Positions 1-53,849 of a stretch of 53,849 nt of DNA are shown piece by piece. The stretch lies in contig JAUWYL010000001.1 in the NCBI GenBank assembly GCA_030615855.1, forward strand, positions 1 through 53,849, read 5' to 3'. Below the pieces are notes generated by a model, which was not told where the DNA came from, ran no database searches, and saw nothing but the letters and a program-made list of their open reading frames with translations. The stretch's first letter is position 1, and the number at the start of each line of letters is the position of its first letter. The position numbers and the translations under genes were made by a program. Source of the DNA: a bacterium. GTDB taxonomy: Bacteria > UBP18 > UBA7526.

Positions 1-1
1 T

Positions 2-223
2 TACGACCCCTCCCCCGGAAACGAGGTAAGACTTTACATCAACGGTCAATTGGACAACTCAACGAACTTTGCCCACGGACCGATCGACAGTTCAGACAGT
101 ACCTTAACGATAGGAAACAGGATGGGCCAGCATTACTTCGATGGCACCATAGACGAAGTGGCCGTCTACAACAGGGCATTGTCAGCAGAGGAAATTGCTG
201 AGCTCTATGAGACTGGCCTATGA
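2..223 (+). CDS. C-terminal end of a LamG-like (laminin G/concanavalin A-like) domain protein, partial
   Basis: Frame 2 reads YDPSPGNEVRLYINGQLD...LTIGNRMGQHYFDGTIDEVAVYNRALSAEEI..., the typical LamG_3 C-terminal signature; stop TGA 221-223; not in the ORF track. Confidence 0.8.
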   Translation, partial: YDPSPGNEVRLYINGQLDNSTNFAHGPIDSSDSTLTIGNRMGQHYFDGTIDEVAVYNRALSAEEIAELYETGL

Positions 224-253
224 TTTGGAATAGTGGGATTGGGATAGGCATTA

Positions 254-813
254 ATGATTAAAAGAAATACTACTATTAATTGCCGGTCTGATTGTCTTGA
301 TCTTGATAGTAGCACTCGCTATCTATAAGCGACCTCTAAAGATAGAGGAGATAGAAAACGCTAAAATTGCCATCCAGAGCGTTAAAGAGGCCGGGGCAGA
401 GGAATTTTGCTCCCCAGAGGCTAAAGATTGTTCAGGACAACCTTCTCAAGGCCCAGAAGACCAGAAAGAAAGAGGAGGCCAGGTCACTCGCCCTTCAGGC
501 CAAAGGGAACACCAAGATTCATGAAAATCTTAGAGGGAAGTGCTCCTCCAGAGAAGGATAAAGGCAAGGGACGAGGTCGTTAGGAAGTGACGAGCCATTA
601 GTAGTCCTGTATAGGCTCCGGGATGAACATCTACTGACCAATCCATTAGGTCAAGCCCTTGTCCGTTTCTACTATCGCCATAGCCTACCTATATCCAGAT
701 TCATTGAGAGAAAGAAAGCCTTGAAAACCCTGATGAGGGCAGGGTTAAAGCCCATCCTCTGGATAGCCAAAGAAGCCACGAGACCTCCCTACAAATACCC
801 TATCCGGGAATAA
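254..813 (+). pseudogene. Frameshifted gene remnant: N-terminal TM, DUF4398-like helix and C-terminal CFI-box-CTERM-like domain
   Basis: Pieces in different frames: hydrophobic ILLLIAGLIVLILIVALAI, then AGAEEF / FAPQRLKIVQDNLLKAQ; 601-813 reads VVLYRLRDEHLLTNPLGQALVRFYYRHSLPISRFIERKKALKTLMRAGLKP, matching the LR.FRD..L...G..FV..YY..SP pattern. Confidence 0.55.
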
Positions 814-817
814 TGAA

Positions 818-910
818 GAGCAACGAGCAACGTGTCACGAGCAACGAGGGCCGAGAGTCATAAAGAGAAACGATGACAGGGGGAAAGGGAGATAAAGGGA
901 AAGAGTAAAG
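818..910. repeat. Orphan short-repeat tract (GAGCAAC heptamers, then AAAGGGA-like units)
   Basis: gagcaac gagcaac gtgtcac gagcaac gag... followed by gggaaagggagataaagggaaagag. Confidence 0.6.
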
Positions 911-919
911 AGGATTTAT

Positions 920-1756
920 ATGAAACATGAACTGAAAATAGAGGTGGCGAATATCGTCACCTCTTTAGAATTAGATGACTCCTCCTTACTTCAGCAGTTG
1001 AGAGAAACTTTCTCAGAGTTCGAGTCAAACAAATTAGCAGAGATTAACTTAAAAATTAATCTTGTAAACAACTTGGAAGCCCAGGAATTCTTCCCTCTGG
1101 GCCTTTCTTTTTCTGGAGAGGAAGTTATCATTAGGGCGGATGAGTTTTTTGGAAGGATGGATCTCTCAAAGAGAAAGGGAGAGGTAGATCTCCTTCCTCC
1201 TTATGCTAAGGGATCCCTGGCCAACTTCCTAAGAAATATCTATAATATTTTAATTACCAGAGAAGGCGGTTTAATCCTTCACGCTGCAGGAATAGTAAAA
1301 GATAACAGGGCCTATATCTTCTTCGGCCCCTCCCAGAGCGGCAAATCTACAGTTGCCCAGTTATCGAAAGATTATATTATTTTGAGCGATGACCTTATAG
1401 TCATTAAGAGGATTAACGGCTCCTGTAAAGTCTTCGGTACTCCCTACTGGGATAGACTAAAGGAGAGTCAGGGGAAGAGGGGAGTCTTCGAGATCGCTGG
1501 ATTATTCAAATTAGTAAAGGATAATAAAACCTGTTTAAAGAGACTCCCTTATTCTCAGGGATTGGCCGAAGTCCTCACCCTTCCCGGCATCCCTAAAGAA
1601 CATCAACCAATCGCTAAGTTACTAAGCATTTCTTCTCTTCTCATAAGAGAAGCCCCCTGCTACGAACTCCACTTCCTCCCCAACAAATCTCTCTGGAGAT
1701 GCATAGAGGAAGAACTGGCTAACTGGAAAACAATGGGAGTAAAGAATGTCTATTGA
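920..1756 (+). CDS. HprK-related P-loop kinase-like protein (ScmC-like)
   Basis: LHAAGIV...FFGPSQSGKST Walker A, ILSDD and GTPY motifs; overlaps the PqqD gene. Confidence 0.75.
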   Translation: MKHELKIEVANIVTSLELDDSSLLQQLRETFSEFESNKLAEINLKINLVNNLEAQEFFPLGLSFSGEEVIIRADEFFGRMDLSKRKGEVDLLPPYAKGSLANFLRNIYNILITREGGLILHAAGIVKDNRAYIFFGPSQSGKSTVAQLSKDYIILSDDLIVIKRINGSCKVFGTPYWDRLKESQGKRGVFEIAGLFKLVKDNKTCLKRLPYSQGLAEVLTLPGIPKEHQPIAKLLSISSLLIREAPCYELHFLPNKSLWRCIEEELANWKTMGVKNVY

Positions 1757-2021
1757 AAACAAAATCCCCTCTAAATCTCCCCAGACCGCATCCCGCATAG
1801 TAGATGGCGAGGCGGTCATCGTCCTCTTAAAGAAGAGCCGGGTGCACGTCCTGAATGAAGTAGGAAGTCGCATCTGGGAACTCTCCAATGGAAAGAGAAG
1901 CATAAAAAAGATTGCAGACACCATCTTCAAGGAGTTCCAGGTCACCAAGAAAAAAGCCCTCAAAGACACCATAGAGTTTGTAAAAAGTTTAACCAAAAAA
2001 GAAATGATGGTCTTAAAATGA
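1746..2021 (+). CDS. PqqD family protein / RiPP recognition element (RRE)
   Basis: 91 aa; R.VDGEAVIV...LNEVGSRIWEL..G...I...I..EF.V......D...FV..L pattern. Confidence 0.85.
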   Translation: MSIENKIPSKSPQTASRIVDGEAVIVLLKKSRVHVLNEVGSRIWELSNGKRSIKKIADTIFKEFQVTKKKALKDTIEFVKSLTKKEMMVLK

Positions 2022-3049
2022 AGTTAGATTATTATCAAAAAATAGTCAAAAAAACAGTGGATGAGAACATCCCATTCACTGTCCACTTCGACCTCACCTA
2101 TAAATGCAATCTGAAATGTGTCCACTGTTATGTTACCGAAGAGAAAGGAGAGAAAGAACTTTCCACTGAAGAGATAAAATCTATTATTAACCAGCTGGCG
2201 GAAGCAAACACCCTCTATCTCACCTTTAGTGGAGGAGAGATTTTCACTCGTGAGGATTTCTTTGAGATTGCTTCTTATGCCCGAAAGAAGGGTTTTGCCC
2301 TACGTCTCCTCACCAATGGAACCCTGGTCACTCCTCAAATAGCAAATAAAATTAGAGACCTAAATCCTCTATCTGTCAGGATGAGTCTCTATGCTACTGA
2401 TCCTGATGTTCATGACGCCATTACCAGATCAAAAGGCTCTCAGCGAAAGACAGTCAAAGCCTTTTCGCTCCTCAAAGAGAGAGAAATAAAGGTTGCCATC
2501 AACTCTGTTTTAATGAAAGAGAATGTAGGGGAATTTAAGAGATTAAAGGCCTTCGCCCAGGAGATAGATTCTGGCTTTGTCTTTGACCTCGGTATTATAC
2601 CTTGTGATAATGGGTCTAAAAAGCCCCTTACCCATAGACTCACAGAGAATGACCTGATTGATTTTTTCTCTTCAAATAGTAGAACATCGGAGTGGGAACC
2701 AATAGAAATACCAGATGATAGCCCCCTATGTGGTGCCGGACTAAATACCATCTATATCTCCCCTTATGGTGAGGCCTATCCCTGTGTCAGTATACGAGAA
2801 AGCTGTGGTAACCTGACCAGACAGCCTTTAAGCGAAATATGGCAGGCACCCATCCTGAAGAGACTCAGGGCCACCAAATTCTCTGATCTAAAAGAGTGTT
2901 CTACCTGCCCCCTTAAGTCTTATTGCTTCCGCTGTCCCGGCCTCGCTTTATTAGAAGACGGCAACCTCTTCGGTCCTTCACAAGCCGCCTGCACTTTAGC
3001 CCGAGCCCGCAAAACCACCTACGAAAAACCACGAAAAGCCACGGATTAG
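2018..3049 (+). CDS. Radical SAM/SPASM domain maturase
   Basis: CNLKCVHC, SGGE, TNG; SPASM cysteines CGAG...GEAYPC...CSTC...C..C...C. Confidence 0.9.
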   Translation: MKLDYYQKIVKKTVDENIPFTVHFDLTYKCNLKCVHCYVTEEKGEKELSTEEIKSIINQLAEANTLYLTFSGGEIFTREDFFEIASYARKKGFALRLLTNGTLVTPQIANKIRDLNPLSVRMSLYATDPDVHDAITRSKGSQRKTVKAFSLLKEREIKVAINSVLMKENVGEFKRLKAFAQEIDSGFVFDLGIIPCDNGSKKPLTHRLTENDLIDFFSSNSRTSEWEPIEIPDDSPLCGAGLNTIYISPYGEAYPCVSIRESCGNLTRQPLSEIWQAPILKRLRATKFSDLKECSTCPLKSYCFRCPGLALLEDGNLFGPSQAACTLARARKTTYEKPRKATD

Positions 3050-3057
3050 CACGGATT
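3030..3057. repeat. Left repeat arm of GxxExxY cassette 1 (AGCACGGATT units)
   Basis: cacgaaaagc cacggattag cacggatt; reverse complement of the downstream AATCCGTGCT units. Confidence 0.7.
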
Positions 3058-3068
3058 GAAAAGAATAG

Positions 3069-3452
3069 ATGAGCACAGAAAAAAAGTTGTTATATGAGGA
3101 TTTGACATATAAAATAAGAGGGGCCTTGTATGAGATTCATAAAGCATTAGGTCCGGTGCATAAGGAAACAGTCTACCATAATGCTATAGCCATTGAACTT
3201 AAACATCTAAAAATACCATTTAAAACAGAAAAGGTGCTCAAAGTAACCTATCGTGGAGAAACAGTAGGTATTTATAAACCTGATTTCATCATAGATGATA
3301 AAGTAATCCTTGAGATAAAAGCGGTTCCTGCCATAGCAAAAACAATGCTAGATCAGATTTATTACTATGTTAGAGGCTCAAAGTATAGGCTGGTTCTATT
3401 AGCAAACTTTGGAGCCAGAAGACTGGAAATAAAACGAAAGATCTACGGCTAA
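3069..3452 (+). CDS. GxxExxY protein (PD-(D/E)XK-like fold)
   Basis: LGPVHKETVY, PDFIIDDKVILEIKA, LANFG. Confidence 0.9.
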   Translation: MSTEKKLLYEDLTYKIRGALYEIHKALGPVHKETVYHNAIAIELKHLKIPFKTEKVLKVTYRGETVGIYKPDFIIDDKVILEIKAVPAIAKTMLDQIYYYVRGSKYRLVLLANFGARRLEIKRKIYG

Positions 3453-3454
3453 AT

Positions 3455-3608
3455 ATCCGTGCTAATCAGCCATAATCCGTGCTAATCCGTTTTTAATCAG
3501 TGCTAATCCGCGTATAAAGAAGTTTAACAAAGCATTACAATTAATCATCCGTGCTAATCAGTTATAATCTGTGCTAATCAGTGCGACTAAATCAGTGCTA
3601 ATCCGTGT
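3455..3608. repeat. Right repeat arm of GxxExxY cassette 1 (degenerate AATCCGTGCT 10-mers in two blocks)
   Basis: atccgtgcta atcagccata atccgtgcta atccgttttt aatcagtgct aatccgcgt ... atccgtgcta atcagttata atctgtgcta atcagtgc ... atcagtgcta atccgtgt. Confidence 0.85.
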
Positions 3609-3626
3609 ATAGAGGAGGTGAAAAAA

Positions 3627-3776
3627 ATGCCCAAGAAAAAAACCTATCGCAAACCAAAAATCATCTATCAGAAAGAGATAGAGACCTTAGCTGTGGTCTG
3701 CAGTTCTGCCAAGGAACCACCCGATGGGCCTTGTCGTACTTCAGTGCCGGAAGGCTGCACCAACCTGTATAGCTAA
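3627..3776 (+). CDS. Putative RiPP precursor peptide, 49 aa (MPKKKTYRKPKIIYQKEIETLAVVCSSAKEPPDGPCRTSVPEGCTNLYS)
   Basis: Strong RBS GAGGAGGTG 6 nt upstream; YxxPxI RRE-binding leader motif; three Cys in the C-terminal half; lies downstream of PqqD and rSAM-SPASM; below the ORF-track size cutoff. Confidence 0.8.
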   Translation: MPKKKTYRKPKIIYQKEIETLAVVCSSAKEPPDGPCRTSVPEGCTNLYS

Positions 3777-3880
3777 TTTATACCCTACCCAGGGTCCGGC
3801 TTCAAAAGTAACAAGGCCCTGAACTTTAGCAAAAAACTCCCTCAAATCCTTCAACTAATTCTGTTTGTTTATCTCCTTTG

Positions 3881-4155
3881 CACACTTTCATCGACGATCG
3901 TCCCTCATTTTGTGTTATTGACTTAATTTAGCGATTGTACACATTCTTATCGACGATCGTCTCCCAATTTGTGTCATCGATTTAATTGTTTAGTTTACTT
4001 CCTACACACTTCGATCGACGATCGTTCATCAATTTGTGCTTTCGGTTTAACTTGATAGTCTGCACATTTTCATCGACGATCGTCTCTCATTTTGTGTTAT
4101 TGACTTAATTTAGCGATTGTACACATTCTTATCGACGATCGTCCATCAGTTTGTG
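3881..4155. repeat. Array of five 34-bp imperfect palindromes (CACA-N5-ATCGACGATCGT-N8-TTGTG) with 24-31 bp linkers
   Basis: Copies at 3881-3914, 3940-3973, 4005-4038, 4063-4096, 4122-4155; linkers 1 and 4 are identical (ttattgacttaatttagcgattgta). Confidence 0.9.
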
Positions 4156-4251
4156 TCAATGCAATATTTCTAATTATTTTGAGGTATCGGAACTTCAATA
4201 AGCAAAACAAGGTTCTGACGAAGTCAGGTTCTTATATTGGAGGATATAAGG

Positions 4252-5898
4252 ATGTTAAATTCCACGACTAAGGAAGCGGTTGCTCATCTCTTGAGGGAAG
4301 AGATTACATCCGGGAAAGAAGTCTCTTTAAAAGTTGCCCAGGAGAGTATGCGACCTTTGATCAACCCCGGGGATAGGGTAGTGGTCGAAGGCTGCCGAGC
4401 AGAAAACCTTATTCCTGGAGATATCATCCTCTACGAAAAGGAAGGAACTCTTTACACCCATAGGTTCTTGTATCGGAGGGAATTGTTTCTTCTCACCAAA
4501 GGCGACAATGCTCTCTTCCTCGATACCCCCTTTCCTAAAGAGCAACTATTAGGAAAGATAATCACTATTAAGAAGAAATCCAGAACCATTAATCTGAGAA
4601 AGAGATCCTGGAGAATTATCAATTCGGTCTTGGCTATTCTTTTCCTGACCGAAGGTTTGATGTTTGGCATTGCTCGTCGACTAAAGCGAGGTCTTTTTGG
4701 CCACAAAAAGATTCGGAATGATCTTGAAGATAGACTAATCCTTCTCTGTGCCCGAACAAGGATAGATAGCGAAACCAAGGACGAAATCAAGAAGTTACTT
4801 GGGAAAAAATTAAACTGGGATTACTTACTAAAAAGGGCCGAGAGAGAAGGGCTCTCCGGCCTTTTATATTATAATCTAAAGAGATTTAATGAAAGAATTG
4901 TTCCTCCAAGTGTCATGGAGACTTTAGAGGAAAGATATTTCAATATCACTTCTCGCAACCTATTCTTCTTGAAAGAAGTGGGTAGGGTTTTGAAGGCTTT
5001 TAAAGAAGCAGGGATCCCAGCTATGGTCTTAAAGGGCACTTTTCTCATAGAAGAAATCTATAAGAATCCGGGCCTGAGGTCTATGTCCGACATCGATCTC
5101 CTTGTAAAAAGAAAAAACCTTCTCCAGGTCCATGAAGGATTAAAGGGATTGGGCTATACTACCACAGATAACTACTTGGATTATATAGAAAAGCCAATTT
5201 CGGGATATCTCAACAGTCTCTTCTACTACAGAAAAGAAAATGAGGCCTCAATTCCTCTCCACATCCATTGGCATCTGGTAAATTCCAGTGTCCCTAATTA
5301 TATGTTCTCTTCCCGAATCGATATGGGGGGCATCTGGCAAGAGACAGAGAAGATAAAGATAGCGGATGGAGAGGCCTTGAGCTTGGCACCCCATCATCTA
5401 GTTATCTATCTCTCTGAGCATGCCCTGAGGATGAAGCACTCCTTGGATAGGCTCATTCTTCTGTGTGATATCTCTGAGGTGATTGAAGAATATCGTAATG
5501 GGTTGAATTGGGAAAGAGTTATTGAAGATAGTTTCAGGTTCAATCTAGATCGTATGGTCTACTATAACCTATATCTTGTAAGGAAATTTTTAGGGAGGGA
5601 AATCCCTTCTTATGTTTTGAAGAGGCTCAGGCCAGAGAGGCCTGGTTATTTCGAAAGAAAATTCGTATCCTTCATTTCGAAGAACAGGCGCTTTCCAGGC
5701 TTAAGTTATTTACTGTACCTTTCCTTGAATAGGGGACTGTTTGCCAAGGGGAGGTTCGTCTTTAGAACATTCTTCCCTCCCCGCCAGGTAATGGCCCAGA
5801 GGAATAACATCTCCCGAAAAAATTTGACCCCTCTTCCTTACCTACGCCATTTAAGAGAAGTATTAGGCCCTCTTCCCAAATTGATACGCTATCTTTAA
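4252..5898 (+). CDS. S24/S26 peptidase-like domain fused to a nucleotidyltransferase family (NTP_transf_5-like) domain
   Basis: N-terminal ESMRP...GD...THR...TKGDN; C-terminal LKG...R.MSDIDLLV...HWHL...H; GGAGG RBS favours ATG 4252. Confidence 0.85.
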   Translation: MLNSTTKEAVAHLLREEITSGKEVSLKVAQESMRPLINPGDRVVVEGCRAENLIPGDIILYEKEGTLYTHRFLYRRELFLLTKGDNALFLDTPFPKEQLLGKIITIKKKSRTINLRKRSWRIINSVLAILFLTEGLMFGIARRLKRGLFGHKKIRNDLEDRLILLCARTRIDSETKDEIKKLLGKKLNWDYLLKRAEREGLSGLLYYNLKRFNERIVPPSVMETLEERYFNITSRNLFFLKEVGRVLKAFKEAGIPAMVLKGTFLIEEIYKNPGLRSMSDIDLLVKRKNLLQVHEGLKGLGYTTTDNYLDYIEKPISGYLNSLFYYRKENEASIPLHIHWHLVNSSVPNYMFSSRIDMGGIWQETEKIKIADGEALSLAPHHLVIYLSEHALRMKHSLDRLILLCDISEVIEEYRNGLNWERVIEDSFRFNLDRMVYYNLYLVRKFLGREIPSYVLKRLRPERPGYFERKFVSFISKNRRFPGLSYLLYLSLNRGLFAKGRFVFRTFFPPRQVMAQRNNISRKNLTPLPYLRHLREVLGPLPKLIRYL

Positions 5899-5927
5899 AA
5901 ATGATAATTATCCAATACTCCCTTTGA

Positions 5928-6017
5928 CACAGATCAATCAACGATCGTCCTCTGAAATGTGCACATGTTAAATTGAGCCAATACACAAATCAATCGACGA
6001 TCGTCTCTAAAATTGTG
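5928..6017. promoter_or_regulatory. Two further copies of the 34-bp palindrome upstream of the PaaX-like gene (candidate operators)
   Basis: cacagatcaatcaacgatcgtcctctgaaatgtg 5928-5961; cacaaatcaatcgacgatcgtctctaaaattgtg 5984-6017. Confidence 0.75.
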
Positions 6018-6055
6018 CAAAGGGATAGAAAAAACTCTTCTACAGGAAGTGAGGA

Positions 6056-6847
6056 ATGAAAGGACGAGTCTCTACCACAAAGATTATCCTTTCTCTTTTG
6101 GACGATGCCCTCAGGCTTCATAGAGATCCCATGACTTCTCTTTTGGAAGAGATGGGGAAAACGGCGCGTGCTGCCCAGGTAGCACTCACCAGACTTGAGA
6201 AAAAGGGCCAGATCAAGAAGGTGAATCAGAAGGAAGGAGTCTTCTTCTCTCTGACAGATGAGGGGAGGGCCCAGATTCCGGACAATCCCCATAGGCTGAA
6301 AAGAAAAGAGCGGAGATGGGATGGGAGATGGTATCTAGTGAGCTTCGATATCCCGGAGAAGAATAGAAGGATGAGGAACCTCTTCAGGCGATATCTGGTC
6401 AGCCTGGGATGTGGAAGGATGCAGAAGAGCCTTTGGATATCGCCTTACAATCGTTCTCGAAGAATACAATCCATGATTAACGAAATGGGCCTGGAAAAGT
6501 ATGTGGAGACCTTCTCTGCTCAACATCTGGGAAGAAGTGATAGCAAAACCTTAGCCTCTTGGATCTGGAAACTCGAGGAATTGAATGAACGCTACTCCGA
6601 ATTTATAGACCATTATAATCCTCTACTTTCCAGATTGAAGAGGGAGGCAAGCACTAAAGGCCAAGAGATAGGACTTCTGCATCTCAAGAGAAGAATAGAG
6701 AAAGATCTGGCCCAAATCTTGAGGAACGATCCTCAGCTCCCCAATAATCTCTTGCCTTCCGATTGGAGGGGAGAGAAGGCCTATCAACTCTTTGAAGAAT
6801 ATTATAGCTTAATCCTTAAAAGAATTGAGCCGAGGAGAAAGAAGTAG
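6056..6847 (+). CDS. PaaX-like transcriptional regulator (wHTH, Cas2-like central domain, PaaX C-terminal domain)
   Basis: ALTRLEKKG...FSLTDEG wHTH; WDGRWYLVSFDIPE..R..R...R..L..LG.G..Q.SLWISP; W.LEELN..Y..F; DPQLP..LLP.DW.G. Confidence 0.85.
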   Translation: MKGRVSTTKIILSLLDDALRLHRDPMTSLLEEMGKTARAAQVALTRLEKKGQIKKVNQKEGVFFSLTDEGRAQIPDNPHRLKRKERRWDGRWYLVSFDIPEKNRRMRNLFRRYLVSLGCGRMQKSLWISPYNRSRRIQSMINEMGLEKYVETFSAQHLGRSDSKTLASWIWKLEELNERYSEFIDHYNPLLSRLKREASTKGQEIGLLHLKRRIEKDLAQILRNDPQLPNNLLPSDWRGEKAYQLFEEYYSLILKRIEPRRKK

Positions 6848-6851
6848 ATTG

Positions 6852-6885
6852 CACAAATCAATCGACGATCGTCGATTGATTTGTG
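6852..6885. repeat. Perfect 34-bp palindrome just after the PaaX-like stop codon
   Basis: cacaaatcaatcgacga|tcgtcgattgatttgtg; lies between convergent genes and may also act as a terminator hairpin. Confidence 0.9.
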
Positions 6886-6908
6886 TGAGAAGGGAAATAA
6901 AAGGGGGA

Positions 6909-7718
6909 TCAGTATTGGATGAGACTTCCGTCCCTCTTTGCTTTCTTGATGGCGTAGTTAAAGACCAGGATGCCTAAGGGAAGCAGGATAATGGAGAAGA
7001 TGGCCAGGGCCATTATGTTGGGTAATAAAGTTCCCCAACTGGGGTCTCCTAATAGGGAGTTTCTTATACCCCTTAAGGAGTAGGTGATGGGCAGAAGATG
7101 GGAGAGCCTCTGAAGGGGTTGGGGAAGGATAGTGATGGGGTAGTAGACCCCACCCAAGAGGATGGAGAGGGTGGTGAAGAGCCAGGTTATGGGATTCCCC
7201 CTCTTGAAGACGATGATGAAACCCGCAGCGATGATTCCCAGACTGCTAAAAGAGATAATGGTTAGAATAAGAATAATAAAGGCGGGCAGAAGGTGAGTAA
7301 GGTTTAGACTCACCTTGAATAGGAAGACGCCGAGCAGAAGGTAGATCAAGACATTTAGAGAGGTTCGGATGAAGCTCCAGAGGGAGAGGGAGACGACTAA
7401 TACGCTTATTTTGGTAGGGGTGAGGAGCATGGCCTCTAAGGTGCCCATCATCTGTTCCCTTCTTATGCTACCTGAGAAGCTCTGTAGTCCCACTCCCAGA
7501 TAGGTGGAGAAGGCCAATCCGATTAGAACGAAGGGGAAGTATTCCCCTCCGTAATCCTTGAGATAGGGGGCAGCGCTCTCCCCAAATAGCTTAGAGATGA
7601 AGAAGAAGGTGACCACCCAGAAGAGGATGCTGAAGAGGTTGAGCAGGAAGGAGAAGCGATAACTTATCTCAACAAGAAAATCCCTCTTGATGAAGGCCAA
7701 AGGCTTCCTTAGGAACAA
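6909..7718 (-). CDS. ABC-2 type transporter permease
   Basis: Multiple TM helices, EQMMGTLEAMLLTP, GVYYPITILP. Confidence 0.9.
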   Translation of the reverse strand: MFLRKPLAFIKRDFLVEISYRFSFLLNLFSILFWVVTFFFISKLFGESAAPYLKDYGGEYFPFVLIGLAFSTYLGVGLQSFSGSIRREQMMGTLEAMLLTPTKISVLVVSLSLWSFIRTSLNVLIYLLLGVFLFKVSLNLTHLLPAFIILILTIISFSSLGIIAAGFIIVFKRGNPITWLFTTLSILLGGVYYPITILPQPLQRLSHLLPITYSLRGIRNSLLGDPSWGTLLPNIMALAIFSIILLPLGILVFNYAIKKAKRDGSLIQY

Positions 7719-7738
7719 TTTATTTCTCCTTTAAAAAT

Positions 7739-7786
7739 GTTAGCCAGTTAACCGGTTAGCCTGTTAGCCAGTTAAAACTGGTAAAC
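7739..7786. repeat. Orphan 8-mer tract (GTTAGCCA-like)
   Basis: gttagcca gttaaccg gttagcct gttagcca gttaaaac tggtaaac between the ABC genes. Confidence 0.7.
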
Positions 7787-8577
7787 TATTTGCTGGTGAA
7801 GTAAGAAAAGATTTCTTCCATAGTAGCCTTGGGGGTCTTCGCCTTTCTTCGTAATTCTGTTAGTGTCCCGCAGGCCTTTATCCTGCCTTGGTCTATGATG
7901 GCGATACGGTCGCAGATTTCCTGGGCCTCGTTCATCTGATGGGTAGTCAAGAAGACGGTCTTCTTCTGTTGAGAGACGAGTTTCTCTCTAATAAAAGTCC
8001 TCAAATTCTTGGCAGCGGTAGGATCCAGACTCTTGGTGGGCTCATCCATAAATAGAATCTGGGGATTGGGCAATAGGCTCCTTGCTAAGGAGAGCCTCTG
8101 CTTCATGCCAGTAGAATATTCCTTAAAGGAGATATTTAGCATCCCTTCTATCTCCAAGAGTCCAGCCACCTCTCCCATTCTCTTCTTTATTTGGGTCGAA
8201 GAGAGATTATAAAGAATAGCAAAGAATTCCAGATTCTGTCTACCAGTCAGTCGCCAGTAGAAGCAGCGCTCCTCACCAGTCACCAGTCCAATGGACTCCT
8301 TAACCCCGGCTTCATCCTTCAGGATGTTATATCCATTGACATAGGCCTCTCCCCTGGTGGGCAATATGAGAGTAGAGAGTAACTTTAAGAGGGTGGTTTT
8401 ACCCGCTCCATTGGGACCCAGAAGTCCAAATATCTCTCCCCTTTTTACCTGGATATTCACCTCTTCTACTGCCTTGACCACTCCCTTTGTCCCGAAGGGA
8501 TGGGCGAGCAATCTCCCCAGGCCAGGGGTAGGAGTGAAGTATTTTGTGAGATTTATGGTTTCTATGGCATAGGGCAT
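7786..8577 (-). CDS. ABC transporter ATP-binding protein
   Basis: GPNGAGKTT, YSTGMKQR, MDEPT; GGAGG RBS favours ATG at 8577 (MPYAIET). Confidence 0.92.
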   Translation of the reverse strand: MPYAIETINLTKYFTPTPGLGRLLAHPFGTKGVVKAVEEVNIQVKRGEIFGLLGPNGAGKTTLLKLLSTLILPTRGEAYVNGYNILKDEAGVKESIGLVTGEERCFYWRLTGRQNLEFFAILYNLSSTQIKKRMGEVAGLLEIEGMLNISFKEYSTGMKQRLSLARSLLPNPQILFMDEPTKSLDPTAAKNLRTFIREKLVSQQKKTVFLTTHQMNEAQEICDRIAIIDQGRIKACGTLTELRRKAKTPKATMEEIFSYFTSK

Positions 8578-8599
8578 GACAGCCTCCGATACAATAGGT

Positions 8600-8628
8600 A
8601 GTTTAACAGATAAGAAATAGGATGTCAA
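8600..8628 (-). promoter_or_regulatory. Sigma70-type promoter for the ABC operon
   Basis: Minus strand TTGACA (8628-8623), 17 nt, TAAACT (8605-8600). Confidence 0.6.
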
Positions 8629-8636
8629 ACTCAGAT

Positions 8637-8665
8637 TTGACAATCCATGCAATATAAGATATAAT
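8637..8665 (+). promoter_or_regulatory. Consensus sigma70 promoter for the PAS/sensor operon
   Basis: TTGACA 8637-8642, 17 nt, TATAAT 8660-8665. Confidence 0.8.
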
Positions 8666-8702
8666 ATCAAACAAATTACATAGGGCGTAAAGAGAGGCCA
8701 AA

Positions 8703-10109
8703 ATGGTTAAGGAAAAGAAAGAAAGAGAAGAGATGGGGATGGAAGAAGAGTTAAGAAAGTATCGATTGATAGTGGAGTCTGCTCAGGATGCTATATTCGT
8801 AAAGGATTTGGATGGTCACTATCTCTTGGTCAATCAAAAGTGCTTAGAAGCATTTGGCAAGTCAAAGCAAGAGGAGGTCCTGGGCAAGAGGGATGATGAA
8901 CTCCTGCCCCCAGAACAGGCCAAAATAAATATTGAGGATGACCAGAAGGTTTTTAAAACTGGCAAACTTAAAGAGGTAACTAAGAAGATGACTGTTGGAG
9001 GAAAAGATCGTTGGTTTCAAGCAAAAAAGGTTCCTCTGAGAAATGCCCAAGGGAAGATTATTGGTCTCATTGGCATTGCCCGGGATATCACCGAGCAGAA
9101 GAAGGCGGAGGAGGAGATTAGAAATTCTCAGGGAAAGATTGAAATCCTCATCAATTCCTCAAGCGACCTCATCTTTCTTAAGGATAAGAATTTTAGATAT
9201 TTAATAGCCAATGAATCAATCGGAAAGTTCTATAATAGAAAGATAAAAGACATTATTGGTAAGACAAACTTCGATTTTATGCCAAAAGAAGTTGCTGAAG
9301 AATGTAGGAAAAGTGATGAGGAAGCCTTACAATCCGGGGGTCCTATTAGAAGAGAAGAATATATTGGGGACAGATGCTTCCATGTTATTAAACAGAAAGT
9401 TGTGGACACAAAGGGGAATGTTATTGGTATAGCAGCTGTGATTCGTGACATCACCGAACGCAAGAAAGCGGAGGAAAGGATAAGGGAGTCAGAGAAGAAA
9501 TATAGGGACATGGTAGAGATTACCACCGATTGGGTATGGGAAGTCGATAGGGATGGGGTATATATTTATGTTAGCCCTAAGGTCAAGGATATTTTGGGTT
9601 ACGAAGTCGATGAAGTAATTGGTAAGACTCCCTTTGATTTGATGTCAGAGGATGAGGCAAAAAAGATATCAAAATTCTTCAGAGAGAAGGTAATTAAAAA
9701 AGAACCCTTCTTCGGTTTGGAGAATATAAATAGACATAAGGACGGACATTTGATAGTACTGGAGACAAGTGGCATACCAATAATGGATGAAAGAGGAGAA
9801 CTGGTTGGCTATCGAGGTATTGATAGAGACATCACCGAGCGCAAGAAGATGGAGAAGATGTTGTGGAAAACCGAAGAACAACATAAGAAAGTTATTGAAA
9901 ATATTTTCAAATTTGTCCCAGAAGGTCTGTTAGTTTTTACAGATAAATTAGACTTATATAAAAAAAATAAAGCTTTTCGAGACATCGTTCAAAAATATTC
10001 TGCTAAGCTAAATTATACAGAACAAGAACTGGCAGAAATAATTATTGAAAAGGTAAAAAATAGAATAATCACCGGGAATAATACGGCAATCAGGGTTTCT
10101 AAAAAATAG
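8703..10109 (+). CDS. Multi-PAS sensor protein (three complete PAS/PAC plus the first half of a fourth, divergent PAS)
   Basis: Three RDITE[QR]KK PAC ends; final IFKFVPEGLLVF...NKAF segment lacks a PAC. Confidence 0.85.
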   Translation: MVKEKKEREEMGMEEELRKYRLIVESAQDAIFVKDLDGHYLLVNQKCLEAFGKSKQEEVLGKRDDELLPPEQAKINIEDDQKVFKTGKLKEVTKKMTVGGKDRWFQAKKVPLRNAQGKIIGLIGIARDITEQKKAEEEIRNSQGKIEILINSSSDLIFLKDKNFRYLIANESIGKFYNRKIKDIIGKTNFDFMPKEVAEECRKSDEEALQSGGPIRREEYIGDRCFHVIKQKVVDTKGNVIGIAAVIRDITERKKAEERIRESEKKYRDMVEITTDWVWEVDRDGVYIYVSPKVKDILGYEVDEVIGKTPFDLMSEDEAKKISKFFREKVIKKEPFFGLENINRHKDGHLIVLETSGIPIMDERGELVGYRGIDRDITERKKMEKMLWKTEEQHKKVIENIFKFVPEGLLVFTDKLDLYKKNKAFRDIVQKYSAKLNYTEQELAEIIIEKVKNRIITGNNTAIRVSKK

Positions 10110-11278
10110 GCGTGAGGAAGGAGCAAATAGGCAAAATAATTTTTAGTAAAGTATTGGAGATACCCTTAGCAAAGTATCTCACCTATATTGAGAAAATAAC
10201 AAAGGGATCAATAAAGCCTTTTTCAACCCACAAGTCTGTAAAAAAAAATTATTTTATGCTAAAACAATGATTAAAGATGGAACTCTATGTTTTAAGGTTT
10301 CAGATAAACGTTTAGAAAATATCTATTCGACTCAAAATTGTACTGAGAATAAAATAATATGTTCATTGAAATGGATTAACACCAGAAATAAATTTTCTTT
10401 ACATATTTTAAAAAGCCTCTTCCGTTATCAAAGTAAATATTGGTTTTCTGGCAAAGAGACAGATCTAAAACCTTTGACCTTAAAACAATTCTTATCCTTA
10501 TACCCACTAAAATATCTTGATCAAACTCGACTTTCAAGGTTAATTTCAAATTTATTGGTTATGAATCCTCAAAATCGGGTTATTAATCTTAAAAGTTTAT
10601 TTATATCAAAGAAAAAATATTACTCATACCTTGTTAAAGAATTAGTTAGGGGTAACGAAGATGCCTTGAAAGATAAGGAGATTCAACGCCTATTAGTTCA
10701 AAAAGGAGTACATTTACCCCTTAGAACGATATGTAATTGCAGAAAATTACTTAATATCCCTAACTATAAAGAAAGAACCACTTATTGTTATGAAAAGGAT
10801 ATAACTTTTAGTAATTACATAATGTTATTAAAAAGATATTTAAATAAAATTCCAACTGAAACTGGAACTTATGAATTAAGCATTTCATCAAAAATTAATT
10901 ACCTGAACTACAAAAGTAATGTTATATATATAGGTTCTTCCAAAAATCTGCGAAAGCGGATAACAAACTATTTTGGTAATAAACTAAAAAATAATCGTTT
11001 GAGTAAATTTATCAATAATTACGATGTATTCTTGCGTTTTTGTCTAAACCAAAATTACATCTTAGTAGAAAAAAAGCTCCTTAAGAATTTTAAGAACATT
11101 TATGGAGAGTTACCAAAGGCTAACAGTTTAGGAGGATAATTATGGAAAAGAATCCAGAAAAAACAGGAGAACTTATTTTGCAATTTGATTCAGCAAGAAT
11201 ATTTTTTGCAGAAGAAGAAGAAGAAGAAGAAGCCAGGATTGTTGTATCACTTAAAGACATCACCGAGCGCAAGAAGAT
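9827..11278. mobile_element. AT-rich cassette bounded by an identical 24-bp direct repeat (AGACATCACCGAGCGCAAGAAGAT)
   Basis: Repeat at 9827-9850 and 11255-11278; interior visibly more AT-rich than the flanks; carries a GIY-YIG gene. Confidence 0.5.
10112..11139 (+). CDS. Sigma54 (RpoN) DNA-binding-like domain fused to a GIY-YIG nuclease; main ORF 10267-11139, probable N-terminal extension across an A9 frameshift
   Basis: LKPLTLKQ...RLSRLI...L..D.EI...L..KG..L..RT....R..LNIP...ER (degenerate RpoN box); IP..TGTYEL...VIYIGSSKNLRKRI (GIY-YIG). Confidence 0.7.
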
Positions 11279-11453
11279 AATCAGTGATTTGGAGAAGACA
11301 AAGGCGGAACTAACTGCAAAGATTGAAGACCTAAAAAAGTTTGAAAAAGTAACTGTGAACCGGGAATTGAAAATGACGGAATTGAAGAAAAAGATAAAGG
11401 GGTTAGAGAAGCAACTAAAGATGAGTGGAGAAAAATCGGTGGATGAGAGATGA
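11142..11453 (+). CDS. PAC half-domain with poly-Glu linker and C-terminal RELKMxELK coiled coil
   Basis: (GAA)7 encodes EEEEEEE; IVVSLKDITERKK; KVTVNRELKMTELKKKI. Confidence 0.65.
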   Translation: MEKNPEKTGELILQFDSARIFFAEEEEEEEARIVVSLKDITERKKIISDLEKTKAELTAKIEDLKKFEKVTVNRELKMTELKKKIKGLEKQLKMSGEKSVDER

Positions 11454-12133
11454 GAAGGATAAAATGGTTAGTTATCGGGGGCATCTGGTTTCTCTACTGG
11501 ACCTGGGAAATAGTTGAAGTCCGTCTGGGATTTAAGACCTTTGATCCGGAACACATAATGGAAGGGGTAGTCAAACTATTTCTATGCTCTGGAATAATCT
11601 ACTTCGCCTTCAGGCTGATAGAACGATATCATCAAAAAATAGTTAGTATGAAGAGCTATTATGAGAATATCGTTGAGAATGCGGCCACCGGTATTATTGC
11701 CGTTGACCGAGAAGGAAGAATTACTACCTGGAATAGGTATATGGAGGAAAAGTATAAGATTAAACGCAGAGAAGTAATGGGAAAGAATATCTTTGAATTC
11801 TTCCCCCTTATTCAGACTAATGACATTGGTCAGGGAATAAAGACTGTTTTAAATAGCGATAAACCGCTTATTATAGATAGGGTGAGACATAAGACTAAGC
11901 GGGTAGGAGAGAGAATAATTGATTTCAAAATCTATCCTTTGAAGAATAGCCTGGGAAAGGTTACGGGAATAGTGTTGTTGAACGATGATGTTACTGAGAG
12001 AATAAAGATAGAAGAAGAACTGAAGACAAAGTATGAGGAGTTAGAGAAGTTCAGCAAGGTAACGGTCGGTCGGGAATTGAAGATGATGGAATTGAAGAAG
12101 AGGATAAAAAAGTTAGAAGAGAAATTAAGATGA
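11450..12133 (+). CDS. Membrane-anchored PAS protein with C-terminal GRELKMxELK coiled coil
   Basis: Two TM segments, IVENAATGIIAVD..G.I..WN, DVTER, KVTVGRELKMMELKKRI. Confidence 0.8.
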   Translation: MRRIKWLVIGGIWFLYWTWEIVEVRLGFKTFDPEHIMEGVVKLFLCSGIIYFAFRLIERYHQKIVSMKSYYENIVENAATGIIAVDREGRITTWNRYMEEKYKIKRREVMGKNIFEFFPLIQTNDIGQGIKTVLNSDKPLIIDRVRHKTKRVGERIIDFKIYPLKNSLGKVTGIVLLNDDVTERIKIEEELKTKYEELEKFSKVTVGRELKMMELKKRIKKLEEKLR

Positions 12134-12226
12134 ATAGAGGAAGTAAAAGAAGAGGAAAAAAACAGGATGCAACTTACTAAGGAAGGGAATGAAAGCATCT
12201 TAGGAGAATAATTTGGGGATTAATTC

Positions 12227-13627
12227 ATGAAGATCAGAAAGAGAGTAGAGAAGAAGACAAAAGAATGGGAAGAAAGCAATAAAGCGCTACAGAGTATCAC
12301 AAAGGTCTTGTCATTGGCCGTTAGTGAAGTACCTCTTAAAAAAATATTGGAGACTTCCATAGTGGCTGCTGTGGAACTAATTGGAGCCGATGCTGGCTCC
12401 ATCGGTATCCTGGATAAGGAGAAAAATATCATTAGATATCCCGTTAACTATAAGATGCCGGATTTTTTGAACCGGGTAACTGCTCCTGCAGGTAAGGGTA
12501 TAGCAGGGTATGTCATGACAAAGAAGAAGCCCATGATTATTGACGATTATCCCTCCATGCCTCAGGCCCTGAAGGAATTTATCAGGGGAGGGCTAAAAAC
12601 GCTAATTGCCGTTCCCCTTATGTATCGAGGTGAGGCCCTGGGAACCTTGGGAGTATTCGGGCTGTCACTAAAAAGAAGGTTTACTGAAGAAGAGTTGGAA
12701 AAGATTCTGGCTATTGCAGATAATCTATCTTTAGCTATCAGCCATACCTCAGCACATATTGAAAGGAAAAAGGCGGAAGAGGATTTAGAAAAATACGCCA
12801 AGGATTTAGAGACCTCGACTAAAGAGCTAATGGATTTCAGGAGGGCGATATTAAATATATTAGAGGATATAACCGAAGCCAAGGGAGAGATAGAGAAGGC
12901 CTATGGAGAACTGAAAGAGACTCAGGAGCAGTTAATCCAGGCGGGGAAGATGGCCTCCACCGGGCAACTAGCTGCAGGAGTAGCCCATGAATTGAATAAT
13001 CCCTTAGTAGGGGTCTTGAATTTCTCCCAACTTCTGCGGGAAAGGATGAAAAAGGACGATCCTAACTCAGAGTATGTGAAGATGATTGAAAAGGGAGCCT
13101 TGCAGTGCCAGAGGATTGTAAGGGGTCTTTTGACTTTCTCGCGTCAAGATAGAGAACCCTTCCAGCCCACAGATGTAAATAAGAGTATCCAGGAGGCCTT
13201 GCTTCTGGCGGAAACTCAAGTGAAACTTCAGAAGATAAAGGTAAAGTGCCATTTCGCCTCTAATCTACCAAAGATAATGGGAAGCGCCAATCAGCTGCAA
13301 CAGATGGCTTTAAATATGATCATCAATGCCCGAGACGCCATGCTTCAAGGAGGGAACCTGACGATTATCACCAGACTTCGCAGTCAGGGATTAAAGAGAG
13401 AACTCATCGAAGTGATATTTCAAGACACAGGAGTAGGAATGACAAGGGAAGAGATGATTAGGGTCTTTGATCCTTTCGTTACTACTAAGAAACCAGGCCG
13501 AGGAACGGGTTTGGGTCTGGCCATTAGTTACGGAATTATAAAGAATCATGGGGGCGATATAAAGGTAGATAGTGGGAGAGGCAAGGGAACCACCTTCACC
13601 ATTATGCTTTCTGTGACAAAGAAATAA
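12227..13627 (+). CDS. GAF-domain sensor histidine kinase (NtrB-like)
   Basis: GAF (GKGIAG, IAVPL); GVAHELNNPL H-box; NARDA, DTGVG, GTGLGL. Confidence 0.92.
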   Translation: MKIRKRVEKKTKEWEESNKALQSITKVLSLAVSEVPLKKILETSIVAAVELIGADAGSIGILDKEKNIIRYPVNYKMPDFLNRVTAPAGKGIAGYVMTKKKPMIIDDYPSMPQALKEFIRGGLKTLIAVPLMYRGEALGTLGVFGLSLKRRFTEEELEKILAIADNLSLAISHTSAHIERKKAEEDLEKYAKDLETSTKELMDFRRAILNILEDITEAKGEIEKAYGELKETQEQLIQAGKMASTGQLAAGVAHELNNPLVGVLNFSQLLRERMKKDDPNSEYVKMIEKGALQCQRIVRGLLTFSRQDREPFQPTDVNKSIQEALLLAETQVKLQKIKVKCHFASNLPKIMGSANQLQQMALNMIINARDAMLQGGNLTIITRLRSQGLKRELIEVIFQDTGVGMTREEMIRVFDPFVTTKKPGRGTGLGLAISYGIIKNHGGDIKVDSGRGKGTTFTIMLSVTKK

Positions 13628-13628
13628 G

Positions 13629-13706
13629 CACACAGATGATCGCAGATGGAAAGACGTTAATCGGTAACGGTAACGAAGCCCGTATCGGTTAATGGTTAGG
13701 GTAACG
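13629..13706. repeat. Left arms of four-helix-bundle cassette (outer CACAGAT-type, inner GGTAAC-type)
   Basis: cacacagatgatcgcagat ... cggtaacggtaacgaagcccgtatcggttaatggttagg. Confidence 0.7.
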
Positions 13707-13710
13707 TAAA

Positions 13711-14136
13711 ATGGAAGGAAAAAAGAGAATCACGAGCTTTAGAAATTTAGAGGTATACCAGAATACTTATAATGCTATGCTAATTGTGATGAAAGAAATT
13801 GTGCCTAAATTACCTGATAACGAAAAATACGATTTAAAGGACCAATCGAGTCGTGCATGTAAAACAATACCAAGATTAATAGCAGAAGGCTATGCTAAAC
13901 GTCATCAAAAAGCAGGCTTTCAAAAATATATCGATGACGCTATGGGTGAATGTAACGAGATGGTTGTTAGTTTAAGTCAGTGTAGAGATATTTATCCTAC
14001 ATATGTAAATGTAAAACGTTGCGATGAGTTAATTGATGTATATGATAAATCAGGAAGACAGCTTTATAAATTAGGTAACGCTTGGACAAATTTTAAAGAC
14101 GATAGACGTAACCGTAAGACGAAACGGGCATCGTAA
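13711..14136 (+). CDS. Four helix bundle protein (23S rRNA IVP-like family)
   Basis: SFRNLEVYQ...LP..EKYDLKDQ..RA...IP..IAEG. Confidence 0.9.
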   Translation: MEGKKRITSFRNLEVYQNTYNAMLIVMKEIVPKLPDNEKYDLKDQSSRACKTIPRLIAEGYAKRHQKAGFQKYIDDAMGECNEMVVSLSQCRDIYPTYVNVKRCDELIDVYDKSGRQLYKLGNAWTNFKDDRRNRKTKRAS

Positions 14137-14180
14137 CCTTAACCGTAAGACGATATTAAAAAATCTGTGATAATCTGTGT
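14107..14180. repeat. Right arms of four-helix-bundle cassette, inverted relative to the left
   Basis: cgtaaccgtaagacgaaacgggcatcgtaaccttaaccg; atctgtgataatctgtgt. Confidence 0.7.
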
Positions 14181-14196
14181 ATAAGGGGCTGAATAT

Positions 14197-14712
14197 ATGG
14201 CTAAGGCGAAGATATTAGTGGTAGATGACGAGGCCTATACCAGGGTCTTTTTTTATGAGTTATTAAAAGAAAAGGGATATAGGATTAGCATTGTAGAGGA
14301 TGGGAGAAGAGCAATTGAGACTGCGAAAAAAGGATCCTTTGATCTCGTTTTTTTGGATGTAAGAATGCCGGACATTGATGGGGTAGAGACCTGCAAAGCA
14401 ATTAAGAAGACCAGCCCTAAGACGATCGTCATTATGATGAGCGGCTACCCGGTTGAAGATGAGGTGAGAGAGGCACTCAAATTAGGTGCCTCTGATTATG
14501 TTGCTAAGCCATTTAATCCAGATGAGATAATGGGTATTACCCAGGTGGCGGAATATCTCAATATCCATAGGATGACCCTTTATGACTTGGTCCGAACGAG
14601 AAAAATTCCGGCCTTCAAGGTGGGCGGTCAGTGGCGCTTCAGAAAGGAGTTACTGGAGAAGTGGATTACTACTGAGACTAAGAGGCGGGAAAAGCGTTCT
14701 AAGAAGAAATAA
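14197..14712 (+). CDS. Response regulator: REC plus excisionase-like HTH_17 domain
   Basis: ILVVDDE, FLDVRMP, KPF; VAEYLNIH..TLY......IPAFKVGGQWRF. Confidence 0.9.
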   Translation: MAKAKILVVDDEAYTRVFFYELLKEKGYRISIVEDGRRAIETAKKGSFDLVFLDVRMPDIDGVETCKAIKKTSPKTIVIMMSGYPVEDEVREALKLGASDYVAKPFNPDEIMGITQVAEYLNIHRMTLYDLVRTRKIPAFKVGGQWRFRKELLEKWITTETKRREKRSKKK

Positions 14713-14752
14713 ATCAAATCGTTTAATTTTACTTAACAATTTATAAAAATAC

Positions 14753-14781
14753 TTGACAAAGCAAAAATAGTGTGGTAGATT
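14753..14781 (+). promoter_or_regulatory. Sigma70 promoter with extended -10 heading the long + strand gene run
   Basis: TTGACA 14753-14758, 17 nt ending TGg, TAGATT 14776-14781. Confidence 0.65.
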
Positions 14782-14821
14782 ATTTTTGTATCCTTAAAAA
14801 TTACGAGGGGAAAGGTTCTTG

Positions 14822-14988
14822 TTTTTTATTGTATCGGAATTTGAATAAATTCAATTCCGACCGCCCCTTACCCTTCGGGTCAAGGAGCGGGACTGCGATA
14901 GGCACTAGACCGATACGAACCCAGCCTCTTTGATAAAAGGGGCTGTCCGAAGGGAGATAGAGCATGAGTGAAACGAGTGCCTATCTGG
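14822..14988 (+). ncRNA. Putative structured cis-acting RNA, copy 1 (family not recognised)
   Basis: Hairpins tcggaa.ttgaa/ttcaa.ttccga, ccgcccctt/aaggagcgg with cUUCGg cap, cagcctcttt/aaaggggctg; long-range gataggcact/agtgcctatc; homologous copy at 22201-22411. Confidence 0.6.
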
Positions 14989-15009
14989 TCTGGATTAGGA
15001 GAAGGGTCA

Positions 15010-15204
15010 ATGGCAGATAAGATAATGACTGTCAAAGAGGTGGCTAAGTATTTAGATATTCATCCCATGACCCTCTATAGGTTAGTTAGAGAAGGAAGGA
15101 TCCCGGCCTTTAAGGTCGGTGGTCAGTGGAGGTTCCAGAAGAGAGCCTTGGACAGATGGGTAGCCCAAAGCATAAATAAAAATTGTACTCCTGAGGGGAA
15201 ATAA
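15010..15204 (+). CDS. Excisionase-like HTH_17 DNA-binding protein
   Basis: MADKIMTVKEVAKYLDIHPMTLYRLVREGRIPAFKVGGQWRF; ATG 15010 preferred over GTG 14968, which lies in the RNA element. Confidence 0.85.
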   Translation: MADKIMTVKEVAKYLDIHPMTLYRLVREGRIPAFKVGGQWRFQKRALDRWVAQSINKNCTPEGK

Positions 15205-16649
15205 TGGTTGAGTTAGCTAATATTTATAAGACAAAGAAAGAGAAAAAAGCCTTTCATCTCGTTTTTTTGGATGTAAGAATGCCGGGCATGGATGGGGTGG
15301 AGACCTGTAGGGCGATAAGGGAGATCGATCCCCGAATAATCATTATTATGATAAGCGCCTATGCGGTAGAGAAAGAGGTGAAGGAGGCTCAGAGGCTGGG
15401 TGCCCTGGACTTTCTCTCCAAGCCCTTTGATGTGAAGAGAATATTCAGTATCGTGGAGAGCGTGCAGAGTAGGAAGGGAATGAAAAGACAGAGGATTTTA
15501 GTGGTGGATGATGAGACCTACACCAGGGTATTCATGAAGGAACTCTTGGAAGGAAAGGGGCATGAGGTTGTCACCGTAGAGGATGGATATAAAGCACTCG
15601 AAGTTCTAAAGGGGGCTGTGACAATAGAGAGAAGGAAAGAGGTGGAGAGAAAGGCCTTAAGTTTTCGGGAAGGGGTCGCCCGGCTGGTGAGGGAGAGGGA
15701 GGAGAGAGAAAAACTCTCCCAGGCCCTCTATGATAAGGCAATAGTAACCGTAAAGAAGGTATTAAAAGAGGCAGAGGAAGGGAATATAGAGAGCGGCCAT
15801 GAGGTTAGCAAGATAGTGGAAGAGATGGTCGATTCCCTCTCTTCAGGAGATAATACCCTGGTCGTCCTGGTAAATAAGAGGACTAGCGAGGAGAACTACC
15901 TCTATACCCACTCAGTAAATGTCGCCATCCTCTCCATTAAGGTCGGTCTAGGATTGGACTATGGGAAGGATAAATTGATTGATTTAGGAGTGAGTGCCTT
16001 CCTCCACGATGTGGGGATGGTGAAGGTCATGGAGATTGCTAAATTACCCAGGAGGTTGACTCCCAGGGAGTATGAGAAGATAAAGAAGCATCCCATATAT
16101 GGGAAAGAGATCTTAGAAAAAGTGAGGGATATCTCAAAGTCAGCCATCCAGACCGCCTATCAGCAGCACGAGAGGCTTAGGGGCCAGGGCTATCCAGAAG
16201 GAATAAGAGCCTGTAAGATAAATGGGTATGCCCAGATCGTGGGCCTGGTGGATGTCTATGAGGCATTGACCCACCCTCGAGTCTATAGGAAGAGGTTCCC
16301 GCCCCATGAGGCCATGAGGATGATTGTTGACTCCTCAAGGGACCTCTTTTCCTTACACATAATAAAGGAATTGATGAGGGAACTGGGCACCTATCCCATA
16401 GGGAGCATAGTGAGATTGGATTCCAGAGAGATCGGGAGGGTCATTGGGGCCAATAAGCGTTTTCCCTTGAGGCCCAGAATACTCATCCTCTTCGACCGGG
16501 ATGGTCAGCGACTGAAGGAGCCCAAGGAGGTCGACTTAGTGAAGAGTGGTCTCCTCCACATAGTAGAGCCCATTGATGAGGAGAAGTTAGAGTCGGAATT
16601 GGGAAGGAGCGATTGGTGGATAAACCTCTGGCGAAGCGTGGGAGAGTGA
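15204..16649 (+). CDS. HD-GYP domain protein with a rearranged (circularly permuted) receiver domain
   Basis: FLDVRMP...KPF precedes ILVVDDE; HSVNVA, HDVG, HP, QHE..RGQGYP, DVYEALT. Confidence 0.85.
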   Translation: MVELANIYKTKKEKKAFHLVFLDVRMPGMDGVETCRAIREIDPRIIIIMISAYAVEKEVKEAQRLGALDFLSKPFDVKRIFSIVESVQSRKGMKRQRILVVDDETYTRVFMKELLEGKGHEVVTVEDGYKALEVLKGAVTIERRKEVERKALSFREGVARLVREREEREKLSQALYDKAIVTVKKVLKEAEEGNIESGHEVSKIVEEMVDSLSSGDNTLVVLVNKRTSEENYLYTHSVNVAILSIKVGLGLDYGKDKLIDLGVSAFLHDVGMVKVMEIAKLPRRLTPREYEKIKKHPIYGKEILEKVRDISKSAIQTAYQQHERLRGQGYPEGIRACKINGYAQIVGLVDVYEALTHPRVYRKRFPPHEAMRMIVDSSRDLFSLHIIKELMRELGTYPIGSIVRLDSREIGRVIGANKRFPLRPRILILFDRDGQRLKEPKEVDLVKSGLLHIVEPIDEEKLESELGRSDWWINLWRSVGE

Positions 16650-16656
16650 GGTAGAC

Positions 16657-16762
16657 GAATAAGGGAAACGGGGAATGGGTGAATCGGAGAAGGGATGAGT
16701 CATGCGTTGTGAGTTAAAACACAGCATGCAGAACACAAAATAAACTGACGAATTGAATAGAA
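16657..16762. repeat. Orphan degenerate short-repeat tracts
   Basis: gaataagg gaaacggg gaatgggt gaatcgga gaaggg 8-mers, then aacacag/catgcag/aacacaa 7-mers. Confidence 0.5.
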
Positions 16763-16775
16763 GGTAGGAGAGATC

Positions 16776-17789
16776 GTGGTGCGGATGGCGGATTACTTCA
16801 AGAAGGCTCGAGGAGAAAAGAAAAAAGTTAAGAAAGAGGAGAAGCCCCCTGAGCCTGGGGTGAGCCTGGCCAAAATAGCCAAGGAGAAAGAGCCGGAAGA
16901 AAGACCAGAGACCATATACGAAGAGGCTCTCTCTTTGATAGAGAGGATATTGAAGGAGGCAGAGGAAGGAAGGATTAAGAGCCATCAGGATATCCCTCCT
17001 CTCATAGGGAAGATGGTCAACTCCCTGTCAAAGGGGAATGATGGCCTGGTTCTCTTGGCGAGCGAGAGGGCCACAGAAGAGAACTACCTCTATGCCCACT
17101 CGGTAAATGTCGCCATCCTCTCCATTGAGGTCGGCCTGGGATTGGGCTATGAGAGGGATAAATTGATTGATTTAGGAGTGAGTGCCTTCCTCCATGACGT
17201 GGGGATGGTGAAGGTCATGGAGATCGCTCAATTACGCAGGAGGTTGACGAAAGAGGAGTATGAAGAGATAAAGAAGCATCCTAAGTACGGGAAAGAGATA
17301 TTAGAAAAGATAAGGGAAATCTCAAAGTCAGCCGTAGAGACCGCCTATCGGCAGCATGAAAGGCTCAGGGGGCAGGGATACCCAGAAGGAGTAAAGGAAG
17401 AAGAGGTACACGAATATGCCCAGATAGTAGGCCTGACAGATGTCTATGAGGCATTAACCCACCCCAGGGTCTATCGCAAGAAAATGCCGCCCCATAAGGC
17501 GCTTGAGATCATTATAGATTATAGCGAGGATTTATTCGCTCCCCAGATGGTGAAGGCCCTTGTGGCTCAACTCTCCCTCTATCCTATTGGGAGCTGGGTG
17601 AGACTCAATACTGGAGAAGTGGGGAGGGTGACAGGAGCCAATAAGGACTCCCCTTCCCGACCAATAATAAATATCATTCTTGGTCCGGATGGTGAGAGAT
17701 TGAAAGAGGCCAAGAGACTGAATCTTCTCCAACATCACTACATATCTATTAAGGAGGCTCTTGATGAGGAAGAATTGGAAGAGAAATAG
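16776..17789 (+). CDS. HD-GYP domain protein, close paralog of the preceding gene
   Basis: Same motifs; long near-identical DNA tracts shared with about 15890-16290. Confidence 0.88.
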   Translation: MVRMADYFKKARGEKKKVKKEEKPPEPGVSLAKIAKEKEPEERPETIYEEALSLIERILKEAEEGRIKSHQDIPPLIGKMVNSLSKGNDGLVLLASERATEENYLYAHSVNVAILSIEVGLGLGYERDKLIDLGVSAFLHDVGMVKVMEIAQLRRRLTKEEYEEIKKHPKYGKEILEKIREISKSAVETAYRQHERLRGQGYPEGVKEEEVHEYAQIVGLTDVYEALTHPRVYRKKMPPHKALEIIIDYSEDLFAPQMVKALVAQLSLYPIGSWVRLNTGEVGRVTGANKDSPSRPIINIILGPDGERLKEAKRLNLLQHHYISIKEALDEEELEEK

Positions 17790-20205
17790 TCTTGCCTTAG
17801 GAATATTGATCCTATGCCTCATGCTTTCCCTTTCCCTCTTTGCCCAGAAGAAAGAGATTCACCTCATTACGATTGAAGTCCAGGATATGAGGGAGAAGGC
17901 CGTAGTCTCCCTGGGTTCTGACGGAAGGTTAGCACACCGTGCCTTTCAGTTAAAGGACCCTCCCAGGCTGCGCCTCTACCTACCAGAGACCATCCTCACC
18001 TGGGAAGAGAAGGAGATATCCTATAAAGCGGGCCTGGTGAAGAGGATAGAGGCCGAGCAGTATAGTGAAAAGCCCCTCATCGTCAAGGTTGATATCTACC
18101 TTGCCTATCCCACCTCCTATGCCATAGAGGTGGATGAAGAATTGCTCACCTTAGAACTCGACAAGAGAGGGATCTTCACCCCAAAGGAACAGGCGAGAGA
18201 GGCTAAAAGATATTATAAAGAGGGGAAACGCCATTATAAGAGGAGAGAGTTTGAGGAGGCCATCTCAGATTTTGAGAAGGCACTGGACTTCGATCCTAAG
18301 TTAGTGAGAGCGGAGAATTATATCCAGAAGGCAAAGAAAGGGATGAGGGAAGAGGAGAGATTAGAGAGGGAGAGGCTTGAGCAATTGAAAGCCCAGGAGA
18401 TAGGGAAAGCAAAGAAGAGAGAAGAGGAGAGAAGAAGGGAGACCATTAAGAAGCACTATACCTTAGGGAAGGCCTTCTATCAGGAAGGGAAGCTCCAGAA
18501 GGCCATCTCCCAGTGGGATAAAGTACTAGCCCTAAATCCGAAACATAAGGGCGCCCTAAAATATAAAAGGAAGGCAGAGGAGGAATTAAAAAAGGTTATT
18601 GCTAAAAGGGAGGAAGAAAAGAGGAAGGGAAGGATAGCCCGTTATTTTGAAGAGGGGAGGACTTACTATGAGAAGGGTGAGTTTCCCCCCGCCCTGGCTT
18701 CCTTCGAAAAAGTACTAAAACTCGATCCCAAGAATAAAAGAGCCCTGGAATACCGAGAGAGGTGCAAGGTAGCATTGGCCAGAGAGGCTGAGAAGAGGAG
18801 GCTTATTGAGGCCCGTCTCCAGGAGAGGGAAGAGGCCTACTTAGATAAGACGCGAGAGGAGTTGGAAAGGAAGAGGAAGATAGAGGAACTGAAGGCTGCC
18901 CGAAAGGAAGCGAGAGAGATAGAAGAAGTGAAGATTGCCCGAAGAGTAGACGAGGCGCTTGGCTTGGAGGTAGAAGAGATAGAGGTGAGGGAACTCCCCA
19001 AGGAGACCCAGGTAATCATCATCCCTACGGGAAGAGTAGTCTATTCCTCCTTTGAATTGAAGGATCCTCCAAGATTGGTCATCGATATCCCGGATACTAT
19101 TTTGAAGTGGGAGAAGAAAGAAATGAAGGTAGAGAAAGGGGCCATTCAGAGGATAAGGTGTGGCCAGTTCCAGGAGGAGCCTCCCATCAGCCGGGTAGTG
19201 ATAGACTTCAAGGAGCCAGGAGTCGAATATCGGGTGGGGAGAGAAGAGGATAAGATCCTGGTAAGCATCGCCAAGCCTGAGGCTGAGAGGGAAGAGGTGA
19301 GGGAGAGGAGAGAGGAGGTTGTTCTTCCTATAAAGCCCAAAAAGCCTGAGGAATATATTATTGGGATTGGCGACCTGTTGGATATTTCTGTCTGGGGGTA
19401 TGATGAATTAGCCAAGGAGGTCACGGTGCGCTCGGATGGCAAGATATCCTTTCCCCTGATTGGGGATGTTCAGGCAAGCGGCCTCACCCCCAGTCGATTA
19501 GATAAGAAGATAACTAAAGGATTGACTCTCTATGTCAAGGAACCCCAGGTGACGGTCATTGTCAAGGAGGTGGCGGCTGTTCGACCAGAGGTGGTGAAGA
19601 AGAATAAGGTCTTCATCCTAGGTCAGGTTAAGAATCCAGGGATATATAGGTTCGCTGAGGAAGTGAGTTTCACTGAGGCCATCACCTTAGCAGGTGGGGT
19701 GACCGAGGCGGCCTCCTTTGAGAAGGTGACGGTTACCACAAAGGAAGGGAAGGTCATCCCTATCAACCTCAATCGATTACTCATCCAGGGGGATAAGAGT
19801 GAGGATATCATGCTTCAGGATGGGGATACCATATACATCGCAGAGGCCAAGAAGGTTCTCATCTTAGGTGAGGTTAAGAACCCTGGAGCCTATAATCTGC
19901 CTGAGAAGAAGATCGGAGTCTTAGGGGGGATCGTTGGCCTGGCAGGTAGCTATACAGAGGATGCGGTATTGAAGACCGTGGCCCTCTTGAGATGGAGCCC
20001 GGATCGTCCCCAGATGATCCTGGTCGATATGAAAAAGATCCTGCGCAAGGGAGAACTCCAGAGGGATATCACCCTGGAGCCCGGGGATATTATCTTTGTT
20101 CCCACAAGGGTTATTGCCAGCATCAATTATGTGATAAGACAGATCATGCCTTCTTTGAGGGCGGCAGAATGGATGGAGGAGTGGAGGAGATGGCCAGCAG
20201 AATAA
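17764..20205 (+). CDS. Polysaccharide export protein (Wza/OPX-like) with AMIN and TPR domains
   Basis: Signal peptide; two F.LKDPPRL AMIN-like repeats; TPR repeats; YIIGIGDLLDISVWG...VRSDGKISFPLIG Poly_export; SLBB repeats. Confidence 0.85.
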   Translation: MRKNWKRNSLALGILILCLMLSLSLFAQKKEIHLITIEVQDMREKAVVSLGSDGRLAHRAFQLKDPPRLRLYLPETILTWEEKEISYKAGLVKRIEAEQYSEKPLIVKVDIYLAYPTSYAIEVDEELLTLELDKRGIFTPKEQAREAKRYYKEGKRHYKRREFEEAISDFEKALDFDPKLVRAENYIQKAKKGMREEERLERERLEQLKAQEIGKAKKREEERRRETIKKHYTLGKAFYQEGKLQKAISQWDKVLALNPKHKGALKYKRKAEEELKKVIAKREEEKRKGRIARYFEEGRTYYEKGEFPPALASFEKVLKLDPKNKRALEYRERCKVALAREAEKRRLIEARLQEREEAYLDKTREELERKRKIEELKAARKEAREIEEVKIARRVDEALGLEVEEIEVRELPKETQVIIIPTGRVVYSSFELKDPPRLVIDIPDTILKWEKKEMKVEKGAIQRIRCGQFQEEPPISRVVIDFKEPGVEYRVGREEDKILVSIAKPEAEREEVRERREEVVLPIKPKKPEEYIIGIGDLLDISVWGYDELAKEVTVRSDGKISFPLIGDVQASGLTPSRLDKKITKGLTLYVKEPQVTVIVKEVAAVRPEVVKKNKVFILGQVKNPGIYRFAEEVSFTEAITLAGGVTEAASFEKVTVTTKEGKVIPINLNRLLIQGDKSEDIMLQDGDTIYIAEAKKVLILGEVKNPGAYNLPEKKIGVLGGIVGLAGSYTEDAVLKTVALLRWSPDRPQMILVDMKKILRKGELQRDITLEPGDIIFVPTRVIASINYVIRQIMPSLRAAEWMEEWRRWPAE

Positions 20206-20234
20206 TCTCTGGGAAGTTTTAAAGGAGAAAAAAG

Positions 20235-22139
20235 ATGCCAAGATATGAGATGAGTTTCTACGATTACTGGAGGATTATCAGGAGGAGGCAGTGGGTCATC
20301 ATCCTATCCTTCATCGCTGTCTTGGGAACGACCATAGCCTTCACCCAGATGCAGATCCCCATCTATCGGGCATCAACGACCATCAAGATTGAGGAGCGCA
20401 AGTCAATGGCTGGCTTGCTTGTTGAATTATTAACCTGGGGCCCGGGGGATACCATGGCCACCTCAGCAGAGATAATCAAGAGTAGACCGATAATGGATGA
20501 GGTAGCTAAGAGGATGGGCCTGGTCACTGAGGCTGCTCCCAAGGAGGAGAGAGATAGGATAGCAAGCAGCCTCCAGGGAGCCGTCTCTGTGAAGAGGGAG
20601 GGAATGACCAATATCCTGCGCATCATGGCTACTACAGACAATCCCCAGAAGGCGATCAGGTTAGCAAACACTACAGTAGAGGCCTTCATCGCCTATAATT
20701 TTGAGGAAAGAAGAAAAGATGCTCGGATGGTGCGGAAGTTCATTGAGGAACAGTTAACAGGGGTGGAGATAAAGTTGAAGAATGCGGAGGAGGCATTGAA
20801 GGCCTTTCGGGAGAAGGGAAAGGGCGCCGGGGTTACTGGTGCCCTGACGGCAAGATTCATTGACCTCCGATTCAAGCTCTCCAGTCTCCTGCGTAGATAT
20901 ACTGAGAAGCATCCCGAGGTGATTAAGATAAAGGAAGAGATGGAAACCCTGGGAAAGGAGCTGAAGCTCGCCCCGGCAGAGGAGATAGAACTCACCAGGA
21001 TTATGAGGGAGGTATCGGCCAATGAGAGCCTCTATCTCATGCTCCAGAAGAAATTCAAGGAGGCCCAGATAAGAGAGGCGGAGAAGGTGGGGACGGTGAG
21101 CATTATCGATCAGGCAGTGGGAGCGAGCCTGGTCAGCCCCAATAAGAAGCTCAACTTCGGAGTGGGAGCAGTTATCGGTCTTATGTTAGGCCTCCTCTTA
21201 GCCTTTGTTACTGAGAGTATAGACACCTCAGTGGGGACCATAGAGGAGGTGGAGGCCTATCTCAAGATCCCGGTCTTAGGGGTCATTCCCCACATCCCGG
21301 AAGCACGGGAGGAGGTCCCCTTCTGGAGGAGGCATCGGGTCAAGGTCAAGGAGAAGGGCACCAGGCTCAGGGAGCAGCTCATCGTCCACTGGAATCCAAA
21401 ATCCACAGTCTCTGAGGCCTATCGGAGCCTCCAGACCAATATCGACTTCACCCGGATGGGGAAGAAGGGGGATACCCTGCTCTTCGTAAGCGCCGAGCCG
21501 AGGGAGGGGAAAACTTTAACCGTCTGTAATTGTGCCGTGGCCTTAGCCCAGATGGGGAAGAAGGTGCTCCTCGTAGAGAGCGACCTGCGCCGTCCGGTAC
21601 TCCATCGCATCTTTGGGCTGAAGAAGGAGCCGGGCCTGACAGACATCCTGATAAAGAAACTCAAGGCACAAGAAGCCATAAGGACTACCACGGATATCAT
21701 ATTGGGTGATCTGAAGATGGAGGAGGTATTGAAGACCCCGGGATTGGATAATCTAAGTGTTCTTACTTCAGGACACCTCCCTCCCAATCCCACAGAACTT
21801 CTGGGCTCTCCAGAGATGAGGGAACTGATAAGCGAATTCAAGACGAAGTATGATGTCATCCTCTTCGATTCCTCCCCCATCCTTCCAGTAACGGATGGCA
21901 CCATATTGGGTGCTCAGGTGGATGGGGTGGTCATGGTCTATCAGGTGGGAAGGGCCGCCCGGGGTGCTCTAAGGAGGGCCAAGGTGCAATTGGATAATGC
22001 CAAGGCCCATATCTTGGGCATTGTTCTTAATGATATCCGGGCAGCGGAGATGCGCCTCGCCCCCCACTACTACTACCGCTACCGATACTATGGAGAGAGA
22101 AAAAGAAGGGGCCTCTTCCGGAGGAGAAAGAAGGGCTAA
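20235..22139 (+). CDS. wzc: Wzc-like polysaccharide co-polymerase / tyrosine autokinase
   Basis: Wzz N-terminus, second TM, SEAYRSL, SAEPREGKT, DLRRP, DSSP, C-terminal Tyr cluster HYYYRYRYY. Confidence 0.9.
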   Translation: MPRYEMSFYDYWRIIRRRQWVIILSFIAVLGTTIAFTQMQIPIYRASTTIKIEERKSMAGLLVELLTWGPGDTMATSAEIIKSRPIMDEVAKRMGLVTEAAPKEERDRIASSLQGAVSVKREGMTNILRIMATTDNPQKAIRLANTTVEAFIAYNFEERRKDARMVRKFIEEQLTGVEIKLKNAEEALKAFREKGKGAGVTGALTARFIDLRFKLSSLLRRYTEKHPEVIKIKEEMETLGKELKLAPAEEIELTRIMREVSANESLYLMLQKKFKEAQIREAEKVGTVSIIDQAVGASLVSPNKKLNFGVGAVIGLMLGLLLAFVTESIDTSVGTIEEVEAYLKIPVLGVIPHIPEAREEVPFWRRHRVKVKEKGTRLREQLIVHWNPKSTVSEAYRSLQTNIDFTRMGKKGDTLLFVSAEPREGKTLTVCNCAVALAQMGKKVLLVESDLRRPVLHRIFGLKKEPGLTDILIKKLKAQEAIRTTTDIILGDLKMEEVLKTPGLDNLSVLTSGHLPPNPTELLGSPEMRELISEFKTKYDVILFDSSPILPVTDGTILGAQVDGVVMVYQVGRAARGALRRAKVQLDNAKAHILGIVLNDIRAAEMRLAPHYYYRYRYYGERKRRGLFRRRKKG

Positions 22140-22206
22140 GTCGCAGGTCGCAGGTCTTTAGGATTTAATATCTGCTCTAGGACCTGGCGACTTTGCGACT
22201 TTTTTT
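22139..22206 (+). terminator. Repeat-derived hairpin followed by a T-tract (terminator-like)
   Basis: agtcgcaggtcgcaggtc ... gacctggcgactttgcgact, then a T run. Confidence 0.45.
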
Positions 22207-22411
22207 ATCGTATCGGAATTTGAATAAATTCAATTCCGACCGCCCCTTGCCCTTTCCCGCAAGGGACCCCGCTAGAGGCGGAGTCCCAACGGGACGCGGC
22301 GGGTCAAGGAGCGGGACTGCAATAGGCACAGAGACGATACGACCCAGCCTCTTTGACAAAAGGGGCTGTCCGAAGGAAGATAGAGCACGAGCAAAGCGAG
22401 TGCCTATCTGG
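22201..22411 (+). ncRNA. Putative structured cis-acting RNA, copy 2, with a three-hairpin insertion
   Basis: Homologous to 14822-14988; UUCG cap replaced by tccc-gcaa-ggga, ccgc-tagag-gcgg and gtccc-aac-gggac. Confidence 0.6.
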
Positions 22412-22426
22412 TTGAGGGGAAAGAGA

Positions 22427-23791
22427 TTGATTAAAGAACCTGGCCAGATAAATATGAGGGCGATACTCTTATTCCTGCTCATCATTCTTCTTGCCCTCTT
22501 CATAGGGAGCAATGTCGTCAAACTTCCTCCCAGGATAATGATCGGCCTGGCCTGTGGGGTAATAATAGGCATCATTACCTTAGTGAGGACGGATATCGCC
22601 TTGGGGATCATAATCTTTAGCATGCTCCTATCCCCAGAATTAGCGGTGGCTGGGGTCCCGGGAAGGGCGGTGGTCATTCGGATAGAGGACTTTTTGCTCA
22701 TTGGGGTCATCTTTACCTGGTTGGCGAAGACAGCCATCAATAAGGAGTTAGGGTTATTGGTCCGCACCCCCTTAAACCTACCCATCATTGCTTATATATC
22801 AGTCTGTGTTCTATTTACTTTGAAAGGAGTGATCATCGGAGATGTGGCCTATCCTAAGAAGAGTCTATTCTATCTTCTGAAGTATAGCGAATACTTCCTC
22901 CTTTACTTCCTAGTAGCGAATAATATCAGAACTAAAAAAGAGGTAAAGAACTTTCTCTTCATCTTTTTAATCGTCTGTTTCATCATCTGCCTCTATGGCT
23001 ACTTCCAGATAGCCCAGGGGGTGACCAGGGTCACCGCTCCCTTTGAGGGACCGAAGGGAGAGCCCAATACCTTAGGGGGGTATCTTCTATTTATGTTCGC
23101 CATTGCTTCTGGCCTCACCCTATATAATCCTTCCCGGATGGGTCGCCGCTGGTCAGGGGCCTTGGCCTGCTTCATGATTCCTCCCTTTCTTTTCACTCTA
23201 TCCCGGGGTTCCTTCTTAGCCTTTCCCTTTATGTTCCTCACCCTTATCCTTCTGACCAGAGAGAAGAGGCTCATCCTCACCATAATATTGGTCTCCCTCC
23301 TCATCCTGAGTCCTATTATCCTTCCTCAGTCAGTAAAGGCGCGTATCGTATCTACCTTTAGAGGAGAGGTGCATACCATCGGACCCTTTCAGGCACCACT
23401 GGCTACCTCTGCCGGAGCGAGGGTGGAGAGCTGGAAGTATGTCTTTAGAATATGGAGGGAGCGACCCCTCTCAGGCTATGGGATCACGGGATTAGGCTTC
23501 ATCGATAGCCAATTTATGCGCACCATTGGGGAACTGGGCCTCATTGGATTACTGGTCTTCATCTGGCTATTGGTAGCCATATTTAGAAGTAGCCTGAGAG
23601 TCTATAGGAGAATTGAGGATCGCTTCTCTCAAGGGTTGACCTTAGGCTTCATCTCTGGCTTCATCGGTCTGGTCATCTTATCGATAACAGCCAATGCCTT
23701 CATCATCGTGCGCATTATGGAGCCCTTCTGGTTTATAGCGGCAATAGTCATGATGCTTCCCAAACTGGGAGAAGAAGAACATTTAGTTTAA
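22427..23791 (+). CDS. O-antigen ligase / Wzy polymerase family protein
   Basis: Many TM helices, EPNTLGGYL, TLSRGS, R...W......P..G.G; start likely TTG 22427 (RBS GAGGGG) or ATG 22454, not 22193. Confidence 0.85.
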   Translation: MIKEPGQINMRAILLFLLIILLALFIGSNVVKLPPRIMIGLACGVIIGIITLVRTDIALGIIIFSMLLSPELAVAGVPGRAVVIRIEDFLLIGVIFTWLAKTAINKELGLLVRTPLNLPIIAYISVCVLFTLKGVIIGDVAYPKKSLFYLLKYSEYFLLYFLVANNIRTKKEVKNFLFIFLIVCFIICLYGYFQIAQGVTRVTAPFEGPKGEPNTLGGYLLFMFAIASGLTLYNPSRMGRRWSGALACFMIPPFLFTLSRGSFLAFPFMFLTLILLTREKRLILTIILVSLLILSPIILPQSVKARIVSTFRGEVHTIGPFQAPLATSAGARVESWKYVFRIWRERPLSGYGITGLGFIDSQFMRTIGELGLIGLLVFIWLLVAIFRSSLRVYRRIEDRFSQGLTLGFISGFIGLVILSITANAFIIVRIMEPFWFIAAIVMMLPKLGEEEHLV

Positions 23792-23923
23792 AATTTTAGG
23801 CAATCTATTTAATCTCTTTGCGATTACATCTGCTTAACAATTGATAGACAACATAGTAAAATAATTTTTGTAAAAACATTTCTTTTACAAAATTATTTTT
23901 TACAAGGTAGTGTTAAAAATCTT

Positions 23924-24325
23924 ATGAAAACCACTGAAGACACAGAATACACTGAAGATAAATACCCACATTCTGAACTGACCGATAAGATAATTAAATG
24001 TGCTATTGATGTGCATAAAACTTTGGGTCCCGGCTTTTTAGAAAGCATCTATGAGAATGCCTTAATTTACGAACTCAGGCAACAGGGATTGAAAGTTGAA
24101 GAACAGAAGTTAGTATCCATACCTTACAAAGAAGTTATCGTGGGTGAACATCGCCTGAATTTACTCGTTGAGGACTCAGTAATAGTTGAAAACAAAACCG
24201 TCAAACAATTCGATGAAATCCATCAGGCGCAAATTTTATCTTACCTAAAGGCAACGGACAAAAGGATCGGTCTTTTGATAAACTTTGCCAAAACTAAGAT
24301 AGAGATAAAAAGAATGATTTTATAA
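23924..24325 (+). CDS. GxxExxY protein (cassette 2)
   Basis: LGPGFLESIYE, LLVE..VIVENK, Q..SYLK....GLLINF; N-terminus TTEDTEYTED is encoded by the left repeat arm. Confidence 0.92.
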   Translation: MKTTEDTEYTEDKYPHSELTDKIIKCAIDVHKTLGPGFLESIYENALIYELRQQGLKVEEQKLVSIPYKEVIVGEHRLNLLVEDSVIVENKTVKQFDEIHQAQILSYLKATDKRIGLLINFAKTKIEIKRMIL

Positions 24326-24372
24326 TCTTTCAGTGTTTTCAGTGACTTCTGTGGTTAAATATTTGACAATAC
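24326..24372. repeat. Right inverted arm of GxxExxY cassette 2 (pairs with 23907-23959)
   Basis: Reverse complement of 24326-24356 (aaccacagaagtcactgaaaacactgaa...) matches aaccactgaagacacagaatacactgaa at 24 of 28 positions. Confidence 0.8.
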
Positions 24373-24398
24373 TTTAAAAAAAGAAGGAGGAAAAGAAG

Positions 24399-25730
24399 AT
24401 GAAGAAAAGTATTAAGAGAACTGAGGTCTTGGAAAGAGCGAGGTATGGTTTAATGGTTGTAGGTCTATTTGCGGTGATGGCTCTGGCTTTTTCCACAGGA
24501 ACTTGGGCTGTTGAGTTGACTGCTGATGAGCATACCGTTGCTCTGTGGCACTTTAATGAGGGTTCTGGGAATATTGTCTATGATGAGAGTGGAAATGACA
24601 ACCATGGAACAATTCACGGCGCAACCTGGGCAACAGGTATGTTCGGCCCTGCCCTTCAATTCGATGGTGTGGATGACTATGTTGAAGTTCCTGCTTCAGC
24701 AAGTTTGGATATTACTGATGCGATTACACTTGAAGCGTGGATATATATGACTGGATGGTCCGAAGTAGGTTCTCCCATTCATAATGTTATCCTTGCAAAA
24801 AGGATACGGACAGCTAACTATCAGTATCATGTAAAAAAAGTTACTGGGCAAGAATATGGTTATTTAGGTTGGTATAGCAGTGCTACAAAAGATTCAACAT
24901 CTGGTACAAAGTTATATCTCAATAATTGGTATCACGTTGCTGCTATATTAGACGATACTAATAACATTTTGAAGTTTTATGTTAATGGTCAGTTGAGTTA
25001 TGAAAATGCCGCTTCTACTGTTACTTTATCTACAAATAACGCACCTTTAACAATTGGAACAGATAATTATTTAATAATGACCATGTTTAACGGCACCGTC
25101 GACGAAATTAGGATTTCGAATGTGGCGAGAACGGCAGAAGAGATAGCAGAAAGTGCTTCTCGGAATAAACAGCCGATTGCAGATGCTGGGAATGACCAGG
25201 TCATCTTTATCAACGAGGGGGTTACTCTTGATGGAACCAATTCCTACGATCCAGAGGGAACACCTCTCACTTACACCTGGTATGAAGACGAAGAGATAAT
25301 CGCTACCGAACCAACTGTAACCCTGACTTACACCGAGGCTGATATTGGCATCCATTACTATCAGCTGGTGGTCAACGATGGAGAACTGGATTCCGAACCA
25401 GATACTGTTACCATTGGCGTGGCTGGAGAGGGAAGACCAAAGCCAAATATGACCTTCAGGCTTAAGCATATGAGCATTAATTGGAAAGAGCATCCAAGAC
25501 TGAAGACCCACGGCCGCCTGAGATTTGAGTTAGAATTGCCAGAAGACTATGATTATCAGTCCATGGATCCTGATGCTGAAACGATCATAACAGTTGAGAT
25601 CCCAACACAGGATGGGGAATATGCTGTTGGCCAGGATAGAATAACCTTCAGGGAATACAGAAACTACTGGCTCTACCACCTATTGCCTGCCCATCCCCCA
25701 AAACCACCGAAACCTCACGGTCGGCGCTAA
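24399..25730 (+). CDS. Secreted LamG-like plus PKD-like domain protein
   Basis: Signal peptide; LWHFNEGSG...DESGN...FDGVDDYV...GTVDEIRIS; PIADAG.DQ...LDGTNSYDPEG..LTY.W. Confidence 0.85.
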   Translation: MKKSIKRTEVLERARYGLMVVGLFAVMALAFSTGTWAVELTADEHTVALWHFNEGSGNIVYDESGNDNHGTIHGATWATGMFGPALQFDGVDDYVEVPASASLDITDAITLEAWIYMTGWSEVGSPIHNVILAKRIRTANYQYHVKKVTGQEYGYLGWYSSATKDSTSGTKLYLNNWYHVAAILDDTNNILKFYVNGQLSYENAASTVTLSTNNAPLTIGTDNYLIMTMFNGTVDEIRISNVARTAEEIAESASRNKQPIADAGNDQVIFINEGVTLDGTNSYDPEGTPLTYTWYEDEEIIATEPTVTLTYTEADIGIHYYQLVVNDGELDSEPDTVTIGVAGEGRPKPNMTFRLKHMSINWKEHPRLKTHGRLRFELELPEDYDYQSMDPDAETIITVEIPTQDGEYAVGQDRITFREYRNYWLYHLLPAHPPKPPKPHGRR

Positions 25731-25760
25731 GATTTCAACGGGTTAACCACTAAATAACAG

Positions 25761-25830
25761 ATTACCCGATATCCATTACTCGTAACCCATTACTCGTAAC
25801 TCGTAACTCGTTACCCATTACTTAATCACT
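25761..25830. repeat. Orphan heptamer tract (ACTCGTA/ACCCATT)
   Basis: ccattactcgtaacccattactcgtaactcgtaactcgttacccattac. Confidence 0.75.
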
Positions 25831-25843
25831 TAAAGGAATTGTT

Positions 25844-25912
25844 ATGGATACTGTACACAGGGTAGCAAGGAATACTGGGGTAATTGTTCGTCTATTTTAT
25901 TTAGGAGCCTAA
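25844..25912 (+). pseudogene. Truncated N-terminus of a flippase paralogous to 30625
   Basis: MDTVHRVARNTGVIV versus MGTVHRVAKNTGVVI. Confidence 0.75.
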
Positions 25913-25918
25913 AGAGCC

Positions 25919-27463
25919 TTGAAAGACACTACCTATAATATAAGTATCTCACAGAAGATTATAAGAAATACGATTTTTAATATTATTGGTCGTTTCTGGG
26001 GAATATTAGTTGCTTTAGTTTTAACCCCTTACATTATTGGCCATATTGGAATTGAGAGGTTTGGAATCTGGGCGATTGTTGGGGTGCTTACTGGTTATTT
26101 TGGCCTGCTTGATTTTGGGATAGGAACCTCTTTTGTAAAATATATCTCCGAATTTTATACCAAAAAAGATTATGAAAAGATAAATCAGGTGGTCAACACT
26201 GGTTTTATCTTTTATTCAATATTTGCAGTACTAATTATTACTTTGGCCTTTTTTATTATTAATCCTTTGCTTAATTTCTTTAACATCCCGCAAGAATTGC
26301 ATAACGAAGCATTATTTGTCTTTCTGCTCGGGATTATCCTCTTTGCTATTTCCAATGCTTTAAGTCCCTTTAGAACAGTCCAAACTGGTTTGCAGCGAAT
26401 GGATATTAGTAATAAAGTGGCAATAGCCGTCTCTATACCTATGGTTATTGGAACAATCTATTTTTTAGAGGCAGGATATGGACTACCAGGATTGATGGTT
26501 AATAATGCTATTATACTTGTTATAAGTAGTATAATCAGTATCATTATCGCTTTCAAAATATTACCCGAGTTAAGATTCAATCCGTTTTTATTTAGTAAAG
26601 GGATGTTTAAAAAATTATTCAGTTTCGGATATAAGATCCAGATAACTAAAATTGCTTCATTGTTTCATCTTCATCTTGACAAAATTCTTATAGCATATTT
26701 TTTAAATATTGGATTTGTTGCTTACTATGCCATTGCACAAGGTTTAACATCCAGAATTAGCGAGATACCTTCGATGCTGATATCAGCTATTATGCCTGCC
26801 GCCTCAGAATTAGATGCCAAGAGTGAAAAAGGGAAACTTCAGGAATTGTATTTTCGGTCTATGAAATATCTCATTTTGGTTGGAATACCTACATTTATAG
26901 TAGTTTTTACTTTTGCCCATCCATTCATACGTATCTGGTTAGGTGCTGGTTATGATAGAACTGCTATTACATTACAATTGTTGCTTGTTGCGAGTTTTAT
27001 TAATCTTTTGACAGGTCCCGGGTTTTATATTTTCAACGGTATAGGAAAACCGCAATATGGAATGTATATATCTGTCCTCTCTACGATAATGAAGTTGACT
27101 CTAAGTATTATTTTAATTATCAAATTTGGATATTATGGAACCGTTTTAGGGACTTGTATCTCCTTCATTATTTGTTCAACAATTTTTTTAGTTCTTTTCC
27201 ATAAGATTACAAATATAAGTCTTGTCCAAACTGCAAAAAAGGTTTTCTTCTTGCCTTTTTTGGTTGGGTTAGTTTCTTTATTTATTCCTTTGCTCATATT
27301 TGAGCAAATTGGAAACTATTCACTGGTTTTTATCTGTTTAACAGGAACTCTCTATATGTGCATCTATGGATGGCTAATTTGGAAAAGCGGCTATATTAGT
27401 GTTTCTGATATAGAACTTTGCAAAAAATTACTACCGGCAATAACAAAATACAAGGAGTTTTAA
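25919..27463 (+). CDS. Wzx-like flippase (MATE/MOP superfamily)
   Basis: NTIFN, LLDFGIG, DKILI; many TM helices. Confidence 0.9.
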   Translation: MKDTTYNISISQKIIRNTIFNIIGRFWGILVALVLTPYIIGHIGIERFGIWAIVGVLTGYFGLLDFGIGTSFVKYISEFYTKKDYEKINQVVNTGFIFYSIFAVLIITLAFFIINPLLNFFNIPQELHNEALFVFLLGIILFAISNALSPFRTVQTGLQRMDISNKVAIAVSIPMVIGTIYFLEAGYGLPGLMVNNAIILVISSIISIIIAFKILPELRFNPFLFSKGMFKKLFSFGYKIQITKIASLFHLHLDKILIAYFLNIGFVAYYAIAQGLTSRISEIPSMLISAIMPAASELDAKSEKGKLQELYFRSMKYLILVGIPTFIVVFTFAHPFIRIWLGAGYDRTAITLQLLLVASFINLLTGPGFYIFNGIGKPQYGMYISVLSTIMKLTLSIILIIKFGYYGTVLGTCISFIICSTIFLVLFHKITNISLVQTAKKVFFLPFLVGLVSLFIPLLIFEQIGNYSLVFICLTGTLYMCIYGWLIWKSGYISVSDIELCKKLLPAITKYKEF

Positions 27464-27466
27464 TTT

Positions 27467-28789
27467 ATGAAAGTAACTTTAATTTATCCAGGAATAGGTA
27501 TTAAGGGCTTCGGAAAAACAAAACTATTTCCTCTTGATGGAGAACTACAGTGGATTCAACATGGTATTGCTTCCATAGGGGCATATGCAAAAAGAGAAGG
27601 ATATGAAGTAGATTTAATAGATATGAGAACCTTAAATTCATGGGAACATTTTAAAAACATAATGACTCTCAAAAGTTCAGATGTAATAGGTATCTCTGTA
27701 TCATATCTGGATTATAAGTCAGCATTAAAAGCTTTTGAAGTGATCAAAACAATAAATCCAAAGATAGAAACTGTAGCAGGTGGTATATTTGCTACACTAT
27801 TTCCGCAAGAACTTTTGAAAAATGATAATATTAACTATGTGATTACAGGTGAGGGTGAAATTACTTTTACAAATCTCTTAGATGCTTTAAAAAAAGGAGA
27901 GTCCTTCTCAAGAATATCTAAGGGTATAACTCCTGATTTGGATTTTCTTCCTAATATAGACAGAGAATTATTTGACTATAAAAGAGAACTAAATTGTTAC
28001 TTTGCTCCTCGGCATCCTTTTCCTCATGTAACTATGATTGCCGGAAGGGGTTGTCCATACAACTGTTCTTATTGCCAGCCTGCGGAAAGATCTGTATTCG
28101 GGCGTCATTTTAGAATGAGAAGTGTTGAGAATGTAATTCAAGAATTGCGAGATTTAAGGGGCAAGTATGACTTTAAGAGCATCACATGGTGGGATGATAC
28201 CTTTACGGTTTCTCCCAGTTGGATATATAAGTTCTGTGATGCATATAAGAAAGAAGGATTTAATGCAGAAATGCTTGCTAATAGCAGAGCCGATATAATA
28301 TGTAAAAATGAAGAAATGATAAAAAGACTTTCAGAAGTAGGATTAAATTGGCTTGTAATAGGGTTTGAAAGTGGCAATCAAAGGATCCTTGATCTTCTTA
28401 GAAAAGGAACCACAGTAGAGCAGAATTATAAGGCGGCTGAGATATGTAAAAAGTATAAAATTAAGATATTAGCAACCTTTATGATGGGGCTTCCGACTGA
28501 GACCAAAGAAGAAGTAAAGGATACAATAAGAATGATAAGAACTATAAAACCGGAGCAGCCGGGTCCTTTTTATTTTACACCTATTCCAGGAACAGACATT
28601 TATGATTATTGTATTAAAAATGACCTGTTGTTGAAAGATGATCCTTTTGAGATACAGAGGACAGGAAATTTTATTCCTAAAATTAAAGGAGTGGATTATA
28701 AATTTTTGGATACTTTGAGAGCATCTCTCTCATCTAGGACATTATTGTCGAGGATTGCAAGGAGGATTGCAAGAGCATTATTTGATTAG
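27467..28789 (+). CDS. Cobalamin-binding radical SAM protein
   Basis: B12-binding N-terminus, GEGE, RGCPYNCSYC, DDTF, GFESG. Confidence 0.9.
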   Translation: MKVTLIYPGIGIKGFGKTKLFPLDGELQWIQHGIASIGAYAKREGYEVDLIDMRTLNSWEHFKNIMTLKSSDVIGISVSYLDYKSALKAFEVIKTINPKIETVAGGIFATLFPQELLKNDNINYVITGEGEITFTNLLDALKKGESFSRISKGITPDLDFLPNIDRELFDYKRELNCYFAPRHPFPHVTMIAGRGCPYNCSYCQPAERSVFGRHFRMRSVENVIQELRDLRGKYDFKSITWWDDTFTVSPSWIYKFCDAYKKEGFNAEMLANSRADIICKNEEMIKRLSEVGLNWLVIGFESGNQRILDLLRKGTTVEQNYKAAEICKKYKIKILATFMMGLPTETKEEVKDTIRMIRTIKPEQPGPFYFTPIPGTDIYDYCIKNDLLLKDDPFEIQRTGNFIPKIKGVDYKFLDTLRASLSSRTLLSRIARRIARALFD

Positions 28790-28791
28790 GA

Positions 28792-29766
28792 TTGGAAACT
28801 GACAAAATGACTCCAAAGGTCTTAATTATCATCGTTAACTGGAATGGTAAAGAATATCTCAATGACTGTTTGAGGTCTGTCTTTAACCAATCATATGAGA
28901 ATTTCAAAGTTATTTTGGTTGATAATGGTTCAACGGATGGTTCTATAGAATTTGTTAAAAAAATTTATTCTGATGTGGAAATCATTCCTCTTGATAAAAA
29001 CTACGGATTTGCAAAGGGAAATAATATTGGTATAGAAAAGGCTTTAAAAGACGAAAAGGTGCAATATATCGTTTTGTTAAATAATGATACTAAAGTTGAG
29101 CCACAATGGTTAGAAGAACTTGTGAAAGTGGCAAAATCGGATGAACAGGTGGGTTCCTGCCAGCCCAAAATGCTATCGTTAGCTAATCCGAAGATGATCG
29201 ATGCCCTTGGGATATCGATTACCAAAAATGGTGGGGCTATTCAGGATGGTTATGGAATAGAGGATACCGGGCAATATAATCAAGTTAAGGAAGTGTTTGG
29301 GGCTTGTGCTGGTGCAGCATTATACAAAAGAGAGATGTTATCTCGAATTGGGCTATTTGATGAAGATTTTTTTGCCTATTATGAAGATGTCGATCTCGCA
29401 TTACGAGCTAGATTAGCGGGATGGAAATGTATGTACGTTCCCAAAGCAGTTGCCTATCATAGGCATTCTGCTACTGTTGGAAAAACCTCTTCTTTCAAAA
29501 TATATTTTCTTGAAAGAAATAGATATTACTACATAATCAAAAACTTACCGACAGAGATTGTACTTAAATTTTTAATAAGAAAACCCAAAGCTATTACCAT
29601 AACAATCTTAAGGTGTATTAAAAATAGAGGGTTTCGGTTGCTTGGTTATTATTTAAAATCAAATTTTGATGCAATTAAGAATGTTCCAAAGATGTTCAAA
29701 AAAAGAAAGAAAATATTATCCGCTCGTCTTATTCGGGACGAAGAGCTTAAAAAGTGGTTTAGATAA
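28792..29766 (+). CDS. Glycosyltransferase family 2
   Basis: IVNWNG, VDNGSTDGS, NYGFAKGNN, LLNND, YYEDVD. Confidence 0.92.
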   Translation: METDKMTPKVLIIIVNWNGKEYLNDCLRSVFNQSYENFKVILVDNGSTDGSIEFVKKIYSDVEIIPLDKNYGFAKGNNIGIEKALKDEKVQYIVLLNNDTKVEPQWLEELVKVAKSDEQVGSCQPKMLSLANPKMIDALGISITKNGGAIQDGYGIEDTGQYNQVKEVFGACAGAALYKREMLSRIGLFDEDFFAYYEDVDLALRARLAGWKCMYVPKAVAYHRHSATVGKTSSFKIYFLERNRYYYIIKNLPTEIVLKFLIRKPKAITITILRCIKNRGFRLLGYYLKSNFDAIKNVPKMFKKRKKILSARLIRDEELKKWFR

Positions 29767-30614
29767 TGATTTCTATAGTCTGTACCTACAATGATGAAGA
29801 AATTCTAAGAGATTACTTGCTTAAGAGTCTTAAGGATCAAACAGTTGAGTTTGAGTTAATAAAGATAGATAATACCAGAAATAGATTTAAGTCAGCAGCT
29901 GAAGCGCTTAATTATGGCGGGGAAAAGGCAAAGGGCAAGTATATAATGTTTGTCCACCAAGATGTGGATTTATGTTCCAGCACGTGGCTTAAGGATGTAG
30001 AGAGAATCTTAGAATCCATACCTGATTTAGGAATCGCGGGTATAACGGGTATGAATGAAGAGGGCAAGAAACTAAATGTAATAAAACAAAGCATACCCCC
30101 TCGCTGGTTGCCTCATATTCCTATTCAAAAACCAACAAGGGCACAGACAGTCGATGAATGTTTGGTAATAATTCCTAAATCTATCTTTGATATGCTCCCT
30201 TTTGATGAGACTGTTTGTGATGATTGGCACCTCTACGCAGTAGACTACTCTCTCAGCCTAAAGGAATGGGATAAGGGCGTTTATGTAATCCCGGTAGTTA
30301 TACATCACTTATTTAAATCTTACATTAAATATCCTGAATCTGTAGTTGCCCGTATTAAAGACTATTTTCAAACTATTTTATCTCTTGGTTCACTCCCCAC
30401 GGGCTATTACCAAACTTTACCTAAGGTATTAAAGAAACATAAAAAATATTTCAAATGGATTTATACCACCTCTGGGATATGGAATAGTTCCTATCCCTTA
30501 ATTCTGCAGAGAGTTATTATATTGATTAAAGAAGCATTGAAGTATCTCTTGATAAAGCTAGGCGTAAGATATTTATGGAAGAAGTACTTGAAAAAGAAGA
30601 AGAAAGCTATGTAA
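29766..30614 (+). CDS. Glycosyltransferase (GT-A, Glyco_tranf_2_5-like)
   Basis: SAAEALN.G, FVHQD, VDEC, WHLYAVD. Confidence 0.8.
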   Translation: MISIVCTYNDEEILRDYLLKSLKDQTVEFELIKIDNTRNRFKSAAEALNYGGEKAKGKYIMFVHQDVDLCSSTWLKDVERILESIPDLGIAGITGMNEEGKKLNVIKQSIPPRWLPHIPIQKPTRAQTVDECLVIIPKSIFDMLPFDETVCDDWHLYAVDYSLSLKEWDKGVYVIPVVIHHLFKSYIKYPESVVARIKDYFQTILSLGSLPTGYYQTLPKVLKKHKKYFKWIYTTSGIWNSSYPLILQRVIILIKEALKYLLIKLGVRYLWKKYLKKKKKAM

Positions 30615-30624
30615 AGAGATTGCT

Positions 30625-32055
30625 ATGGGGACAGTGCATAGGGTAGCGAAGAATACGGGCGTAGTTATAGCTGGTAAGAGCATCAGTGTATTAATTGCCT
30701 TGATAACAGTAATCTTACTTACCCGTTATCTTGGGGCGCACAACTTTGGAATCTATTCCTTTATCTTCGCTTATTTAGGGTTTTTCGTCATTATTACAGA
30801 TTTAGGGATGAGCCAGATATTAATAAGGGAGATTTCTCGGGATAGAGCAAAGGCAGATAGACTCATTGGCAATGCTATCATTATGAGGATTATTCTCTCC
30901 CTATTTGCCCTTGGCTTGGCCTGTCTCATCATCTCCTTTCTTCAATATTCCTTCAACACAAAGTTATTAGTCTACGTTGCCTCTTTAAATCTTCTCTTGT
31001 CCTTTAGGATGATATACGGCTTGATATTTGAGGTTAATTTAAGGATGGGGTATCCTTATATGGTTGGCATTTTTAGCAAACTTCTGAGGTTGGCTCTATT
31101 CCTTTGCCTTATCTTCTTAAAGGCTCCTATTCTCTGGTTTATAATTGCAGGAATTATTAATATTCTCCCCGAGATTTTTCTTATTCGGCATTTATCAAGA
31201 AGATTTGTCAGACCAAGATTTGAGATTAATTTGGAAATGTGGAGATACCTCTTCAAGGAATCCTGGCCTTTAGCTCTAACAACAGCCTTTATTATGATTT
31301 ACACCAGGATTGACCAACTGATGCTCTTCCAGATGAAAGGTGCCCAGGCAGTAGGTTATTATTCTGCAGCGGTCAGGCTACCAGAAACGTTAGTTATCTT
31401 TCCCTCAGCATTTATGACCTCTGTATTTCCTTTAATGTCACGATATTTTAAGACCTCAAGGCAATCCTTAACTCAAGCATATACATTAAGTTTTAGATAT
31501 ATGTTAATGCTTATCATTCCTATTGCTACGGGAACGACCTTGTTATCCAGACCGATAATCTCTTTAATCTATGGTGAAAGTTTTCTCCCCTCAGTTTCTG
31601 CTTTATCTATTCTAATTTGGTCTGAAATATTTGTTTTTTATGCATTAATCCACTATGAAATCTTGATTTCTGTTAATAAACAGAGGGTATATTTGCTTTT
31701 CGCCGGTACCGGAGCAGTAGTCAATGTGATACTTAATTTAATACTGATACCCAGATATGGGATTGTAGGGGCGAGCATTGCCACCCTTATCTCTTATATC
31801 CTAAGTGCCGGCCTTATTATAGGACATTTATTGCCTGCTACCAGGGTATATAATGTAGTCGGGTGTCAATCTATGCTGAAGCCATTGGCGGCCTCCATTG
31901 TAATGGGGGTCTATGTCTATTATATAAGGTCTCATTTAGCCCTGGCCATTATTGGAGGTGCGATAATCTTTATCCTGACAATGCTCCTTATTCGAGGACT
32001 CAATCGACAGGATATCCAATTGGCAAGGGCTCTCTTTCGTAAAGAAAAAACCTGA
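30625..32055 (+). CDS. Wzx-like flippase
   Basis: VAKNT, RYLG..NFG, DLG, RIDQLML, VGYYSAA. Confidence 0.9.
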   Translation: MGTVHRVAKNTGVVIAGKSISVLIALITVILLTRYLGAHNFGIYSFIFAYLGFFVIITDLGMSQILIREISRDRAKADRLIGNAIIMRIILSLFALGLACLIISFLQYSFNTKLLVYVASLNLLLSFRMIYGLIFEVNLRMGYPYMVGIFSKLLRLALFLCLIFLKAPILWFIIAGIINILPEIFLIRHLSRRFVRPRFEINLEMWRYLFKESWPLALTTAFIMIYTRIDQLMLFQMKGAQAVGYYSAAVRLPETLVIFPSAFMTSVFPLMSRYFKTSRQSLTQAYTLSFRYMLMLIIPIATGTTLLSRPIISLIYGESFLPSVSALSILIWSEIFVFYALIHYEILISVNKQRVYLLFAGTGAVVNVILNLILIPRYGIVGASIATLISYILSAGLIIGHLLPATRVYNVVGCQSMLKPLAASIVMGVYVYYIRSHLALAIIGGAIIFILTMLLIRGLNRQDIQLARALFRKEKT

Positions 32056-32071
32056 TAAAAAGGGATAGATA

Positions 32072-33148
32072 ATGAAAATTCTATTAGTAGCTCCTCAATC
32101 AAAGGATACAGCATTAGGAACAATCGGTGGCTACTGTAAAAAAGGCTTAGAAAATCTCGGTTATGATTTAGAAGTCTTTGATTTTCGACAAAGTCAGTAT
32201 TTGAAAAGCCCTATAGGCGCCTTTTTTAAAAAAGGTATAAAAAAAATTTCCCCTTTTCCACCTCGGGGAATTCCTTTCATTAATTCTATAGAAAGAGAAA
32301 AGATGAATAAGTCTTTATTGGCAATAACTAAAGAATATCAACCTGATATTGTTTTTTTCTTAATGGCCGGTACCATTTTTCCAATTTTCCTAGAGACTTT
32401 GGGAAAAATTAAAAAATCAAGAATAACGACTGTTAATTGGTTTCATGATACAGTTCTTGCTCCGATATGCAAAGATTATGTCCAAGAAAGCTCCCCATAT
32501 TATGACTATTTCTTTATCATCGATTCTGAAGATGTTTTGAATTATATAAAAATTGGCGCAGGCTGCGTTAAAACCATCCCTTTAGCCTGTGATCCCGAGG
32601 TCCATAAAAGGATAGATTTATCGGAAGAAGAAAAGAGGATATATGGTAACGAGGTTTGCTTTGTGGGAACGCTAAAATATAATCGAGAGAAAATATTGGC
32701 CCAGTTATTAGATTTTGATCTGGGTATCTGGGGTCATTGGTTAAAGAGAAGTCCGAAATTGAAGAGATGCTATCGTAGGCAGCATGTTTACGGAGAGGAA
32801 ACAGTTAAGATATATAATGCTTCAAAGATTATCCTTGATATCCCAATTTCTTATGGAACAGAGGATAAGGCCTTTTATTTCACTCCACGAGTATTTCAAG
32901 TACCAGCTTGCGGAGCATTTCTTTTGACAAATGAAAGTTCATACCTCTCCGATCTATATGAAATCGGCACAGAAATAATCTGTTATAAAGATGAAAAGCA
33001 GTTAAAGGAGATGATAAAACATTATTTAAAGCATCCAGAGGAACGAAACAGAATAGCCCAGAAAGGTCAAGAAAGGGCCTATCGTGACCATACCTATGAG
33101 AAAAGGCTAAAAGAAATATTTTCAATTGTAGGGAAAAAGGAGAGATAA
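32072..33148 (+). CDS. CgeB-like glycosyltransferase (GT-B, Glyco_trans_1_2)
   Basis: PLACDP, FVGT, YNASKI, RVFQVPACG, HTYEKR. Confidence 0.85.
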   Translation: MKILLVAPQSKDTALGTIGGYCKKGLENLGYDLEVFDFRQSQYLKSPIGAFFKKGIKKISPFPPRGIPFINSIEREKMNKSLLAITKEYQPDIVFFLMAGTIFPIFLETLGKIKKSRITTVNWFHDTVLAPICKDYVQESSPYYDYFFIIDSEDVLNYIKIGAGCVKTIPLACDPEVHKRIDLSEEEKRIYGNEVCFVGTLKYNREKILAQLLDFDLGIWGHWLKRSPKLKRCYRRQHVYGEETVKIYNASKIILDIPISYGTEDKAFYFTPRVFQVPACGAFLLTNESSYLSDLYEIGTEIICYKDEKQLKEMIKHYLKHPEERNRIAQKGQERAYRDHTYEKRLKEIFSIVGKKER

Positions 33149-33152
33149 AAAA

Positions 33153-33503
33153 TTGAAATTATCTATAGTTATTCCTGCGTGTAATGAGGAAAAGACGCTT
33201 GAGAAAGTTGTTAAAGAAATAAAGAAGGTATTACAAAAAGAGAATATTTGTAATGAAATTATCATTATCGATGATAACAGTGTTGATCAAACAGGAAATA
33301 TTGCTGACTGGAAACTGCTTCTTCAACATCTCCTTTTTATTCCCGCAAGGCTCGTTGTTTCACTCTTAAAAGGTAAGATTACTTCTTTGATAGGTTTTAT
33401 TTATGCTTTGAAACATCTAAAGGAAGTAATTAGAAAAAGAAGATCTGAAAAACAATTTGCAAGAATAAATGATAATGAAATTTTTAACCTTTTTAAGGAA
33501 TAA
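33153..33503 (+). pseudogene. Internally deleted or chimeric GT2 remnant
   Basis: About 52 aa GT2 N-terminus (VIPACNEE...IDDNSVD.T) joined directly to a GT2-type C-terminal tail; catalytic middle missing. Confidence 0.7.
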
Positions 33504-33507
33504 TTAA

Positions 33508-34632
33508 ATGATGATAAAAAAGATAAAGGTTGCCTTAGGTATTATTACCAGAAAAGTTCTAACTGGGCCAATAGAGGTTTCGGTTGACCTTACCAGAAAG
33601 TGTACCCTTGATTGTCTTATGTGTTGGTGGTGGAGTCCACTCATAAAGAAACACCCTTCTTCAGAATGGGCAAACCAAGAGATGGATTATGAATTATTCA
33701 GAGAGTTAATTGAGGACTTTAAAAAGATCCAGGTAAAAAGGATTATCCTCGGTGGACAGGGAGACCCATTCCTATATCCCAGGATATTGGATGCTGTCGA
33801 AATAATTAAGAAAGCAGGCATGGAGGTAGCCCTGATTACCTGTGGGGCTTATTTTAATGAAAAGAGAATAAGAACTATTTTTGACTTAGGGGTAGATAGT
33901 TTGGATGTCAGTTTGCAGGCAGCAACCGCAGGAACCTACCTAAAGATACATCCCGGGCAAAAGGAGGAAACCTTTAAGAGAATCAAGAACCAGCTAATTC
34001 TGTTAACCGAACTTAAAAAGACCTTTAATCAGACTGTTCCTAAGGTAAGGATAATACATGTAATTTGTAATCTTAACTACCAAGAGACGGTAAAAATAAT
34101 TGAGCTCGCTAAAGAGGTGGGTGCAGACTCGATAGGTTTTAAAAGGTTAGATGTTATTCCGGAAACAAGAGGGCTTCTATTAACTAAAGAACAATTAGCT
34201 GAATTAAGAGATTTATTGAATGAAGCAGAGAAGAAGGCTATGGAGTTAGAAATAGATACTGCTATTAGCACTTATCGAAAATACATTCTGGAGGGTCTAA
34301 CCACAGGAGTCTATACTACCGATTTCTACTCCCGTATTCCTTGTTATGTAGGTTGGCGTTCGGCAAGAATTCTATCAGATGGAAATGTAATTCCCTGTTG
34401 TGGATGCTACGACCTTATTTTGGGAAATATATTTTATTCTTCTTTTATCACCATCTGGAATTCCGAGAAATATCATAGATTTCGACAGCAAGCAATAGGC
34501 ATAAACAAAGAGACTCTACTTCAGGAGGGATGCAAATGCTACTCTTGTGTAGACTATGGTCCGAATCTGGGAATTTATCGCAAACTGCATCCCATTAAGG
34601 CAAAGAAAATTTCTAAAGAGGTTATAATCTAA
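33508..34632 (+). CDS. Radical SAM protein with SPASM/twitch domain
   Basis: CTLDCLMC; PCYVGW...DGNVIPCC...GNI...W...C.C..C. Confidence 0.88.
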   Translation: MMIKKIKVALGIITRKVLTGPIEVSVDLTRKCTLDCLMCWWWSPLIKKHPSSEWANQEMDYELFRELIEDFKKIQVKRIILGGQGDPFLYPRILDAVEIIKKAGMEVALITCGAYFNEKRIRTIFDLGVDSLDVSLQAATAGTYLKIHPGQKEETFKRIKNQLILLTELKKTFNQTVPKVRIIHVICNLNYQETVKIIELAKEVGADSIGFKRLDVIPETRGLLLTKEQLAELRDLLNEAEKKAMELEIDTAISTYRKYILEGLTTGVYTTDFYSRIPCYVGWRSARILSDGNVIPCCGCYDLILGNIFYSSFITIWNSEKYHRFRQQAIGINKETLLQEGCKCYSCVDYGPNLGIYRKLHPIKAKKISKEVII

Positions 34633-34639
34633 AATCCGT

Positions 34640-35599
34640 ATGGATGAATATACAAAAAGAGCGAAAGAATGGCTTGAGCAAAAATATAAAGCTACCGATG
34701 AAAAGGGAGTCTATAAAAGTTACGCACCTATATATGGATTTAGTAAGGATCATCTTTGTTTAGGCTTATATAAAAACAATTACAATATTTTAAAACAAAT
34801 AAAAAGAGTATCTTTAGAATACAACATAGACAGTTTCTTAGAAGTCGGTTGCGCTGAGGGGTATGCTACGCATTTGGTAAAAGAAATTTTTGGATTTAGA
34901 GTCAATGTTTGTGATTTAAGCCTTGAGGCGGTTAAAAGAGCAAAAGAAATTTATGGCTTCCAAGGTTTTGTTGCAGATGTCCAGAGTATGAGTCATATTA
35001 AAAATGATAGCTTTGATTTAGTTTTGTGCTCAGAAACAATTGAACACGTTCCAAATCCAGAGAAGGCATTTGAGGAGTTAATGCGGATAGCTAAAAAAGT
35101 TTTAATTATTTCTGTTCCGGCGGCAAAAAATAAAAAAGAGGAGGAAGAATTTGTTTCTCCGGAAGGGGAGCAGACCCATTTAAATATTTTTACAAAAGAG
35201 GAGATTAGAAGCTTTACTCGAGGTGGAAAAATAAGGGGAATATCGCTAAATTGGTTAAATAAAATAGAAGGTTTCTTTACAACCTATAATAAAAATGTCT
35301 TTTCTTATAAATCTAAACATTCAATGGCAATTTACAAAGTAGTTAGATTCTTATTTCCGCTAACAAAAAGATGTTACAGCGTTAATATAGCAGAGATATT
35401 TATAAGATTAGATTATTTATTGTGGGGTATATTGCCGGGTAGAGTTTCGACATATATGGTGGTATTTAAAAAAGTACCTCCAGAGTTTAAGAATAAACCA
35501 AAAAAATATAAGAATATTTTGTATTATATGCTTAAAGAAAGTAAGATCAGGCCTTATCTTCTTAAGAGTAAATTGAAATATGATAAAAAAGTCAGATGA
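34640..35599 (+). CDS. Class I SAM-dependent methyltransferase
   Basis: LEVGCAEG, FDLVLCSETIEHV. Confidence 0.85.
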   Translation: MDEYTKRAKEWLEQKYKATDEKGVYKSYAPIYGFSKDHLCLGLYKNNYNILKQIKRVSLEYNIDSFLEVGCAEGYATHLVKEIFGFRVNVCDLSLEAVKRAKEIYGFQGFVADVQSMSHIKNDSFDLVLCSETIEHVPNPEKAFEELMRIAKKVLIISVPAAKNKKEEEEFVSPEGEQTHLNIFTKEEIRSFTRGGKIRGISLNWLNKIEGFFTTYNKNVFSYKSKHSMAIYKVVRFLFPLTKRCYSVNIAEIFIRLDYLLWGILPGRVSTYMVVFKKVPPEFKNKPKKYKNILYYMLKESKIRPYLLKSKLKYDKKVR

Positions 35600-36398
35600 A
35601 ATTAGAGAAAAACTAAAAAGGTATTATCAGTCTGCTGATCAATACGTAAATAGGATAAGTTCCATTGATAGAAGTGCCTATCAAGAATATGTCTCTTTTA
35701 TCTGCCGATATGGCAGAAGGGGTAGTTATCTTCTTGAGTTAGGTTGTGGGCCGGGCTCATCCTCTTTGATGTTAAATCAAAATGGTTTTAGGGTTATGGG
35801 ATTGGATATATCCCCACTTTTTCTTAAAGAGGCGAAGAATAAAAAATGCGAAGGTTTAGAATTTATTGCTGGGGATATATTAGATTTACCTTTTTCTAAT
35901 GATAGTTTCGATATAGTCAGCTGCTTTTTAACTATTGAACATCTTACTGATGTCCCCAGGGCATTAGAAGAAATGGCGAGAGTAACAAAATCACGAGGAT
36001 TGATAATAATTCTTTCTCCTAATCTACTATCCCCTTTCAATCAGTTGAATGCCCTGAAGAATATCCTTCTAAAGAAAAGGAATGAGGTGCTATTCTTGGG
36101 AAAGACAAATCCCTCATTAATCATGGTAGACTTTTTCAGGAATATAGTGATATCTATAATTAAAATATTGTCTTCTCGGCCACACTTTTTATATCGAATG
36201 CCTGTTTTAGAGAATAGGTTTAATTTCATACCGGATATGGATGCGGTGTATCTGGCTAATCCATTGGACTTGAAACACTGGTTCCAAAAGAAAGAGGGCT
36301 TTCAGATCGTAAAATATCAAGGTGAGGGAATTTCGGGCAGATTACTTCCAGATTTTGGTAGTGGGATACATTTAGTAGTGAGAAAAAATGTTTTTTAA
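35580..36398 (+). CDS. Class I SAM-dependent methyltransferase
   Basis: LELGCGPG, GD...LPF...SFD, IEHL. Confidence 0.88.
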   Translation: MIKKSDEIREKLKRYYQSADQYVNRISSIDRSAYQEYVSFICRYGRRGSYLLELGCGPGSSSLMLNQNGFRVMGLDISPLFLKEAKNKKCEGLEFIAGDILDLPFSNDSFDIVSCFLTIEHLTDVPRALEEMARVTKSRGLIIILSPNLLSPFNQLNALKNILLKKRNEVLFLGKTNPSLIMVDFFRNIVISIIKILSSRPHFLYRMPVLENRFNFIPDMDAVYLANPLDLKHWFQKKEGFQIVKYQGEGISGRLLPDFGSGIHLVVRKNVF

Positions 36399-36441
36399 TT
36401 TATCGTAAACTTCATCCCATTGAGGCAAGGAGAGTTCATTC

Positions 36442-37218
36442 ATGAACAAATTATCGGTAATAATTACTACTAAGAATGAAGAGAAAAACATTAGAAATTG
36501 TTTAGAAAATGTTAAATGGGCAGATGAAATCGTAATTGTGGATGATATGAGTAACGATAGAACGGTAGAAATCTGCAAAAAATATACGGAAAAGGTTTTT
36601 TCAAATGACAGCAAAGGCGGTCTTAGTACCAACAGGAATTTAGGAATAGAAAAAAGTACTGGAAATTGGATATTTACCCTCGATGCTGATGAGATGATCA
36701 CTCCTGAACTGGCGAAAGAGATTAGACAAGCAGTAAATAATAGAGCCCACATTGCCTACTATATCTCAAGGAAGAATTATTTTTTAGGGAAATGGATAAG
36801 AGGCTGTGACTGGTATCCAGATTACAGCATAAGACTCTTTAAAAAGGGTATTGCCAGATGGCCTTCAGGTATTCACGATGTAATAAGGATAAAAGAGAAG
36901 AAGAAAGTTGGCTATCTGAAAAATCCCATGATTCATGATAGTTATCAAAGTCTGAATCAATATTTTGAAAAATTTAATCGCAATACCTCACGTCTTGCCC
37001 AGGAGGAATATGATAAAGGAATAAGGATAAGCAAAAAGAATTTCTTTACTTACTTTATGTTGGAGCCGTTATTTTGGTTCTTTCGCAAATATTTTTTATG
37101 GAAAGGCTATAAAGATGGATTTAGAGGCTTCTTCATAAGCCTTTCCTCTGCCCTGGTTATCTTTACTACTTATGCCAAATTATGGGAGAAGCAGAAGGTA
37201 AAGAATGAAATCATTTAA
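36442..37218 (+). CDS. Glycosyltransferase family 2 (KdtX-like)
   Basis: TKNEE..I..CL, LDADE, WYPD, DG.RGF. Confidence 0.9.
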   Translation: MNKLSVIITTKNEEKNIRNCLENVKWADEIVIVDDMSNDRTVEICKKYTEKVFSNDSKGGLSTNRNLGIEKSTGNWIFTLDADEMITPELAKEIRQAVNNRAHIAYYISRKNYFLGKWIRGCDWYPDYSIRLFKKGIARWPSGIHDVIRIKEKKKVGYLKNPMIHDSYQSLNQYFEKFNRNTSRLAQEEYDKGIRISKKNFFTYFMLEPLFWFFRKYFLWKGYKDGFRGFFISLSSALVIFTTYAKLWEKQKVKNEII

Positions 37219-38317
37219 TATCCTATATCTAGCTAATTCTGGAGAGATATTTGGCGGGGGACAAGTAAGCCTGTTGGGACTTCTAGAACGACTCAATAAA
37301 AAGAGATTTAAGCCCCTGGTTGTCTGCCCATCTAAGGGAAGCTTGGTTGATGAATTGAAGAGAACGGGTATTGAAACCGAGATTATTAAGATGGAAACTC
37401 TGCGGGAGTTGAATATCTTCTCCTGGATGAAAACAATTAATAGATTGGTTCGATTGATAAGGAAGGAAAAGATTGACTTAGTCCATAGCAATGGCTCGCG
37501 AGCCACCATTTACGGGGGGATTGCTGCAAGATTGACCAGAACTCCTCTCATCTGGCATGTGAGGATTGCCGACCGTGATAGGTTGCTTGACAAACTCTTA
37601 GCCAAGCTGGCTACTAAAATCGTAGTTATCTCAAAAGCAGTTAGCAAAAGATTTGACTGGTTAAAGAATAAAGGAAAGAAGGTTGTTGTTATCTATAACG
37701 GTATCGATTTAGAAAAATTTAATCCTGCTATCGATGGGGAGAGAATAAGAGAAGAGTTCCGTCTTTCCCCTGAGACACCACTGGTAGGAATCGTGGGTCG
37801 CCTGGATTGGTATAAAGGACACCAGTATTTTTTGCAAGCCGCTAAAAAGGTAACTAAAACTATACCTGAAGCCCGTTTCTTAATTGTAGGTGATGGGGAG
37901 CGCAGAAAGCGACTTGAGAATCTAAGGAAAGAATTAGGTCTTAATAAGAGCGTTATCTTTACTGGAAATCGGAGAGACATCCCGCAGATTTTGGCCAGTC
38001 TGGATCTCTTTGTTCTCTCCTCAGTGAGTGAAGGATTTGGTCGTTCTGCTGCAGAGGCCATGGCTTGTGCTAAGCCAGTTGTAGCTACCAGAGTGGGTGG
38101 TCTTTCTGAGGTGGTTGAGGATAGAGTGACTGGTTTGCTTATTCCTTCCGCAGAGCCGGTGGCTCTATCTCAGGCGATCATTATCCTGCTAAGGGATAAA
38201 GAAAAATCCCAGAGGATGGGCTTGAAGGGAAGAAGACGTGTAGAAGGGTTATTTGATATAAAAGGCCATGTTGAAAAAATAGAAAATTTATATGTAGGAT
38301 TAAAAAATGAAATTTAA
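37205..38317 (+). CDS. Glycosyltransferase family 4
   Basis: GGGQ, YNGID, KG, EGFG...AEAMA. Confidence 0.92.
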   Translation: MKSFNILYLANSGEIFGGGQVSLLGLLERLNKKRFKPLVVCPSKGSLVDELKRTGIETEIIKMETLRELNIFSWMKTINRLVRLIRKEKIDLVHSNGSRATIYGGIAARLTRTPLIWHVRIADRDRLLDKLLAKLATKIVVISKAVSKRFDWLKNKGKKVVVIYNGIDLEKFNPAIDGERIREEFRLSPETPLVGIVGRLDWYKGHQYFLQAAKKVTKTIPEARFLIVGDGERRKRLENLRKELGLNKSVIFTGNRRDIPQILASLDLFVLSSVSEGFGRSAAEAMACAKPVVATRVGGLSEVVEDRVTGLLIPSAEPVALSQAIIILLRDKEKSQRMGLKGRRRVEGLFDIKGHVEKIENLYVGLKNEI

Positions 38318-39155
38318 ATATGTAGGCTGTAATCTGTGTGGTCAGAATAATTTTAAAATCTTGCAGGCAGACGGACCATTTAAAGTAGTTAAATGTAAAA
38401 ATTGTGGGCTTATCTATACTAACCCTCAGCCAGAAGAAACCAGACTCCTTGAGCATTATAGGCAAGATCCCCATGCTTTATGGCTAAAAAAACAACCTGC
38501 TGCGGTAAAGAAATCGTGGGAAAGGAGGTTCAAAAAGGTACAGGCAAAGAGGTTAAAGAAGGTTCAATCCTTTAAGAGGGCAGGAGCGTTGTTAGATGTT
38601 GGTTGTGGATACGGCTTTTTTTTAAGTGAAGCAAAATTTAATGGTTGGAATGTCTATGGTGTAGAGATATCTGAAGGTGCGGTTAGCTATGCCAAGAATG
38701 TTTTTGGTATAGATGCATTTAAAGGGGAACTTAGAGATGCTCATTTTCCGGATAATTCTTTTGATGTTGTTACTTTTTGGCATTTGTTAGAGCACTCCAT
38801 AGACCCTTTAGGGAATTTAATTGAAGCAAAGAGGATATTAAAACCCGATGGGATATTAGTTGTTGCGGTTCCAAATGTTAGAAATTATATCTATAGGGTT
38901 GCATATATGTTTTTTAAGTTAAAGGCTCCAAAAATTTTTTCCCAAGGACTTAGAAAAATACATCTTTATCATTTTTCTGTTAATACATTAAAGGAAATAA
39001 TTAGAAAAGCAGGTTTTACTCCCATAAAGTTTGATATAGATAAAGAGAGAAGTGCGCTTCCAGAACGTGTTCTTGATACCTTCGCTTGGATTTTGTATAA
39101 AATTTTAAGAATTAATCTTGGTATAGCTTTAGAAGTTTATGCTAGAAAATCGTAA
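38307..39155 (+). CDS. Class I SAM methyltransferase with N-terminal CxxC pairs
   Basis: CNLC...CKNC; LDVGCGYG; LEH. Confidence 0.88.
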   Translation: MKFKYVGCNLCGQNNFKILQADGPFKVVKCKNCGLIYTNPQPEETRLLEHYRQDPHALWLKKQPAAVKKSWERRFKKVQAKRLKKVQSFKRAGALLDVGCGYGFFLSEAKFNGWNVYGVEISEGAVSYAKNVFGIDAFKGELRDAHFPDNSFDVVTFWHLLEHSIDPLGNLIEAKRILKPDGILVVAVPNVRNYIYRVAYMFFKLKAPKIFSQGLRKIHLYHFSVNTLKEIIRKAGFTPIKFDIDKERSALPERVLDTFAWILYKILRINLGIALEVYARKS

Positions 39156-39190
39156 ATTAAAAATAGCAATTGATAAAGGAAGGTGAAAGG

Positions 39191-40321
39191 ATGAAATGTC
39201 TTATTACTGGCGGTGCGGGGTTTATTGGTTCTCACCTGGCAGATGCCTTAGTACAAAAAGGATATTCGGTTAGGGTCTTTGATAGTTTAGAGCCCCAAGT
39301 CCATGGACCAGAAGGGAGGCAACTTAAGAAGCCCCCTGAATATCTCAACCCAGCTGTGAAATTTATCCTGGGCGATGTATTAGATAGAAATGCTCTAAAG
39401 GATGCTATAAAAGGTGTAGAGGCCATCTTCCATCTGGCCTCAGCAGTAGGGGTAGGCCAGTCCATGTATGAAATAAGTCGCTATACCCAAGTCAACTCCC
39501 TGGGTACGGCAAACCTACTGGATATTTTAGCTAACCAGCGACATAAGGTAAAAAAACTCATTGTGGCCTCTTCTATGTCGGTGTATGGAGAAGGCAGTTA
39601 TAGATGTGGGGTATGCGGTATAGTCTATCCTGAATTGAGGTCGGAAGAACAATTAAGAAAAGGGGATTGGAAAATAAGGTGCCCCAGGTGTAAAAGAAGA
39701 GTAACCCCAGTTCCCATAGAAGAGAATAGACCTCTATTTCCAAGATCGGTCTATGCCATTTCTAAAGAATTCCAGGAGCGGATATCCTTAAACGTGGGCC
39801 AGGCCTATAATATACCCACTGTAGCCCTGCGCTATTTCAATGTCTACGGACCTCGGCAGTCTCTATCTAACCCCTACACTGGGGCAGCAGCTATATTTTC
39901 TTGCCGCATCTTAAACAATCGGCCTCCGGTGATATTTGAAGATGGTCTACAAAGCAGAGATTTTATCCATGTCAGCGATATCGTCCAGGCGAGCATCTTG
40001 GCTTTGAGAAAAAGTGAGGCCGATTATGAGGTCTTCAATGTAGGAACCGGTAGACCAACCACAGTTTTAGAGATTGCCAAGCAGCTCATTGAGAAAATGG
40101 ATTCTCAGATTAAGATAGATATTGTAAATCGATTCCGGGAGGGTGATATTAGACATGGCTACGCAGATATAACTAAGATTAAAAAGAGATTGGGCTTTGT
40201 TCCTAAAATTGATTTCAAGGTTGGAGTCGCTGATTTAGTTGAATGGGCCAAGACTCAAAAGGCTGTGGATTACTTTGAAAAAGCCAAAAGGCAATTAGAA
40301 AAGAAGGGTCTTACTAAATAA
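39191..40321 (+). CDS. NAD-dependent epimerase/dehydratase
   Basis: TGGAGFIGS, YAISK, RYFNVYGPRQ; internal CxxC...CxxC insert. Confidence 0.92.
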   Translation: MKCLITGGAGFIGSHLADALVQKGYSVRVFDSLEPQVHGPEGRQLKKPPEYLNPAVKFILGDVLDRNALKDAIKGVEAIFHLASAVGVGQSMYEISRYTQVNSLGTANLLDILANQRHKVKKLIVASSMSVYGEGSYRCGVCGIVYPELRSEEQLRKGDWKIRCPRCKRRVTPVPIEENRPLFPRSVYAISKEFQERISLNVGQAYNIPTVALRYFNVYGPRQSLSNPYTGAAAIFSCRILNNRPPVIFEDGLQSRDFIHVSDIVQASILALRKSEADYEVFNVGTGRPTTVLEIAKQLIEKMDSQIKIDIVNRFREGDIRHGYADITKIKKRLGFVPKIDFKVGVADLVEWAKTQKAVDYFEKAKRQLEKKGLTK

Positions 40322-40398
40322 ATCCCGCACCTTTAAACCCTTTAATATTTTTGATAACGCGGTATTATTAGCATTTTTGAATAAAAAAGGTGCGGGAT
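40322..40398. repeat. 77-bp element with perfect 13-bp terminal inverted repeats
   Basis: atcccgcaccttt (40322-40334) / aaaggtgcgggat (40386-40398). Confidence 0.7.
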
Positions 40399-40418
40399 AA
40401 AGGGGAAGGCAGAATAAA

Positions 40419-42161
40419 ATGGATAAGAGGGGAATCATTTTTATCCTGATTTTTATTGCTATTTACTCGGCTTTTGCTCTGGCTTCAATTCATAAACCCT
40501 TGCAGGCAGATGAGATTTTCTTCGCGCTCGATGCCGAGCAGTCACATTACGGTAAGATAGGTATCGGGCATCCGCCGCTCTATTTAGATAGTCTCAGATT
40601 GATGGTGAAATTCTTGGGATTAAGAAGAGAGAATTTGCGCTTCTTCGCTATCCTGTGTTTTATGGTAACCTTATATCTGATTTACCTTATCGGGAAGGAG
40701 ATGACGCCTAATCATAGGAAGGGGCGGAATATTGGACTACTCGCCTCCTTTATCTATGCTACTCACCCCATGGTGATTCAGGGGTCGCTGATCCTTGATA
40801 TCGACAATAGTATTCTCACCCCTCTGCTAACCCTCTTCATACTTTCCTTTCTTAAAGTACGTGATAACCTCACTAGGAAAAGGTGCTTTCTTCTGGGCTT
40901 GCTCTTCTTTACCTGTCTGTGGTCAAAGTTATCCACTCCTCTGGTACTTATCCTGTCCCTATTTCTCTTTTACTTCCTAAAGGGACGAATTAGAGAAGGT
41001 TTAGTTAAGTCACTTCTCATTACTGCTGTGGGAATAGGGCTATTCTGTATTGTTTGGGTAAGCTATGCTTATCTCCATCATCTACCACCGCTGTTCTTAG
41101 TAGCACGTATTGCGCATCCCATCCAGAGGGGATTGGGCAGCATTTTCTCGTCCCTTCTTCCAGAACTAATAAAACGCACCATTAGAATTTCTCTCTGGAT
41201 AAGCCCCTTTCTACTCTTCCTCGGTCTGGGAGCCTTAGCCATGCGCCTCAAAGAGCGTTCCCGGGAGCGAATTACTTGGCCAACAGATTTTTGTCTACTA
41301 TATGTTCTTATCATTTTCTTTGGTTACATCTTGGTGAGTGGCACTATCTGGAGTTTTCCCAAGTATCACTATCCTTTATTAGCCGTTTTAGTACTTGTAG
41401 TGGCAGAAATAATTTATAGATTGAATCTCAAAATCGATAGGAAAAGCTTGATTTTATATGCCGGTCTAACTCTATTCTTTATCCTTTACAATGTAACAGT
41501 TGTTGGTGATTTGCTCTACCTATTTAATTATAACCTCAGAAACTTTCTCATTCTTGCTCCAGAAAAATTGCCTGGGGCGGTCAGGGATTTTCTCTGGCAT
41601 CTCCTCTTTTACTTCGTCCCCATCCCCTTGGCCATTCTGGCCATAAAAGTAAGCCACCGTAATTATAGGCCCTTAAAAGCAGTTATACTATCTCTATTCA
41701 TAGTTCTTATCTCAGCCAACATCTCTCTCAATATCCTTCAAGCCAAGGGGGGTTACAGCACCACTTATTGCTATGGAAGAGATATCAAGAATATGAGGCA
41801 GCTGGAAGAGTTCTTCCGAGAACTCAAAAGCAATAACCCCCAGGGCGTTATCATCGGGCCGGTGGACATAATCTATAATGCTGGCCTAAAACTCCCCCCA
41901 TATACCTACGATGTCATTGGAAAGAGTAGTAAGAAATTTCTTGAAGCAATAAGGGATGAGCGAGTAATCTGTGTCGTTTATGGTATATCTTGGAACAGTC
42001 TCTTCTCCTACCGGAATGTCTTTTCTGATAAATTGGTAAGAGAGAATCTCTTAGAGAATTATGAATGTAGGGAGATGGGGGAATATTCCGTTTGGTTGCG
42101 GAAAAACTTGCTATGGGGAAGAGAGGAAAGTGAGCGAAGAGATGAAGGAAGGCCAATTTGA
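40419..42161 (+). CDS. GT-C (ArnT/PMT-like) membrane glycosyltransferase
   Basis: ADE after the first TM, HPPLY, many TM helices. Confidence 0.75.
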   Translation: MDKRGIIFILIFIAIYSAFALASIHKPLQADEIFFALDAEQSHYGKIGIGHPPLYLDSLRLMVKFLGLRRENLRFFAILCFMVTLYLIYLIGKEMTPNHRKGRNIGLLASFIYATHPMVIQGSLILDIDNSILTPLLTLFILSFLKVRDNLTRKRCFLLGLLFFTCLWSKLSTPLVLILSLFLFYFLKGRIREGLVKSLLITAVGIGLFCIVWVSYAYLHHLPPLFLVARIAHPIQRGLGSIFSSLLPELIKRTIRISLWISPFLLFLGLGALAMRLKERSRERITWPTDFCLLYVLIIFFGYILVSGTIWSFPKYHYPLLAVLVLVVAEIIYRLNLKIDRKSLILYAGLTLFFILYNVTVVGDLLYLFNYNLRNFLILAPEKLPGAVRDFLWHLLFYFVPIPLAILAIKVSHRNYRPLKAVILSLFIVLISANISLNILQAKGGYSTTYCYGRDIKNMRQLEEFFRELKSNNPQGVIIGPVDIIYNAGLKLPPYTYDVIGKSSKKFLEAIRDERVICVVYGISWNSLFSYRNVFSDKLVRENLLENYECREMGEYSVWLRKNLLWGREESERRDEGRPI

Positions 42162-42825
42162 TAGGGTTGCCAATAAGTACGAAAAGATTATACCCCAACA
42201 CATAATTTTACATTATCTCAATAAAAGGATGGCCTTCATCAAAGGTATTATTAAAGAAGGACTGATTTTAGATGTAGGATGTGGAACGGGTTTATTGGCG
42301 AATAGATTAGAGAAATTGGGATTCAGGGTAGTGGGGCTGGAGCCTTCAAAAGGGATGCTTCAAGAGATGAAGAGAATGAAGAGAGATACTGCAATCTGTG
42401 GAACCTCAGAATCTCTTCCCTTTAAATCAGATAGCTTCGATCTGGTTTTAACCATTGTCACCTTACATCATATCGGTGATAGAAGAAGAATAGTCCAGAC
42501 TCTCTCAGAAATGGTTAGGGTAGTCAAACCAGAGGCAAAAGTCCTTATTTGGGCTCATAACCCCAATAATCCTTATTGGCCAATTTTTATGAGGAAACTT
42601 CCCTGGGACCAGGGGGTCAAGAGACTTATCCCATTAAAGGAGATATTAGAAGATCTTAAGAGAGAAGGGGTAAAAAAGGTAGAGGTCCATAGAAAAGGAT
42701 TTGTTCCAGACTTTATTCCCAGGGTTTTTTTACCCGCAGCAAGACTTTTAGAACTGATTCTGGAAGGTATGCCGATAATCCAAAACTTCTCTGCCCACAA
42801 TATAATTGTTGCTCAGAAAAGATAA
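42130..42825 (+). CDS. Class I SAM methyltransferase
   Basis: LDVGCGTG, LPF.SDSFD, LHHI; start likely GTG 42130 or ATG 42142. Confidence 0.88.
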   Translation: MSEEMKEGQFDRVANKYEKIIPQHIILHYLNKRMAFIKGIIKEGLILDVGCGTGLLANRLEKLGFRVVGLEPSKGMLQEMKRMKRDTAICGTSESLPFKSDSFDLVLTIVTLHHIGDRRRIVQTLSEMVRVVKPEAKVLIWAHNPNNPYWPIFMRKLPWDQGVKRLIPLKEILEDLKREGVKKVEVHRKGFVPDFIPRVFLPAARLLELILEGMPIIQNFSAHNIIVAQKR

Positions 42826-42833
42826 TATAGATA

Positions 42834-44243
42834 ATGAAAACAGTTTTAATTAGGCCGCCCCGACCTATCAGCGATCCTGAGTTTGTTTCGCTACAGTTTC
42901 CTTTGAATCTGGGATATATAGCGAGTTTTCTTCAACAGAAAGGATACCATGTAGAAATATGGGATTATGAAGTAGAAAGGTTTACCGAAGATGGGTTAGG
43001 TAGAAGGATTCTAGAGGTTAATCCGAGTTTGGTTGGCATAACTTGTTTAACGCCGACGGTTATAAGTGCCCATAAGATAGCATCTTTAATAAAAAAGGTA
43101 TCTCCTAACATCCTAATAGTAGCAGGAGGAGCTCATCCTGCAGCCCTACCCATAGAAACCCTAAAGGAGTTCACTAATTTTGATATGGTGGTTATTGGAG
43201 AAGGAGAAGAAACACTGTGGGAAATATTGCGTTGTCTTCAGGAGAAACGGCCCCTTGTCGGTATTCAGGGGGTGGCGTATCGTGAGGAGGACGGGACGGT
43301 TAAAATAGAAAACCCACGTCCTTTCTTTAAAGATTTAAATGTGCTTCCTTTTCCTGCTAGAAATATAGTTGATCAAAATTTATATCGGGGACATCATGTA
43401 AGCAGAGCATTTTCGCGCCAGTTTTTAAAAATATCGGAAATAATAACTACTCGTGGTTGTCCTTATAACTGTATCTTCTGTGCCTCTCATAATCGGACAA
43501 CCCGTTTTCGAGAAATAGAAAATGTTATGGCGGAGGTGGATGAATGTATAAAAAGATATGACACATCACATTTTAGTTTTCTCGATGATACCCTGACCAT
43601 GAATCCTAAACATGTTACTGAATTATGTAAAGGATTAAGGAGATTTAAAAAAATTACTTGGGATTGTTTTGCCAGGGTAGATACTGCATCACTTAAGATC
43701 TTAAGAGAGATGGCCGCCAGTGGTTGTCGAAAGATCTCTTATGGTATTGAATCGGGAAGTCCCCGCATATTAAATCTGATTAAGAAGAAGATTACAGTTG
43801 AGCAGGTAAAGAATGCTTTTACTTGGTCCAAGCAGGCAGGCATCGAATATACTGAGGGGTCATTTATAATTGGCTGTCATCCTACAGAGACAAGGGATGA
43901 TATAAAGATGACCACCAAACTGATTTACGAGATAGAGCCAGATATCCTGATGTTATCGATTATGGTACCTTATCCTGGGACTGAGATATATAAGATAATG
44001 AAAGAAAAAGGATATTTAGATGAAGGAACAAGATGGAATGATTTTGTTTTCTTTAGTTATAAACCTGCTTGGAGAACAGATTATTTTAGCTCAAGTGAAC
44101 TTTTCAATATCTACAGAAATTTACTGCGCGGGTTTTATTTAAGACCTAAATATATCTTTAAGATACTAAAGAAAATAAAGAGTTGGAATGAACTTTTATA
44201 TTGGACAAAGGCAGGAATTGATTTTATAAGAAGAACAACCTGA
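42834..44243 (+). CDS. Cobalamin-binding radical SAM protein
   Basis: PLNLGYIAS, GGAHP, GEGE, RGCPYNCIFC, GIESG. Confidence 0.92.
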   Translation: MKTVLIRPPRPISDPEFVSLQFPLNLGYIASFLQQKGYHVEIWDYEVERFTEDGLGRRILEVNPSLVGITCLTPTVISAHKIASLIKKVSPNILIVAGGAHPAALPIETLKEFTNFDMVVIGEGEETLWEILRCLQEKRPLVGIQGVAYREEDGTVKIENPRPFFKDLNVLPFPARNIVDQNLYRGHHVSRAFSRQFLKISEIITTRGCPYNCIFCASHNRTTRFREIENVMAEVDECIKRYDTSHFSFLDDTLTMNPKHVTELCKGLRRFKKITWDCFARVDTASLKILREMAASGCRKISYGIESGSPRILNLIKKKITVEQVKNAFTWSKQAGIEYTEGSFIIGCHPTETRDDIKMTTKLIYEIEPDILMLSIMVPYPGTEIYKIMKEKGYLDEGTRWNDFVFFSYKPAWRTDYFSSSELFNIYRNLLRGFYLRPKYIFKILKKIKSWNELLYWTKAGIDFIRRTT

Positions 44244-44256
44244 AAGGAGAGCTAAT

Positions 44257-44982
44257 ATGTGGAACAATAAAAAGGTATCTGTAATTTTACCCGCATTTAA
44301 TGAGGAAGAAAATATCGCTAAAGCCATAGAAGATTTTTCACTACCTATTGTCGATGAGATAATCGTAATAGATAATAATTCTACAGATGGGACCGTTCAG
44401 GAAGTTTTAAAGACTCAGAAGGCAATATTATTTCATGAGAAAAGGCAAGGCTATGGTTTTACTTTACAGGCAGGTTACAATATGGCCACAGGAGATTACC
44501 TTATCACGGCTGAGCCGGATGGCACTTTTTTAGGAAAAGATATCTTAAAATTATTAGCCTATTCTGAAGATTTTGAAGTAGTATTTGGCACCCGGACAAA
44601 CAAGAGTTTGGTCTGGGAAGGCGCAAATATGCATTTTCTCCTTTTAGCTGGCAATTGGGCAGTAGCAAAGTTGATGGAATTTATGTTTAACACAGCTACT
44701 CTTTCTGATGTGGGATGCACAATGAAGCTTATCCGTCGGGAGGCCCTGCTTAAGATAAAAGACCAATTCACTGTGGGGGGGGACCATTTCTCGCCGGAAG
44801 TTATGCTCTTGGCTATTATCAATAAATTAAGTTTCATTGAGATTCCCGTCAATTATAAATCCCGCGTCGGTACCTCCAAGATAACCGGAAACATAATGAG
44901 GGCAATCGGGGTTGGCTTAAAGATGATTTGCTTGATTCTCAAGTATCGTTTTAAAACTTTATTCCGTGGAGTGAAAAAATGA
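44257..44982 (+). CDS. GT2 glycosyltransferase (polyprenol-phosphate sugar synthase-like)
   Basis: PAFNEE, DNNSTDGT, GYG, EPDG, GTR, EIPVNY..RVG.SK. Confidence 0.88.
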   Translation: MWNNKKVSVILPAFNEEENIAKAIEDFSLPIVDEIIVIDNNSTDGTVQEVLKTQKAILFHEKRQGYGFTLQAGYNMATGDYLITAEPDGTFLGKDILKLLAYSEDFEVVFGTRTNKSLVWEGANMHFLLLAGNWAVAKLMEFMFNTATLSDVGCTMKLIRREALLKIKDQFTVGGDHFSPEVMLLAIINKLSFIEIPVNYKSRVGTSKITGNIMRAIGVGLKMICLILKYRFKTLFRGVKK

Positions 44983-45077
44983 AGCAAGGCAATAAGATTA
45001 AAGCCTCCATATTAGGAATTCGCATAATAATCCTAATCATCTCTTATTGGTTTAGATATAGGTTGGGGCTACTGTAG
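44979..45077 (+). pseudogene. 32-aa remnant resembling the C-terminus of the preceding GT2
   Basis: GNKIKASILGIRIIILIISYWFR versus GNIMRAIGVGLKMICLILKYRFK. Confidence 0.45.
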
Positions 45078-45108
45078 AAAACAACTGTGCTATGGTCAGG
45101 AAACAGGA

Positions 45109-46227
45109 ATGAAGATTGGCATTGACATTCGGGAGATGGAAAAGGGCAAGATGACCGGGATCGGGAGATACTTGAAAAATCTTCTGGATTATATTGCCCA
45201 GGAAGACCAAAAAAACGAGTATATTCTTTTCGCTAATCAGAAGACAGAATATACTACAACGGTTAAGAATATAAAGATAAGAGTAATAAAAGGGTGGTTT
45301 GCCCCCTTTTGGGATCAAGTTCAGCTTCCCCGAGCTTTGAAAAAGGATAAAATAAATCTTTTCCTTTCCCCCTATTATAAGAAGCCATTTTTTACTCCCT
45401 GTAAATCAATAATAACAATACATGATTTAAATCCTCTCTTTCTTCCCCCAATTTCAATGAAAGGGTGGTTTAAAAATCGACTCTATTTTCGAACATTACT
45501 AAAGCTATCGAGTAGAAAGGTGGATAGGATTATAACTGTTTCACAATACTCCAAAAAGGATATTGTAGAATACTTTCGGGTTCCAGAAGAAAAGATAGAG
45601 GTAATCTGTCACTGTGTAGATGAAAGATACCGCCCCATCAGTTCTAATTCAGAAGAAGTTACCTCTAAATATGGAATTGATAGGAAATTCATCTTCTACT
45701 TTGGCAATTTTAATCCCCATAAAAATGTTAAAGCCTTAATCGAAGCCTATTATAGATTGCCGCAAAAGACAAAGGATAAATATCAGTTAGTGCTTGGGGG
45801 TAGAAGGGATAGATATTGCATGAGTTTAGAAAAAATGGTTAAACATCTAAAAATAGAAGAGCGGGTAGTCTTTACTGGTTTTATTTCTGAAGAGGATTTA
45901 CCCGCGATCTATAGTGCTGCCGAACTTTTTGTCTTTCCCTCTTTACGTGAAGGATTCGGCCTTCCCCCCTTAGAGGCTATGGCCTGTGGCACTCCGGTTA
46001 TTACCTCAAATACTACCTCTTTGCCTGAGGTGGTAGGGGAGGCGGGGATCTTAGTGAACCCTTACAACGTAGATGAGATTAAGGCAGCCATTATCGAAGT
46101 TTTGACCAATTCTACGTTGAGGAACGATTTGATCCAGAAAGGATTGGAAAGATCCCGACGATTTACATCAGAAAAGACAACTAAACAGATCCTGGAAGTT
46201 TTCGCGGAAGTTCAAGGAGAAAAGTAG
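45109..46227 (+). CDS. Glycosyltransferase family 4
   Basis: [28 protein letters not shown]. Confidence 0.92.
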
Positions 46228-46322
46228 GAGAGTAAGAAAGTAAGAAGGTGAGAAAGTGGGCAGGTGAGCAGGTGGGAAAGTGGGAAAGTGAGAAAGTAGG
46301 AAAGTGGGAGTGAAGGTGAGAT
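46221..46322. repeat. Purine-rich 8-mer tract (AAAGTRRG-like)
   Basis: aaagtagg agagtaag aaagtaag aaggtgag aaagtggg caggtgag caggtggg aaagtggg aaagtgag aaagtagg aaagtggg. Confidence 0.85.
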
Positions 46323-46325
46323 AGG

Positions 46326-48275
46326 ATGTGTGGCATCTGTGGAATGGTGGGCTTTAGTGATAAAGATTTACTAAAAAAGATGTGCGATATAATGGAGCAC
46401 CGGGGGCCGGATGATGAAGGAACCTATATCAATGCAAAATGCAAAATGCAAAATGCAAAATGTCAGGTGGGATTGGGGGTGAGGAGGCTTAAGATTATTG
46501 ATTTGGAGACTGGCCATCAGCCGATACATAATGAGGATGAGACTGTCTGGATTGTCTTTAATGGTGAAATCTATAACTATAAGGATTTAAGGATTGATTT
46601 AGAGCAAAAGGGCCACAGATTTTATACTAAGAGCGATACAGAGGTTATTGTTCATCTCTATGAGGAGTATGGCGAGGATTGTGTCAAAAACCTAAAAGGA
46701 ATGTTCGCCTTTGCCATCTGGGATGAGAAGAAAGAAAAACTCTTTCTAGCCCGCGATAGATTAGGCATCAAGCCCCTCTATTATTTTTTTCAGGATGGAA
46801 AGTTATTATTTGCTTCTACCATTAAGTCTATTTTCCAATCTTCGAAGATTGGAAGGAAGGTTAATCTTAAGGCTTTGGACTACTATCTGACCTTTCTCTA
46901 TGTTCCCGCACCAGATACCATGTTCAGAGGGATAAAGAAATTACTTCCCGGCCATACTTTAACCTGGATAAATGGCGAGGTCACTATTAAAGAGTACTGG
47001 GACCTGAAATGCAAAATGCAAAATGCAAAATTCAAAATGCAAAATGAAAAATATTATGCTGAAAGGATTTATGGGATTTTGGAGGAGGCGGTTGAGGAGA
47101 GGCTGATGAGCGAAGTGTCTCTCGGCGCTTTCCTATCCGGCGGAATAGATTCAAGCATCGTGGTTGGTCTGATGAGTAGAATAATGGACCAGCCGGTCAA
47201 GACCTTCTCTATAAGTTATGGAAAGGAGGCCCAGGCATATAACGAACTAAAATATAGCCGTCTGGTGGCAAAGCACTTCAAGACAGATCATCGGGAATTC
47301 ATAGTTGAGCCGAAAGTAATTGAACTCTTACCAAAACTCATTTGGCACCTTGAGGAGCCCTTTGCTGATTCCTCAGCCATTGTAACTTATTTAGTCTCTC
47401 AGGTAGCAAGAGAGCATGTTACCGTTGCCCTCACAGGCATTGGAGGGGATGAGGCCTTTGGCGGCTATCCCAGGTATCTGGGAGCACGCTTCGCAGAAAG
47501 TTACCTAAGGATTCCTGAATTTTTGAGAGAGAAGGTAATATCAAAAATCGTTAATGGATTACCAGAATCAACCAAGGGGAGCCATCTCGCCAATAGGCTG
47601 AAGAGGTTTGTCCGCTTTGCTCCTCTTCCTCCAGAGGAAAGATACATTAGTTGGCTCTCCTTTTTCAATGAACAGGCGAGAAGAGAACTTTATTCTGGGG
47701 CCTATCAGGATACTGATACTATGGGAATCCATAAGTCCTACTTTGAGAAAACGGGGGCAGAGGATTTTTTAAATAAAGTCTTCTATGTAGATGTTAAGAC
47801 CTATCTCCCTGACGATCTCCTCTTTATGGGGGATAGGATGAGCATGGCTAACTCTTTAGAACTGAGGGTTCCCTTCTGCGATCACAGACTCTTAGAATTC
47901 TCTGCTACTATTCCTCAGGGGATGAAGATAAGGGGATGGCATATGAAGTATCTATTGAAGAAATCTATGTCAGAGTTACTACCCCCTACCATCTTAAAAA
48001 GAGGGAAGCAGGGGTTCATGGTGCCTCTTGGTATGTGGTTTCAAAAGGAATTGAAGGATTTTACTTCCCGGATTTTATTAGGTTCCAAGACAACCGAGCG
48101 AGGATACTTTAACTCCAATTATGTGAAAAGGCTACTGGAAGAGCATTATAGCGGAAGAAAAGACAATACCCATCAGATCTGGGCATTGTTGGTCTTTGAA
48201 CTATGGTATAGAACCTTTATTGACCGTGAGGATTTCTCTAAGCCCCCAGAACTGGATGAATTATTGAGAGACTAA
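46326..48275 (+). CDS. asnB: Asparagine synthase (glutamine-hydrolysing) family amidotransferase
   Basis: MCGICG, HRGPDD, FNGEIYN, LSGGIDSS, GGDE.FGGY, E.RVPF.D; two repeat-derived inserts. Confidence 0.93.
   Translation: MCGICGMVGFSDKDLLKKMCDIMEHRGPDDEGTYINAKCKMQNAKCQVGLGVRRLKIIDLETGHQPIHNEDETVWIVFNGEIYNYKDLRIDLEQKGHRFYTKSDTEVIVHLYEEYGEDCVKNLKGMFAFAIWDEKKEKLFLARDRLGIKPLYYFFQDGKLLFASTIKSIFQSSKIGRKVNLKALDYYLTFLYVPAPDTMFRGIKKLLPGHTLTWINGEVTIKEYWDLKCKMQNAKFKMQNEKYYAERIYGILEEAVEERLMSEVSLGAFLSGGIDSSIVVGLMSRIMDQPVKTFSISYGKEAQAYNELKYSRLVAKHFKTDHREFIVEPKVIELLPKLIWHLEEPFADSSAIVTYLVSQVAREHVTVALTGIGGDEAFGGYPRYLGARFAESYLRIPEFLREKVISKIVNGLPESTKGSHLANRLKRFVRFAPLPPEERYISWLSFFNEQARRELYSGAYQDTDTMGIHKSYFEKTGAEDFLNKVFYVDVKTYLPDDLLFMGDRMSMANSLELRVPFCDHRLLEFSATIPQGMKIRGWHMKYLLKKSMSELLPPTILKRGKQGFMVPLGMWFQKELKDFTSRILLGSKTTERGYFNSNYVKRLLEEHYSGRKDNTHQIWALLVFELWYRTFIDREDFSKPPELDELLRD
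46431..46462. repeat. In-frame (GCAAAAT)n tract inside asnB
   Basis: aatgcaaaatgcaaaatgcaaaatgcaaaatg encodes NAKCKMQNAKC. Confidence 0.9.
47007..47050. repeat. Second in-frame (GCAAAAT)n tract inside asnB
   Basis: aaatgcaaaatgcaaaatgcaaaattcaaaatgcaaaatgaaaa encodes KCKMQNAKFKMQNEK. Confidence 0.9.
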
Positions 48276-49345
48276 TGAAAGCAAGAAAGAAAGTTTCTTT
48301 AGATAATATTAAAAAAATTTTAGTAATAAAGTTAGCGGGTATTGGTGATCTGATTTTAGCCAGTCCTGCCTTAAGGGCCTTGAGAAAAAGATTTCCCAAA
48401 GCCCATATTGCTCTTCTTACTACACCCAGGGCCAGTGAATTAGCCAGAGAATCTTCCTATATCGATGAACTCTTTTGTTTAAATCCAGCGAGCAAGAATT
48501 TAAAAGAAATAACAAGATTAATCAAGTCTTTACGCAAAAAGCGATTCAATATGGCAATTAATCTCTATAATCTCTTTACTTTGGGAGGAGCCCTCAAGAT
48601 GGCGCTCCTTATGTACTCAATCGGGACCCGATATCGGGTGGGTCGAGATACTGATGGCCGAGGTTTCTTTTACACTATCAAAGTGCCGGATAAGCGATTC
48701 TCTGAAAGGCATGAAGTAGAGTATAATCTGGATGTAATGCAGGCCTTAGGCGCTGATATAAAAGATAAAGGATTGGAGATTCCTATCTCTGATAAAGATA
48801 GAGAATATGTTCGAAAATTCCTTAAGCAGAACGGAATCACTGACGAAGACTTAGTGATCGGCCTCAATCCTGGTGCTTTTCGTCCTTCACGTCGCTGGAA
48901 TAAAGAAGGCTTTGCTCAAGTAGCTGACGAACTGACTGAGAGATATAAGGCTAAAATCCTCATTACTGGTGGACCAGAGGAAATAGAATTAGCCCAGGAA
49001 ATAGCAGATGTAATGAAGGCAAAACCTGCTATTACTATAGGGAAAACGACCATTAGACAATCGGTAGCTCTAGTTAAAAGATGTGATTTATTCATCAGCA
49101 ATAATACTGCGGCTATGCATATTGCAGCTGTCGTGAAAACTCCCTTGGTCGCTTTAATGGGACCCTGTTCTTTACGATACAGCCCTTATGGAAATAAGGA
49201 TAGATTTATTATGGTCAAAAAAGAAGTGGATTGTAGCCCTTGCTATAAGTTTAGATGCAGGAAGCACCTCTGTATGAAATTAATTACAGTTCAAGATGTA
49301 ATGCTGGCAGCTGAAAAACAGCTGGAGAAAATCCGAAAGGAATAG
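48275..49345 (+). CDS. Glycosyltransferase family 9 (heptosyltransferase-like)
   Basis: GIGDLIL..P.LRAL, HEVE, NPGA....RRW, MHIAA, C.PC...C....CM. Confidence 0.9.
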   Translation: MKARKKVSLDNIKKILVIKLAGIGDLILASPALRALRKRFPKAHIALLTTPRASELARESSYIDELFCLNPASKNLKEITRLIKSLRKKRFNMAINLYNLFTLGGALKMALLMYSIGTRYRVGRDTDGRGFFYTIKVPDKRFSERHEVEYNLDVMQALGADIKDKGLEIPISDKDREYVRKFLKQNGITDEDLVIGLNPGAFRPSRRWNKEGFAQVADELTERYKAKILITGGPEEIELAQEIADVMKAKPAITIGKTTIRQSVALVKRCDLFISNNTAAMHIAAVVKTPLVALMGPCSLRYSPYGNKDRFIMVKKEVDCSPCYKFRCRKHLCMKLITVQDVMLAAEKQLEKIRKE

Positions 49346-49347
49346 CA

Positions 49348-50325
49348 ATGCCTGAGAAAGTAAGCTGTAATCTGTGTGGTTTAAACAACTACCAGCTTTT
49401 ACACATTAGGTATTTTGATGATAAAATCCCCATCACTATTGTTAAATGTGATAATTGTGGTTTAATTTATACAAGTCCGAAACTTACTAAGCAAGAAATG
49501 GAAAAATTATATAAAGAGAATTATTATTACTTCCGCAGCAATTATACCTCAACCTATGAAAACCGAGATATCACCAAAGCCCAAGAAATATTCAATAGAA
49601 TCCAGAAGTTTAAAAAGAAAGGTTCGATCTTGGATATCGGATGTGGTAAGGGATGGCTATTAAGGATTGCTCAAGAAAACAACTGGAAAACATATGGCCT
49701 CGAAGTGTCGAGATACGCTTCTAATTATGCTCGAAAGAAACTAGGTCTCAATGTACTTACCGGGACAATAGCAGAAGCGAATTTTCCATCTCAATATTTC
49801 GACATTATTACCATGTTAGATGTTATTGAACACTTAGAAAACCCATTAAATGATTTAATGAAGCTTAATAAAATTTTGAAGAAAGACGGACTATTAATCA
49901 TTGAAACCCCCCATATAGGAAGTATTTATTACAAAATAACCAGAAAATATTGGGTAGGTTTCAATATATTTCATAATTATTATTTTTCTTTAACCACAAT
50001 GAAAAAAATATTGGAAAAGACAGGTTTCAAAGTTATTAAGGCAGTGACACGCCCGGTCAATTTTTTCTCCACGGAAGGGTTATGGAGGTTAGGAATTCAA
50101 GATTTTATTTTACAAACCTTAGATAAATTTGGTAAAGCAAAAAAGATAAAAGAATCGGTCAAAGCGGTAAAAAGCAAGGTAGAGATATCACGTAGTAAGT
50201 TCTTGCTTGTAGTAAATAGATTGAATGTTCTTTTAAATTTTCCAACTAATTGCTTGTTTGCTAAGTTCAATATGGGGGATCAGTTACTCATTTATGCCAA
50301 GAGAGAAGAAGCAGTAGAGGAATAA
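49348..50325 (+). CDS. Class I SAM methyltransferase with N-terminal CxxC pairs
   Basis: CNLC...CDNC; LDIGCGKG; DVIEHL. Confidence 0.88.
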   Translation: MPEKVSCNLCGLNNYQLLHIRYFDDKIPITIVKCDNCGLIYTSPKLTKQEMEKLYKENYYYFRSNYTSTYENRDITKAQEIFNRIQKFKKKGSILDIGCGKGWLLRIAQENNWKTYGLEVSRYASNYARKKLGLNVLTGTIAEANFPSQYFDIITMLDVIEHLENPLNDLMKLNKILKKDGLLIIETPHIGSIYYKITRKYWVGFNIFHNYYFSLTTMKKILEKTGFKVIKAVTRPVNFFSTEGLWRLGIQDFILQTLDKFGKAKKIKESVKAVKSKVEISRSKFLLVVNRLNVLLNFPTNCLFAKFNMGDQLLIYAKREEAVEE

Positions 50326-51482
50326 TGTCTAGAATTAAGGTATTGCATGTTCATACCTTACCAGTTGTCAGTGGTTCGGGAATAAATACTTTTCTGACTA
50401 TGAAAGGGCTGGATAGGAATAAGTATCAGGTGGATTTAGCCTGTGCCCCGGGAGGGGCACTGATAGATAAGGTTAAAAAAGAGGGCTTAGGATTCTTTCC
50501 CATAAATCATTTTAGACAGAAGATTAGTCCTTTTCATGACCTCTGGGCCCTATGGGAACTAACTCGTTTAATGAGGCAAAAGAAGTATGATATTGTCCAT
50601 ACCCACAATTCCAAGGCGGGATTTATTGGCCGTTTAGCAGCCAAGATTAGTAGAGTGCCCATAATTGTTCATACCATCCATGGTTTCGCCTTTCACGAAT
50701 ATGAGAGGCCACCCCGGAGGATACTATTCATCTTACTGGAAAGATTCGCTGCCCGGCTTTGTGACAAATTAATCACTATCTCTGAGCCATTAAAAGAGTG
50801 GGGTCTGAGGTTAGGGATTGGCAGACCAGAGAAGTATATTACTATCTATAGTGGCATTGAGGCCGAGAAGTTTAAAATTAATATCAATATCGACGAGAAG
50901 AAGAAAGAATTGGGAATAAAGCCAAAGGAGAAGATAGTTGGTGTGGTAGCCAAACTCTGGGAGGGAAAGGGGCATGAGACCATCTTAGAAGCCGCTCCTC
51001 AGGTTATCAAAGAGATACCAGATGTCAAGTTCCTCTTCGTTGGTGAGGGATACTTGAGAGAAAAGTTGGAGACTCAGGTTAGAGAATTAGGTCTATCTAA
51101 CAACATTATCTTTACTGGATTCAGAGCCGACATTCCAGAGATCACCGCTACCTTTGATCTTGCTTTACTCGTTTCCCTATTTGAGGGAATGGGAAGAGTA
51201 CTCTTGGAGGCCATGGTCATGAGAAAGCCGGTAGTGGCTACTAAGGTGGGAGGCATCGTTGATGTGGTGAGAGATGGCGAGACCGGGATATTGGTTCCAC
51301 CGGGAGATGCAGATGCTTTGGCCAAAGCGATTGTCACTCTATTAAAGGATGAGGAATTAGCCCGAAGGATGGGAGAGGCAGGGAGGAAAAGAATAGATGA
51401 AAGATTTACTGCAAGGACTATGGTAGAGAGAATTACTGAGGTCTATGAAGAACTGATTGAAAGCACAGATGAGCACAGATGA
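50325..51482 (+). CDS. Glycosyltransferase family 4
   Basis: HTHNSKAG, HTIHG, KGH, EGMG...LEAM. Confidence 0.92.
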   Translation: MSRIKVLHVHTLPVVSGSGINTFLTMKGLDRNKYQVDLACAPGGALIDKVKKEGLGFFPINHFRQKISPFHDLWALWELTRLMRQKKYDIVHTHNSKAGFIGRLAAKISRVPIIVHTIHGFAFHEYERPPRRILFILLERFAARLCDKLITISEPLKEWGLRLGIGRPEKYITIYSGIEAEKFKININIDEKKKELGIKPKEKIVGVVAKLWEGKGHETILEAAPQVIKEIPDVKFLFVGEGYLREKLETQVRELGLSNNIIFTGFRADIPEITATFDLALLVSLFEGMGRVLLEAMVMRKPVVATKVGGIVDVVRDGETGILVPPGDADALAKAIVTLLKDEELARRMGEAGRKRIDERFTARTMVERITEVYEELIESTDEHR

Positions 51483-51515
51483 TTTAGTTCGGAGTTTACA
51501 GTTCGGAGTTCGGAG
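51461..51515. repeat. Orphan arms: AGCACAGATG x2 (GxxExxY-type) and GTTCGGA heptamers
   Basis: agcacagatg agcacagatg ... gttcgga gtttaca gttcgga gttcgga. Confidence 0.7.
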
Positions 51516-51562
51516 ACAAATCAGGTTTTCGACCTGATAATTAGAGGTAAGGAGGTATAGAG

Positions 51563-52618
51563 ATGATTAATTATGGAGATGTTCTCTTTACTTTTGTCAT
51601 TGCTCTGGCCCTTTCTTTCTTCTTGACCCCGTTTATGAGAAGAATAGCCATAAGGAAGGGGATTGTTAATCAGCCAGGAGGGAGGAAGGTCCATAAAAAG
51701 CCCATCCCTTATCTGGGTGGGGTGGCCATCTATCTCGCCTTTATCTCTGCTTTATTCTTTGCCTCCTGCCTGGAGAAGTTACTCAGAAGTGAATATCTGG
51801 TGGGCCTCTTCTTAGGAGGAACACTCATCGTAATTATAGGCATGTTCGATGATATCAAAGGAGTGAGACCTTCTTTTAAATTCCTGGGGCAGATATTAGC
51901 GGCCTCTATTCTATTCAAGTATGGGTTTAGAATAGAATACATTCTCAATCCCTTTGCTGGCGGGATCATTCATTTCCCTCTGGCCTTAAGCTTCCTCATC
52001 ACCCTATTGTGGATCGTGGCCCTGACCAACGCCATAAATCTGATAGACGGTCTGGATGGTCTGGCCGCAGGGGTGGCTATCATTGCCTCTTCTATCCTTT
52101 TCATCGTCTCCCTCCAGCGTTTCAACCTCCTGGCTATCTTCATCTGTGTAGCCATTATGGGCTCCAGCCTGGGCTTCTTGAGATATAACTTCCATCCTGC
52201 CCGAATATTCATGGGCGATGCGGGAAGTATGCTCCTGGGCTTCCTTTTAGCTGCTTTGGGAACCATCGGCGTCAGCAAAGGAATGACTGCAGTCACTTTA
52301 ATGGTTCCTCTCGTTGCCCTGGGAATACCGACTTATGATACTCTTTTAGCCATCTTCCGCCGGCTCCTAAAGAGGAAGTCTATCTTCATCGCCGATAAGA
52401 AGCACCTCCACCATCGCCTCTTAGATATGGGCCTATCCCATAGAGAGGCTGTTCTACTTATTTACTTTGTCTCCATCTATCTGGGAATAATGGGCTACCT
52501 CTTCACCCTCATTCCTCTCAGATATGCCTTCATCCTCCTCATTCTGCTTAGTATGGGGACCTTTGCTGGAATAAGAACCCTGGGCTTTATAGAGAGGAGG
52601 ATAAGCAGGAAACGATGA
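51563..52618 (+). CDS. MraY/WecA/TagO family undecaprenyl-phosphate GlcNAc-1-P transferase
   Basis: RKVH..PIP.LGG, GMFDD, NAINLIDGLDGL, FMGDAGS, HLHHRL. Confidence 0.92.
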   Translation: MINYGDVLFTFVIALALSFFLTPFMRRIAIRKGIVNQPGGRKVHKKPIPYLGGVAIYLAFISALFFASCLEKLLRSEYLVGLFLGGTLIVIIGMFDDIKGVRPSFKFLGQILAASILFKYGFRIEYILNPFAGGIIHFPLALSFLITLLWIVALTNAINLIDGLDGLAAGVAIIASSILFIVSLQRFNLLAIFICVAIMGSSLGFLRYNFHPARIFMGDAGSMLLGFLLAALGTIGVSKGMTAVTLMVPLVALGIPTYDTLLAIFRRLLKRKSIFIADKKHLHHRLLDMGLSHREAVLLIYFVSIYLGIMGYLFTLIPLRYAFILLILLSMGTFAGIRTLGFIERRISRKR

Positions 52619-53849
52619 AATGTAAGCACCTACTTTTCTACTTTCTTACTTTCCTACTCTTTACTTCTTTTTTAATAGGGCCAGCCTTTGCTATAGAATA
52701 TACCTTCGTTCCCGGGGTCATCGGCATTCATACCGATATGGGCACCGGGATTTATTCTTTAGAAGAGATAGTTGAAAAACTTGGAGAAAAAGGTATTCCT
52801 GTAGTAATCGTCACAGAACATGCTCTTATCAGGTGCGAGTATGGGCTCTTTCCCCTGCGCCGGATAGTGAGAAGAGCATTCACAGAGAAATCCTTGTTGG
52901 ACTATGGGGTAGAGAATTACCTCAACTATATATCCCGAATAAATAGTTCCCATCCCAGGATGGTCATCATTCCGGGAACAGAGGTTGCCCCCTTCTACTA
53001 CTGGACAGGAAGTTACTTTAAGACAAAAGATCTGACCATGCATAACTGGCATAAGCAGTTCCTGGCCATTGGACTAAATAAGGCCCAAGATTTTAAGAAT
53101 CTACCCATGGTCTCGAATCCATTCTCAGCCCATTATACCTGGAGAAGCATCTATCTTTTCTGGCCATTTATATCCTTGGTCCTGGGTATTTGGTTAGTCA
53201 GGAAGCGCAAGGTCCAGCGGCTCAGATTTGAGGATCGTTTCTTTACCATTCCGTCTCACCCCCATCGTATTTTGGGGATAATAATAATCATTCTCTCCGG
53301 CTTATTTCTATTCAACAACTTCCCTTTTAAAATCGCCACCTACGACCAATACCATGGAGACCAGGGGGAGGCTCCCTACCAGGGATTGATAGACTATGCC
53401 AATCAGGGAGATGCCCTTACCTTCTGGAGCCTTCCTGAGGCAACTACAGATGTGAAGAGAGGGGAGGTGAGGTCCTATACCCCTCCCTTTCCAGAATCCC
53501 TCTTAGCCACTTGCAACTACACTGGCTTTACCGCTTTTTACGAAGGATGGAGAAAAGTTGCCAACCCAGGTGGAATATGGGATAAAATACTAAATGAATA
53601 CTGTGAAGGAAAGAGGGAGAGGCCAGTATGGGCTATAGGAGAGGTGGACTATCGCTATACCCGGCCGGGCAAGAGGATAGATGATGTTCAAACCGTCTTC
53701 CTTATCTCTCAACTGAACCAAGAAGCAGTACTCGATGCTTTGAGAAAGGGGAGGATGTATGCTCTTGATAACCGCGGGGAGGGAACCCTCTCGTTAGATA
53801 GTTTTGTAATAAAGAATAATGATAGAGTAGCCATAATGGGCGAAACACT
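52615..53849 (+). CDS. Exported/membrane PHP-domain-like protein, partial (runs off the window)
   Basis: MKCKHLLFYFLTFLLFTSFLIGPAFA signal peptide; GVIGIHTD..TG, VTEH, IIPGTEV; appears open to the window end; absent from the ORF track. Confidence 0.65.
   Translation, partial: MKCKHLLFYFLTFLLFTSFLIGPAFAIEYTFVPGVIGIHTDMGTGIYSLEEIVEKLGEKGIPVVIVTEHALIRCEYGLFPLRRIVRRAFTEKSLLDYGVENYLNYISRINSSHPRMVIIPGTEVAPFYYWTGSYFKTKDLTMHNWHKQFLAIGLNKAQDFKNLPMVSNPFSAHYTWRSIYLFWPFISLVLGIWLVRKRKVQRLRFEDRFFTIPSHPHRILGIIIIILSGLFLFNNFPFKIATYDQYHGDQGEAPYQGLIDYANQGDALTFWSLPEATTDVKRGEVRSYTPPFPESLLATCNYTGFTAFYEGWRKVANPGGIWDKILNEYCEGKRERPVWAIGEVDYRYTRPGKRIDDVQTVFLISQLNQEAVLDALRKGRMYALDNRGEGTLSLDSFVIKNNDRVAIMGET
52627..52667. 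repeat. Pyrimidine-rich 8-mer tract, inverse of the 46221-46322 family
   Basis: cacctact tttctact ttcttact ttcctact ctttactt. Confidence 0.7.

Follow-up and report, generated by a model that had tools for sequence, protein, structure and literature searches.

The window analysed here, a stretch of 53,849 nucleotides (54 kb) of bacterial DNA with 46 open reading frames (ORFs), carries a RiPP-type cluster near its start. Domain matches on the plus strand point to HprK-like (a weak match), PqqD and radical SAM/SPASM maturation genes (920..3049), followed by a 49-aa Cys-containing ORF (3627..3776) with a GAGGAGG ribosome-binding site. This ORF, a putative RiPP precursor, has no family match in Pfam or NCBIfam. 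Further 3' on the same strand lie a five-unit tandem repeat (3879..4180), a gene fusing an S24/signal-peptidase-like domain to an NTP_transf_5 domain (4252..5898; Pfam PF00717, 6.4e-05, and PF14907, 2.4e-51) and a gene encoding a PaaX-like regulator (6056..6847). The fusion protein scores 49.7 bits against TIGR02228, slightly under the cutoff of 51.85, and fusions of this kind recur in other candidate phyla. Genes for an ABC-2 permease and an ATPase, assigned by domain matches (6909..8670, minus strand), converge on the PaaX-like gene. GC content around the PaaX-like gene is unremarkable. Two other small genes in the window, GxxExxY (3069-3452) and 23S_rRNA_IVP (13711-14136), are bracketed by inverted repeats.

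Eight 34-bp sites and the tandem array

Between positions 3881 and 6885 there are eight sites of exactly 34 bp, with starts at 3881, 3940, 4005, 4063, 4122, 5928, 5984 and 6852, all sharing CACA-N26-TGTG ends and a ACGATCGT core. Five of them form the array: site 1 (3881..3914, unit A), site 2 (3940..3973, unit B), site 3 (4005..4038, unit C), site 4 (4063..4096, unit A') and site 5 (4122..4155, unit B'), the last ending 97 nt 5' of the ATG of the fusion gene at 4252. Site 6 (5928..5961) and site 7 (5984..6017) occupy positions −128 to −95 and −72 to −39 relative to the start codon of the PaaX-like gene (ATG 6056). Site 8 (6852..6885) begins 4 nt past its TAG stop codon (6845-6847), where this gene and the ABC-2 permease gene converge. 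The best promoter-like match at this gene, TTGATA-16-GATAAT (5881..5908, plus strand), lies 5' of sites 6 and 7; it agrees with the consensus at 10 of 12 positions, a match that is not in itself evidence of function.

The sites are a local feature. The CACA-N26-TGTG pattern occurs nine times in the 54 kb against 0.16 expected, and none of 100 shuffles reached at least nine; of the nine, the one at 9407 has no core and is a chance occurrence. A search with the 13-nt core ATCGACGATCGTC, allowing up to two mismatches, recovered the eight sites and otherwise a single unrelated match, in coding sequence at 14421, and a profile built from the eight sites detected no further copies in the 53.8-kb window. 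The first-pass annotation, which had described eight 34-bp copies with these ends and a shared core, including two copies just upstream of the PaaX-like gene and a perfect palindrome 4 nt past its stop, is thus borne out in position and number. Its term palindrome fits site 8 (17/17 mirrored pairs) and is too strong for the remaining seven, which are quasi-palindromes with 10-13 of 17 mirrored pairs (11, 10, 12 and 13 for sites 1, 2, 3 and 5, respectively). In sites 1-7 the left half, with ATCG before the core, is well kept while the right half is degenerate.

The array had been called CRISPR-like on account of five copies at a 58-65 bp period between the precursor and the peptidase/nucleotidyltransferase gene. 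The spacing was measured correctly: successive units are 59, 65, 58 and 59 bp apart, and Tandem Repeats Finder reports a period of 59 with 4.4 copies and 71% matches. The label itself fails. The array is a diverged tandem duplication of the order A-B-C-A'-B', in which units 1-2 reappear as units 4-5 (3879-3976 and 4061-4158, 94% identity over 98 nt). Its spacers of 24-31 nt are homologous to each other, two of them being identical through the 98-nt duplication, and its repeats, rather than being near-identical direct repeats, match the reference copies of their repeat families at 62-78% identity; only 19 of 65 columns are invariant in the unit alignment. Neither cas1 nor any other cas gene was found in the 54 kb, including with the PADLOC models. 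Moreover, individual copies of the motif also stand at either end of the regulator gene, and homologous loci with 2-5 sites (see below) have no array-like spacer diversity. Although 34-bp repeats at such spacing near a protein with a Cas2-like domain invite the idea of a degenerate or novel repeat-spacer array serviced by that protein, the anatomy of the array contradicts it, and we give it practically no weight.

The PaaX-like protein and its Cas2-like domain

The product of 6056..6847 has the three-domain Pfam architecture of PaaX, namely the winged helix PF07848 (27.0 bits, cutoff 24.8), the central, ferredoxin-like domain PF20803 (90.3, cutoff 24) and the C-terminal domain PaaX_C, PF08223 (55.7, cutoff 22), and it shares homology with E. 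coli PaaX, a repressor of known structure (PDB 8A39, E 7.9e-27). It reaches 132 bits with the PaaX equivalog model TIGR02277, well below the cutoff of 264.55. No paa genes are present among the 46 ORFs of the window or near six homologs. Together with this low equivalog score, their absence from the 54 kb agrees with the earlier judgement that a classical PaaX role is unlikely.

The central domain had also been said to resemble Cas2, as proved correct. A Cas2 Pfam match (PF09827) accompanies the three PaaX domains, several PADLOC Cas2 models match the same region, and the NCBIfam cas2 model TIGR01573 is passed at 31.6 bits (cutoff 24.5), the match extending over profile positions 2-55 of 96 only. 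Foldseek searches with a structure model returned PaaX, Cas2 and MarR structures, the Cas2 ones including 8IA4, 6JHZ, 5ZYF, 3EXC and 2IVY. The model is of low confidence (pLDDT 61, pTM 0.38); its secondary structure at residues 92-155 is that of Cas2, and its central domain superposes on Cas2 structures at 2.4-3.7 Å over 63-78 columns. Cas2 and the VapD family are the closest known counterparts of this domain. An aspartate, Asp98 (D98), occupies its first strand: it aligns with the β1 Asp of 2IVY (SSO1404) and of 6JHZ, at E values of 0.25-0.33, and is invariant in alignment A1. In Cas2, this β1 Asp is catalytic; we know of no PaaX-family protein with nuclease activity. Unlike Cas2, the domain is here fused between a winged helix and PaaX_C, is matched by the first half of the cas2 profile only and comes without cas1 and without a CRISPR array.

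Across the family, the cas2 model matches 98 of 145 family members at E ≤ 1e-3, and the Asp is kept in 76 of 100 anchored sequences; it is absent from E. coli PaaX and from six aryl-CoA-type genes. Scoring below the equivalog cutoff, remote from paa genes and retaining the Cas2 β1 Asp, the protein is a non-canonical relative of PaaX.

Palindromes around PaaX-like genes in other lineages

The flanks of PaaX-like homologs were then compared in six related loci (L001-L006; 5.7-20.7 kb each), which together with the window amount to about 137 kb of scanned sequence. Since L001 is an ortholog and L002 and L003 are close relatives of each other, the seven loci represent about five independent lineages. 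All six related loci have long palindromes or quasi-palindromes 5' of the PaaX-like gene, lineage-specific in sequence, and five of the six have a further copy at or just past its 3' end. L002 carries four copies upstream and a fifth that falls within the 3' end of its ORF; in L003 there are three upstream and none downstream, and the gene appears truncated; in L004, L005 and L006 a single copy stands on either side of the gene. In L001, sites 7 and 8 are identical to those of the window (68/68 positions), a footprint that is uninformative because other intergenic DNA is likewise 97-100% identical, with coding DNA at 90-93%. The cores vary by lineage (CGATCG, CGGTCG or CACGTG), and the proximal sites end 6-67 nt before the start codons across the window and related loci. 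Promoter-like hexamers overlap a palindrome in L004 only and lie beside one in L005; L002 has none on the gene strand and a single minus-strand match inside its upstream site array (9912-9885), and L006 has none.

The PaaX-like gene is the sole gene common to the seven loci. Its neighbours differ in every lineage and include FAD-oxidase/radical SAM genes, pilins, RecG and tRNAs, H+-PPase and YchF, and RraA/enolase-like genes. A scan of such flanks for the motif had been proposed with the first-pass annotation, and its outcome, cognate palindromes in 6/6 other loci in unrelated gene contexts, is favourable to the link between motif and gene. Two further results support the association. In a control that scored every gene by the highest match linking its 5' and 3' flanks, the PaaX-like genes ranked 3, 5, 6, 7, 8, 9 and 80 of 119 with a 200-nt downstream flank (Mann-Whitney p = 9e-5), and 1, 3, 4, 5, 26 and 59 of 118 with a 120-nt flank (p = 2.7e-4; L001 left out, as upstream DNA was lacking). 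In addition, a profile built from the window only detects the upstream sites of L002 and L003 at E 0.008-0.012, while outside PaaX-linked sites its matches in the 137 kb are no better than E 0.9. Bracketing was not seen for E. coli paaX or for six actinobacterial PaaX-family genes in aryl-CoA clusters; in contrast to the window and its six related loci, the plasmid homologs L008-L013 sit in such clusters. Two-sided bracketing by matching palindromes is conserved across phyla and has no counterpart among the classical PaaX genes used for comparison. It is the most distinctive point of the system, and one that the first-pass annotation missed.

This distribution bears on the proposal that the sites are real protein-binding sites for another factor, or genome-wide REP-like repeats that adjoin the PaaX-like gene by chance. 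The sequence covered is 54 kb of a 252-kb contig, and the two small genes bracketed by inverted repeats mentioned above show that the window holds other such arrangements. On the other side, only the PaaX-like gene is common to the seven loci with these elements, the core varies with the lineage of that gene, the palindromes of the related loci are confined to its flanks, and the roughly 137 kb scanned contain no copy remote from it. We regard the proposal as very unlikely. REP-associated tyrosine transposases (RAYTs) are likewise flanked by their own REP palindromes. In the present case Pfam finds no HUH/Y1 transposase domain, and within the 54 kb and the related loci the elements are not dispersed.

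Do the elements act as RNA? They might be terminating or stabilising hairpins, arms of a 5'-3' UTR pairing that closes the regulator mRNA for an RNase, or substrates of a Cas2-like RNase. Site 8 gives some substance to the idea, as it folds into a hairpin of −24.1 kcal/mol (z −7.6) and lies where two genes converge, a natural place for a bidirectional terminator; L006 has a perfect palindrome of 48 bp as its downstream element, sites 7 and 8 show 87% complementarity across 38 nt, and the whole 460-nt array region folds better than shuffled sequences (z −4.99). However, the folding energies of copies 1-7, −5.3 to −9.5 kcal/mol (z −0.14 to −2.35), do not surpass those of shuffled sequences, and the z-score of the array is what any repeated quasi-palindrome would give. 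No T-run accompanies site 8 or the downstream palindromes of L004-L006, and the intrinsic-terminator scan scored none of them as terminator-like. The downstream copy of L002 lies in the ORF and, being asymmetric and a direct repeat of the upstream copies, can neither fold as a hairpin nor pair with them. Finally, the best-conserved columns (the left ATCG, the core and the ends) are not those that would pair and keep no stem, and an Rfam search gave no match. The suggestion that the array transcript is processed into units of about 60 nt, for which neither a stable per-unit structure nor an Rfam match was found, is not upheld, and an RNA-level function of the elements in general appears improbable. 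Since only site 8 outdoes its shuffles in folding, the conserved property is the base sequence at fixed positions, as would be expected of a binding site in duplex DNA.

Another explanation takes the gene and its flanking palindromes as a self-contained, possibly mobile or DNA-processing module, with a Cas2-like nuclease or nickase acting on the core and the array representing target-site expansion, by analogy with the RAYTs and their REP hairpins. The unit does recur in unrelated neighbourhoods of at least four phylum-level groups, the L004 gene sits between tRNA-Arg and tRNA-Ser genes, and the flanking copies of L005 form a 54-nt inverted duplication with 83% complementarity. The cas2 score, retention of the catalytic-type Asp in most anchored family members and its loss from E. 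coli PaaX and the six unbracketed aryl-CoA-type genes point the same way, as does the conserved central core. Against this, transposase, recombinase and cas1 genes are absent nearby, no dispersed copies exist in the window and related loci, and the flanking copies of L002 and L004 are direct, unlike terminal inverted repeats. An unsystematic look noticed no target-site duplications, GC content does not stand out, and Asp retention and bracketing could merely reflect the common ancestry of one subfamily. We therefore hold a DNA-processing module to be unlikely. In its furthest form, a widespread PaaX branch that keeps the Asp would move among uncultivated phyla, Patescibacteria and Saccharibacteria being two of them, in the form of a palindrome-bracketed cassette, a site-specific DNA-processing or selfish element whose Cas2-like dimer, seated on the dyad, reads or even nicks a CGATCG-type core, with the array as an expanded target field; this, too, is a long shot.

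Putative operators and their regulator

The explanation we favour, with a probability of roughly 0.7, is that the eight 34-bp elements are double-stranded DNA operators of the adjacent PaaX-like protein, which would repress its own gene and, in addition, control the S24-peptidase/nucleotidyltransferase gene. Binding by a PaaX-like winged-helix dimer had been one of two possibilities raised at the outset, and it gains from the cognate palindromes in 6/6 loci, from a geometry like that of E. coli and from the poor fit of the elements to RNA hairpins. The comparative co-occurrence is the strongest evidence for it.

PaaX is a phenylacetyl-CoA-responsive repressor of aromatic catabolism, and phenylacetyl-CoA releases PaaX proper from DNA. 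According to a review, the E. coli PaaX site is TGATTC(N27)GAATCA and the Px promoter is autorepressed. In the K-12 sequence, we find such sites at Pz, Pa and Px with spacings of N26-28, the Px site ending 2 nt before paaX. The regulator of the window has its likeness to E. coli and Pseudomonas PaaX not only in its domains and homology to 8A39 but also in long dyad-symmetric sites with short outer half-sites about 26-28 bp apart, one of them just 5' of its own gene, which fits autorepression. The resemblance of CACA-N26-TGTG (8/8 sites) to the E. coli site is one of geometry only, the half-site sequences being unrelated. Differences from E. coli PaaX further include a conserved central core of 6-8 bp, the three K-12 sites having no shared centre on inspection, and the presence of tandem arrays of 2-5 sites plus a usually more perfect site past the stop codon. 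The locus is most likely a variant within the known kind of PaaX repressor and operator, with a bracketing arrangement that would be new relative to the classical PaaX genes compared.

Mechanistically, one dimer could occupy each quasi-palindrome. Its two winged helices would contact the outer CACA/TGTG arms, which are separated by some three turns of the helix, and a further element at the dyad would read the core. For a symmetric dimer on DNA, it is immaterial that the upstream and downstream copies are inverted in L005 and direct in L002 and L004. Sites 6 and 7, 39-128 nt 5' of the start codon, would mediate autorepression. Site 8 may be a high-affinity auxiliary site that loops with the upstream sites, blocks transcription or insulates the gene from its convergent neighbour. 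Lying past a stop codon between convergent genes, it has no obvious promoter to control, a point against the operator explanation. Repressors with auxiliary operators and DNA looping are well known from lac (O1, O2, O3), gal (OE, OI) and deo, where, as proposed here, one transcription unit has a number of cognate operators of differing quality distributed across several hundred bp. Here, however, the most symmetric site lies past the 3' end of the regulator gene, 610-910 bp from the proximal upstream site, so that any loop would enclose the whole gene.

The five-site array would have arisen by tandem duplication of a site-plus-spacer unit. It may bring the fusion gene just 3' of it, the likely regulated target, under cooperative control by the PaaX-like repressor, and through that gene a late step in peptide production. 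The 59-bp period corresponds to about 5.6 helical turns, so that adjacent sites do not face the same side of the DNA, contrary to what simple face-to-face cooperativity predicts. The earlier claim that the sites gate the RiPP operon is supported in part: the S24-peptidase/NTP_transf_5 gene and the regulator are both preceded by sites, and none lies 5' of the kinase-like/PqqD/radical-SAM genes, the precursor gene or the promoter of the ABC exporter. The signal to which such a repressor would respond is probably a ligand other than phenylacetyl-CoA, sensed by PaaX_C.

For an uncharacterised regulator family, the sites provide predicted operators that are directly testable and a handle on how a RiPP-type cluster may control its peptidase/nucleotidyltransferase step, and the protein offers a natural case for the role of the PaaX Cas2-like domain when the Asp is retained. 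A 2026 survey of complete genomes describes paaX as rare outside an aromatic-catabolism context. The non-canonical branch is large, numbering 8,105 representative clusters at an E-value limit of 1e-3 and 335 when the limit is 1e-30, and it occurs in other contexts, including the radical-SAM peptide cluster of this window and reduced Patescibacteria genomes. Its cis-architecture is distinctive: matching palindromes flank the gene at either end, and putative operators stand in tandem arrays.

Anatomy of the elements and of the array

The pattern CACA-N26-TGTG occurs nine times in the window against 0.16 occurrences expected, a number reached in none of 100 shuffles. Eight of the nine matches, starting at 3881, 3940, 4005, 4063, 4122, 5928, 5984 and 6852 (sites 1 to 8), have the core ACGATCGT in common; the ninth, at 9407, is without this core and was dismissed as a chance match. 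Allowing up to two mismatches, the 13-nt centre ATCGACGATCGTC is found in the window only at the eight sites and in one coding match at 14421, and an nhmmer profile built from the eight sites detected no weaker copy elsewhere in the window. The eight 34-bp copies with CACA and TGTG ends and a shared core reported in the first-pass annotation are thus all present at their positions. Their description as palindromes holds fully for site 8, the only true palindrome among them (17/17 mirrored pairs), but sites 1 to 7 mirror at only 10 to 13 of 17 pairs. All seven point the same way: the left arm, in which ATCG precedes the core, is conserved, and the right arm is degenerate.

The sites lie in a plus-strand series of genes delineated by domain searches: a weakly matched HprK-related kinase-like ORF (920-1756), PqqD (1746-2021), a radical SAM/SPASM enzyme (2018-3049) and a GxxExxY/PD-(D/E)XK gene (3069-3452). 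Next on the same strand comes an ORF of 49 aa (3627-3776) that contains Cys and has a good ribosome-binding site, a putative RiPP precursor by genomic context. Sites 1 to 5 form an array between this ORF and a plus-strand gene (4252-5898) encoding a fusion of a signal-peptidase-like (S24) domain and NTP_transf_5, a fusion which recurs in other candidate phyla. Sites 6 and 7 are located between this gene and the PaaX-like gene (6056-6847, plus strand, domain search). Site 8 begins 4 nt past the stop codon of the latter, ahead of a convergent ABC-2 exporter operon (6909-8670, minus strand). The remainder of the window carries a large polysaccharide locus as well as signalling genes of the PAS/kinase kind. 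No cas genes and, in agreement with the first-pass annotation, no paa genes are present in the window.

Array periods are 59, 65, 58 and 59 bp. Units 1-2 recur as units 4-5 with 94% identity over 98 nt, the spacers (24-31 nt) are mutually homologous, and the whole, laid out as A-B-C-A'-B', is a tandem duplication that has diverged. The array probably arose through duplication of site-plus-spacer units; a like process, involving a 65-nt duplication, is apparent in L002, a related locus from another genome. The array had been called CRISPR-like, a reading ruled out by this anatomy of duplicated units and homologous spacers together with the lack of cas genes in the window, and to which we attach practically no credence.

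Transcript processing of the array units had also been proposed. Copies 1 to 7 fold weakly as RNA (-5.3 to -9.5 kcal/mol, z -0.14 to -2.35), which rules out per-unit hairpins for seven of the eight copies; a strong fold is found only at site 8 (-24.1 kcal/mol, z -7.6). The array region as a whole folds with z -4.99, as expected of any repeated quasi-palindrome set. The processing proposal therefore lacks both a stable fold in seven of eight units and an Rfam family, the sole Rfam match between 3000 and 7500 (E ≤ 1) being a chance miRNA match inside a coding sequence. None of the palindromes downstream of PaaX-like genes has a T-run or was scored as terminator-like. Moreover, the relative orientation of the copies varies: in L002 an asymmetric downstream copy falls within the ORF and repeats the upstream copies in direct orientation, while the copies of L005, another related locus, are inverted. 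Such variation is hard to square with 5'-3' RNA pairing or with terminal inverted repeats, and is irrelevant to a symmetric dimer on double-stranded DNA. We consider it quite unlikely that the elements function at the RNA level.

A PaaX-like protein with a Cas2-type aspartate

The PaaX-like protein matches all three PaaX Pfam domains as well as CRISPR_Cas2, and shows homology to the crystal structure of E. coli PaaX (8A39, E 7.9e-27). With the NCBIfam PaaX equivalog model it scores 132 bits, below the cutoff of 264.55. Its central domain exceeds the cutoff of the cas2 model (31.6 versus 24.5 bits), matching only profile positions 2-55 of 96. Of the defence-system models, only those for Cas2 match. 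An AlphaFold model built from a 15-sequence alignment is of low confidence (pLDDT 61, pTM 0.38). Foldseek searches with this low-confidence model ranked PaaX-family structures first (8A39, 3KFW, 3L09). Winged helices of the MarR/PadR type and true Cas2 structures, the latter at rmsd 2.4-3.7 Å over 63-78 columns, came next.

Throughout the close subfamily the motif WYLVSFDIPE does not vary. Its Asp98 (D98) aligns with the β1 Asp of SSO1404 and of another Cas2, albeit with weak single-sequence E-values (0.25-0.33). The β1 Asp is the catalytic residue of Cas2. E. coli PaaX has LSEG at the position equivalent to the D98 region. At E ≤ 1e-3 the wider family comprises 8,105 representative clusters, a number that falls to 335 at E ≤ 1e-30. 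A W.G.W anchor is found in 100 of 163 family proteins, 76 of which keep the Asp, and 98 of 145 aligned members match cas2 at E ≤ 1e-3.

PaaX-family repressors with operators are already known. What appears to be new, judging from the sequences of the six related loci, is a non-canonical branch retaining the Cas2 motif, with conserved bracketing of the gene and tandem arrays of predicted operators. According to a 2026 survey of complete genomes, paaX rarely occurs outside a phenylacetate context. Within the literature library searched, no work links PaaX with Cas2 and nothing relevant was returned on PaaX with RiPP clusters; among the titles listed for Cas2-like proteins none concerns PaaX, and PMC10333696 makes no mention of it.

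Bracketing of PaaX-like genes in related loci

When the subfamily alignment was run once against GTDB species genomes, six loci were found, L001 to L006. Long palindromic or quasi-palindromic elements lie beside the PaaX-like gene in all six, with lineage-specific cores, which upholds the proposed tie between motif and gene. L001, a 90% ortholog on a contig beginning at window position 5968, carries sites 7 and 8 base for base, yet all its intergenic DNA is 97-100% identical to the window and so provides no contrast. L002 (43% identity) has four 36-nt upstream elements with the core AACGATCG, the nearest at -58 to -23, and a fifth within the 3' end of the ORF. In L003 (UBP18, 41% identity) the gene is apparently truncated at both ends, with three elements upstream and none downstream. 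The Saccharibacteria locus L004 has one element upstream (about -105 to -67) and one 5-6 nt past the stop codon, with the core AACGGTCGTT. L005 (Patescibacteria) encodes a short form without PaaX_C; its upstream and downstream copies (core CGCGATCGTG) constitute a 54-nt inverted duplication, the downstream one starting 2-6 nt past the stop codon depending on where the element ends are drawn. In L006 (Opitutaceae) the gene is divided between two ORFs with a 4-nt overlap; its upstream element of 40 nt (17/20 mirrored pairs) and a perfect 48-bp palindrome 103 nt past the stop codon share the core GATCACGTGATC.

Several features of these loci were noted separately. The downstream element of L002 (10757-10795) encodes the protein tail ...KWSKRSHTKNG, and a [KE]RSH tail is kept in 7 of 8 proteins of this clade, among them P0003, P0004 and P0006-P0009; P0010 has KQSS, and P0005 ends earlier. 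This conservation, seen at the protein level, may point to a constraint on the tail at the DNA level. Directly upstream of the L002 operator-like array, a unit of about 42 nt is repeated four times in tandem (9520-9720). In the split gene of L006 (9756-10492), which lies between intact palindromes, the winged helix is encoded by an ORF of 80 aa and the Cas2-like/C-terminal part by one of 165 aa; the gene may have suffered a frameshift, may be a pseudogene or may represent a natural two-gene form.

As a control for bracketing, all ORFs of at least 80 aa in the window and the six loci were scored by the best ungapped match, direct or inverted, between the upstream 250 nt and the 3' end plus downstream flank. 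With a 200-nt downstream flank, PaaX-like genes rank 3, 5, 6, 7, 8, 9 and 80 of 119 (Mann-Whitney p = 9e-5). Ranks 1 and 2 belong to a long repeat in L003 (4354-5650, scores 78-93) and rank 4 to a direct repeat around a PAS-domain gene of the window (11450-12133, score 30.5), both unrelated to the PaaX-like sites. With a 120-nt flank, ranks are 1, 3, 4, 5, 26 and 59 of 118 (p = 2.7e-4); here the downstream element of L006 lies beyond the flank, and L001, having too little upstream DNA, was left out. Since L001 is orthologous to the window and L002 closely related to L003, these genes amount to about five independent lineages.

Neither E. coli paaX or paaXY (flank scores 10 and 9) nor six actinobacterial plasmid PaaX-family genes in aryl-CoA catabolic clusters (scores 8-12) are bracketed. 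The six were taken from a search of plasmid and phage collections, where 28 and 2 records, respectively, contain homologs, all under 32% identical. The Cas2-type Asp is missing in the seven unbracketed genes and present in 7/7 genes of the bracketed branch, a correlation that may reflect shared descent and no more.

Within each locus, the cores are found only at the flanks of the PaaX-like gene. Its neighbours differ in every lineage, with no paa gene among them, leaving the PaaX-like gene as the sole common factor; binding by another factor, or a genome-wide repeat, accordingly seems very unlikely. A restriction-modification or Dam-type origin of the CGATCG/GATC core was set aside, since the core becomes CGGTCG and CACGTG in other lineages.

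The varying gene contexts, the conserved core and the retained Cas2-type Asp would also suit an autonomous module, mobile or DNA-processing, whose Cas2-like nuclease is active, as would the position of L004, where the module and both palindromes (4348-5609) lie between a minus-strand tRNA-Arg and a plus-strand tRNA-Ser gene. Against this, no recombinase is found nearby, no dispersed copies occur in the sequence scanned (window and loci), and flanking copies stand in direct orientation in L002 and L004. We regard such a module as unlikely.

Predicted operators and their reach

The elements are most probably operators of the PaaX-like protein (a probability of roughly 0.7). Dimerisation of this protein is predicted from the palindromic sites and from analogy with the PaaX homolog 3L09, described as dimeric in a review. 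The same review gives the E. coli PaaX operator as TGATTC(N27)GAATCA and describes autorepression of Px by steric hindrance. In the K-12 sequence, a scan located PaaX-type sites (N26-28) at Pz, Pa and Px, and the one at Px stops 2 nt short of paaX. The likeness to the window sites lies in geometry, whereas the half-site sequences are unrelated; by inspection the three E. coli sites also have no shared centre, in contrast to the 6-8 bp dyad core found in every lineage of the bracketed branch.

Sites 6 and 7 would mediate autoregulation of the PaaX-like gene, and the array would place the S24-peptidase/NTase gene under the same control, probably cooperatively. Matches to promoter hexamers overlap the palindrome only in L004 and adjoin it in L005; L006 has none, and in the window the best match is upstream of sites 6 and 7. 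Site 8 may be an auxiliary site of high affinity, possibly serving for looping, for insulation or as a block to transcription. Operators gating the RiPP operon had been suggested; predicted sites do precede the S24/NTase gene and the regulator, but the profile scan of the window revealed none ahead of the exporter promoter, the small ORF or the genes for maturation, and no additional weak sites at the cluster's other promoters. Judging from site positions, the regulator therefore appears to control only the peptidase/NTase gene and its own gene.

A small terminator-like hairpin (TCTGAC-GAA-GTCAGG, 4214-4228) with a T-rich tail behind it lies between the array and the S24/NTase ribosome-binding site, a possible attenuator or 5'-UTR structure. 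A second repeat family, GTGCTAATC (3044-3052 and 3459-3603), has six exact plus-strand copies, arranged as two triplets at about 20-bp spacing, in the interval from the GxxExxY/PD-(D/E)XK gene to the small Cys-rich ORF. With a single exact copy in inverted orientation just ahead of the GxxExxY gene, inverted repeats bracket this gene too; equally, these copies might serve as operators of the precursor promoter. A 23S_rRNA_IVP-family gene (13711-14136; L001 6181-6606) is flanked by inverted repeats (control scores 14.5 and 18), and a second PDDEXK_3/GxxExxY gene is found at 23924-24325; small repeat-bracketed genes seem to be common in this genome. Finally, a sharp low-GC island (9900-11400; 26-29% versus about 41% overall), conserved in L001, covers a fusion of a Sigma-54 DNA-binding domain and a GIY-YIG nuclease domain (10267-11139) and a 103-aa ORF, and looks like an acquired or selfish insertion.

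What the first reader, a model, noticed from the sequence alone, without database searches (positions are those of the whole stretch)
14822..22411. Unrecognised structured RNA present twice: in the operon leader and directly after wzc
Seen: 14822-14988 and 22201-22411 are homologous and share the same stems. The cUUCGg-capped stem in copy 1 is replaced at the same place in copy 2 by a three-hairpin branch (one with a GCAA tetraloop). A small stem changes gt-gaa-ac to gc-aaa-gc. Pairings (t/c)gtatcg/cgatacg and ataggcac/gtgcctat cross, which suggests a pseudoknot, and the first competes with the tcggaa/ttccga hairpin, which suggests a switch. Copy 1 follows a sigma70 promoter at the head of about 39 kb of same-strand genes; copy 2 follows a terminator-like hairpin. 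Established: the Bacillus EAR antitermination RNA is pseudoknotted and lies after the tyrosine-kinase gene of the eps operon. Inference: a new processive-antitermination RNA or riboswitch for polysaccharide operons; the neighbouring HD-GYP genes make a cyclic-dinucleotide ligand worth testing.
Basis: partly seen in the sequence, partly recalled or inferred. Interest (0 to 1): 0.82.

Follow-up and report, generated by a model that had tools for sequence, protein, structure and literature searches.

The report
Structured mobile repeat, not operon switch
The two look-alike stretches are copies of a roughly 160-base, tightly folded, gene-less repeat that has been inserted at many unrelated places in several groups of tiny-genome bacteria, so it is probably a new kind of small mobile element and not a dedicated switch for the sugar-coat operon.

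Summary
Copy 1 (14829-14988) and copy 2 (22208-22411) are homologous: 145 of 159 positions are identical outside a 45-nt hairpin insertion. They share the same stems and match no Rfam 15 family.

The element is not specific to this operon. A third copy lies elsewhere in the genome. Relatives occur in records titled Omnitrophota, Patescibacteria and Elusimicrobia, with up to 26 copies in one 1.2-Mb genome. Their neighbours are unrelated genes (rplO/secY, frr, argS, tRNAs).

The fold is under selection. In the 3' domain, 20 of 25 pairs show compensatory changes, and the crossing long-range helix also covaries.

The element also behaves as mobile DNA:
- A sister species has precise empty sites at two of the three positions.
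- At the one site with clean edges there is no target duplication, and I saw no terminal inverted repeats.
- 51 distinct left flanks share TATTTTA.
- Its distribution across genomes is patchy.

My best reading (0.6) is a non-autonomous, PATE/REP-like structured repeat that sits in this polysaccharide operon as a passenger. The enzyme that moves it was not found. Whether the fold acts as RNA or as single-stranded DNA is unresolved. An antiterminator or riboswitch dedicated to polysaccharide operons is unlikely.

The parts
14753..14781 (+). Sigma-70-like promoter TTGACA-17-TAGATT with an extended TG. It drives the operon leader that now contains copy 1.
   Evidence: 10 of 12 matches, the best of 12 hits. 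The -35 box is kept in G002 and in the run X3 relative, where the element is absent.
14822..14828 (+). T-rich left flank TTTTTTA directly 5' of copy 1. It matches the family-wide flank consensus TATTTTA and is the likely target motif.
   Evidence: 51 distinct flanks: T at -3 in 49, T at -4 in 38, A at -1 in 37..
14829..14988 (+). Copy 1 of the element (160 nt), made of P1, P2, P3, the J segment, P4, P5 and P6.
   Evidence: The edges are taken from the precise filled/empty comparison at the third copy.
14829..14859 (+). 5' hairpin module. The P1 5' strand is TTGTATC (14829-14835) and it pairs with GATACGA at 14912-14918. P2 is the hairpin GGAATT..AATTCC (14836-14859). The sequence is almost invariant across phyla.
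   Evidence: It forms one continuous hairpin in the minimal relatives L078/L087.
14861..14890 (+). P3, a cUUCGg-capped stem of variable length. It is the site of the 45-nt insertion in copy 2.
   Evidence: Lineage-specific stem sequences are visible.
14897..14905 (+). J segment GATAGGCAC. It is complementary to the 3' strand at 14977-14985, crosses P1 (a pseudoknot) and competes with the P6 5' strand.
   Evidence: It is absent from the third genomic copy.
14922..14945 (+). P4 hairpin CAGCCTCTTT-GATA-AAAGGGGCTG.
   Evidence: helix 1: 7 of 10 pairs have changes on both sides.
14946..14954 (+). P5 mini-hairpin TCC-GAA-GGG. It is the site of 22- and 40-nt tip insertions in relatives.
   Evidence: helix 2.
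14955..14988 (+). P6 hairpin AGATAG..CTATCT with a tandem G-A internal loop, followed by the terminal GG that ends the element.
   Evidence: helices 3 and 4: 12 of 12 pairs have changes on both sides.
22140..22207 (+). Long imperfect hairpin after the wzc-like stop codon, followed by T7-A. It looks like a terminator, and its T-run supplies the TTTTA flank of copy 2.
   Evidence: The scan did not flag it because the loop is longer than 8. The same arrangement occurs in G002 (L006).
22208..22411 (+). Copy 2 of the element (204 nt), between the Wzc-like gene and the Wzy_C gene. It is shared with sister species G002.
22255..22299 (+). 45-nt branched insertion at the tip of P3, present in copy 2 only.
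   Evidence: G002's orthologous copy lacks it and carries a 40-nt insertion at the P5 tip instead.

Best explanation
Both stretches are copies of a non-autonomous, gene-less, multi-copy mobile repeat of about 155-235 nt. It is most like the protein-less IS200/IS605-type elements (PATEs) or REP/ERIC-type structured intergenic repeats. One strand folds into a conserved architecture. The 5' part is a hairpin (P1/P2) plus a variable stem (P3). The 3' part is three abutting hairpins (P4, P5, P6). A segment J can pair with the element's last 8-14 nt in place of the local P6 strand.

The element inserts, or is excised, as a precise unit immediately 3' of a T-rich TATTTTA-like motif. That motif is found in terminator T-runs and AT-rich promoter regions. 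At the one site with clean edges there is no target duplication, and I saw no terminal inverted repeats on the element.

In this window, copy 1 landed in the 5' leader of the polysaccharide operon. Copy 2 landed on the T-run after the wzc-like gene. Both are co-transcribed passengers. Any effect they have on read-through or mRNA stability is incidental and not a dedicated control.

Shown: multiple copies, spread across phyla, presence/absence at orthologous sites, a conserved flank, and compensatory changes. Inferred: the mode of movement (single-strand 'peel-and-paste' by a tyrosine HUH transposase acting in trans, or an unknown enzyme), and whether selection on the fold acts on single-stranded DNA, on RNA, or on both.
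For: Copy number and spread:
- G000 holds 3 copies. The 3' domain model R1 matches 4 of the 6 genomes that make up the whole phylum as held.
- An exact pattern found 29 metagenome stretches and 12 genome stretches. By inspection, 27 and 11 of these are true.
- Record titles name Omnitrophota, Patescibacteria and Elusimicrobia.
- Copies per genome are 1, 4, 2, 26 and 11 in five hosts of 1.2-1.4 Mb.

Patchy distribution: 1 of 151, 3 of 151, 2 of 26, 1 of 3 and 2 of 5 genomes in sampled groups.

Mobility:
- At the third copy's site, G002 (flanks 94-95% identical) reads ...CTTTA|AATATC.... G000 has TCGTATCGG...CCTATCTGG inserted exactly at that bar, with no duplicated flank.
- At copy 1's site, G002 has 43 nt where G000 has 228 nt.
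- A contig in run X3 has 64 other letters in place of 14759-15008.

Target: 51 distinct left flanks give the consensus TATTTTA.

Neighbours: 72 flanking ORFs belong to unrelated families. Elements also lie next to tRNA genes.

Fold under selection: 95.9% of cells are paired and 20 of 25 pairs have changes on both sides; 0 of 500 shuffles reach the observed paired percentage or covariation score. Hairpin tips carry insertions.

Shared left end: in G000 the same left-end motif TATCGGAAYTTNAATA heads about 40 other short repeats. These sit in tandem at the same hot spot and are also missing from G002.

Pairs are nearly all Watson-Crick: 844 standard, 16 G-U and 11 A-C of 897 cells. With DNA parameters both strands fold about equally well.

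PATEs are described as minimal IS200/IS605 elements that lack genes (Meers et al., PMC10055086; passages read).
Against: - No transposase is linked to the element. Y1_Tnp (PF01797) has no match in G000, G001, G002, G004 or G005 (0 of 5 genomes of this phylum searched, 53-94% complete), nor in G061 or G065. It is present in G062, G063 and G064 only.
- No element-like ends flank those Y1 genes.
- No autonomous relative with the same ends was found.
- Only one filled/empty pair has clean edges. At copy 1's site the leader has diverged too far to place the edges.
- The internal stems P3-P5 are conserved by compensation, which transposase recognition of the two ends alone does not explain.
- UNCG-type loops (UUCG, UACG, UGCG) are an RNA hallmark (this is recalled knowledge).
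- Orientation is not random. The upstream gene is on the same strand in 40 of 52 loci. That fits strand-specific transposition, but it equally fits an element that needs to be transcribed.
- Copy 2 is kept in both G000 and G002.
Confidence: 0.6

Rival explanations
1. The element is a functional, portable RNA module spread by duplication or transfer. The transcript's fold serves the host genes, for example as a 5'/intergenic stabiliser, a processing or punctuation signal, or a binding site for a conserved protein. The J/P6 alternative pairing would act as a conformational switch.
For: Covariation is strong, including the long-range helix. Insertions sit only at hairpin tips. Co-orientation with the upstream gene holds in 40 of 52 loci, and many copies lie 5-50 nt before a start codon or a tRNA. 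One copy sits inside the rplO-secY operon in sense orientation. The cUUCGg caps are RNA-like. The 5' hairpin sequence is almost invariant across phyla, which suggests a protein partner.
Against: Real cases lie between convergent genes or antisense to both neighbours: ZIP/BacA, the FG-GAP gene, frr/M50 and AdoHcyase/LptF-G. Close relatives lack the element at orthologous sites with no sign of replacement. There is no G-U excess over A-C: 16 against 11. Distribution is patchy even within orders. No RNA data were available.
Confidence: 0.2
2. The element is a guide-RNA scaffold carried by a protein-less transposon. It would resemble the omega-RNA of TnpB/IscB or the bridge RNA of IS110 elements. 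The fold ends exactly at the element's right edge, so the flanking DNA would serve as the guide. The T-rich left flank would be the adjacent motif read by a nuclease or recombinase encoded elsewhere.
For: The fold reaches the last nucleotides of the element. Those nucleotides pair with an upstream segment in a pseudoknot-like way. There is a conserved 5-7 nt T-rich flank. Insertion is seamless. PATEs 'often encode omega-RNAs' acted on in trans (Meers et al., passages read). That omega-RNAs carry a pseudoknot next to the guide is recalled, not tested.
Against: No TnpB is present. PF07282 gave no match above cut-off and PF01385 gave no match at all in 5 host genomes. IS110 occurs in 1 of 5. None of the 68 ORFs of at least 220 aa called on 21 metagenome and genome loci is a TnpB- or IscB-like protein. 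No Rfam RNA family matches.
Confidence: 0.08
3. One reading: a processive-antitermination RNA (EAR-like) or a riboswitch, perhaps for a cyclic dinucleotide, dedicated to polysaccharide operons.
For: Copy 1 lies in the leader of about 39 kb of same-strand genes that start with HD_5 genes. Copy 2 follows a terminator-like hairpin after the Wzc-like gene. Several relatives lie in envelope or polysaccharide clusters, for example L046, L052 before a Wzy_C gene, L108 and L118. Two mutually exclusive helices exist.
Against: Most copies have no polysaccharide context. The sister species expresses the same operon from the same -35 box without copy 1. Some copies have no downstream gene to control. No expression platform is conserved, and the 3' flanks vary. 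There is no match to EAR, c-di-GMP or c-di-AMP families in Rfam.
Confidence: 0.03
4. The element is a new self-cleaving ribozyme class. Like twister or hammerhead, such ribozymes are multi-copy and occur in varied contexts.
For: It is multi-copy, occurs in varied contexts, has highly conserved junction nucleotides (ACGACCC, GGAC) and can form a pseudoknot.
Against: It matches no known ribozyme family. Minimal and truncated copies lack P3 and J. Nothing identifies a cleavage site. Precise DNA-level gain and loss is not explained by a ribozyme.
Confidence: 0.05

Closest known systems
PATEs: protein-less, non-autonomous IS200/IS605-family elements
   Same: No gene, 150-250 nt, multi-copy. No terminal inverted repeats seen, and no target duplication at the one clean site. 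Hairpins at both ends. A fixed short motif abuts the left end. The donor site is seamless. There is a strand preference.
   Different: No cognate Y1 transposase or TnpB in this phylum's genomes. No autonomous element shares the ends. The internal fold is far more elaborate and covaries throughout. The right-end hairpin reaches to within 2 nt of the edge.
REP/BIME and ERIC-type structured intergenic repeats
   Same: Intergenic and often co-transcribed, with a conserved secondary structure. Size variants arise from insertions at fixed internal points. Clusters form with other repeats.
   Different: REPs are much shorter and pair with RAYT genes. ERICs have terminal inverted repeats and TA duplications (both statements are recalled). 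This family spans several phyla with a nearly invariant 5' hairpin.
EAR (eps-associated RNA) processive antiterminator of Bacillus
   Same: Copy 2 sits after the tyrosine-kinase-type gene of a polysaccharide operon. A pseudoknot-like fold is possible.
   Different: There is no sequence or structure match in Rfam. The family is not tied to eps operons, is multi-copy and is gained and lost between sister species.
Omega-RNA of TnpB/IscB and bridge RNA of IS110
   Same: About 150-200 nt, structured, and part of a transposon end. The fold abuts the element's edge, and a T-rich adjacent motif is present.
   Different: No partner protein was found in the host genomes searched. A guide function was not tested.

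Membership tests
EAR (eps-associated RNA), Rfam | Match to the family covariance model | tested here: not met
   cmscan of the whole window at gathering score gave 0 matches. Both copies at E up to 10 gave only chance hits to unrelated families.
EAR (eps-associated RNA), Rfam | Consistent location inside exopolysaccharide operons across homologues | tested here: not met
   The 72 flanking ORFs of homologues belong to unrelated families. tRNA genes are also neighbours.
Riboswitch (including c-di-GMP and c-di-AMP classes) | Match to a known aptamer model | tested here: not met
Riboswitch (including c-di-GMP and c-di-AMP classes) | Always 5' of, and co-oriented with, the genes it controls, with an expression platform | tested here: not met
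   The downstream gene is on the same strand in 30 of 49 loci. Convergent cases were confirmed by Pfam. The 3' flanks are not conserved.
Riboswitch (including c-di-GMP and c-di-AMP classes) | Specific ligand binding | not testable with these tools
   Needs in-line probing.
Classical MITE | Terminal inverted repeats | tested here: not met
   The ends TCGTATCGG... and ...CCTATCTGG are not inverted copies of each other (judged by inspection).
Classical MITE | Target-site duplication | tested here: not met
   One clean filled/empty pair shows TTTA|element|AATATC against TTTA|AATATC. Only this one site could be judged.
Classical MITE | Non-coding, multi-copy, with presence/absence between close relatives | tested here: met
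IS200/IS605-type non-autonomous element (PATE) | No inverted-repeat ends, no duplication, seamless empty site | tested here: met
   (one site).
IS200/IS605-type non-autonomous element (PATE) | Conserved short motif abutting the left end | tested here: met
   TATTTTA in 51 distinct flanks, with T at -3 in 49 of 51.
IS200/IS605-type non-autonomous element (PATE) | Hairpins near both ends on one strand | tested here: met
   P1/P2 at the left end and P6 at the right end.
IS200/IS605-type non-autonomous element (PATE) | A Y1 (HUH) transposase in the same genome to move it in trans | tested here: not met
   PF01797 matched 0 of 5 genomes of the window's phylum. Among the other hosts it matched 3 of 5. 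The genomes are incomplete (53-94% for those where a figure is given).
IS200/IS605-type non-autonomous element (PATE) | Ends shared with an autonomous or TnpB-bearing element | tested here: not met
   No element-like ends lie beside the Y1 genes. No TnpB was found.
Known self-cleaving ribozyme classes | Match to a family model | tested here: not met
Known self-cleaving ribozyme classes | Self-cleavage | not testable with these tools
   Needs in-vitro transcription assays.

The most novel reading that the evidence does not exclude
A cross-phylum family of gene-less mobile elements in ultra-small genomes. Its conserved, pseudoknot-capable fold, which ends exactly at the right edge, would be the RNA component (guide or bridge) of a still unidentified RNA-guided nuclease or recombinase. 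Alternatively it would be a catalytic RNA that drives the element's own precise insertion and excision.
Probability: 0.1. Interest if true: 0.85.

Novelty: new variant of a known kind. Interest (0 to 1): 0.5.

Why it matters
Two things follow if this reading is right.

First, a conspicuous 'riboswitch-like' leader in a polysaccharide operon should not be read as a regulator. The same unit sits beside ribosomal, tRNA and metabolic genes in other phyla, and the sister species runs the operon without it.

Second, the element itself is worth a description. It is about 160 nt, has strong compensatory support, matches nothing in Rfam 15, and turned up in none of my four literature searches. It is shared almost unchanged in its 5' hairpin by bacteria filed under different phyla, and it makes up to 26 copies in a 1.2-Mb genome. 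That points to horizontal spread among subsurface and sediment organisms with tiny genomes, and to a mobilising activity that is not yet identified.

It also offers a clean test case for telling selection on RNA folds apart from selection on single-stranded DNA folds.

Tried and rejected
I built the 80-position 3' domain model R1 instead. As a result the 5' domain and the pseudoknot were judged on MAFFT alignments, which misalign P3 in the Patescibacteria copies.
- RNA evidence: no RNA holder was listed for window 14000-23000. Only DNA contigs could be laid, so nothing is known about expression or RNA ends.
- Viral contigs: 0 matches to a 5' hairpin pattern and 0 to the 3' domain pattern.
- Partner enzymes, searched in 5 host genomes each. 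RVT_1 was found only in G064. TnpB Zn-ribbon gave nothing above cut-off. OrfB_IS605 gave nothing. IS110 was found only in G065. Large serine recombinases were found in G000 and G064 only. Y1_Tnp was found in G062, G063 and G064 only. None lies beside an element in a telling way. One Y1_Tnp gene lies 7.5 kb from the element on L046, which I judged not informative.
- Promoter reading of the shared motif: I considered whether TATTTTA plus GTATCGGAA is a promoter. I rejected it as a general explanation. In L118 the element lies downstream of a CIRCE operator (I recognised that motif from memory). In copy 1 it lies about 40 nt downstream of the -10 box. The most conserved flank positions do not fit a -10 hexamer. 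Two loci (L048, L068) do have a TTGACA box placed so that transcription would start at the element.
- Other element types I considered from the sequences and set aside, without a dedicated test. An integron attC reading (GTTAGGC/GCCTAAC in the G064 copies) does not hold in other lineages, and the order of the motifs is reversed. Group I and group II intron readings were dropped: no Rfam match, a variable last flank base, and a size that is too small.
- Strand and replication test in G000: 29 of 43 motif-bearing repeats lie on the G-rich, coding-majority strand. That is a bias, but not a decisive one.
- Hairpins upstream: 8 of 51 flanks hold a hairpin of -10 kcal/mol or better, against 4.1% of shuffles. 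Insertion after terminators is therefore frequent but not the rule.

Full report
**Observation**

The two stretches are real homologues.
- Using edges defined below, copy 1 is 14829-14988 and copy 2 is 22208-22411.
- Outside a 45-nt insertion in copy 2 (22255-22299), 145 of 159 aligned positions are identical.
- Both fold much better than shuffled sequence, with z -5.1 and -5.4 and 0 of 200 shuffles as good.
- Rfam 15 has no match at gathering score in the window, and only chance hits at E up to 10 around each copy.
- The promoter TTGACA-17-TAGATT (14753-14781) is the best sigma-70-like site in 14000-23000.

**Anatomy**

The shared stems come from RNAalifold on nine copies of this phylum and from wider alignments.
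- P1: TCGTATC pairs with GATACGA.
- P2: GGAATTT..AAATTCC.
- P3: a stem of variable length, often capped by UUCG.
- J: a joining segment (C)CAGATAGGCR.
- P4, P5 (YCC-GAA-GGR) and P6 (AGATAG..CTATCT with a tandem G-A loop): three abutting hairpins, followed by the terminal GG.

J is complementary to the same 3' strand that closes P6. The two helices therefore exclude each other, and J-to-tail crosses P1.

P1 and P2 hardly compete. In minimal relatives they form one continuous hairpin (L078/L087).

**The element is not confined to this operon**

- The genome (1.375 Mb, 45 contigs) holds a third copy after an AdoHcyase gene. That copy lacks J.
- The window's phylum, as held, has only six genomes. 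The 3' domain model R1 matches four of them.
- An exact pattern built from three conserved blocks found 29 metagenome stretches and 12 genome stretches. By inspection, two and one of these are GC-rich coding false hits.
- The true hits carry titles naming Omnitrophota, Patescibacteria, Elusimicrobia and unclassified bacteria.
- In five such genomes, all 1.2-1.4 Mb, R1 finds 1, 4, 2, 26 and 11 copies.
- Sampling of their groups shows a patchy spread:

| Group sampled | Genomes with a match |
|---|---|
| Phylum of G062 | 1 of 151 (G062 itself) |
| Phylum of G064 | 3 of 151 |
| Phylum of G065 | 2 of 26 |
| Order of G064 | 1 of 3 |
| Order of G062 | 2 of 5 |

The two samples of 151 genomes were scored with stricter filters.

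**The fold is under selection**

On 43 distinct 3' domains aligned to R1:
- 95.9% of cells are paired, against 76.2% in shuffles and 32-49% when partners are slid.
- 20 of 25 pairs show changes on both sides.
- 0 of 500 shuffles reach the observed paired percentage, covariation score or number of compensatory cells.

This alignment is fitted to the model, so it leans towards the structure.

The J-to-tail helix is 84.6% paired, with 3 of 12 pairs changed on both sides (slid: 20-46%). Duplex energies run from about -10 to -27 kcal/mol.

P1 and P2 are almost invariant, so covariation says nothing about them.

Insertions of 22-66 nt sit at the P3 and P5 tips and between P2 and P3.

**Context argues against a dedicated regulator**

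Pfam on 72 flanking ORFs gives unrelated families. Examples are:
- ribosomal protein L15 and SecY
- RRF and an M50 protease
- ArgRS
- phosphotransacetylase
- penicillin-binding proteins
- ZnuA
- ZIP and BacA
- aminotransferase
- toxin-antitoxin genes

Three copies lie next to tRNA genes.

With a simple greedy ORF call on 53 distinct loci:
- The upstream gene shares the element's strand in 40 of 52.
- The downstream gene shares it in 30 of 49.

Several convergent or antisense cases are confirmed by Pfam.

**It behaves as mobile DNA**

In G002, the sister species, flanks are 93-95% identical.
- The copy-1 site holds 43 nt where G000 has 228 nt.
- The copy-3 site reads ...CTTTA|AATATC.... G000 carries TCGTATCGG...CCTATCTGG exactly at that bar, with no duplicated flank.
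- Three short repeats that share the element's left-end motif sit in tandem a few bases downstream in G000, and are also missing from G002.

A contig in run X3 replaces 14759-15008 with 64 other letters.

Fifty-one distinct left flanks give the consensus TATTTTA.

In G000 the motif TATCGGAAYTTNAATA occurs 44 times with up to 2 mismatches. It heads several families of short hairpin repeats.

**RNA or DNA?**

| Points towards a DNA-level constraint | Points towards RNA |
|---|---|
| Of 897 paired cells, 844 are Watson-Crick, 16 are G-U and 11 are A-C. There is no wobble excess. | UNCG caps on P3. |
| With DNA parameters both strands fold equally well, -31.0 and -30.4 kcal/mol. | Compensation throughout the internal stems. 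|
| C-GAA-G mini-hairpins, which I recall as very stable in DNA. | Co-orientation with the upstream gene. |

No RNA run was available. I leave this question open.

**Mechanism**

The best fit is a non-autonomous element of the PATE/REP kind. Meers et al. (PMC10055086, passages read) describe minimal IS200/IS605 elements that lack genes, have an adjacent motif at the left end, and sometimes encode guide RNAs used in trans.

The enzyme is missing here.
- Y1_Tnp is found in G062, G063 and G064, but in none of five genomes of this phylum.
- No TnpB was found.
- IS110 and reverse transcriptase each occur in one host only.
- No element-like ends flank the Y1 genes.

I therefore commit to 'mobile structured passenger' at 0.6. 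The single-strand transposition route is an inference inside that reading.

**Literature**

Four searches found no description of this element:
- phylum names with RNA terms
- six sequence strings (which returned only chance hits to a 10-mer)
- CPR, repeat and covariance terms
- PATE terms (which returned general papers)

For these I saw listings and abstracts only, apart from the Meers passages. Supplementary files were not consulted.

Noticed in passing
window 4160-4236 (motif at 4185); also G000 C25:11400-11600 (L002): G000 carries 44 matches (up to 2 mismatches) to YATCGGAAYTTNAATA. Most head short repeats of about 55-65 nt, built as TTTAAGG + motif + a GC hairpin with a GAA-type loop + TTAT. 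These often sit in tandem and just upstream of ribosome-binding sites. BLAST with a stretch that included two of them gave 5-35 matches in each of the five sister genomes. They share their left-end motif with the finding's element.
   Followed up: partly
G000 C28:1922 (L004), C7:13841 (L025), C35:127886 (L030), C18:3648, C30:55196 (-), C45:25050 and C45:24036: A second repeated leader occurs in seven copies. It is a perfect hairpin, GYATCGGAATT..AATTCCGATRC, followed by GAGGATTAGGGGGTYTGGGGGAAAGAATCTGC... and more GC-rich stems. In L004 it lies ahead of an ORF that I judged NuoB- or hydrogenase-small-subunit-like by eye (no search was run). The three loci scanned (L004, L025, L030) have no Rfam match at gathering score.
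   Followed up: partly
G065 loci L091, L094, L097, L099, L103, L109, L111; G378: A diverged variant keeps the P4-P5-P6 domain but lacks the GTATCGG hairpin. The junction reads GGGCTGGG-TTAA-CCCAGCCC, a perfect palindrome that competes with both neighbouring stems. Some copies enclose a possible mini-ORF in the upstream loop. G378 has 10 copies.
   Followed up: no
window 13711-14136 and 23924-24325: Two small genes of families that often occur as stray insertions lie beside the two copies: a 23S rRNA intervening-sequence protein (PF05635) and PDDEXK_3 (PF13366). Summed contig depth is raised, and many contigs break, around 14095-14148. This suggests another repeat there.
   Followed up: no
L054, L065, L063, L062/L056, L042 (metagenome contigs): The same element copy appears with left and right flanks recombined in different samples (A-X, A-Y, B-X, B-Z). 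This could be rearrangement between copies or assembly joins at the repeat.
   Followed up: no
G004 L019/L081, L015/L071, L028; G005 L007: A separate mini-hairpin repeat (TCCCGCACCAGAGCAAAGCTCGATGCGGGA) is nested, sometimes in tandem, inside copies of the element. In G005 it replaces P3 and J.
   Followed up: no
window 10267-11139: A 290-aa ORF scores only the sigma-54 DNA-binding domain (PF04552, E 8e-11). It lies among PAS and GAF-histidine-kinase genes upstream of the operon.
   Followed up: no
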